Source: Bigelowiella natans CCMP2755
Lineage: Eukaryota; Protista; Cercozoa
NCBI GenBank assembly: GCA_000320545.1
Contig: ADNK01000869.1
Span: 1-53,101, forward strand
Reading direction: 5' to 3'
DNA length: 53,101 nt
In this document: positions 1 to 53,101 of the stretch, one piece after another
Layout of the letters: the number at the start of each line of letters is the position of its first letter
Numbering within the stretch: position 1 is the first letter of the stretch
The notes under the pieces: model-generated
Database searches by the model: none
The model's input: only the letters and a program-made list of their open reading frames with translations
What the model was told of the DNA's origin: nothing
Made by a program: the position numbers and the translations under genes

Positions 1-36
1 GCCAGATCTAGCACTTTCCCCACCATTCATCCCCCC

Positions 37-86
<50 letters not shown>

Positions 87-503
87 CACCTAATAAAAAA
101 GACAGTTTTGTGCCTCGGAGGAACTCGGGCACGCTGCAATATCATAGCGACACGTTCCCTACAAACAAACAACGAATAGACGAATACTTGAATCATTTAT
201 GCTGCTGTGCGTTGTATGGGATAAGAATGTGTAGTGGCATAACTGGCTTTCGTAATTATACAAACTTGTACGTAGTACATGCATCATACCCTTCACTTGG
301 CGATTTGAGCACGAGAGGGATAGACATCAGCTTCTCATCTTGCTGCGAATGCGAATTAGGAAGTATTAATCAAACAAACAAACAAACAACAGCCCTTGCT
401 TTTATCATCTATTACTAGTGGTATACTATTATACACCACAGAAAGATTGCGATGCAAAAGATTTCTCTTCCTCATCCTACTGTTGCTTCTTCTTCTTCTT
501 TTC

Positions 504-548
<45 letters not shown>

Positions 549-1700
549 CTTTCCTGCATTATTATTCTTATTCCCCTGAACGACGTCTATTATGCCAATT
601 CGACATACGTACACTACTACTACTACCCACCCGAATATCTTTCAGCGGTACTCGGGCTCTTGCTATTTCCTGGTCCTTTGAAAGGGAGACGGAAGAGGGA
701 GAAAATCAAGATAGCACTTTGCACACGATATTTATGATAATGTATAATCGTCAAGTGGTGGCGTCACCATCATTATCATCATGTTTCTTCATATATTTTA
801 TAGCTGTTAGTAATCGCGGAGCCCACTGCTACTACAACAACATCTACTACTACTACTACAACTACTATATATAACTAACTAACTAACTTAACCCACCCCC
901 ATCAGGTTGGACTTGGCGAATACTTGGAAAAACAGAACCGTATCCATACCTACGATATTCATCATCCGTAACAACAACAAGAATGTCTTTTTTATAATAA
1001 TAGTGCGTAGGAGCATTTGCAGTAACAAATGGGCGGTGAAAGTAGCATCATCATCATCATCAGCAGCAGCAGCAAATGGTCTCTTTTAGCACCTATCTTA
1101 AACTGCCTAGATAACTCTGGAAGCAGTACACGACGACAACAATTCCTGCAATTACAGAACAAGAGAGGAGGAAGAAGGAGCAATCAGAATGAGAGGAGAA
1201 CACATTCTTCGTATGAGAAGAGCTGGACCCCCCCCCCCCCCTTCCTTCTCTCTGCTTTCACACTCTTTTAAGACCAGGTTGGACGCTCGGTTTGCCTTTT
1301 CACCTAAGAAACAGCAGTAGTACTGTGATGGTTATGATGATAACGACAACGACGATGATGATGATGGCGATGATAATGACCCACTGTGAGGATTCAGTTC
1401 TGGCATTTATGCTTAATCAGACTGTCATCATCGAGCATATTATTGTTATTATTATTACTACTATTATCTTGATGAGAATAATAATACCGGAAAACAAACG
1501 TTTTCTGAAACCTGCACGAGCCCATGTCTATGGAGGGGGTGATCGGACAAACACAGTAGGAAGAAGTAGAAGAAGAAGAAGAAGAAGAAGAAGAAGAAGA
1601 AGAGAAGAAGAAGAAGAAGACGAGAAGAAGAGGAGTTAAGTTTTTGTATGCAGTTATCGTGATAGTAATCGAGTTATAGAGTCATGACGAAGATGGACGT

Positions 1701-1741
<41 letters not shown>

Positions 1742-3352
1742 ACACCATCATTCCATGAAAGAGGCGTAAGAAATAAACAACATGATTACTTGTTGCTGTT
1801 GTTGAGATGGCGTAGTATATGCTGCTGTGACGGCTTCACATACACGCAAGGCTTGATCACCTATGGATTTTATTAATGAAAATAATGAGAAGAGATCAAT
1901 TCGATGTGACATCGACGAAGGGCAATTCAGAGAATGCCACTCGTAGAAATCAGTGTTACAGCATCTTCCTGATACTGGCAGGTCTTTTGTCTGTCTTTGT
2001 GTTTATCATCTTATCCCTTGCTATCAGCGCATACTCCGGCTACTCCTACTACGCACGCTGCTGCTGCCGCTGGTGGTGGTGGTGGCGGTGAAATAACAAT
2101 CGATCTCAACTGCTATTATTACCACGTAGGTATCCATCGGCCTTGCGAAGGAGCTCAGCCGCATTAAACGAAGGTACCTTCACCATGTACGTGCATAAAT
2201 GACCATGATGGTAACAGCAGCTACTACGCATTTGTACGTATGTAAGCAACAGGTGCATATCTTACGAAGGCTTGAGTCTAATGCCCTCCACAAGGGGGTG
2301 GTTCTTTGTCTCTGAGAATAAGTAAATATCGAGAGGAGTGAGTGAATATCAATCTAAGACTCAACATCGACATATCAAATACTTCTGTTTATGATTGCAC
2401 TGCACGGTGTGATTTCTAATGTTGGTACTTAATGAAATTATGGTACTTGCAAACACCTTTTGTCAGCAGGGAGGAAGGAGATTTGACGGTCAGACTGAGT
2501 CTCTAATGATGATATTGATGAACGATGAAGATATCAATGAACGATGATGAGGTTTTCAGCGATTAGGAATGCAGGGCACACATGTGTGAAGCATCACTTA
2601 TTTATTCAATCATCATCACATCGTTGCATTGGGAAGTCAAAGAAGACACGTGGGATGGTGTACCACGGAGGTAGATAAAACTGAACATTCAGGATTTAAA
2701 GATAATGAGGCAAAAAGAGAGATGCTTTATTTCATGCAGTCATCAGTTTTTATATCAGGAAGATGGAAAAAGACTGCCGGTACGAACGACCAAACAGCAG
2801 CACACATTCTGCTCCACTATAATTTATACTACAAAAGTATGAGAGGATGATGATGATGATGATGATAATGATAATGATGAACTCGATTCTTATCTGTATG
2901 AATATACTTCGATAACAATGTTGTATGTGTCTAAGCAATTTTAGTGGACGACGAATCTTCTATTAGCATCCTTTGTGCATAAATAATTAAATAAATGAAT
3001 GTTTTATAGAAAGAAAATCACCCAAAATAACGCTGATTTCCCTCCTTCCTCAAAGATGACAATTTTACTTAATCATTATAACCCTCCTCCTACCCAATAT
3101 GACGCAGCATCATCAATGATAAGTAAAGCGCTACTACCCTCCATTCCTGCACTGCAACCCATTTTCGGAAGGCGCGGTTCATCCTCTTCTTGCCCCCCCC
3201 TCCAAAAACGTTGGGAAGATTAGATTTCTTCTTTTTCCTCTTCTTCCCCTCTTCTCTTGTTGCTACTGCTGCTGTCTCGAAATTCACAAATATCGGCTCT
3301 GGGACAAGAGACCACATTCTGGTAGTTGCATCACCGCTCTGTAATGATGATA

Positions 3353-3388
<36 letters not shown>

Positions 3389-6208
3389 GTCGTGGTGGTG
3401 GTGGTGGTGGTGGCATTGGTGCCTGTGTTGATGGTCCTGTGGATTGGAGCTCATTTCCTTGAATAAAGCTCTTTGTATGCTTTCCGATCTCTGTGAGAAT
3501 GGAACCGAGTTTGGTAAGCTTACGTTTGTTGGGAGTAGTCGCGGTACTGCTCTCCTCCTCCTCCTCCTCCTCTTCTACTGCTGCTAGCTGTCTTCCTCTG
3601 AGACCCATCATCAGGCTGCTACTACTTTTAGTTTCTACATCATATTTTTGGCGGTGCTGATGCTGCAGCAGCTGTTTGAGCAAGCGCCGTTTAGCTCCAA
3701 AACTAGTGCTGTTTGTCTTCTTCGTCGCATTTCTCGTCTTTGCTGCTACAGGGGCGCTGGCCAATCTTGGCCGTTGCTGCTGCTTCTTTGATAGAGAGGA
3801 GGAGGAGGAGGAGGAGGAGGAGGAGGAGGAGGAGGGCCGAATTTGCCGCTTACTGCTGGCACTGTAGCTAGGTACCGTGCCTCCTCTCCCCCTTCTACAG
3901 GGCGGTGGGTATGGTGGGGGAGGGGGGTGGTAGCGGGTCATCGTCGGCATCGTCCAAGATTTTTTCAGCCCCATTATCATCATGATCATATGTGTTTGGA
4001 TTGCTGCGTATAGCTGTCATCTTGTCTTCCTTCTCGAATATTTAACCCAGTGCGGTATTCCACCCCCCCCCCCCCCCCCCCCCCCGCCCGTTGTAACGAC
4101 CATTTCATTTATTTCACCACAGTCCAATCCCCATGCATTGATAAGATGAAAATATGTAAACGACAAATGAATCCCGAGGGGAAGCACAGATAAATTGTAA
4201 TATATAATGCAAGAAGAAGAGATAAAGGTGAGTAGGTAAAGAACAATTATTATTATGCATGACACGTTCCACCATTGAGGACGTAACGTTGAGTGTTGCC
4301 CAACAAAAAATATTTCCAACAATCGCCCACACAAGTAAAACACACACACACACACACAGACACAGACGACACAGATATGATTTGATGCCTCATTATTGAC
4401 TTCACTTGCTGCTGCTACTACTACACTGGTACTATACCGTTGAGAATCTCGTGATGGCCTTTATAACCTCCATCCCCGCGCCCGCAGTAATTTGCTGTAA
4501 AACAAGAATGAAAAGAAAGCAACAGAGATTTGCTTTACATAATACAGTGTTCAATCATCACGATGCAATTTACACGGGGTAGACCCCTGTGCGCGATTAG
4601 CAAAAAACAACCCTATCACGGCACCAACTTGCTTTTTTCCACGGATATTTAGCGAATTAAAGCTTTATGCTGCTGATGCTAGTGGTGGTGGTGGTGGTGG
4701 TGGGATGATGTAGTTGTAATAATACCACGGGTTCGCAAAGCTTGTTGAAGGCCTCTCCCCCACTTCCTCCTCCTCCTCCTCCTCCTCCGTCGTGCTTGGA
4801 CTGTCCTTCCCCTGCTCCCTCATTTTTCGACTGGTCGGAAACAAAAAGAAGGCACGAGGAGACCATTGCAATTATCATTAATATTACTGTTTCTTCTTCT
4901 GTTGTTGTTGTTGATGATGATGATGTTGATGATGATTACCATTTGCGTCCTTTTATACGACAATTACAATATGAGCATTATCATCCATATATCATGAGTC
5001 TATAATCTAAATAAGTCAACTGCTGCTGCTACTATTTCTACTACTACTACTACTACTACTACTACTTACTACCCATGATTCTAGACCAGGGACCCCTGCC
5101 GTCTTCGCAAGGGCAGCGAGTCGAGATATTTCCTGGCGAGGGTGGTGGTGACGATGACGGAAAAGAAGATGATGATAGTTCAAATACAGCAAATAATTTT
5201 CTGAGACAGCTATCACAGGAGGAAAATACCGTTTGCAACTACTTTATTACCTGGTCATCAATCTTTAACGTCTGGATAGAACCTGCACAGCGTATGGAGG
5301 AGACGAGCACCGGAAGAAATGAAGGAAAAGACAAGCAATTACAACATCTTCAGATCAAGCATATCGCTTTCTTCCACCACAGAAGCTCAAAGTCTTTCTC
5401 AATAAGAACACACCGAAGAATTCGACATGATGACAGTTGTATTGACTTCTTCTTCTTACTCCTCCTCCTCCTCCCACCTTTGAGCATATCCGAGTCCTTT
5501 GTCCACAAGTAACGACACACCAGGTTCTTCGGTTTGATGTACTTAAACTTCGCGACTATGCCTTCAAACTAGATGATGTTCAAGGAGGAAGAGAAGGAGG
5601 AGGAGGAGGAGGAGGAGGAGGAGGAGGAGATGGTGGTGGTGGTAGAGGAGGAGAGGGGGAGTGAGAATAATAAATTGATTATCAAAAAAGTTTCGTGATG
5701 TTAGAAACCTCTGTCCCCAGCCAAGATCCAAGCTTCCCATCTGCAGTAAGCTAACAATATGACAGGGAACAACAGCAGCAGAGGGAGAGAGACATCCCAT
5801 TATCAAGTTGTCAACGATGAGTCGTACCTCCACAAGATACACACTTGTCCTCTCTCTCTTTCTCTCCCTCTCCCTTTATGTTTGCTACCCGGTACACATA
5901 TACTGCAGATGATGAGCCTTCCTTAAGCTTGCTAGATTCTGCAGTCACAAACATATTAGCATGCTTATTTGCATTTTTACTTGTGATGTCATTTCTTCGA
6001 GTATATTAATCTATAAACAGACTCGGATTTCACACATAACACATATTGCATTTTAGAAAATCATATCAGCGGTACTTCCATCGTTTGAAAATATAATGGA
6101 CTGAGCATCCCTCTCGTGCAACTCCTGACAAACAAGAATTAATAATCTCACCGGGATTCCTATTTTAAGGCCTCGAATATGGGGGTATTTCGTATGGTTG
6201 TCCGGCAT
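1..6208 (-). CDS. Long multi-exon gene of unknown function; 3' end not resolved
   Basis: Phase-consistent GT-AG exons from ATG 6208 give MPDNHTKYPHIRGLKIGIP|ELHERDAQSIIFSNDG|KSSKLKEGSSSAVYVYR|DKCVSCG|DGKLGSWLGTE|FEGIVAKFKYIKPKNL. Later exons include SIQTLKIDDQ|EISRLAALAKTAGVPGLESW, a low-complexity exon within 3090-3989, FYLPPWYTIPRVFFDFPMQR and ETKNHPLVEGIRLKP. No recognised domain; could be more than one gene. Confidence 0.5.
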
Positions 6209-6532
6209 ATATACACCACATGATTTTATTAAACAATGTTCCTCACCGAATCAGTGGAATGATCGAGGTGTGGTATGAACTTCATTAGGTTCTGGGCATA
6301 TCTGCGTTATTAATATTATTAATAATAGAGCAATAGAGGCCACAATGTGAAGAATTAATGACATGAATCAATGATGACAAATCCAAATCATTTGATGCTA
6401 ATTTATGAAAACAAAATCCAAGTAATGATATGGGAAAATGAGCGTTCAGACATTCAATTACGTATGAACTGTCCGGCCATATACACCCCAAAAACCAACA
6501 AATTCAGGAATGAATGTTAGAGCTTATGAGAA

Positions 6533-7460
6533 TTACACAGTATGACGTCGTCCATCGTTGACACCTCCTCTCATGGTGCGCCTCGGCAGGGTACCACTTT
6601 TTTTCTTCCCCGGCGCTGCTCGATTTGAGGGATCCCTTGCTTTCAACTCCGCATTCAAGAACTTCTTGCCGCGAGCTGGAAGAGGAGGAGGCGCTTCCAC
6701 TGACGGAGGTGAACTTCCAGGTGGTGGCGGACGTCTTGTTGGCAGTGGTGGAGGCTCCTTAGAACGCAGCGCACCAGGGCCACTGGGGTGCCCCTCATCC
6801 ATCTGTTCTTAATTAAGTTATCGATGGACGGAAACAACCGAGATCTTCCTATTTCCAATTAAAAGATGCATTGAAAACACATTTTTGATTTCTTTGAAGA
6901 CCACATTCATTGAGCAATATGCTAACTTGAAAACGATGAGGACTTCGTGTCTTCTCCCACGCTCTTCTCACCCACCTGAGTTGCTCTCGTACACCTTGTG
7001 CTGGCGCTCGTGTTTAAGCTTCTTTCAGACACATTTCCAGTTTCGGATGTTAAAAAACAAAAAAAGGATGCGTTTTATTACTACGTCAGTAAAAAATAAA
7101 CTCGTTTCCGGATTTTAACGTCTCCATGTGAGAGCACCGAAACGGGCTTGGGAGCGACAGCCATCTTATCGTAGATCCACTAAATCTATCTTACGTCTTG
7201 ATATTCTCGATGTCGTAAGTGCAATATCTCATTATATTCCTGGCCACTTAAACGTCTTACCGACACCTGAACAAGATTTCGGAGACAATGGGCGTAATAC
7301 ATTTTCATACTGCGACAATGATAACAAATCTTGTCGCTTCGATTTTCAGTGTTGGTAGCAGAGTATGCAAGTTAAATTCAGACCACTCGCGACACGCTAC
7401 TTCAAATCCTCCGAGTCGAGGATCTCTTTCAATCGAAATTAGACGATGTGGACTGCATTT
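6533..7460 (-). CDS. Small multi-exon gene with proline-rich C-terminus (PxxPxR motifs)
   Basis: Terminal ORF 6533-6802 contains PPPLPTRRPPPP and PPPLPAR and is not microsatellite-derived. Candidate upstream exons are VSVRRLSGQEYNEILHLRHREYQD and KKLKHERQHKVYESNS. Start uncertain. Confidence 0.4.
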
Positions 7461-7723
7461 TCAAGAGAGTGCCCCAGCGTTTAGGAATTTCGGTCCAAAT
7501 CAAACATACGGTTTCATATGTGCGAGACTGAATTTATCATGTTATATACATAGAACAGTTGTTCTGGAACATTGTGTAGTTTGGGATAAAAAAGAGGCAA
7601 TTTTTTAATAAAATCATTGTCGTTTGGAGGAAATTGAAGGGGCGAAATAAGGCTCCTTCCGATTCCGAACTATGAGAAGCCGTCGACAAGCAGCCAACGT
7701 GCACTCCAGCCCCACCTCTCAGT

Positions 7724-9985
<2,262 letters not shown>

Positions 9986-10059
9986 GTGCAATGGTAGTGT
10001 TGATTTACAGTCTCTACCCAAATCACCTAGCTACTCTTAGATGTTCATCCGAAGCCGAT

Positions 10060-10176
10060 GACAGAATGAACCGATGCTAGAAGTACATTTAAGCTATGTT
10101 TCTTTTTCGATCACAATCCACAGGCGTTAAAGACGTGACTGTCCGTCATGAATGCACACTCTCTCCGTCATGAATG

Positions 10177-10231
<55 letters not shown>

Positions 10232-10440
10232 GCACACACACATTCACATGCTCTCTAGCACATGCACATATGGACATAAGCCAGCCAGCTAGCGTACGTG
10301 GTGAGAGATTGCATCTAATTTGTGTTGAACATGAGTACTGAACATGTGTCTAGTATGTGTGCCGTGGCCGCAAGTGCAAATTGTGTTGCTTGCCAAGGTG
10401 TGCACATTTGCACTGTAGCATGCGTGCATTGTAGCGGATA
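10060..10440. repeat. Junction tract 1 (kelch/SGNH): CTAG/TGCA/CATG-rich, with (CT)n(CA)n and a 22-bp-period duplication
   Basis: tccgtcatgaatgcac occurs at 10142 and 10164; dense 4-bp palindromes. Confidence 0.5.
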
Positions 10441-12010
10441 ATGTGATCATTGTGTTTTGCAAAATCATTGCTATGGCTATCAATTCGAGTCTTTTTCTCT
10501 GCCTTCCGTATCACCTTCATCATTTCATCTGCGAAGAGGCCTTGTGCAATAGCGGTGGGATGTAGACCATCCAGTGAAAACAGCCCGCCTTTCTTGACCC
10601 GATACCCATTGGCACTCCACGAGAACCAGCGCTTCCACCATGGCAACCTCTCGGTCTCGTACAAACGCGTGTCAGGTATGAAATCATTGCCCAATGATGA
10701 TAAGATTGCCTCTGTGGCTCCTTTGGGCCAGACGTAGGTGGGTTTTCCGTTGTTCCGAAGGTATGCGAGCTTGTTGAGCTCGCCAGCGATATCAACGAGA
10801 TGAAAATTTGACCGGGATGAAACGATGCTCTTTATATGTTTATTATATCCTTGGATTTGTCTGTCGACGAATCTGGCCTGTTCCATAGTTATAGTTGATG
10901 CCACCTTGGGCGAAGTGGCAAAAAAATAGCCGTAGGTGTCGAAGTAGTATGTTCCATCCTGCTGCCTTTTTGGCTAATCATGATGCACAGTGCACCCGTT
11001 ATTGTCAAAACAATAAATTACTCTGATGGCCATCAAATATGATTAGTAACAAGTAGTAGTGGCAGTAGTATTAAGCAGTGTGCATATATGTGTCTGTGAG
11101 TGTGTGTGTGAGTTTGTGAATTTGTGAACAACCTCCCCAAAGCCTTTGAGGTACGGTGCGATGGTTAATTCAGGTACGGTGACGAGATAAACTTTATAAT
11201 CTCTGTAACGATTATGCGCTAGGGCAACATCTAGCCGTTGTATCAGCGCAGAGAAATCAGATTTAAACGACTCCACAGAGTATAGCACTGCTTTTTGGTC
11301 AAAGCCAGGGATGTTGGTAGGCTCTGTATCAGTTCTGAACAATACGAAACAAGCACGTCAACGTATCACAGTTGTTTCTTGGATGAACTCTTGAGGAATG
11401 CGCAATCAATTGTAGCTTAAGCATAAGTCATGCTGTCCACGGTTGTAGCATCGATATCTCAGCGTTCATTGTAGCAACTCATATTCATCAGACACCGATA
11501 AAGTATTGCTACAGCTACTACGTCGACTGCTACTACCTGAAAAGAGGTGGAGATTGAAAATCAAGGTTAAGATCGACCAGAGAACTAAGTGCATTGTTTG
11601 ATCCAAGCCATATGACGATGTGCTCCACACCCTTAGATTCAGCATAAAAACTGAGCCAATCGAGCTGGGTCATATTGCCAAAGTCAAAGGATGACGACAA
11701 AGAGGAAAGTTGTTGTGGTTGTGGTTTCCAATTTGGTTTAGGCCTTAGCACACGAAGAGCATTTCTGCATTCCCAATCGCTGGAAAATGTCCACCCATCC
11801 GTTGATGCTTCTTCAGAATTTCGAATCCTCTCCAGACAGCCCTTTGGCGAAACATTCCACGCATCCGCGACTCGAAATCCAGATACACCTAGCTAATGTC
11901 CAGCAAGAAAGGGAACTTAATGTATTTGGGCAAAATTTTCACATCTTTGATCGTGCCGCCCTTCGTGTACATGGTGTGTCACACGGCGGCACCGTTCGCG
12001 CGCGCGAACC

Positions 12011-12046
<36 letters not shown>

Positions 12047-12058
12047 AAATTTATAAAA

Positions 12059-12090
<32 letters not shown>

Positions 12091-12709
12091 GCCACCGACG
12101 TTGTGATAATAGTTCGGGCCCTCAATCGGATTCTCTGGCCTCCCAGCCCCCCTTTCGTAGAAATCCTCTGAAGCGTCCAATTCGGAGTAAAGAATCCCAA
12201 TTGCAACAAGCATGTCAAAAGCATGACTTAATTTTGGACCGGTCTAGTTGGAAAGGATTGCACATAAGTAATTCCGATGGCACGTTGATTATCAAGAATC
12301 AAAGGACCTTTCTCTCAACCTCCCGAAGCAAGTCCTCAACGTTGAAAGGGAGCGGAAACAGAGGGTCCTTGGGTCTCTTGTACCCGTCGATTCGTAGAGC
12401 ATCAGCCAGCAGAGTCGGATAGCATGTCTCATAACGAGCTGATGTCAGCACAATGTATGCAATCATGCACATGAGAATTTTTGCGTTCGGGTACACATGA
12501 AAAATGCTCCTGTGACCTGCTCCTCCAGAGGCTACTCCTTGTGTTAGGGAGTCTCCGATAGTAACAAGCTTGATGGACTGCATTGCCATGCCACATCGGG
12601 TGTCATCATCAGTTGGAGACTGGGCAACATCCTGCTTCAGCAAGAACGGGGAAGACGAGACCGGCAACAGAAACAGAAAGAGGATAACCATTTCAATAAT
12701 TGCAACCAT
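10350..12709 (-). CDS. Secreted SGNH/GDSL hydrolase of bacterial type
   Basis: Hydrophobic signal peptide MVAIIEMVILFLFLLPVSS; block I LVTIGDSLTQG; block II HN|LGVSG; block III IWLGSNN; VTVPELTIAP; block V GGLFSLDGLHPT. Several GT-AG introns. Confidence 0.88.
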
Positions 12710-12767
12710 TAAAGCGTGACCGCCAAAGATTATGGGTTTTGATGGATGGCCTCTACCTTCTAATCGG

Positions 12768-12829
12768 TGACACCCGATGACGCCTGATCAAACTGATGAT
12801 GACATCCTTATGACGCCCTCTTTGACACC
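12768..12829. promoter_or_regulatory. Cluster of five TGACRYC boxes upstream of the SGNH gene
   Basis: TGACACC 12768, TGACGCC 12778, TGACATC 12800, TGACGCC 12811, TGACACC 12823, lying 60-120 bp upstream of ATG 12709 in a divergent intergenic region. Function inferred. Confidence 0.4.
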
Positions 12830-13395
12830 TGAATTTTCCGCGTGCATGGATCAATTTAGTTTCTGCGACAACATAGTCCGCTCTGATTGAGAAGGATTTC
12901 GATGGGGATTTTCGAAATGATGATCATGATAAGAAATTACAAGCACTAACTTGGAAGTGGGAGAGTCTAGGTCCGATGCCCTGTGTTCAAATGTGCATTG
13001 GGCGTTGTGCTTCTACGACAATGGGAATTCGACATAGAACAAGAAGACATGGCCACTCAAGGTTTACTTTTTGGCTCTCAACCTCGGCTTTTCCTCTTGA
13101 GAAGCTCTTCCCGAGCACTGATTGGTCTGTTGTCTTAGGATCAAAATGGCCTTCTTTTCATGTGTCTTGGGGTCAAAAGCAACGGGTTTTGGACAAAAGC
13201 TTTCTGTCTATCTCCCCCAGATTAACATTTCCTAGGAAGCACAGAGAATGAAGTACCCTTGGCTTGCCAGTGGTCCTGCCTATTTCATTTGGATGGAAAA
13301 CGATTGAACATATTTCTTCTTTCCAGATGTAGTAAAGCTCTTCATTCTCTTCTTCATGCTGGTGAGTTAAGAACGATCGATTACAGTTGATTTTC

Positions 13396-13728
13396 AGAAA
13401 ACTAACGGTGTTGATGTGGTCATTGCCTCTCATCTGGGTTGCAATCAGTATTGCAATTATCTCAAGTTTTGTTCCACTTGTGCAAAGTGAAGAAAGGTAC
13501 AGCGAAGTGATTGAATCAGAAGCTAGGGGTGGGTATCGTTTTTCATCCGACTTGTGCTGAAAAGAAAACTAACGGTGTTGATGTGGTCATTGCCTCTCAT
13601 CTGGGTTGCAATCAGTATTGCAATTATCTCAAGTTTTGTTCCACTTGTGCAAAGTGAAGAAAGGTACAGCGAAGTGATTGAATCAGAAGCTAGGGTATAA
13701 GGGGTGGGTATCGTTTTTCATCCGACTT
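13396..13728. repeat. Direct tandem duplication (158 bp and 166 bp, 9-bp spacer)
   Basis: 13396-13553 and 13563-13728 are identical apart from an extra agggtata in copy 2. Confidence 0.95.
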
Positions 13729-13999
13729 AGGGATTTACATAACTATAGTTCTTGGAATCTACTTTCAATACTATGCGCATGTCCCATTGCACCCGTGGCT
13801 GCAAAATCATTTTAGTTTGTTTTTGAATGTGTTGGAAAATGTATTGTGTTGTGTCTGCATAAGTTGGGTGAAACAAGTAAATCATTGCCAAAAAGAAGGT
13901 GGAAATTCTTCCCGCAGCGATAGGTTAGACCATAGTGACAAATTAGATAAAAAATCTGAAATCATGAGGATGGAAGCTTGTTCCAAAATTAACCATTGA
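13396..13999 (+). pseudogene. Disrupted 3' fragment of a paralog of the 50257-51699 membrane-protein gene
   Basis: Joining repeat copy 1 to the sequence after copy 2 reads RKLTVLMWSLPLIWVAISIAIISSFVPLVQSEERYSEVIESEARGGYRFSSDLGIYITIVLGIYFQYYAHVP. This matches RKIYRLV..YSE..YDPVEDVIRYLVIFVNFYFQYY at the end of the 51.7 kb gene. Copy 1 runs into TGA; copy 2 has an 8-bp insertion creating TAA. Confidence 0.7.
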
Positions 14000-14029
14000 A
14001 CTAAGTCATCAAATTTGATTGATTCTTGG

Positions 14030-14520
14030 AGTCGCCTAGAAATGCAATGATAGTAGACAACGTAACATACTAGCATGGATCGCGCTGCTGGCGCTAGCAC
14101 TCCCTTAATCCCAGAAGGCCAGAAGGCCCTAGTGGTCTAGTGGTGCATGCAGCATGGTTGACCCAGCCACCATCGCATTCCAGCTGCTCTTTAGGTGCAG
14201 CTCTAGAGCTAGCTAAGATCCATCTCATGAAGCTATGCATTTTTCCAGATGTGTTAGTTGTGCGTGCGATCGATGTAATGCATGAAATTGCTGAGCACTA
14301 GCTAGCTAGAGCAGTTAGATCCACATTGTTCTCCACATGTCTAGATAACTAGATGTTTTGCACTAGCTAGCTAGCTTGTGCACATAGCTAGGTAGCAGGT
14401 TGAATGAGGCGAGAAGCAATCCATGTGAATTCATAGACAAACATCTAGGTATGCTCATTCTACGTTCTGACGTATGAGTTGGATGACATGATTGTCATGT
14501 TTAGATCGACACATTTCCTA
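14030..14520. repeat. Junction tract 2 (membrane-protein fragment/RDD)
   Basis: gcactagctagctag occurs twice; dense AGCT/CTAG/TGCA/CATG; non-coding. Confidence 0.55.
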
Positions 14521-14742
14521 AGATGATGCATCTCCTACTGCTACACTATTAAATTGGGAAGTCTTCCCTTCTCTAGCATTTAGACTTTCGTAACATGAGG
14601 CGTAAGGTCAGTTTCATGTTGTTTCTACACAAAAGTGATAAGTTTTAGTTAAATCACACGCTCAAACCCGTTCGAGTTTTCAGATGATTCATCATTATTA
14701 AAACCCCAAGTTCGCATTTACTGTTCTTCATATATCTAGATG

Positions 14743-16320
14743 TCATAGAACATCATCTCTGTCGCTTGAGGGGGGCTTCTTCACCTCCTCTACGTCATCA
14801 AACGCGGAATCATCGGAATCATCGTCGTCATCTTCCAATTCGATGTTAATCGATATATCGATGTGATCGTCAAACAAGCTGAATAGAAGACCCCCTATTA
14901 ACACAAGCCATAAAGATGGATACTTTGTTGCCTGCACCCTTCCTCTTCTCTTTGACATGGAAGACGCGGAAGACGAGGAGCTCTCACCGCTGCCAATCTC
15001 GCTATCTTCCATGTTCAAATGTGTCGCCAGAGACGACCGGAACTGCATTGACGGAAACTCACTTCTCATCCTATCCACTCGGCGTTTATAATGTGGGCCC
15101 TCTGATGTAACCAAATTCAGTTTATTGTGTCACATGAAAGGCTGAAAGCAAGTATGTATGAACGTAGCATTAGGAGCAGCTGCGGCGCAGTTGCAGCTTA
15201 TGTTGGCGTCTTATGAAGGGGGACTTTACCGGGGACAACCATTGTCCCACTGAGATAATCCCCAATCGATCGACGAGTGGGTGAGAAGAGCAACAAGGCT
15301 AAATTTGCTCCAGATAAGAAAGGCATTGTCAAAAAGTTGTCTATACTTCGAGTAAACCTATGTACACAGCAACAGCAGCCAACAGCAGCCAGCAGCAGCA
15401 AAAGCATGGTAAATATTATTGGAAGCAACCAGAGAAGTCACTGTTCGATAGAAGATAATTCGTCTGAGTAGAGATATACTGTTTCTGTGTACACAAATGT
15501 AAGGATGCTAATCTGGTTCCCCCCGTTAAATAAGTTTTCCCCCTCTTGTTATGTGGATGAGGCGTTATTCTCGGTGTCTAATTTAAGTTGCGTACGCCAT
15601 TGCTTTTGTCGCCGGTATCTCTGTCGTACGATAGAAGTCTCCGCGCACAGGGCAATGACACCTCTCCACTTGCACGATCTCGAGTCCCTTTTTCACAGAA
15701 AAGCACAGTGCTTCATTTAAATACGACTTAAAAAGTCGAGTATATCGCAATCTTACCCAGATGTATTTTCCGAAGGATCTTGACGTGATGGAATCGCGTA
15801 CGTGGAAGAGCAAAGAGTACACTTGGATAGGACTGTGGATGATAAATGAACATAGTTGTCACTAACGCAACCTGGTAGCCCTGCTACCGCTGCGTGCTGC
15901 GACTAGCAATATAGCATTCACCTCCTACTTGCATATGGCATACTACCTTTGATCAATCTCGAAGCTAAAGACCGCATCAACAAGTGAAACGTCCTGAGCT
16001 ACCTCCATAACGACACCCGGGAGCAAGGCGTAGACTACGAAGTCCGTGAATACTGCCGCCAGACGTCGGAGTTGGTGAGGTGGCCGCTGTAGTTGGTATG
16101 GTGGTGGTGTTGGGGGTGAGAATGTTAGGTAACAGCATGTATTTTCAGCTCAACATCTCGCTGATCTAGTAGTGGTTGCTCGAAGAACATGCAACGAGAT
16201 TTTAGGGATTGAATTGGAGAAGAAAAACACTGACGTCTCGTCCATCATTTCTTCATTGCATTCATTCAAATGCTCGACACATAGTAGCGTCTTTTGTAAC
16301 AGAAAGGCAGAAAGACGCAT
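14743..16320 (-). CDS. RDD-family membrane protein with acidic, Ser-rich C-terminal extension
   Basis: Exons encode LRRLAAVFTDFVV, RSFGKYIW|GLEIV and RRSIGDYLSGTMVV, the R-D-D signature of the RDD family. Start (MRLSAFLLQK at 16320) is tentative. Confidence 0.75.
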
Positions 16321-16428
16321 CAGAGTAACACAACATAGTGACCTGATATCTGACGTCTAACTCTACACCGAACTTATCAAATTGCTCATACCACCTGCCA
16401 AGGAGTACACAAAGTAAAACGAAGAGAA

Positions 16429-17700
16429 ATGGCAGGAGAGTGTGGTGTGCTATTTATTAATAGTCATCATCGCCACTGTTGCGGTGATTAGTTTTGTTAG
16501 ATTGCGTCCTAGCGCCATCACCATAAAACAAATTCCTCCTTTGAAACTTCTCCCGAAAGAGCAGCCAGTTTTGAAGAGTCGTCTAACGCCATTGCCGTTG
16601 CTTCATCTACGCTCATATTGTCCCTCTCCACGTAAAGCTTTAGCATCGCTCTCATCGCGTCGTTTCTATTCCATCCAAATGAAATGTACAATGTTCATAA
16701 AAGGTGAGTGCATGTTGGGCTGCTCAAAACAGTAACATTTGGGGAGCATACTAGCTCCCAGGTTGGACGTTAGATCAGTTTCCACTGTGACTAATTTGTC
16801 TATGATGAAGCATGCTATTTTTATTCCAACTCTTACCTCGAAACGAATCCATCCTTATCTAAATCCACATCGTCAAATGCTTCGTCTGCTCGGTGCTTTA
16901 TGGTTTGGTATGAGCGTCGCGTGTTAATGGAAATATACAAACATTCGCGTAGCTATATGTTTAGTTGACACTTTTATTGCGAACTCATAAGCACGAAGTG
17001 TATCATCTCTAACATAATCTGAAACATTATTATGATACCATTAAGACTCGCTGTGTGGCCCACAATCCTCCCTTTAGTCCTAGCTCAGAGAGTTGATATT
17101 TGGCTGATAATCGGGAGGCTACTGATGATCCTTGTTCGGAAAATTGGCTCATTTGCCTCCTCGAAAACCCTCCAGTGAAGAGGTTGGTCTCCATTGACTT
17201 TAGCCATCTCTAGGAAAAGCAATGTCGAAAGTGATGGTTTGCAACAGCCTTAATTGTGGTCCTTGCACATCTTTATAAAAACCTTCTTTTATTCGTAAAT
17301 GATATGCACATAATATGGTTTTGTCATGAAGGAAAAGGGTGTGGAAAAGGACTTTGCTCCGCCTCCGGACGTTCGAGGGGCCCAGGACTCGTCGCATGGT
17401 GTGTGACGCTGGAACTATTAAGTCGCCTCTTTGACGACCATCAATATTAGTATCGGCTTCTCACGTGATCTAGTTTATATTTGTATATTCTTCCATCAAT
17501 TTATGTCCTGATTCCTGTTGATCATTTTGGATAATTCTTTTCACTGCTCCAACCCATTTTTCCTCTTGAAGATGGATTTTTTTTATTGGATGTTTGCACG
17601 GTATTTTCCAGAACCCCTGCGGAAGCGCACATATGCAATATCTTTCGAGAATCCCTCTGGATAACAGATGTGCGACATGGTACAAGCAGCTATTTCAGAT
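16429..17700 (+). CDS. Unknown multi-exon gene, possibly with a signal/transit-like N-terminus
   Basis: Hydrophobic stretch YLLIVIIATVAVISF followed by an R/S/P-rich segment. Candidate exons DNREATDDPCSENWLICLLENPPVK and KRVWKRTLLRLRTFEGPRTRRM are flanked by AG/GT. Model not resolved. Confidence 0.3.
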
Positions 17701-17857
17701 GGAAAATCGTCATACAGCAGGCTCGTCGTCTTTCCTCAGATCCGAACAAACGTAATGTCTACGTCTACGTCAACGACGTGCCCCCTCCAATTCGTCCTAC
17801 CTTATCCAAATACGATCTCTCTTTACAAATAATGCGTCGTACTACCACCCTAGTCTG

Positions 17858-20343
17858 ATGCTTCTGAGTTTCAGTGCTACTCGTCTTTTCCTGCTGTTTT
17901 TTGCGGCTACTGTCGCGGTCCTGAGCTTCCAGAGGGGGAAGATAAGAGATCAACATAAACCTTCATCGCTATCGGCAACATTTTCCGGCACATCAAGGCC
18001 GCAGCGAATGAAACGCATGGCGATAGGATCTTCTTATCTTTCCACATTGTCCTTGTATCTCCCCTCGTCTTTTGGAAGAGAAAGAAGAACCAGCAGCAGA
18101 CGCATCGCTCCACACTCGCTCCGTGGACGGGATAGTAGTGATCCAGAGGGCGATTTCTCGGAAACCATAGAGTCTCGTATCTATAGAGAATGGAGACGCC
18201 TACCACTTCAGCCGTATCAGCTTAGGGAAACGACGGTGGATGAGGTATTACGACAGATAACTCCCATCCGGCCGATCTCCCTCTGTTCTCTGATGTTTCA
18301 ACGTTACAGAAACTTTTGCCTATGCTGCCACGTCTTCATCACTATATTCACCACAATCATGACCATACAATCACAATAGGTCGTTCCAGGTCAGGTGTTC
18401 TCCCTGGAACAGCAGCTTGGTGTTTTTGACGTAGTCGTGAACATCAGAATGACCGTCCTGGTTGGAGCTTTACTAAGAAAGAAAGAGCATGACATCGTTA
18501 TGTTTTGTGCGTGTATATGATCATAATAGATGTGCTTGTAATATTATTTGTTATTTTTGCTTATTTGACCAGGTTGTGGAGGGAGGACTCGCAGTTGTCA
18601 ATCCGATCGCTCCTACAAAAGAGTGTGTGGTAACCATGACCGAACGACAAAAAACATACAAGATCTTTGAAAGAATGCAATAATCTCGTAGGACATTTTG
18701 CATAAATTAGAGAAGAAATACGGAGGAATAAAGTATATCCTTCTTCCAACAACACAGGTACTATTGAGATCACCACTGCTTTTGTAGCTGATGCTTGTGA
18801 TATCAGTGATGATGTAGCCAAGACGATTGTGCCCATCAAAATATTTGTTCCTAAGGTCGAGCATAAGATCTACCTTGAGCCGCTTTCACGGCAGTTTCCC
18901 TCAGCACAGGTAACGAGGGGGGGGAGGAGGAGGGGATGGGGGTTGCACGGTATTTTCTGCGACATCAATTCAATATAAAACTCTGTTCTCTGTGGAGAAA
19001 TATGCTTGGCTGTGATTATTGCTCCTTCCCGCTTGTTGTTTTTATCGATTTGAATGTTTGTATTACGATTAGGTGTGGGGCGTTGGCCGTCAATGGAGTT
19101 TTCCTCCATTCCCTCTGTCTCTCATAGGCTACTATCCATCAAAGTAACATTAGTAACAACGAGATTTGCCCATAGCTGATGAAAGCAACTTGATTAGAAG
19201 CATGAGAGTAGAATTAAATGAGGTTCATTTCCTCTTCTTCTTCCTGGGAAAACCCTCTTTCTAGATACTACACCCATATGCAAGTTGCTGCTTTCATTAT
19301 TATCCAATATGACAGCAATATGATTTCGTAGAATATCTGGAATTCTAAGAGACACTACTTCCTCAGAAGAAGAATTTCCTTTTCAACAGGACCTTGAGGT
19401 TTGCCGCACAGCTGACTTTCCTTCGTTAAGTATATAACTCGCCTTTGTTATCGTATGCTATTGTTATGTTGTCGAAGGTTAATGACTGAACGTCTCAATG
19501 AATGATGCAGATAAAACTACTCGATATTGCTTTGCCAGGAAGCATTCCAACCCCTTTTCAGGTTGTCGCAGCTTGGCATATGATCTCCTTTCCTGATAAT
19601 TATACACAATATCCTCCTCCGCAAGTCACTCAAGACCTTCACTATTATTCATTTCAGGAAGCTGCCATTTATCACAAACGTTCCAAGTCGCTGATCGTAT
19701 GTGACATAACCCTACAAAATCAACAACGAACAGTCATCAATCACAGCTTGTTGCTGTACTACCACAAATTGCCCTTCTCACCATGGTATGCGACATGTGT
19801 TTATAATGTCCATAAAAAAAGGTTACTGACGCTGTTGTGTCGATCCCAAAAGAACCTCCTCGGATAGTCTCCGTACTACCTACCACTCATCACACACTCT
19901 ACAGCATTCTGTTATCATATTCCCAAATTATAAGAAATAAAGTTATCATCCTCGCTCCTTTTGTTCTCATGACTCCTCACTTTGATCAATAACATAGTCT
20001 AGTCCCTCTTCACTCCTTAAGATCTCGGGTGTTTGGAGCTCTCCATCAGCATCCTCGTCTCCCAAGACGATGTTTCTCAATGAGGTTGAGGCAGCAGATT
20101 CTCCACAGAATACCGCACAGAATCGAAGGGAGGGCTGGGCAAAAACCGTGCTTTTAGCATGTTTCCTAAGGTTCCCATGCATGCCTTACTTTATTGTTTC
20201 TATTATTGACCACGAATCATTACACATACAACACATTACATGCACGATTTAACTCATCATCGTAATACAAACATCTTTATCAGTCCCTCTTCCGTGAGTA
20301 AAGAGCTAAGAGAGTTTCTTGACGAAGGGTAGGTGCCACACGT

Positions 20344-20386
<43 letters not shown>

Positions 20387-20833
20387 AGCAAATGTTATGA
20401 AAAAGGTATAATATATTTTAGTTTAAGATTTGTGACATGCACACCATCTATCCTCATGAGAAAATTAACATCACAGAACGTTATTACCGTCTCCTCTTCC
20501 TCTTCTTGTTTTCTACTACACAATAGATTCGTTTGGTCGAGTGGATGGGAAAAGACATTCCAAGCCCTTATAAGCCCAGTATTATCAGATACAACAATTT
20601 AGCATATTGCACAGGAAGAGCGTGTATACATCGTGCTTCTTTCAGATTTTTCATGCTCATTATCTTTTTCTTCGTCTTCTTTCTCTGCTGGTTGCGATAG
20701 ATCACGTTGTGGGTTGTTACCATTGCTGCTGCTGCTCTTTTCTTTGTCATGGTGGTTTTCCACAGAGCCTGATCGTGTCTCCATTGGTCTCTGAGCTTGT
20801 GTTTCGGCCACAATCGCAACAGGTAAGCTACTG

Positions 20834-20865
<32 letters not shown>

Positions 20866-20894
20866 GCAGATAACATCTAAGAACTACATGATTG

Positions 20895-20937
<43 letters not shown>

Positions 20938-21684
20938 TCTGTCTCTCTCTCTCGCATGCTGCTACTACAACTACCAGGTACGATCGTGGGCTGAGAATGT
21001 TGCAGAGTGGCCATTTCGGAGGGTAAAAGAACAAGAAAGATATTCGAATCAGCTTCTCGCAATAATACTCATGCAGCAGCCTTTGCACTTCTATCATTGT
21101 ACGAATTTTGAGGCCAGCCCTGCATGTTTGCTTGTCGTTGCAGGTGATTCCTGCACATTTCGGCATCGCCCAACGATCAGGACCGAAGGTAATTGCGGAA
21201 TAAATGATGAATTCACGACGATGGTTAGGAGAGGAAGAAGATGAAGAAGAAGAAGAAGAAAAAACGAAGTGGCAACATAAGTATTTCAGTTGTTACGATA
21301 GTAATGCTGAAGTATAAAATAACAACGTTGTGCCAACAATTATTAGCCTTTCACTCTTCTTCATTAACCTCAACCCAGGAGTTTCTCCGAGCGTTTGCAT
21401 TTTTAAACGACGAAAGTGATGCGTCCTACAAGAGTACTGCTGGGAGCACACTATCCATTCCAGGTGGTTTTACTTTTTCTCCAGCCTATGCATGATTAAG
21501 TTATACATATATTTTATACACAATATTTATACATGTGTATTTGCTGCAATGGAAGGCGCTTAGTGGAGAATAAGCCTCATTTTATCGTCCGTTTAATACT
21601 TCTCAACTAGGAACACTTAAGGAGGACTATTCCATATTGCAAATCATCGCCAATGCCGCATTTGGAAAGAAATCAGGGGCGTAG
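17858..21684 (+). CDS. DUF4336-family protein with bipartite plastid-targeting leader
   Basis: Spliced motifs ETTVDE|VVPGQVFSLEQQLG..NIRMTVL, GGLAVVNPIAPTKEC, YGGIKYILLPT, VEHKIYL, EAAIYHKRSKSL, VTDAVVSIP, NRREGWAKTVL, LIVSPLVSELVF, VRSWAENVAEWPFRR|VIPAHF, EFLRAFAFL and KEDYSILQII. N-terminal signal peptide followed by an S/R-rich transit-like region. Confidence 0.88.
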
Positions 21685-21719
21685 CTGGATATAGCGATTC
21701 TATGAACTTTAACGACTAA

Positions 21720-22170
21720 CAATAGCTAGATAGGCTTCTGCAGTCCGCAATAGTGCACCAGCAGGATAGTATGATTGTTGTTGCAGAGCTGGAGTGCCCT
21801 GATGGTCGCATGTCATAATAAAAGAAATTCTAGCATAGCTAGATAGTCACACCGCGCAACTTGCGCTAGCAGATGCACTAGTGACGCACAGCATGCAGCT
21901 ATTCTGTACCACATGCTATATGGCAACGGATGCGCTACGCTATTCTCATAGCAGATCACTTGCAATATCTATTTGCGGCCCATGCATTTCGTAGTAATTA
22001 CATTATTACCATGCTAGGCATCATCACATAATTTACACCATTCTAGTTGCTGTGCAAGAAGCTATTCATCTGAGGGTCTACTAGAGTTAGACGAGTCGTA
22101 ATAGATGCATACGGCAGCGACAGACAATCCCTCCTCTGTCATAGGCTAGTAGGCTTGCCAGCTTACAGTA
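21720..22170. repeat. Junction tract 3 (DUF4336/SBDS)
   Basis: tctagcatagctag, gcgctagcagatgcactagtg and gcatgcagct; same composition as the other tracts. Confidence 0.5.
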
Positions 22171-22207
22171 TTTGCATTATGTGTATTTCTCATCCTCATT
22201 ATCATCA

Positions 22208-22859
22208 TCACTTCCCCTTTGCCCTATTTCTCTCTTTCTTTTTCTCCTTATTGTGCTGTCGGTGATGATCTTTACTTTCTTTCACAATCTTCTTTCCTCT
22301 ACGTATAGATAGACAACAAAAATGACGGCATTAGTACGTGGATATATTCACAGGAACTCACTTTTTGTGTTTTTCCTCAATTTTGTTCTCTCCTTCTTAC
22401 GCACTTCTCAGGTTTTGCCGCCTTTGGCTCATTCTTGCTTCCGACTGTGTCAATTTCAAAATCGCCTGAGGGAGGAAGAATAGCGGAAATAAGTTATCTT
22501 CTAAACGTCGTTGCATCTAACCAATTCTTACCAACAAGCCTAGTTACTTCAGTTCTCTTCTCCCCTTTTCACTCCCACCCCCCTCCCCCTTCTCACTTTT
22601 CCTTTTACCGCTAGTTGGCTTCGATAGCCCCTTCATCAGATCGTCATAATTCGCAGGTGGTATTCCTACCTACATATTACATGGCGACAGACAGCAACAT
22701 GAGACCAAACAAACAGGAAAATATCCCGTACGTCATCGTCTTTGTTGCTGTGTGTGTGTGTGTGAGTGTGTGTGTGTGAGTGAGTGTGCTTTTAATTTAA
22801 GCGCGGTTATATCTGGTAAATGTTCCCTTCCAGTAGAAGTCAACATTATCATCAGCTAT

Positions 22860-22898
<39 letters not shown>

Positions 22899-24467
22899 AA
22901 GCGACAACCTCGACGACAAAAAAGTCCGCTGCATCCTTCGTCGTAGCTTTCACTTGTCCGTATCTGAACGATGGCGGTAGCAACGATATACTTATCATTC
23001 TCATTACTCCCAACATAATCAGGCACACCATCAATTATGTGGTAGGCATTATCGATGATAATTACTTCTTGATGACAGAGAGCGCTGAGCCGTATTTACT
23101 GTTAAAGCGGATAACGTAGTCCGTTTCCATACGATACAGCGATAAAGAAGTCTTTTTTACATCGTGGTTACGACGATTATAGGAAGAAGAAGAAGAAGAA
23201 GAAGAAGAAGAAGAAGAAGAATAGGCTGTAAGAGGATGTCTAACGGGGAGGCACAGAGCTTTCTTCTTTTGGTGTTTCATGATAACGCTACTTGGTGTCA
23301 GAAATGTAACAAACTCCATGTGAACAGTTACGACAACGCACGTTCCTATAGTTATTTTGTCGTGATTTCATCACTGTAAATGTCCTTACAATACCTGAAG
23401 TTTTTCTAAGATATCATCGATCTGCGATCTTGCTGGTTTCTCAGAATCGATCTGATAATTGCGGTGAGGATGATTAATTTGGCCGTATCTTTCCTCTTTC
23501 TCTCCTCCTTCATTCAGAGGTTGCTCATTTATCCGCCCTCCTCCACTTCCTCTTCTCTCCCCGTTACATATAACAACCTTTATCTTTGCATCCTTGAAAG
23601 CAATTTCGACCTAATATATTCGTAAAGATTGGTATTGGCACAACGACCAAACTTTCATCGATAAAATTCGTCTTAATCGTTGTGTTAGTATTACTTACTA
23701 GTGCTATTACCAGTAGTACTTACTAGTGCCATATATTACCTGTTCCCGGGCAACCACTGACTTGGTCAGCGTAGAGCGGTAGTTTCGAATGATTTCAGAC
23801 ACGATTTCCTCTGTTTTCTCCTCAATTTTCTTCTTCCGCTCATGTGCAGTAAGGGAAAAGTCGCCTTTCTCCAGAACTTTTTCGCAGCACTTTAGCTGAT
23901 CATTTGTCCTGAAAACAAATTTAAAATGAATTTCAAGAAAAAAGGGGTGGAACCTATGTGGTCTATGAGGAGAATAGAGGAACAGAGGGACAACCACGGA
24001 AAAGGGGGAAGAGGAGGAGAAGGAGGAGGACGAGGAGGACGAGGAGGAGGACAACCCAAAAGCTGCTTGAAGCTCTGCATCGCTGCACTTGGTGAGCTTG
24101 CGCGCATCATTGAAAACTTGCTCGATCTCCAGAGCCTTAAAAATATTAGTTAGTTAGCATGGTCGCAGTAGTCACATCACAAGCTTTTGAAGATCATATT
24201 TGAGGAGGATGAGCGTTTGAATTCAATAAGTAGTGTTTGCTGCTGTCTCTTTTGCTGCTTCACGTACTTCTTCGGCCGATATCTTTCCTTCTTTAAATTG
24301 AGCGGGAGCACCACTTTTGGCCAGAACCTACGTCCGATACACACACGCACACACAACATTATCATCATCATCATTATCATCATCATCTCCTTGTAACTGC
24401 TTCCACGAATATATATCGACTTTTCCTGCAATTCCGACTATTTCTACTACCGCATATATTACACTGT

Positions 24468-24513
<46 letters not shown>

Positions 24514-25018
24514 GCAACTTCTACCACTGCTACCTCGAAGCTCTTCTTGCCTTGTTTCAGCGTGACTATCTGTGCCTGCCCCCCAGAGCTTGAGGAACTA
24601 CCTTTATTGCCCTTTCCGCCCCCACCCTTCCCTTTACCTCCTCGAAGCCGTAGGCTTCGTATCAACAAAGAAGCATCTATACATTTCGAACTAGCGCCTG
24701 CTTATCATTACATACCAAGGAGTATAAGAAAAGGCCAGGGTCTATCGTACTCAGAAACCAGCAAGTAAGTTACTTTCAGCATTTTTTGCATCTCTTCCTC
24801 TCGGCATGTAGCCTAGAAAATGATTGCCCGGCGATTTCCTGCTTCAAAAGTAAAAGGTAAGCCCTCCGCGCGCAAAAAACATTGTCATAGCAATAATTGC
24901 GATATAACCTGAGCGATCGGTGGGAGATGCCGTGGTCATGACCAAAGAGCACAACGACAACGCAGAGTAAGAATACGCTCACTTCTAACAGGAGGATCTT
25001 CGAAGTTGCTGCCTTCAT
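22208..25018 (-). CDS. SBDS/Sdo1-like ribosome maturation factor with signal peptide, LRLRGG-terminated leader and Lys-rich tail
   Basis: IVTLKQGKKSFE|VLAKSG..FKEGK..|ALEIEQVFNDARK..DAELQAAFG|TNDQLKCCEKVLEKGDFSLTAHERKKKIEEK..|..IPPANYDDLMKGLSKPTSG|DFEI covers the SBDS domains. Phase-consistent upstream exons add MKAATSKILLLEVSVFLLCVVVVLFG...SLRLRGG. Tail KGKKIVKESK..KEKKKERNRAKGK*. Confidence 0.85.
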
Positions 25019-25309
25019 TTGGAGGATGTACTGATCGTTCGTTCTGTTCTCAAGGCTACTTTGTAGAAAGTAGAGCAATCCGTGCCCCCATTACCTGTCG
25101 TAAGGTGAGCTCCTCTACAACTTTTCGACACACATTGTTTACTTAGTCGCAGTGTTTCCGATACAGGATATTTCCCTCCTGCGACAAGGTTTTGTCCTAT
25201 GAAATAGTTGTCTCAGACGTGACGTGCTTCTTCCGGATTGTTCTTGACGCCTCCTCCTCGCCTTCCTTCCTCGTCTTGTTAGAGAAACTATCTGTAACAA
25301 GAAGCTGTA

Positions 25310-27699
25310 ATGAGTTCGAAATCTTCGACTCTTATCTTCGAAGTCAAGTTTCAGGCTCAGAAAGTTCGTGTTGAATTCGATGCTGAGAGGTAGGACCGTT
25401 CTGCGATCCTTCGATCTTTCTCGTTCCGAATTGTGCTGTATGATGACCGGTGCTTAGAGGTTGAACTAATTTCTTCACGTGCTTACGACTAGAACTCTTG
25501 GGGAGCTTACAGATCATATCAAGAAACACTTCGATTTGAAACAATGCAAATTGGTTCGTAACCGTGCATATGAGAAGATATCGGTCGCTAAATACTCATA
25601 TTTCTTTACAGGTTGGAATCCGAATTGGCCCCAAAGTTGTCAAAAAATCTCCTGCTTCCTGCCCGTTGAAGCATTTTAAAGTTCGCAACCCACAACGGTT
25701 GCCCATTGCATCATGTTGTTAAGCTTGCTTGCGAATCGTTCCTTCATCTAATCATTATGCATCCAGGGTGCGCGTGGTCGGTACTTCCATGACCGACGCA
25801 AAAATTGCAAGTCGAAGTGAAAAAATGGTACTGAAGAGGCAGATGAAACTTCAAACGCCAACCTTGGTAAGATAAATAGGTTCATGGCGTACAGTCAACG
25901 TCGCAATTTAGTACTTAAATTCCTCTTTTTTCAACAGAAAAGGGAGAGGTCCTCTGAGGATGGTTACTTCTTCCTTTATGAAACTTGGCAAAACGTTCTA
26001 ATGAAGGTAGTACTACTAACAGAACAATTTATCAGAGAGTATCGTCAAACACACCAATTTGTCAACAAAGCGGCTCCTAATACATTACAGAACTTAGCCG
26101 GTAATTAAGTGTTATTTCGCGCTGAGTGCTATTTTCCTAACATTAGAATCTTCACTTGGAATCTTGCAGAGCTGGGTTTGTCAAACAAATACAATTATTT
26201 TGTATAATTAATATTCTTTTTCCCTTGCCATAGGCCATGGCTCAAGAAACTCGCAAACGGGGAATATGGAACATGCGTAATAATCTTCACTACGATAAAC
26301 AGTAACTCCCATATTATTGTGATGTGCCCATGTTCAACACCAAGTAAACACCCATAATACTGTCAAACTTTCGATAGTGTTCGTTGTTGGTACTATCATC
26401 ATCATGCTAACGGTTGTTGTTTCTTCATTATTCACGTCATAAATTAATCAGTACGGATCAAGATGGGAGACTGTCGATCCCGTCGTTACTCAGCCTTGCG
26501 ATTTGGTTCTCAAATCTGCAATAGCTAGCGGAAACGAGAAGCTTTTAAAGTACAACGAACTAATCACGCATCTGTCGCAAGTTGATTTGATTGCTTACTT
26601 GAATGTGTTGGTATTATAATTATGTACTCCCTATCTTCTCATTCCCTTTCTTCAAAGCTACGTAATAACGAAGCACGAACCAACCCAAGAGGCGCTCAAA
26701 AGAGCTGCAGAGATTGCCTGCAGGTTATTATTGGAGACATACGTAGCTATCATATGCATCCCCTCCTTCTGAACACTTCTTACTCGTTAGCATGGGAATG
26801 GACGGTATGCTGCTTGTTATATGGGGCTACCTCGAGGTACTTACTAAGATGATCTCATCTATACACCGAATGACTTATGATATCTCGGTGCCATCATCGT
26901 TGATCTATCATGATCTACCTTCTTTGTCGTCCACATACATTGATAATCAGGAAGTACCCGAGACGATGGTCACAATGCTCTGTCGTCAATGTGTACACCA
27001 CCTCCATCTTAGCCTGCTTAAGTCAATCCAGGTAGGTTATCCTGTCTTGTAAGCACTCAGAAAAGGATTATTCTAATTCCCCAGTATTCGCCACAGAGAA
27101 ACATTAGTAACGAATTAATGTACTGACTATTTAGATAGGAAAATCACGGATTGAATTCATCTGTATTGAGAACCCATTCGTCTCTTCTCTCCTTTTTCCT
27201 GCTTCTCCTCCTCCTCCTCCACCACCTCCTCCTCCTTATTCTCCTCCTTCACTTTGTCTGTCCTCAATAAAGGGATGGAGCGGCTTTAAGCTGCCAAAGC
27301 TGCTAGGTTACTGGGTGCAAGTTCCTTCCGACAAACGCTTTTGGCCACTAGGGGGGAGAGCTCATCTCCCATCTCCTTTCGAAGAGGAGGGCTGCCAGGT
27401 AACTAGCATATCTGTAAATCAATAATCAAAAGACCATTTAATCATTACATCACTATCATGTAAGGGCCTATCATTCTCCGAGCCACTCTTTCCCAGAATT
27501 TATTGACTGCTTCGATGCAAACTTTGATGGAGGATCTGGAAGTCTGCACTGAAGTCGGAGGGAAGAAGAAGAAGAAGAAGAAGAAGAAGAAGGAAGAAAC
27601 GACCACAAGTAGTATCAGTAGTAGTAGCACCACCACCATTACCAGCAATGACTTCAAGAGGACCATAGCCACAGGTAACAGTTGTAAAAAACCTTTGTC

Positions 27700-27732
<33 letters not shown>

Positions 27733-29740
27733 AATGGTTGTTTGAGGAATTAAGCGATCCGAATTAATCATCTACAATAAGGATACTAATAGTGGTTGTA
27801 CATTGCCGTGATGCTCTGCTACATGTCTCTTGCCCCTTGTCGCTACATATCTTCTGCTCATCATCCATATTCTTACTATCAGCGAAATCAAATGTTAACC
27901 GGCGTCAAAAACAGTTACCGATGGGTTCTATCGAAGAAGTAAGTGCATGCAACAGCATTCGTAGTCGTAGAAAGCCCATGCACAAGCAACTGTCTACATC
28001 AAAGATGGGAACACCTACAGAAATTTTCCTGATATCTTAGAGCAGCATATAAGATTACACGTTATCGATTCTGTCGCTGTTTGATCGTTGTTAAGTTTTC
28101 GTTTGTTTGCAAATATATCAATGAGCATCATCATTATCATCATCATCATTATCATTAAAATTATTCTCGTTGTCATTATTCTCCAGGGAGTAGATCTGTC
28201 GATACGTATCGCCCTAGGTCTGTCATAGAGGAGGAACTAATTATGAAGAAGAAAAAGAAGAAGAAGAAGAAGAAGAAGAAGAAGAATAAGAAGAATACTG
28301 TGTTCCAAGAAAGGCCCGCATGCTACTGTTGTTAGAAGGAATAGTACCCAAATTATTGATTGCAAAGTTGATGACAAGATTTGTCCAGTGACAAGGCAAA
28401 TCCTGTCGTATATTTCAGCAGCACGTCGAAAGTGTTAGGAAATACGTGCTCTCCATCCTTGTATCACTTGACTGACAGAGCAGTAGTAGCAGCAGCAGTA
28501 TCATGATCAGCAGCAGCAGGATATGTGACCATCCCTCCCTGTTTCTTTCGACAGCCTTAGGATACAAAGACATCTTTCACGTCCTTTGGGACAAACACAG
28601 AAGCTTGAAGATTCTGCCAATGCTTACGGTTTACACGTACAAATTCAATCAATAGTTTATTGATGTTCAGCCCATCACTTGCATCATCTATCATTTCACT
28701 TCCTATATAAATAGTTGTTACGTTCTAATTTTAGACTAATAACAACTGCATTCATTCCGCGCATCCTCCTTGTCACTTTATCATCATTATTAGTAGAAGC
28801 AGCAGGAGCAGCATTATTATCGTTATTATCATCGTTATCATAATAGCTCTTTTCGAAACGTTTGTTGCTTCCCCGCTCCCAGAAAGGGACAGAGAGACAG
28901 GGTAGAGCAATGGATGAGGATGGCGACGATGACAATAACAGCAATGTTAACGATAACGACGACGAAGACGAAAAGTCACGATCAGGTTCTACCCATTTTT
29001 CCCACAAAGAGAAAGATGATGATGATGATGATGATGATGGTGATGATGGTGATGACTGCTATTGTTATTGTTACTAATCATGACGGATAGTGACGACATA
29101 TGATGCTTTGATAAGACGATAAATCTCACATTGCACGCAATTCCCTAACAAATATAATGATGAAGACGAAGACAACGAAAGGAATTATGGTGGTGATCAC
29201 GATAGCTATGACAGGCAAACAAGGTAACAGTACCAGCAGCAGCAGTAGCAGCCATTATAATTGATTACTTGTATAATCGCAAGCAGCTGTCATTAAACAA
29301 GAATCTTCTTAGATACAGCTTGTTGCTATGCAGTAGAGGAATTACATATGCTAGGCAGCGACAAGAAAGAAGAAGAAGATGTCAGTTGTTATTGCCGTAC
29401 TTTTGTTATATATTCTCTCATGGTTCCCAATGTTATCATTCTTCTTCTTCTTCTTCTTCTTCTTCTTCTTCTATATAAAGGCAACAGCTTAGGGCAGACG
29501 ACATACGATTGTTCCGTGAGAACGTAAATGGGGTTGCTTATGCTCATCAGCACCAATTTCGCGGTATAGTTTCATCAACGACGAGTAGGTGAGTGTCTTC
29601 TTCCCGCTACTTATTCAGTCTCTAGTCTCCTCGAGAAACAACAGAAAGATAGAATACATACAGGCAGATAACCGTCTTCATCCACGTCAAAGGCAAATTC
29701 AGAACGAATAATCAATGGCCGGCGTGTGTGTCCCCTTTTG

Positions 29741-29790
<50 letters not shown>

Positions 29791-29897
29791 CATACATATA
29801 TAAATATATGCACTATCGATCATCATCATCGTCATCATCATCATCATAATGATCATCATCGCCATTCTCGAGAGCGGGCAAGAAGCAATGACAAAGA

Positions 29898-29935
<38 letters not shown>

Positions 29936-30291
29936 AATAGGGGGATGTTCCAGTTGAATACTGATCTATTTGCGGCAGCACCGACGAGACCAACGCCGAA
30001 TAGAAGCAATATTAGTAGTAGTAGTAGTAGTAGTAGCAGCAGCAGCAGTAGCAACTCCTCATGGGGCCTACGCGGGGTAAGTAGTAGGAAGTTCTTTAGA
30101 AAATATGTATATGTACTAATCAACAACCATCGTTATCATTGCCATATTGTTTTTTGAAGTATGCAAGATATGAATGAATGTGTGCGTGTGTGTGTGTGGT
30201 GTGTGTGTGTTTGATGCCAGTGCGCAACGAGGAGAATCCTAGTCGATAATATCACAGATTATTCACTTGAAAAAAATTATGATATTGAACA

Positions 30292-30342
<51 letters not shown>

Positions 30343-32399
30343 TATATATTATGATACATCTGTTGACGAACAAACCACTTCTATCGTTATTTGTAGATTA
30401 TTGAAGATGCCAAACGAGGAATACGGGTTATGATGAGAATGGCGTTATTAAATAAGATAAGAAGAAGAAAAAGAAGAAAGAAAAAAATAGGAAAACAACC
30501 TTCTTTAGAAGAATGGAAGGATGTCCTTTGGACTCATCCGTTCGTGGATACGTGCGTGCGTGCGCGTGTGAGGGAGAGGGGGAGGAAAGTTATATTTGGT
30601 TGTGAGACTGATATTCTCTACTACTGTATTGTGCAGATGCCATTAGTGTATTTTGCAGCGGAGATAGCTGTGAAACGACCACGTAATAATTATATATATA
30701 TACATATATATATATTTATTTATTTATTTATTTATCTATGTATATCGTAAGACTAATGATAATAGATTTTAAGTATTAGATATCATAAAATCAAAACGTT
30801 GTACATATATACAAAGCAACAACATATTTGTTACGATCTGTGATACTATTAGTTTCCCCAATCATTTTTTAGTGAGAATATGTGAATACCGACGACTTCT
30901 ATCGTGTGTATTGCAAACTACAATAAAGGACCTAACTTCGAAGATATTACTGAAATGCTTAGATTGTTGCTGTGGAAAGATGAAGGTGATGAGGATGATG
31001 GTGATGATCATGATGGTGTCCACCTCTTTTTTGTTTTTCCTTCTGATTTCGGCAAAGCATTCCGTTAAGTCTCAGAGAATAGTATATGGCATAACGTAGC
31101 ACATGAGCCGCTGTCAGAGTAGACCAATCGATCATTGCATAAGAAATTAATAAAGTTACGTCAACACAGGACTTTTAAGAACTTTGCAGCATTCCTCTGG
31201 GGATGACGCAAAGTTGCCTATCTCAATGTGATAACAACGAACTTCCACCACGTCTACTTGTGTCCTGCGTGTGCGAAAATATTTAATATATCTTGTATTA
31301 CGTCCATGTTTTTGTTGAGTCATTTTATGTATTGTGTGTCTGAATCCCAGTGTTTCTCTATTTGTTATAATGTCCAACAATAGTTATGTTCCTTTGCCCG
31401 CCTCCAAGATCAGCAATATATATTGCTTAATCCTTGTAGCAACTGCTGCTGAAATGGACTAATTAAGCTTCCTTCCCTCCCTCGTTGGTTGTCCTCTTTT
31501 AGTGGTGCACAGTGTGAGCTAGTTAGGGCTCTCGACTTCCTGCATCAAAGAGAGGTAGAAGTATATGTGTATAGAATAGATAGTGACAGGAGAAGATAAC
31601 ATGATGATTCACCAGAATATCATAGATGGCACAGTTTGAGAATGATTATTCATTTAGAGGAACATCCAGCCTGATATCATGCATTTGTTTATTCATATTT
31701 GTTCATATATCCCTTCTAGTTTCAAGCGAAGAATGTCACTTGGATAGTCGGTACTACATCGGCATTCACATGTTTCGTTAATTTTTACTGCTATTTCGTT
31801 GATCTCCCTTCTCGAAGTGCATACCAATTGGACCTATCATCCCCTTTTTTAATAACCCTTCTACCTCACTTTATTGTCTACTTATCCCCAGAGACAAGTA
31901 GTAGTAGTAACGAGCATGTTATTAGCGTAATATTATGATTCACAAGTAGTGTCCATGGTATGGCAAATAATAATGGGGGTCTGCTCTGCTTGTGTATTGT
32001 GGCGTACTACTACCTAGTTCATTTGGAATTTTATTTTGTTCTCAGCGGAGTGTATTAATTTTCCGAATGTGGTCTCTGCTCTGACAGCTGAGTACGTGCT
32101 TGGAAGGTACTACAAGTAGTGATTCAGAATGTGAAGCATCAGCGTCGATGGTGACATATTTGCAACAGTAAATCGCTGCACGGCAATAATCACTACAAAG
32201 TTCATTCTCAACTGCAAGCATTACCATTTCTGAGAACATATCGGCAAACAAACTTACGATACAATCACTTTTCTTTCCGTACTATTTACACATGTTCATA
32301 ATATAAAAGCAACGGGAATAGCTTGGCAAGATTGAACCAAGCGAAGATCAAGTTAGCGGATCAAGTTTCAACGGTGACAGTGCCAACTCCAGCAGATAA
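25310..32399 (+). CDS. Large multi-exon protein with N-terminal ubiquitin-like domain and ankyrin-like helical segments
   Basis: MSSKSSTLIFEVKFQAQKVRVEFDAER|TLGELTDHIKKHFDLKQCKL|VGIR...RVRVVGTS fits a UBL pattern. Downstream open exons include LKSAIASGNEKLL, ALKRAAEIACR|MGMDGMLLVIW, GWSGFKLPKLLGYWVQ..., ALGYKDIFHVLW, LRADDIRLFRENVNG and terminal LGKIEPSEDQVSGSSFNGDSANSSR*. Continuity as a single gene beyond about 27 kb is less certain. Confidence 0.55.
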
Positions 32400-32439
32400 C
32401 AGCTACTGCCACGCTTGAGATGGTTCATATTAATACACG

Positions 32440-33070
32440 TGCATCTGTTGTAAAGATATCGGTACACCTACGATACCTATTTACATGCACTCATCTTTGT
32501 GAACAATACGTTAGATAGTGCTTCTGCTGCGCACTGTATGCGTGGCGTACTAGCGTGCGTTGTTTATTAACGTTCTAAATGAACAACGCGCGTTGACAAT
32601 TAGTCACAGCACATGTGTGCATAGGGACTGCATTGCACATCTACGACACATGAGGATGACCATTGAACAAATTGAATTTGATTGATTACGATTGCATCCG
32701 TCGTGCATGTAGGCACGTCACGGTACGTGTGTCTAGAGCAGGGTCTACATGTGCATGCTGTGAATGTCATGCCCGTCTAGCCGTGTGCCCAAGCGTAGTG
32801 GTAGCTAGCTGCTAACAGTTAGTCTGAAAGTGCAGCCTGGTAGTGATTTTCGTAGTGGCACCATGCGATGTCTAAGAGAACTGTGCATGCAAGGCTGCGA
32901 CGAGCATGCATGTAGACAGCACCACGATGATAGTTATCACGATTGGCCCTTTTGCACATTCTAGATTTTGGCGCTGCGTCGAAAATGGACGTACGCATGC
33001 TTGCTGGTGTGCGAGCATGGCGCAATTTGTGGAACAAAGTCATGTTCACACTCTAGCATGTACTGTTTGG
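32440..33070. repeat. Junction tract 4 (UBL gene/DNAAF1), contains shared repeat core
   Basis: atgaccattgaacaaattgaatttgatt at 32656-32683 is 27/28 identical to the reverse complement of 46018-46045. Confidence 0.65.
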
Positions 33071-33369
33071 TGACGACAGTTGGACAGACAAATTGTTGAA
33101 GTCGTAAATTGGCATCACACTGCCAACCACTTAGGCAATTGTTTTAGATTCCGAATGGCAATCTTGAGCAATCAAAGCTCACATTTTGTAAGACTTTCAT
33201 TTGCTTGCATCCCACTCTACAACTCTACCTTAATTCTATGTACTACATTTTCCTACATCGTCCGTATTGCATACCCACACCGCACAACTTCAGATTAGGC
33301 CGAACAAACTTCGAAGCATACAACAGTGGCGCTAAGATTAATCAAAGCCACATGCTCTTTTTTTTGGGA

Positions 33370-35173
33370 TTATTCCACATCCTCGAGATCGAATATTTCA
33401 CCTTCCTCCTAAAAAGAGAAAACAGTTAAGACTTGCAACTTTTTGGTCCTGCAAATGGCTAAAGGCAATGGCAGGTATATGCAGCGATTGATATATTTCA
33501 AAACTACCTTTTTAGATTCCTTCAACTCCGAAATGTGTTTCTCCTCTTCCGATGTGCTCTTACTACTTGTTGGTACTGGCGATGGAAGTGAAGAAGAGAT
33601 AGCTACTTGTTCTAAAGTAGGGATATCAGCTAAGTCTTCTCCTTCAAGATCATCATCTGAATCGTCGTTATCATGTTGCTGGTTGATGATGCTGTGCACT
33701 TTATCGGTTCCGATTGTGGCATTGGTGCTTGCGGCCTTTTCGTCGAGGTCTTCCTCCTGCGAAACGATACGGATTCAAATGGTGGTTGTGATAGTAGTAG
33801 TAGGATTAAGGAGTAGTAGGATTAAGGAGTAGTAGCAGTAGTAAAAAGAGTGTTAATGGGAAATCATGATTCAGAGGGATTAAAAGAATACGAAGGTATT
33901 GAACAGCGAGAGCATTACTTTCATTTTTCCATCCTCATCGAGACCGTTGCGCTTGCAAAACTTCTCCATGAATTCCTACAAGTAGGTTATTAAAGAAAAG
34001 AGGAGGAGGATTTAACGCCTATGGAATTTTATATCACACACATTTTATGTGAGTGAGTAAATAAGGAACAAATGCAAGAGAGATACCTTATTTCGCCTTT
34101 TTGCTTTCTCCTGCTCCTCGTCCTTAAGTCGCTTGCGCTCAGCCCTCTCTGCCTCTTTCCCACCCTACAAATCCATCGAGGAGAAAGAGGAGGAGTAAGG
34201 ATAGAGAGGGGGGAGCGAAAGAAGAGACGCTGTGAGGATCAGATCTGACACAGAGATATTCTTGTTTCTCCTCCTTATCTTTTTGCTCCTAACACTTACA
34301 ACCTCCCCCCCTTTTTCCAACTTTTGACCTTGGCCCAAGCCTCGGCTATTTTCCTATCGTCTGGGAAGACTGGGCGATCATCTAGGTAAGTAAGTGTCTT
34401 GAATCGTGAAATTACGTGCTTCCGGTAATTCCTCATCTATTGTGTCAAAAAAAGGACAAGAGTGAGCGCATCAATGGATCGAACGGAGAAAGATGACGAG
34501 CGTGCACATGAATGTCGCCAACGCAACCTTTCTAACAAATGGGTTTCCCTTGAGATATAGAACTTTAAGCTTCGGCATTTTCTCGAGGACGTCCAGTGCG
34601 TCTTCATGGCTAAGCTTGTTCTCAGATAAATCCAGCACGGCGAGGTTTGGGCACTCTAAGAGTCCCTGCAATGCCTTTGTCTCCTGAACAAATAATACGA
34701 ATGTCATCAAAATTACACACATTTGTGTGTGTGTTTGTGTGAGGGGGGGGGGGGGGGGAAGGGAGAGAGTCCGTATATGCAACAGACAAAGCCGATTTGT
34801 GTGACAATCCATGAGCTTTGTGAATTGAGAATACCATCGTTATTAATCTTCATCATGGAAAAAATCATTATTACCTTGATATCGTTGTGATGAATGATAA
34901 GAGTATTAAGTTTTTCCATGCCTTCAAGCCCTTCGATCACTTGTATCTTTATGAATTACATATACAGTGACGGTGAAGATTTGTTACTAACTGGAGGATT
35001 GAATTTGGCAGCTTACATAGTTGTGGGAAACATTCAGAGTGTAGAGATTTTTCAGTTTTGAGAGATTGGAGAGCTTCCGAATAAGATTTTCCTGTGGAAT
35101 ATGAGTACAAAGCACGCCCACAACCATGCAGATACACATCGGAGATTAGAGGAGGAGGGATAGCGACACACAC

Positions 35174-35223
<50 letters not shown>

Positions 35224-35788
35224 ACGCAGAGACAGAGTGAGAGAGAGAGATTTCGAAACACGAAGTAACAAAAATCGGGAAATAATCCTTCTAGACTTGA
35301 AAAAATCCTTTTCTCAAGAAGTAGAATTCTTACAACCTGCAAATATAAGCTTGATAACTCGGTGAGATGGTCCAAGTTTTCTATTTCCCTGTGGTAGCAA
35401 GAGAAGAAGGAGAAGGGGTTACTTTACAAAATAGATATTGGTTGAATTGTAATGTTGAAGATTTTTTTAGGATTCTTACTCGAAGGCATTCTTCTCCATG
35501 TATAAGCACTTGAGACCAGTGTATGGTTCCAAGCTGAAGAAAAGAAATGTGGCGAGGAGTCGATCATTCACCAGGAAGAAAGGTCATGATATTTCAACAA
35601 ATTCCTACTTTTCAATTTTGTCGAATCCCATGAAATGCGCATACATTTTCTCGTTTAGCTCCAGGCAGCTGGTATAGCCATCGTGCTGAAAGAGAAAGCG
35701 TCTTTATTGTGAATGAGTTCAAGCTTACTACCCACACGAATCCTACCTTCTTGATAATGGCCTTCAAGGCCTCAGGAGTCATTTCCAT
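33370..35788 (-). CDS. DNAAF1: Dynein axonemal assembly factor 1 (LRRC50/ODA7-like LRR protein)
   Basis: [13 protein letters not shown]|[27 protein letters not shown]|[18 protein letters not shown]22-type LRRs, LRRcap [12 protein letters not shown]|[36 protein letters not shown]|[10 protein letters not shown], acidic end [12 protein letters not shown]. Confidence 0.92.
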
Positions 35789-36450
35789 TGTTTCAGACCA
35801 ACGTAGATTAGCTTAGGCGTTCTTTGCTTCCGCTTCGTTGTTGTACAGTGGTTTGCGCCTTAATCGTGTTGTGGCCCCCCCGATGGGATGTGAGGCACGT
35901 GAGAGAGAGAAAGGGCTCAACAAACCGTTTTTTTCCTTACACACTCATATCGCGGAATATAAGGTAATTTATGACTACGACAACACAACAACTCGACTAA
36001 ATGAACAATATTCACTTCCTGAATTTTGCTGATCATTTGTTTTCACGTTTAGCCTTGTCTCAAGACAGGATGCGTTGTCGTACATCAGAACTACCCTTAT
36101 TACGTGCAGAACGTCCAATAGTTCACTCGCGACAAAGAGGTTGGACAAATATTTCAACTGTTGTAGGCGTATTGCTACTTATAGCAGTTAGATATGTTAT
36201 GATTAGGTGAAAATCTCTAGGCAAAATTTAGGTGAGTAGTCCATTTACGACAAGCAACAATGATTGACTCAAGGTATAAATAAGCGAGGATTTTTAGTAT
36301 AAATCTTCGTAATAATATTGCACTTACAAGTACAGTTAGCGGATCTGCAGGTACAGTATCCCCCATTGTTGCTATTGGCGCCTTTGCTTCGCTACTCGAT
36401 TAGAAAAGTCAACAAGAACAAGAACAAGAAAAACATCGAACGCATTAACT

Positions 36451-37028
36451 ATGGGAGCTATGGATGTAATCATCGCCTCGGGCTCTACTATGATGGTAAA
36501 CGCTATCTCCTCCCCCTTTATTTAAATCCAAAGCGATATGCCACCCTGTGTGTAATATGATTCCATGAAATAATGTGGTGTTTAATGATAGGCGGGAGGA
36601 ATAGAACCTTTGGCTCTCGGAAAGTTCACCGAGAATCTTAAAATGGAAAAACAAAGAACAGGAGCACCTTACCCAAAAATCATACGGATGTTTGCCTCCC
36701 GAGGGGTGTGTACCACTACTATTAAGACTATTCACTATCCCCCCTCCTCATAACATCCTTTCTGTTATTCTGAACATATTGGCTGGTGGATGATAATCAA
36801 GGTTCCAGGAATTATGGCCGGCGCGGTTCCATGGGGAGTCCTTCTAGGAAGTTCAAAAGGTCACTCCTCATCAGCAGTTGTTGAACAATGGAATTGTCCG
36901 TGATATCTCTCTACAAAATGAAGGTCTCTTTTTTGGACTTGGGAAAGCTTGTGGGGAAAGTGTCTTGCCACCATCGATTCAAGGTAATGCAATGGCACAA
37001 AGATGCAGCACATAGGGGTATGATGATT

Positions 37029-37063
<35 letters not shown>

Positions 37064-38416
37064 AGCGTGTGCAAAATAGCTTCGCTCACTCATGATGGTA
37101 CACATCTATCACATAACTACTCGTTCCTTGATACTCAGGCAAATCCCGTGCAGTCTCTCTTGGTGCATTTGCTGGAGCTTTCCAAGGGGTAAGAAGATTG
37201 AGGGGACAAAAGTGATGCTACCTTCTCGTCGATATTCTTCTTCTTTTTCTTTAGTTTCCTCTTCTCATTTTCGAACACCACAGATCCAGCCAATCATATT
37301 GCTGTAATTTGTAAAGGTGGGAATTGCTCCTTTCTTGCTTGCTTCGACCAGGGTGAACCAGGTGATAGTAGATCTTATTCATTTATGAGCGATGACGGCA
37401 ATACACCTCATACATGCTTGCTCAACAAATGCAGAATACCTATCACTAAGATATGAGAATACCACTATCACAGGCCATCGCCCAAGGCAACAAGCAAGCG
37501 ACGAGTTTGTCTTATTCCTTTACGATTCTTGGCAATGTCATCAGAACGGAGGTTCGGCTAAAATCATATCTAGTGAATATTTACAAGGAAATTGTACCAA
37601 TATGCTACATAATGATGACGACCGTGATGATGATCTGCTGCTATATCTCTCTTCTTAGGGCACGCAAGCGATTACTCGTGGTATGGGGACAAATGCCTTT
37701 AAGAGAGCTTTAGACTGGGTATCCTCCACATATTATCAGCAGCTTGATGAGTAGTATTAGTTGAAAGATTAGTCAAATGAGGGGATTGAAGCACCCTATG
37801 AAGGAAGGAGGAGTAAGATGAAGAAGAGGAGTAGATATATTCTAGGAATAACCCCAAGACTATGATGATGATGTGCGCAAGCAGCAATGTTGTTCTCCAT
37901 GATAGAAAAGCCTAATCATCATCCGCCAAAGTGAGCCATCGATTATTGGAAAGAAGCAGCAGCAAGTGATAAAGAAGACGATGCGAAGGAGAGAGTTATT
38001 ATTGTTGTTATTATTGATAGCAGTGTGTGATGGATGCTACTACTACTACTACTTCTACGGTGTAGGTTGTAAGGTTTTACATCAGAGAGACCCTGTGCGA
38101 TCCTATTAGGGAAAGAAGGTAGATACCACCACCACCACCAGCAGCAGCAGCAGCAGCCCTACGTGGTGTATCACCTTACTACTATATCTATACTAAGATG
38201 GTGAATGATGTGCAAGCCTGAGGAGGAGGAGGAGTAGTTGCATTCTATGAATGTCACAGATTCTAGAGTTGGATATATGGTTTATTTCTCCTATTATTGT
38301 CCTCCTCCTCCTCCTCCTCCTCCTCCAAACTTCCTTAGATCCAAAGGATTAAAGCCAGGAGAGAAAGTCAAGTTGACGGACATAGACAAACTATGGACGT
38401 CTCTTGCAGCCGGTAG

Positions 38417-38449
<33 letters not shown>

Positions 38450-38481
38450 TATCTTTACCTACTTTCCCTATGATTCCAATT

Positions 38482-38514
<33 letters not shown>

Positions 38515-39187
38515 GTGAGAACATATGTTTGACGTTAATTACTGCAGGTGGTATTAGCGTTTATGTTTCCACCCCATTGGACCGTCTGCTTCCCCTTCTC
38601 CAGCAAAGGGTGCTGCCTATACCAACTCAATGATGGACGACGAGAGCTCAACAACACCCTGAACATTAAATGCGTGCATCATCATCATGTGACTTAAAAA
38701 AATTATCATTATTGTCATTACTATTATTATTATATCCCTCACTCCTCACTCACTCATTGCATTAATTTTCCAGGATTCGACTAAAACGACAATGGAATTG
38801 TTCAAGGAACAGTTTAAGGTAGGTAGGGGGGGGGGGGGGGGAGATAGGAGAAATATGTTGAGCAGCATTTATGTCCGATTACTAAGGCATCATCATCACC
38901 ATCATCATCATCACGAATATGAGCCTCCTGACCGCAATCCACACCGGCAGCGTCATCACCACAACCATTACTCAGGGTGGACTTCCAAAGCTGTATGCCG
39001 GGGCTGTGGCACGATCCGCACATGCAGCACTTCATGTACCGATACACCATCACGCACAAAGCTATATGCTGCTGCTATTGTTGGTGGTGATGACCATTGG
39101 ATATCTGACTCAAATATTCTTCTTCATCATCAGGTCTGCTTCCTGATGTTCGTAGGCGACAAAATTAAGCAAATGTTCAACAAATAA
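36451..39187 (+). CDS. Divergent mitochondrial carrier family (SLC25-like) protein
   Basis: GTQAITRGMGTNAFKRALDW, KLWTSLAA|GGISVYVSTPLDRLLPLLQQ and GGLPKLYAGAVARSAHAALH|VCFLMFVGDKIKQMF* match carrier repeat 2/3 architecture. Repeat 1 is divergent. Confidence 0.75.
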
Positions 39188-39299
39188 TCGGGGAGAACGG
39201 CAAAATATCTTCGATTCATTACCTACGGCGACTGTGGACACGAGATCCATGCAGAATGTGGACTTTCATGATCTCATCTCAGCATTATTAGATATTCTT

Positions 39300-39420
39300 C
39301 TGCCACACATGTGTCAATTCTTCACGGTCCAATTATTAGCACAATACTAGACGATAATGCACCGCTGATACAGAACACGGAAACCCGTACACAGCTACTG
39401 TGTAGCCACGCAACACCACG

Positions 39421-39460
<40 letters not shown>

Positions 39461-39462
39461 TA

Positions 39463-39508
<46 letters not shown>

Positions 39509-39710
39509 TTATTTATATTTATATATAATGAGGTACATTTTCAATACAAAAATGTGTCACATGAACACTTCGCACAAATTTTAGAGGCATATATCACATG
39601 CATGTACAATACGTGGAAGTAGGCAACTTATCAAATTACTGCATTGTTCTCAATGATGCATTTGTGACTGAAAGGCTGGGAGCAAACATTCTAGCTATAA
39701 TAGCCATATG

Positions 39711-39748
<38 letters not shown>

Positions 39749-40150
39749 CGTGTGTGTGCGCGCGCGCAGTTGGTTATGAAACTATAGCCACAGTATATAT
39801 TGTTGAAAATCAATTTCTACACTTAATTATATGCAGATAAATAAAGACCGCGGCAGCAGTAATGCGTGTGCTTATGTTGTGCGTCCGCCGACTGGAGGCT
39901 CCCAGCTATGCAAGAGCATTATTGCAACATATTATGCATGCGTTGTTATTTGTTAAGCTGATTGCTGGTAGCGCCAAAGATTGCTCTGGATCGATGCATT
40001 TACACATGGTGAATGTTCATTTGGACTTTATCAGCGCTCCGTCAATAAAGCACGGCAAATTAAATTGAGTATGCATAGATATTTACAATAACATTTGAGA
40101 TGCTATATGGTAGCGAATGTACTACTGCCAATCCTGTCACTCTATCCCTC
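39300..40150. repeat. Junction tract 5 (carrier/WW gene), with (CA)n, (TA)n and (GT)n
   Basis: Rich in TGCA/CATG/AGCT; non-coding. Confidence 0.45.
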
Positions 40151-40176
40151 TTACATGTAACATATGTGAATTAGTA

Positions 40177-41553
40177 TCAATATTGACTATGAGTGAGAGG
40201 GATCGCATGGCCTCGCTGGTTCATCCTTGCTAAAGCTGCGCCGTTACTTATTTCTACTAGCAGATACGTTTTTTTTTCTAGTACTTCGTGATTTGTGCCC
40301 TTTTCTCGTCTGGGTAACCTGGAGGGAAGCAATCATAAATATCAGTCATTATCGTTGTCGTCATCCTCATCGTCGTGTGTTACAATCTCAAAACACCTCG
40401 TTGTTTTAGTGACATTATGTCCCAACAGCTCCTACCCACTTTCATCACCACCATCATCATCACCCCTCAAAATATCTCCACTACTCACTACTTGTTCCCC
40501 TCTAAGACCTTCTCAGTTGCTTTAGAAGATAGCGGTGATGTATTCCCTCCTCCTCCTCCTCCTCCTCCTCCTCCTCCTCCTCCTCCTTTTCCTGAGACAA
40601 ATGACTTATTGCTCTTCGCATCAAGCTTTAACGTCTTAACTGGATCAGGTGCGGCATATCCCCACTTCGTGTCATATCTGCAAGAAACAACCAACAAATT
40701 CAAGAGACAACGACAGACAACACACATACAAGAGGCAAAGACGATCTAACTAGCTATGCAACTTCAGAGAGAATATTTTTCATGCGTACATTACATATGT
40801 TATACCGTCATCATATTCATTAGGGAAGCAGAAGGATACATTTACTTGGTATGGTCTAATTATGAGAGAGAGAGAGAGAGAGGGAGAAAGAGAGGGAGGG
40901 AGGGAGACGTCCACCTTTCAACTAGCCCCCACTTGTCAACGATCAGCCGTATGCTCTAATATATAGCCAGGTGTTGTTCCGATAATACATTAATTATTAA
41001 CATATATTCCAACTTTTTATCTAACACGGACACACACACACACACACAAACACATGCATTAGTATACCTACCCTGCTTGGCGAGGAGGGCTAATGTGAGC
41101 TCATCATAATATGTAAGTGTATTAGTGAAGTCTATTGACATGGGGGACTTAAACCTTGTTCTTCTTCACACGCACGTGAGCATTCCGCACAATGAGCGCT
41201 GCTCCAGATACGACAATATCTCGCAGCTCTGCCGTAGCATACACACAATAAAGTAGCAGATAATGAAGTAACGAGTGAGCTACTTGCGTGATCTTCTGAT
41301 AGTACAGGGAGAAAGCAGAGGTGTTTGTCGTTGTTATCATATTTTTCCTCCGTTCTTTTCTTCCTTCTACATTCTAAAACGGCTGAACTCCTTCGCAACC
41401 TGTCACTACTTTTACTACTACTACCACGAGTACTAGCAATACTACTACCTACCTTCCGTTGGTAATGGTATGAGTATGGATCTTCGCCAGCATATCCAGC
41501 GGGCCAAAAGCAGCAACAAGGCAGAACACCAACCAGCAGTTAGAACACTAGGA

Positions 41554-41593
<40 letters not shown>

Positions 41594-42608
41594 TGGAAAG
41601 TCAACAGTAGCGAAAGTCAACAGTAGCCGGCATTTATTTATTTCGTCTATCTGCTGCAAATAATAGTGGTAATTAGCCCGACTTCCCGTCCTTCATAATG
41701 TCCCGTCTTGTGATTTTTTACTACCCAGTTTGGTCAGCCAAACGAGCTTCTTCAAGCATAAATGGTGATGATGGTGATGATGATGTTGGTGATGAAACCA
41801 ACGCCTTTTATGAGGGGGGGGGGGGGGGGTGGGAAGCAGACATCACTCAAATGTAGCAACGAGTACAATAACCACAGAGAGGCCATCTATTAGCTACTAT
41901 AATTTCATCGATGGTAAGATAGGAATCATATCACTTACTCAAATATGGTAGGATAATAAAACACAACCCTGACGAAAACCACGAGCGAGAGATCGAACGA
42001 CATCAACTACTTTCTACACTAGATGAGAGCGCCATTGTGAAGGATGACACTGACCTTTTTTTTCGGCTTTTGTTCTTTGCTTTCCGAAGCGCCTGATGCT
42101 CCAGTCGTTGTCGTTGTTATCTTTGGTGGAGGTTGATCGTCGGTAGTGAAGAAAGGAGAAGAAGAAGAAGAAGAAGAAGTGTTAGTTGGAATGCTGCAAA
42201 GAGCTGGCAGCTTAGAAAGCAATGAATAGATGGAGAAGACACAGGGCAAGCTAAGGAAAAAAGGATCTTCAACACACTTCTACAACACCCTCTGCTCAAT
42301 AGCCCTCCCTTCTTACAGCGAGAGAAAGAATACATGGAGAACGATGCAAAGATGTTGGATGCTCACCCACCCCCTTTTTAAATCGAAGGTAACACTTGGC
42401 ACTGCAGCTGTAAACAACAAAACTAGTCACATCGAGTTCTTGATCATCAAAATAGGGATGTTGATCTATCATTGTCATCCGCCTCTATAGCCCACCCCCA
42501 TAACTTACAAGGGGTTTTCCGTCTTTGTGTATATTGGATCTTTCTTCCCGCACACGAAACACGACAACTGTTTGTTCCTTTTCTGATAAAATGGCATTTT
42601 TGTACCAC

Positions 42609-42639
<31 letters not shown>

Positions 42640-42697
42640 TATTGTTCATAAGTGTGAGCGAATCGGTACATAGTAATTGCAAACAACAGGGTAGTAA

Positions 42698-42730
<33 letters not shown>

Positions 42731-43122
42731 GGAAATGAGATAAGAGCGAGGGAGCTAGAGAGAATACACATTCATAGGAAAAAATCCTGGAAGATGGAAA
42801 TCGGTCGTGTACCGTCATCATGTTTTTGGATTGCTGCTGTCCTGAGCCGACTCCAACGCATCGACAAATCAAGTTTACACCCTCCAGCTAAGACAAATAA
42901 ATCCTATTAGTTCGGTCCTCATTATTGGTCAGTACAGTCAATTTTCGTACCCCTGGCTCCAATGTGCAGATTTGAGTGAAAATAGGCTTTCGTAGATGCA
43001 GTTTCTTTTTCTTTGGAAGAAGATCCTTCCATTCAAATTATCAAGAACAATAAGAACGAACAACACAATAATAACAAGGAGCCATAGGTGATGGTGTAAG
43101 CCGACTTTCGTGTGTGTGTGTG

Positions 43123-43156
<34 letters not shown>

Positions 43157-44371
43157 CGCCTCTTCCTATTACAATGTATGCAGAAGGCTACATCTTCATG
43201 GTAAACACGATGGATACCAGTCGTCGCCATAGTTTCAAGGTTATCAGGGTTATTGGCTATAGTTGTCTAAAATAGCTAATGGACACGATGCCCTCCACTC
43301 ACAACGAAAAGAGGAATGATAGAGACTTCAGTACTAGCTTAGCGTATTCCTTTTAGTTACCTTTTCCTCCTTGGAGCATCTTTTGGTACACCTTTTGGTA
43401 TGTAAGATCCCACCACCGTCCTCAACCGGACTCCTATCACCTGTGGTTTGCTCATCATCTCCTCCTCCTTTGTCTTGATAGTCGAGTACACTTTGATCTA
43501 TAAAGAACTTAAAAGGTTTCTCCCATTGTACTTCGCCAGTTGCAAGGTTGGAGTAGTACGGGACTCTGATGAAATATTGCAATCGTTTTCTTCTTCATTA
43601 TGTCATCGTCATTATTGTCTTTGTACAAAGCGATAAAATATGGCAAAACGTTGGGTTGAAACTCCAATCTAGCGAAGAGACACATGATGATCAAGCAAAG
43701 CTTTTACCCTGTTGCCTCATCGATGTATTGTACCCATTCCACGTTATTCTCTTCCCCTTCATCATCTAACAAATTTACATTTTCACGATGATACAAAGAT
43801 GCTCCCTGGTCATTTTTTCAATCATCTACCTTCATCTTCATCTTCATCTTCATCTTCATCATCCAAATCTTCTCCGTCATGCTCTCCTTCTTCTTCAACT
43901 TCCTCATCATAGTCAGAATCATTGTGGTCTTGTAGCGCTATCTTGTTTTCAGATTCTCCTAGATGCCTCGACACGAATTCCTGGAAGGAAAAGAAATGAA
44001 ATGAGGCAGTAGGTAGAGAAGCCTCACTGAATAAATGCTACATGATTATTGTTTATTGATTGCGAACCTTCGCCTGATGAAGCTGCTGGAGAATGTCTGC
44101 TGCTGTCTCGTCTTTTCCTGCAAGTTCTTTCATCTTACCAGAGATCTCTCTGTGGCGATTGACCAAATATAATAACCATGACTCTTACATTACATTTTGT
44201 TTGTTCAATTTGAAAAATTAATCAAGTACCGGTACATACTCTCGAATTTTTGGCGAACCCCCTCCTGATGAGTTAATTACTACGATTACTACTCATTACA
44301 CGCTGTGCACTAGTCGATCGGCACATAGAGGCTATTACATTGCTCTTGTCTGAAGAAGATGAAGATTCCAT
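40177..44371 (-). CDS. WW-domain-containing multi-exon protein
   Basis: EWVQYIDEATG|VPYYSNLATGEVQWEKP is a canonical WW domain, preceded by an acidic tract. A later exon, SCEILSYLEQRSLCGML, is weakly F-box-like. 3' end tentative. Confidence 0.65.
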
Positions 44372-44687
44372 GGTGAAGAGGCTAGAAGGAAGAATCAATC
44401 CAATGTTTTTGTTGTTGTTGAAGGATGTTAGTAAGTAGTGTATGCACACGAGGGGAAGGACACGTGCCAGCACAACAGCCCACTCACTCCTCTCAACACA
44501 CGTCGACTTATTGTTAGAGATTGATGCAAAACGCCCTACATAAACTACCAGCGACAACCAACATCAACGTTTTTGAGATACGACAATCATTTCGAATCGA
44601 TTTCTTCCATAGTATTTTCTCGTGCGTCTTGGTAATTTGATTGTCGCTACATCAAAAAGAGGCTGCTATATAATTCACCTTCCTACG

Positions 44688-45545
44688 ATGGCGGCCTCTC
44701 AAGGCAGGTCCCAAGGTGCCCCTTTGAACTTATCGATAACTTTTCCACGTTGATTTGGCTGTATACCTTCCAGTTGGAATTGACATCACTATCTATCATG
44801 TTAATCGGGGATTAGACAACTCCTATGATATGCTTTCATAACAACGCGTGAACGTTTATTGCTTTAATGAATGGTAGGACCATCACTTTCCGAAATTGTG
44901 ACACAGCATAGGAAGACATCCCAACAATTGAGATCAGATCTAGGTTCGTTAAGAAGTACTATTATTGATTCGAAAGACCACGCCCCAACTCTTTTCAAAC
45001 ACACATAAGATGCTCGTTATGAGTTAACAATAAGCTTGGTTTACCAACATGAATGTAGACAAGGAAAGGCAGGACTTGGTTAAAACAGCAGAGGAACTGG
45101 GTCAATCTATAATAGACAAGCTTGACAAAGGCGTAGGTAAAACTTATGAAAATCAACGAAGGCTGGAAGTAGAAGCGAAAACTCTGGAACGGAAGGTAGC
45201 CATAGTCAAAAACTGTAGTATTTATTACAGTAGCATTAAGACAGTCTGTCGTCTATCGTAGGTTGTTGATTTCGCCAAGGAAATAAATCAATGGACGACG
45301 CTATACTCTCAGTTCAACGACGCTTTGAAAGTATTTAAAGAAATTAGAGATAAATTCAACGTGAAACCTTACTATCTTGCTTCTTCTAGGAACTTGGGGA
45401 TGTTAAGAACTGGGCGCAAGGTATCGAAGCCGACCTAAACGACATAAATTTATCGCTGACTAAAGTGGTGAGTGAATCACAGAAGCGGTCTAATTCCACA
45501 CGTTCAACGGGTGAGGAGAAAAATAAGCCAGCAAAGAGTAGTTAG
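44688..45545 (+). CDS. BLOC1S1: BLOC-1 subunit 1 (BLOS1/GCN5L1)
   Basis: IIDKLDKGVGKTYENQRRLEVEAKTLERK|VVDFAKEINQWTTLYSQFNDALK|ELGDVKNWAQGIEADLNDI is the BLOS1 signature. Confidence 0.93.
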
Positions 45546-45699
45546 TCCAATGTCTTTGCATGTGATCGATGTCATTAGTCAATGATCAAATTCCTCCTGC
45601 CCACATCGCTACAAGCTATACTTGAACAGGGTTGTTCCATAATATTCATCAGCATTATAGATTGAATATTGAGAGAGAACAAGTGTATCTTTTGAGTGT

Positions 45700-46360
45700 T
45701 ATGCGTTTCAACGTTTCACAAGTGTTCTGTGCCTGATCTAGCTGATGATGCATGCGACAGACCATGTGAAACGGCGCATGTGCCACGCATGTATGTCCAG
45801 ATCACCGCAATGCACTGAGCAGCGCTTACGGTAGTCTCTTTAATAGTCTAATAGTACTAGAGTACGTAGCATTTCTTATGTGATCTAGCTATAGTGATTG
45901 ATGATTATGTCGATCGATATGTATACACATCGATCTAGACATAGCTAGCACATGTGGCGGCTGTCTACGATACAATCTGCTAGAATGCATCGCGATGCAT
46001 GTAAGACGGATGTGATGAATCAAATTAAATTTGTTCAATGGTCATGACGATGTGAATTACATCGTATCTCTACAGATCTACAGAGATCTATCGAGCTTGC
46101 TGCAATGCTAGAGCGTGTGCTGCAATGCTATATACCAGTATAGGGAGAATAAATATTGCATTGTGATATAGATAACTAGATAATTTGATGCTCGTACGAT
46201 GATGCGACAATGATTGAGATCGATGCATCGATCGAATCGTACATGCTATGACACACAGTCTAGCAGTGTGCATATGTAGTGCTAAAAGCGACTGCCTAAA
46301 TATATCTAGACGTAATGCATCGCGTCAGTCTAAGTAGCAGCTACATGCATGGCTGCATAA
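45700..46360. repeat. Junction tract 6 (BLOC1S1/SPPL), contains shared repeat core in inverted orientation
   Basis: Very dense GATC/ATCGAT/CTAG/TGCA; core aatcaaattaaatttgttcaatggtcat at 46018-46045. Confidence 0.65.
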
Positions 46361-46654
46361 CGGTAATTTTTGCAGCATTTTTTAAGTGCAGTATTCATAT
46401 TAACAACTTTGCCGCAGTTTTATTTATACACGCCACGTGTGTTTAGTTACGACTATTCTAATCTCTTTCCTCTTCCCTTTGCCGAAGTAACAAGCGTATA
46501 ATGAACATAAAAACTGAAAGACCCACAGATGGCCATTTACTAAGCTATGCTCATTGGATTCAAAATTCGAGTTTCGAATATGATACGTTGACGATCACTT
46601 AGATTCTTTAGCCCTTTTCCTCAAATTACTTTGTCCTCTGTGGCGGTTCCTAGT

Positions 46655-47800
46655 TCAATTATTTTTGTATGGCTCCGAATTGCCATTCATGTGATTCATG
46701 CTGTAGCCCGAACCGTCAATTGGTACCTGTACATATTGCAACCAAACGAAAGTCACTTTTAAAGTTAATCGATCATTGTGCATTACCATTATCACATCCT
46801 CATCATCATTAGTTGTTATTCTTTCATACACTACTATTATCTAACCGGTGGCTCATTCATTCCTTTGCCTCCCCAGAGCGCTTTTAGCGAACCTCGCGAC
46901 TTAGCTAGCATGAGGACAGGGAGAAGCACACAAGGAACGATGTACAAGAGGGCTGGTTGTCCCATCTTCGTAGCGATGAGGACAATGTCGCATAAAATGA
47001 GGCCAGCAACATAGCCTATCATCGCCACGGAGAAAAAGCCAATCACGGTATTAGTGCGGCGGGAACGGTCAGTGGAGCATGAATCGCCAAACACCCAGTG
47101 ATGGTCCGTTTCATAGTCGAATCTAAGGAGGTGTGAAATGTACAATCCCGGAATAGCAATATCTCCCAGACCAAGGAGCGAGTCTCCAGGAGTAGGATCT
47201 GTCAATCGCGGCATCTTTAACAGCATAGGCATGGCCTCTCCGGAGCTGAATAAGATGATAACGACGACGATGACAACCAATATTAGCAACCCGGCAGTTT
47301 TGGATATTGAACAATTGCTCGAATGCATGCGAACATTAGAATAAGGAGAAAAAAGAAAGAGCTAGTGAAGTGGAAAGAGTAGAGGAAAAGAAAAGAAAAG
47401 GAGATAGATTATTGTCTTGATTGTTCTCCTTCGCCTAATGCTCGTTTATTTTTTCTCCAAAGACTACCTTCCTCCTGTCGCAACTTTGACCATAACGCTT
47501 TGCTGGAAGAAAAAGGGGGACAAGAACACCCAAAAAATGTCGTACAGGAATGCTAAAACTAGCAAAATCCCAGCTACTTTTACGTTCGGAAGCTGTACGG
47601 TCCTCTGAGTAGATAATAAGAGGAATATAATGGAATTACATAACATTGTTCTGGGCTAGGAAACGATAGAAATCGACTGGAGTGCAGACTAAAGCTCAGA
47701 AGAGGTGAAATTCTATAAGTATACTAATTTCCTCATGATTTTACTCAATCGGAGAAATTGGCGATAAATCATCATTGTCTTTGCCAAGCACTGTTTTTTG

Positions 47801-47835
<35 letters not shown>

Positions 47836-49346
47836 GGAGAAACCTGTAAAGTGAGAAGAAAAGCGATGCCAAGAATATCCTGTAGAATCCACGCAAACGA
47901 AGCCTTGCGGTATACACCCCAAAGTACAGCCAGGCCAACCGAGATTACGGTCACAGCAGTGTTCACCCTAATTATAACACAACACAATGTAAGATGATGC
48001 CTCATTTCTAGCGAGTAGACATTTTGGGAACCCATGTTTGAGAACACACAAACACACACACACGCGCGCGCGCGCACAAAACGAAATACCAAGTGATTTT
48101 GCCCAGCTGTGGAAGTTGATAGGATGCAGTGGTGAATGCAGGCGGTAACACAGTCTTTGCGAATGAAGTCAGAGACAAGAAGAGTCCTTGCGCCCCAGCC
48201 AGACAGAAGATGAAAACCAATACGTAGATTAGGTAGTCAATGAAGTAGAAGAGAATCACAAGGCCAAGAGACGCAACCACGATGAAACCCTGAGGATGAA
48301 CACCATCATATTTAGTCATTCAATACAGAACGGAAGATAAGATTAAGAGAATGATGGTAGATAGACAATAGAAAAAATGTACATTATGGTGCATGATAAT
48401 AAAATAATGAGAAAAGAATATACACTCTAGGTTGCAATCAAAATTCTGCGCTATTTTTAGATGATCAACCCATGCGAAGTATTCATTTAGTACGGCCGGT
48501 TCTTCTTCTTCTTCTTCTCCATTTTCAGCATCAATTCTTGCGTAGCGAGCAGATCCATCGCGCTCCCTTGCAGCTGACCAGTATGCACCTCCAGCAACAG
48601 TTCCCACTGATATTGGATACGGAAGACAAAATGAACATAACAACACGCTTATGTTTGCACATTTAAATGCCAATAATTCAAAGGAATGAGGGAAAGGAGG
48701 AGAAAGGAGGAATGAGATAGAGAAATAGACGCCGACCTGCCATTAGAACTAGCACAGCGATTGATGCGTCAAAAAGAGGACGCTCGAAGCGAACGAGCTT
48801 TCCGTACACGGTGTGCTTCTTAAGTGCCTGAACCAAACTTGCTCCTGAAACGCTATCGATCATAACAGCCGGGATGGGTAATCGCTTGCTCCCTGGACTA
48901 GCTCCCATTTCATAGATTTCGGTCGCGTTGTTAACAACAACACATCCTGCAGCACCTGCGCGCTCGGCGAAGGCACACTTTGTACTAAAAGCGCATTCAC
49001 CTCTTCCCATGACCACTATGGCTCCCTTTACACCGCTAATTGGCTTGCATGCTAGGTAAGGCTTAGCAAGAGCAAATCTTCGACCAGCAAGGGTTGAATT
49101 CTTTTTCCCAAAGCTTCCAAACAGTCCAACGAACTGATTCGCTGCAGAGCTAGGTTTCTCAATCTATTTAAGGGAGAGTATGGTAAGACAGCAGAGTGAA
49201 GAGACGGTGTCAAACCAAAGGTTTCGAATGATGTACTTCCCCCCCATCATACTTACTTAGTACTTATTTTCTTTTCATACCTGAACGAATGCATAATCAG
49301 CTGCAACAGCAGTGAAAATTAATGCGTGCAGAAGTCTTGATATCAT
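46655..49346 (-). CDS. Signal peptide peptidase-like aspartyl protease (SPPL2-type) with PA domain
   Basis: Signal peptide MISRLLHALIFTAVAA; PA domain RGECAFSTKCAFAERAGAAGCVVVNN; catalytic FLYDIFWVF and LGLGDIAIPG; GQPALLYIVP. Confidence 0.93.
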
Positions 49347-50256
49347 CGTCTCCTGATGTGGTAGTGTAAGGTTCAAAACATTTGTAACGCCCCTTTGCAC
49401 CCTTTTCTTTCTTTAGATGCATTTTCTCTCAGAAAAAGACAAAGTCATTATTAAGGTCTTCAGTTAGATCCCATTCTAGGTAAAATATAGGCTATCCAGG
49501 GGACTGGCTTGCGAAGAAAATTCTCTTGGAAGTGCAACAGTAAAAATTAACCCCGTGTACGGAAAACATTGGGTAGCACAATATTTCATTTGAATTATCG
49601 TTCATTGAATAAATTTATGAAACGCGAGCGGGAAAGAGATGAATCGGGGTAAGAAAACCACAGGGGGGGGGGGGTACAGTGTTCGGCACCTGTCCGGCAA
49701 AATTCTTCAGATCCAGATTAGAACGAAGCGAAATGCTATTAAGTGACATCCATGTACGATTCCTATGAAAAACATGCATATTAGATGACGTCATACCCAA
49801 AATGCCCTTCATTCTTTGGTAGTGTCCGATGCCGTTCGCTTCTGATGGAGTGATTCTTCCTGGTTCTTTTCTGTAGGTAGTAGACCGCTGTGTCCGCGAA
49901 TAATATATTATTGTCGTAAGTAAAAAATCCTCAGGAATTCATGCTGAATTTAGAAGCTCAAATTGTCAACTGATGTTCTTTTGTACGACAACCCTGCGCA
50001 GTCGGGTTGTCGGCGAAAAGGCCAAATATGGATGACATTCGTACAGACATTTTGCAAAAAGGCCCTGCTATTTTGTCAAAATCCGATAAAATCCGACGAT
50101 GGTGTGTACAAATACGATGTCGTACAAGGAGCGTTCCCTAAATGCCTCCGATGCTCCTATCTTCTGAGAACAAATCAGGAAAAGCAAAGAAAAACAAGGG
50201 AAAAAAAAAAGAAGGCGCGCAAGCAAGTCAATCCAGCACGTCTGCTTTACAACAAG

Positions 50257-51699
50257 ATGATGGAGTTCTCGTTAGCCCAAGTTATTTCGGATGCAATCAA
50301 ATGCTTACTGGCTATTTTCAGTATTGCCTGGGGAATTAATCAGATTCGTGGAGGCGGGTACATTTGGAAACCTGAATCGATTTTGTTCCTGCGTAATGTT
50401 TTTTAATATAGAAACCGAGCAAGTCAGATCATTCGCAAAACCTCTGTGATCTCGGCAGCAATGTACTTATTGCTTGTCATTGGAGCGAAAGAGCCTTTAT
50501 ATTTTGGGTGGGAGGCATTCAACGTGCTGAATGGCACATTCCTTGTAAGTCAACAAAGTAACATCATGTCTAAACTCACACGAATAATTTTATTTAGGCA
50601 CTTCTGCTCTTCAACTTTATGGTAGTACCTGCTATAAGCCTTCATTCTAGCATGTTATTTCTTGGCTTCTTATCGCCGTAAATGTGTTCCAATTTTCGTA
50701 AATGATTATAAAAGAACCTATGCCTCTATATAACGGACGCGAACTACATGGCCTCAAATCTCACTTACGCAACTTCGAAACGACATAAGCTTCTCTACAA
50801 CCTTGGTCGACAATTTCACATTTTTTAAACTTCTATTTTTTTCGTTACGAAAAAAATATATGCATTCAGGGGTGGGATTTATTATAATCGTCGACCTCGT
50901 CGCAGTTGTCTTGATCCTGGTACAAGATAAACTATATTGGACGGGATTGACAAACTTAGCCCTAGTATTAGCTATCAACTTCGGAGCCTCAACTGCATTG
51001 CATTCCCTTTATGGTCTCTATAAGATGCTTTGCAGAAGGCGGGACATGCTTTGTATGAAGGAGCTTTCCATGCCAATACCAGAGAGCAAGTCATCCAATC
51101 CAGGTTATACTAGACAAGACTCTAATAATAGTTCCAGATTAGGCCATCTCCACATACAGAAAACCTCCAGTCTACCTAATGATAGTACATGTTCAAAAGA
51201 ACAGCGTTGTTTTGAAAAAAACCATGCATCTATGGATGACGTTAAGTCCCGACCGACCAGTAACAATGCGATGGAAAAGGCGTATACTACAGTTTCCCCG
51301 TCCTCGACATATTTTCGAAAAGAAGGATTTGGATCTCCCACCTCTTTAAATCGTCAAGAAACCAGCACATCTGGTGGGTATTACATGAAGCAGAAAGTTT
51401 TGAAGTTTCGGAGCTTACAGAACGCACAAGAGGAGAGAGCACGAAGGAAAATTTATCGCCTTGTTATCATTGGGGTTATTCTGTATATCATTATAACCAT
51501 ATTGCTCATTGGATTAGTCATCTCAGCATTCTCAGAATCCGGAAGTTATTCTGAGAGTAGAATTGAATCCAGAGCTATGTACGATCCGGTAGAAGATGTC
51601 ATACGTTATCTTGTCATTTTTGTGAATTTTTATTTCCAATATTACTCGTCAAGCTCAAGGAACAACAAATCAATAGAAAACAAGCCCATGGAGTCCTAG
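50257..51699 (+). CDS. Multi-pass GPCR-like membrane protein with long S/T-rich loop before the last two TM helices
   Basis: Several hydrophobic helices across exons 50257-50357 and 50412-50544 and the 50803-51699 ORF; about 140-aa polar loop; C-terminal YFQYY motif shared with the 13.4-14 kb fragment. GPCR-like refers to topology only. Confidence 0.7.
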
Positions 51700-51719
51700 A
51701 CTATGGATTACGACATCAT

Positions 51720-52100
51720 TGAGTGTAGACAAGTGCATCAAGATGAACTCAAATCAGTAGCTACATCTAGTACACGGTTGCCATCTGTGATGGAATCGCA
51801 AGCACAGTCCAGTGGTTGCAAGCTATAAAGCGATATGGTGATTCATGGATTCGAATGTTTTCGCATGTGACTCCAAAGCTGGCACATTATTGCTGCGCGC
51901 GCTCGCGCGTTCCTGCGTGTTGTATAGTGTGTTTGAGGTGTGCAGTTGATGTGGCATCATGCAGCATGCAGTCATTGCAGTGGCACAGTGCGTGTGATGA
52001 TCGAACAAGTGCGCCGTTCATGTTGCACACCCACGCGCGTCTCTTTAGCTAGCTCGCCACCGCCAGGCCACGTGCCGCACTAGCGTGCAAGCAATGAATG

Positions 52101-52175
<75 letters not shown>

Positions 52176-52680
52176 CGCTTGACGCACACACACCTGGACA
52201 TGCACGTGGTCACAATGTCACAATCAGCCACATCACACGGCACCGGCTCGACCTGCTGCAGGCTTGGCTTTGCTAGTTTTTTTTTGCTCAACAAGACGAG
52301 CAGCTGAATGTCTGAAGCTGGTGAAGAACTGCCCAGGGTGTTCCAGCACGTGTTGTTGTGTGAAATCAAATCCTGCATGCAATCGTGTGCACGTGACGAG
52401 TGGTTCGAACTGTTGGTGATGATTGCACGTGCACCCAGAAAAATGTTGCGCGTAAGGTGTTCACAGGCCGAGGCGCTACGTGCACAAGTAGGCAGGGGGG
52501 GGGAAAGGCACGTTTGCTTCCTTTTGAAGAGTTGTGTTTATTTTTATTAAAGATTATATTTTTATTAAATCGTGCACTGCGTAATCATTCGCGAAGCTTT
52601 CGCGAATGCCGCCGCACGTGGGGCAGCACACTTCCGGTGTGCTGCCATGAGTCCCGCCGGAACCCACGTGCCTATGCTGT
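51720..52680. repeat. Junction tract 7 (membrane gene/recombinase relic), with (CA)n and a hairpin
   Basis: Rich in TGCA/CACGTG/CATG; perfect hairpin cattcgcgaa-gct-ttcgcgaatg at 52586-52608. Confidence 0.5.
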
Positions 52681-52729
52681 ATTAATATCTACGTTATCTA
52701 TATTCTATATCCGCGACAACCCCTTTGTT

Positions 52730-53101
52730 GTCGCACGTGACTTGTGCCCGCGTAGTGGTACGCGCTACACCTCCCCCAAGTCACGTTGCTCCTTCCTTCC
52801 TTCCTTATTCCCTTAGACCTTCATCGCTTTCGGAACTTCACCAACCACCAGGTAATAGATTCCTCTCTAACCTTATCTCCTTTGTCGCTTACCCAGAACT
52901 CACCTTCGTCCTTAGGTTCGTGTCCATACCAGCCCTCTGCATCAAGGTCCCCCAGGACCTTATACCAGTGCTCAAAGGGTAAGTCGGGAACAGCTAGGTA
53001 GAGTAGCTGATATTTTCCGTCCTTTATTTTCATAGCTACCCTCTCCATATTTCGTAATCCAGGGTAGCCTAGATAGACAATCTTCATGCGCCAATCGTCG
53101 T
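52730..53101 (-). mobile_element. Possible degenerate tyrosine-recombinase C-terminus (DIRS/Crypton-like relic), truncated by the window edge
   Basis: Intronless ORF 52821-53087 (..KDGKYQLLYL..FWVSDKGDKVREESITWWLVKF). Past its stop, and after removing one ggaa unit, it reads SKGIRKEGAT*LGGGVARTTTRAQ, resembling the HSxRxGGATxLxxxGV box of tyrosine recombinases. Confidence 0.35.

Follow-up and report, generated by a model that had tools for sequence, protein, structure and literature searches.

Nuclear genes are well known to have been retargeted to the periplastid compartment, which lies between membranes two and three, by means of bipartite leaders, and chlorarachniophyte EFL and histones are nucleus-encoded periplastid proteins that carry such leaders. 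In the available parts of a 2017 review, the leaders of periplastid proteins 'are somehow then removed', and an unnamed peptidase is posited (PMC5756292). The covered portions of two further sources characterize these leaders by the lack of an aromatic residue at position +1 and by charge, not by LRGG (PMC12136025, PMC6105332). According to the portions of its report covered, ASAFind 2.0 reaches 25% sensitivity for periplastid proteins and bases its score on 25 residues surrounding the signal cleavage site (PMC12136025). The LRGG motif described below usually falls beyond those 25 residues.

The protein that carries this motif in the chlorarachniophyte Bigelowiella natans belongs to the SBDS/Sdo1 family, members of which, as far as the partly covered sources go, act, in concert with eIF6, on the large ribosomal subunits of archaea and eukaryotes, SBDS helping to release eIF6. 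The family binds the large subunit, and an EFL1/EF2-type GTPase takes part in the release. A second SBDS-like gene is reportedly known in some protists. Short Gly-Gly motifs are cut by coronavirus PLpro (LxGG), clan CE adenain, ULP/SENP, poxvirus I7L, and ZUFSP/Mug105; such proteases cleave after LxGG, LxGx, or AG and need no ubiquitin fold in the substrate. Most USP/UCH enzymes require a folded ubiquitin domain.

A spliced leader ending in LRLRGG

The window, by which we mean the whole stretch of DNA analysed, comprises 53,101 nt of B. natans CCMP2755 (contig ADNK01000869.1, assembly GCA_000320545.1) and carries on its minus strand the gene Bigna1/71691, which has 13 exons and encodes 363 amino acids. 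A transcriptome-derived protein of 363 residues (P0153) maps exactly onto 13 GT-AG exons and ends with a TGA at 22210-22208. Exon 1 (24909..25018, minus strand, as for all features of this gene) opens with the ATG at 25018 and codes for a predicted signal peptide with a hydrophobic helix at residues ~5-28. Exon 2 (24774..24838) codes for the middle of a transit-peptide-like leader and contains Met48, the sole internal methionine ahead of the SBDS domain, and exon 3 (24534..24697) carries the end of the leader, the motif, a G/K/S-rich stretch, and the first strands of the SBDS N-domain. The three-domain SBDS/Sdo1 core, assigned by Pfam and Foldseek to approximately residues 100-320 (22609..24582, approximate; exons 3-11), is followed in exons 12-13 (22208..22465) by a Lys-rich disordered tail and the stop codon, placed by composition, gene mapping, and the structure model.

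The initial annotation had assembled the leader from three exons on the strength of the letters alone, and this splice model is borne out by contigs from three studies. Both leader joints, which close two GT..AG introns, 70 and 76 nt long, on either side of exon 2, are present in all three contig runs (X1, X5, X14), and the second is also seen in run X19 from a fourth study; transcript joints are listed for 9 of the 12 introns. None of the runs is recorded as RNA, and the contigs are taken as transcripts because they skip GT-AG introns. Their 5' ends (25116, 25127, 25106) lie 88-109 nt upstream of the ATG, so that they cover the 5' untranslated part (25019..25127) and contradict the alternative in which transcripts begin downstream of the signal-peptide exon. 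Coverage in the raw-read run X21 is almost confined to the 3' end and is uninformative for the leader. The JGI model of the gene (P0001) omits exon 2 by way of an acceptor at 24655 (24655-24908) and thereby loses 36 leader residues, yet it retains the signal peptide and the motif in frame; its splice form is absent among the transcript joints listed. The spliced leader with LRLRGG on an SBDS-like gene is real.

Several further features of the region were recorded. A protein with its start inside exon 2 and in another frame (P0154) probably reflects an indel in the assembly and was disregarded. The transcribed 5' part holds an out-of-frame upstream ORF of 11 codons (25091-25056, minus strand), which could influence the choice of start codon between Met1 and Met48. 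A second spliced contig (25225-25400, plus strand, and beyond) starts ~100 nt from the 5' end of the SBDS transcript and diverges from it, suggesting a head-to-head neighbour gene. Elsewhere in the window lie exons of a signal peptide peptidase-like protein with a PA domain (46840-49163, minus strand; PF04258, PF02225) and a leucine-rich repeat exon (34474-34839, minus strand; PF12799), and a Pfam scan that covered 81 of the window's 173 long open frames gave nothing that bears on the SBDS finding.

The leader is 80 residues long and ends in LRLRGG, the last six residues of ubiquitin (71-76). Its hydrophobic N-terminus, pointed out at the start as a signal peptide, was confirmed by a Kyte-Doolittle 11-residue maximum of 3.68 and by a helix at residues 5-28 of the structure model, and on the basis of hydropathy and helix prediction it is predicted to be a signal peptide or a signal anchor. 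The transit-peptide-like stretch comprises 53 disordered residues, with 11 K/R, 4 D/E, and 8 S/T, and is missing from most homologues; residues 29-96 of the structure model mostly have pLDDT <50. The motif was found where it had been placed before the SBDS domains, at residues 75-80 (24636..24653, read from 24653 to 24636), and is the predicted leader-processing site. A search for a ubiquitin fold in the leader found none, either as a Pfam ubiquitin match at E up to 1 or in the structure model. In all six frames of the window, 106,198 residues in total, LRLRGG occurs once; shuffling residues 27-100 produced it in 29 of 200,000 trials, compared with 4,599 of 200,000 for LRGG alone. Queried with residues 1-100, the ESM Atlas returned no usable feature match (TM <0.5).

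Ancestry of the SBDS paralogue

The protein had been called an SBDS-like factor, which holds for its domains and does not hold in the sense of canonical SBDS. The SBDS_N domain (PF01172) scores 61 bits against a cut-off of 24.6 (E 1e-16), domain II (PF09377; 25.2 bits, E 1.6e-5) and the C domain (PF20268; 20.1 bits, E 6e-4) come just below their cut-offs, and Foldseek matches archaeal SBDS at 1.4e-20 over 223 columns. The structure model has pLDDT ~90 over the three-domain core at residues 101-320, with a loose tail, and the three-domain SBDS/Sdo1 architecture is present by Pfam, structure model, and Foldseek alike. A sequence search of the PDB gives 93 bits to archaeal SBDS (30% identity) against 41 bits to human SBDS, and in the tree the protein stands separate from fungal and animal SBDS, with a borderline AU p=0.049. 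By these sequence comparisons, it is an archaeal-like protist SBDS paralogue, of which leaderless members occur in Cyanidioschyzon, Thecamonas, Anaeramoeba, and foraminifera. The Lys-rich tail remarked on in the initial annotation is real, with 14 K and 9 D/E among the final 50 residues, and is a family trait and not diagnostic, because leaderless homologues (P0007, P0011) also carry one. A Lys/Asp-rich C-terminal extension is said to aid retention in chlorarachniophytes.

Trees were built with FastTree and with IQ-TREE, the latter from 45 rows hand-picked from ~290 proteins, core-trimmed, under LG+G4. In the 45-row tree, the chlorarachniophyte and cryptophyte groups stand apart, each fully supported. 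Joining them in one clade was rejected by the AU test (p=0.038), as was a union of chlorarachniophytes with red algae (p=0.027), and a union of chlorarachniophytes with the foraminiferan-containing group was not rejected (p=0.11), all p-values being modest and obtained under a simple model. These results suggest that the leader was acquired twice, separately, on the SBDS paralogue, and they are compatible with an origin of the B. natans gene in the host, from which it possibly came. A metagenome scan with the chlorarachniophyte alignment returned no loci, and the cryptophyte alignment returned three weak ones; at metagenome locus L003, an archaeal-type sdo1 adjoins proteasome- and exosome-like genes.

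The leader-end motif in SBDS relatives and other proteins

Leaders of at least 18 residues are found in nine of 150 representative homologues (50% clustering), and four of the nine carry the motif. All four belong to the chlorarachniophyte clade or to the clade that contains the cryptophyte Baffinella, and the five motif-less long leaders have no strongly hydrophobic N-terminus; among the retrieved homologues, a signal peptide together with the motif occurs only in these chlorarachniophyte and cryptophyte clades. In the orthologue P0003 the motif reads TLRGG and, as in B. natans, KGKGG follows; in that of Amorphochlora, whose N-terminus is hydrophobic, RLRAG stands at the same place and is likewise followed by KGKGG; P0005 is present without its N-terminus. 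Bigelowiella and Amorphochlora keep the motif, while the remainder of their leaders shows poor alignment. In the cryptophyte-like SBDS group, which was found by a search with the cryptophyte pair and includes Baffinella and Rhodomonas, LRGG or LRGA stands shortly before the domain in 11 of 12 N-terminally extended sequences, a count that exceeds the number of independent cases because several rows are near-copies; the remaining sequence has LPRGD. Compared with the tail of ubiquitin itself, the natural variants (RLRAG, LRLRGA, and the one LPRGD) form a looser pattern. The foraminiferan homologue P0007 has a native start with a similar G/K-rich stretch.

The motif is also found in unrelated proteins, for which the counts in Guillardia theta (G. 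theta) come from partial coverage of the ASAFind 2.0 supplements (PMC12136025) together with term searches. In these portions, LRGG stands at the leader end in six of six GFP-localised G. theta periplastid proteins, namely UGGT, EF-1alpha, 14-3-3, RRM1, cyclophilin, and Ubc8, four of which have the full LRLRGG; localisation of the leaders to the periplastid compartment was seen with GFP in a diatom host (PMC12136025). In the covered cryptophyte plastid set of the same source, LRGG occurs in 2 of 101 rows, and neither of them has the Phe that stromal proteins typically show at +1 (PMC12136025). The difference between these partly covered sets gives a Fisher p of 1.5e-8, with a selection bias possible because a single group, in two papers, is the source of all six GFP proteins and may have chosen them with the motif in view. 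Taking MGKEK as what is presumably the start of cytosolic EF-1alpha, the GG of the G. theta leader stands at the position of the start methionine. In the rows covered, GKEK directly follows GG in G. theta EF-1alpha, and the diatom EF-1alpha row starts MPKDK (PMC12136025). In the covered periplastid scoring set, the leader contains LRGG in 7 of 15 G. theta and 2 of 16 T. pseudonana proteins, and the motif-less members are mostly BLAST-inferred or listed as examples, not localised (PMC12136025).

Two rows of the G. theta plastid set (13 and 62 in file 2; FBPase-like and thioredoxin-like) have LRLRGG leaders with no +1 Phe and, as far as this partly covered source goes, may be periplastid proteins filed as stromal (PMC12136025). 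The covered part of the same supplements also holds a signal-peptide-bearing ubiquitin of G. theta in which a diverged ubiquitin-like unit ending in LRVRGG precedes a normal ubiquitin (file 4, row 38; PMC12136025), and this unit is a possible model for the origin of the leader motif. In the part of the PMC6105332 supplement covered, the signal-peptide-bearing Nbp35 of G. theta has IRLRGG, and the B. natans Nbp35 model 80910, possibly the periplastid copy, has ILRGG followed by MM at a short N-terminus. The supplement of PMC6411479 gave no motif match.

Judged from these sequences, cryptophytes offer strong evidence that the motif is general, and chlorarachniophytes thin evidence, consisting of the SBDS paralogue and one Nbp35 model. 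In two lineages with separately arisen plastids, the motif appears to mark the end of the leader in periplastid proteins generally. A full-text literature search found the motif undescribed in algal leaders; Gould 2006, Gile and Keeling 2008, Hirakawa 2009/2010, and Curtis 2012 may already note it, and that its cryptophyte form was remarked on earlier is quite possible, if somewhat short of probable. As far as checked, what is new is a ubiquitin-tail-like leader end common to the B. natans SBDS paralogue and cryptophyte periplastid proteins.

Proposed location, leader removal, and relation to known systems

We propose that the signal peptide would bring the precursor into the ER, that the transit-peptide-like stretch would take it across the second membrane into the periplastid compartment, and that a Gly-Gly-specific protease there would cut after the motif, giving a mature protein that starts at Lys81. 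The freed SBDS would then help to mature nucleomorph 60S subunits by way of eIF6 release, a 60S function that is predicted for the protist paralogue; in the part of the source covered, the Amorphochlora nucleomorph encodes eif6 (PMC4494063). Periplastid targeting, suggested in the initial annotation, gains comparative support from the restriction of leader plus motif, among the retrieved homologues, to two nucleomorph-bearing clades and from the GFP-localised cryptophyte leaders, which together point to a location that we consider likely. As the motif also ends the leaders of periplastid proteins in an unrelated alga, it likely marks a candidate cut site, and cleavage directly after GG is reasonably likely. 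To the mechanism as a whole, from import through the ER to GG cleavage and nucleomorph 60S maturation, we give even chances.

As to the protease, a remnant eukaryotic cytosol could hold ubiquitin-processing enzymes. In the portions of the literature covered, B. natans has a leader-bearing ubiquitin (PMC3542566), the chlorarachniophyte E1 falls in a leader-bearing clade, no SELMA is detectable in chlorarachniophytes, and a search of cryptophytes gave no ptDUP (PMC12412216). A classical deubiquitinase is disfavoured because the leader has no ubiquitin fold, Ala variants occur at either Gly, no ptDUP was detected in cryptophytes, and no SELMA in chlorarachniophytes. The variants LRGG, LRGA-G, and LRAG would fit the looser specificity of a clan CE or PLpro-like enzyme. 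That the cleaving enzyme is of the deubiquitinase or ULP/adenain type is a serious possibility, which we would not yet call probable. In diatoms, the visible part of one dataset contains an N-terminal peptide of T. pseudonana protein 24761 that starts RGG at position 57, with the preceding residue and the location of the protein outside the visible part (PMC3774753); on this partial view, the start might mean a cut before Arg. The broadest form of the proposal, in which leaders that mimic the ubiquitin tail are shed by a DUB/ULP-type protease of the remnant endosymbiont cytosol in cryptophytes, chlorarachniophytes, and some diatoms by convergence between red- and green-derived lineages, is put forward tentatively.

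Other readings of the motif were weighed against this one. The protein may be periplastid and its likeness to ubiquitin incidental, LRLRGG serving instead as a sorting, retention, or receptor motif, or the leader being cut elsewhere, such as ahead of the Arg, by a protease unrelated to deubiquitinases. The variants RLRAG, LRLRGA, and LPRGD, the diatom N-terminus that begins RGG in the partly covered dataset, the leader without a ubiquitin fold, and the many periplastid proteins listed without the motif in the covered supplements would all suit such a role. We nevertheless consider it unlikely, if a reading to be taken seriously, as a cut site fits the place of the motif, which immediately precedes the mature domain both in the two SBDS clades and in six mutually unrelated G. 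theta proteins, and the commonest form of the motif is identical to ubiquitin residues 71-76. That the motif has no role today, being either left over from an earlier ubiquitin fusion or a coincidental match, would be in keeping with the 22 ubiquitin fusion genes of B. natans, some with partial ubiquitin (PMC6332867, in the part covered), and with the appearance of LRGG alone in 2.3% of leader shuffles. This we rate as very improbable, given that the motif is kept between Bigelowiella and Amorphochlora while other leader parts align poorly, that it recurs in the separate cryptophyte clade, and that no ubiquitin homology lies upstream of it; an origin as a relic would in any case be compatible with a present function.

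Two further readings concern where the protein acts. It could function wholly or partly in the host cytosol, either by a start at Met48 or by a membrane anchor that keeps its C-terminus on the cytosolic side, LRLRGG then being exposed to host deubiquitinases, which would release the SBDS part. Other protists keep a leaderless paralogue and no leaderless B. natans copy is among the retrieved homologues, a copy count that is weak because it covers these homologues; Met48 is in frame upstream of the motif, and the short upstream ORF could favour leaky scanning. Against these points, GFP carried by leaders of like type reached the periplastid compartment in all six cases in the covered supplements, and leader and motif together are limited, among the retrieved homologues, to two nucleomorph-bearing clades, so that a cytosolic role seems improbable. 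Delivery by a bipartite leader to the plastid stroma, where the protein would act on 70S ribosomes, draws some support from the net basic leader (11 K/R against 4 D/E), from a Phe near the likely signal cleavage site of the cryptophyte-clade leader P0175, and from the absence, in the portions covered, of a clear +1 discriminator between stromal and periplastid leaders of chlorarachniophytes (PMC6105332). In the partly covered sources, however, SBDS/Sdo1 works together with eIF6 on the large subunits of archaea and eukaryotes and few rows of the cryptophyte plastid set (2/101) contain LRGG, and a stromal destination is in our view quite improbable.

On the preferred reading of a periplastid protein whose leader is cut at the motif, the gene brings one more protein, a factor of late 60S maturation, into the set of likely imports working for nucleomorph ribosomes. 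With a short motif at the leader end, the question of leader removal becomes directly testable and a type of protease is indicated; lists of the periplastid proteome could also gain in precision. If leaders are indeed shed by a DUB/ULP-type enzyme, the missing periplastid leader peptidase would be identified and periplastid proteomes would gain a sequence tag; red- and green-derived lineages would, moreover, have separately sent the same archaeal-like SBDS paralogue to their nucleomorph ribosomes.

How this locus stands to the systems outlined at the beginning can now be stated. With the SBDS/Sdo1 factors of archaea (AF0491, PDB 6fsw/1t95) and humans (2l9n), the B. natans protein has the three-domain fold in common; it differs in its 80-residue leader, predicted signal peptide, and LRLRGG, and its function would be that of the family. 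Ubiquitin fusions such as Ub-eL40, Ub-eS31, and B. natans Ub-actin (PMC6332867, in the part covered) resemble it in having LRLRGG directly before a partner protein, which at this locus is once more related to ribosomes. The B. natans SBDS has a predicted signal peptide and a disordered leader in place of a ubiquitin domain, is absent from the covered fusion table of that source, and, lacking a ubiquitin fold, is not a ubiquitin fusion of that kind. The likeness to the proteases that cut Gly-Gly motifs lies in the motif rules, for a hypothetical counterpart in the periplastid compartment. As far as the partly covered sources go, the B. natans protein resembles in leader design the periplastid proteins of G. 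theta, in which a signal peptide and a stretch that resembles transit peptides likewise precede a housekeeping protein of cytosolic type and the leader likewise ends in LRGG, whereas the plastid lineage of B. natans is green-derived and without detectable SELMA. The same motif in two independently acquired plastids would clearly exemplify convergence in the import of proteins into organelles.
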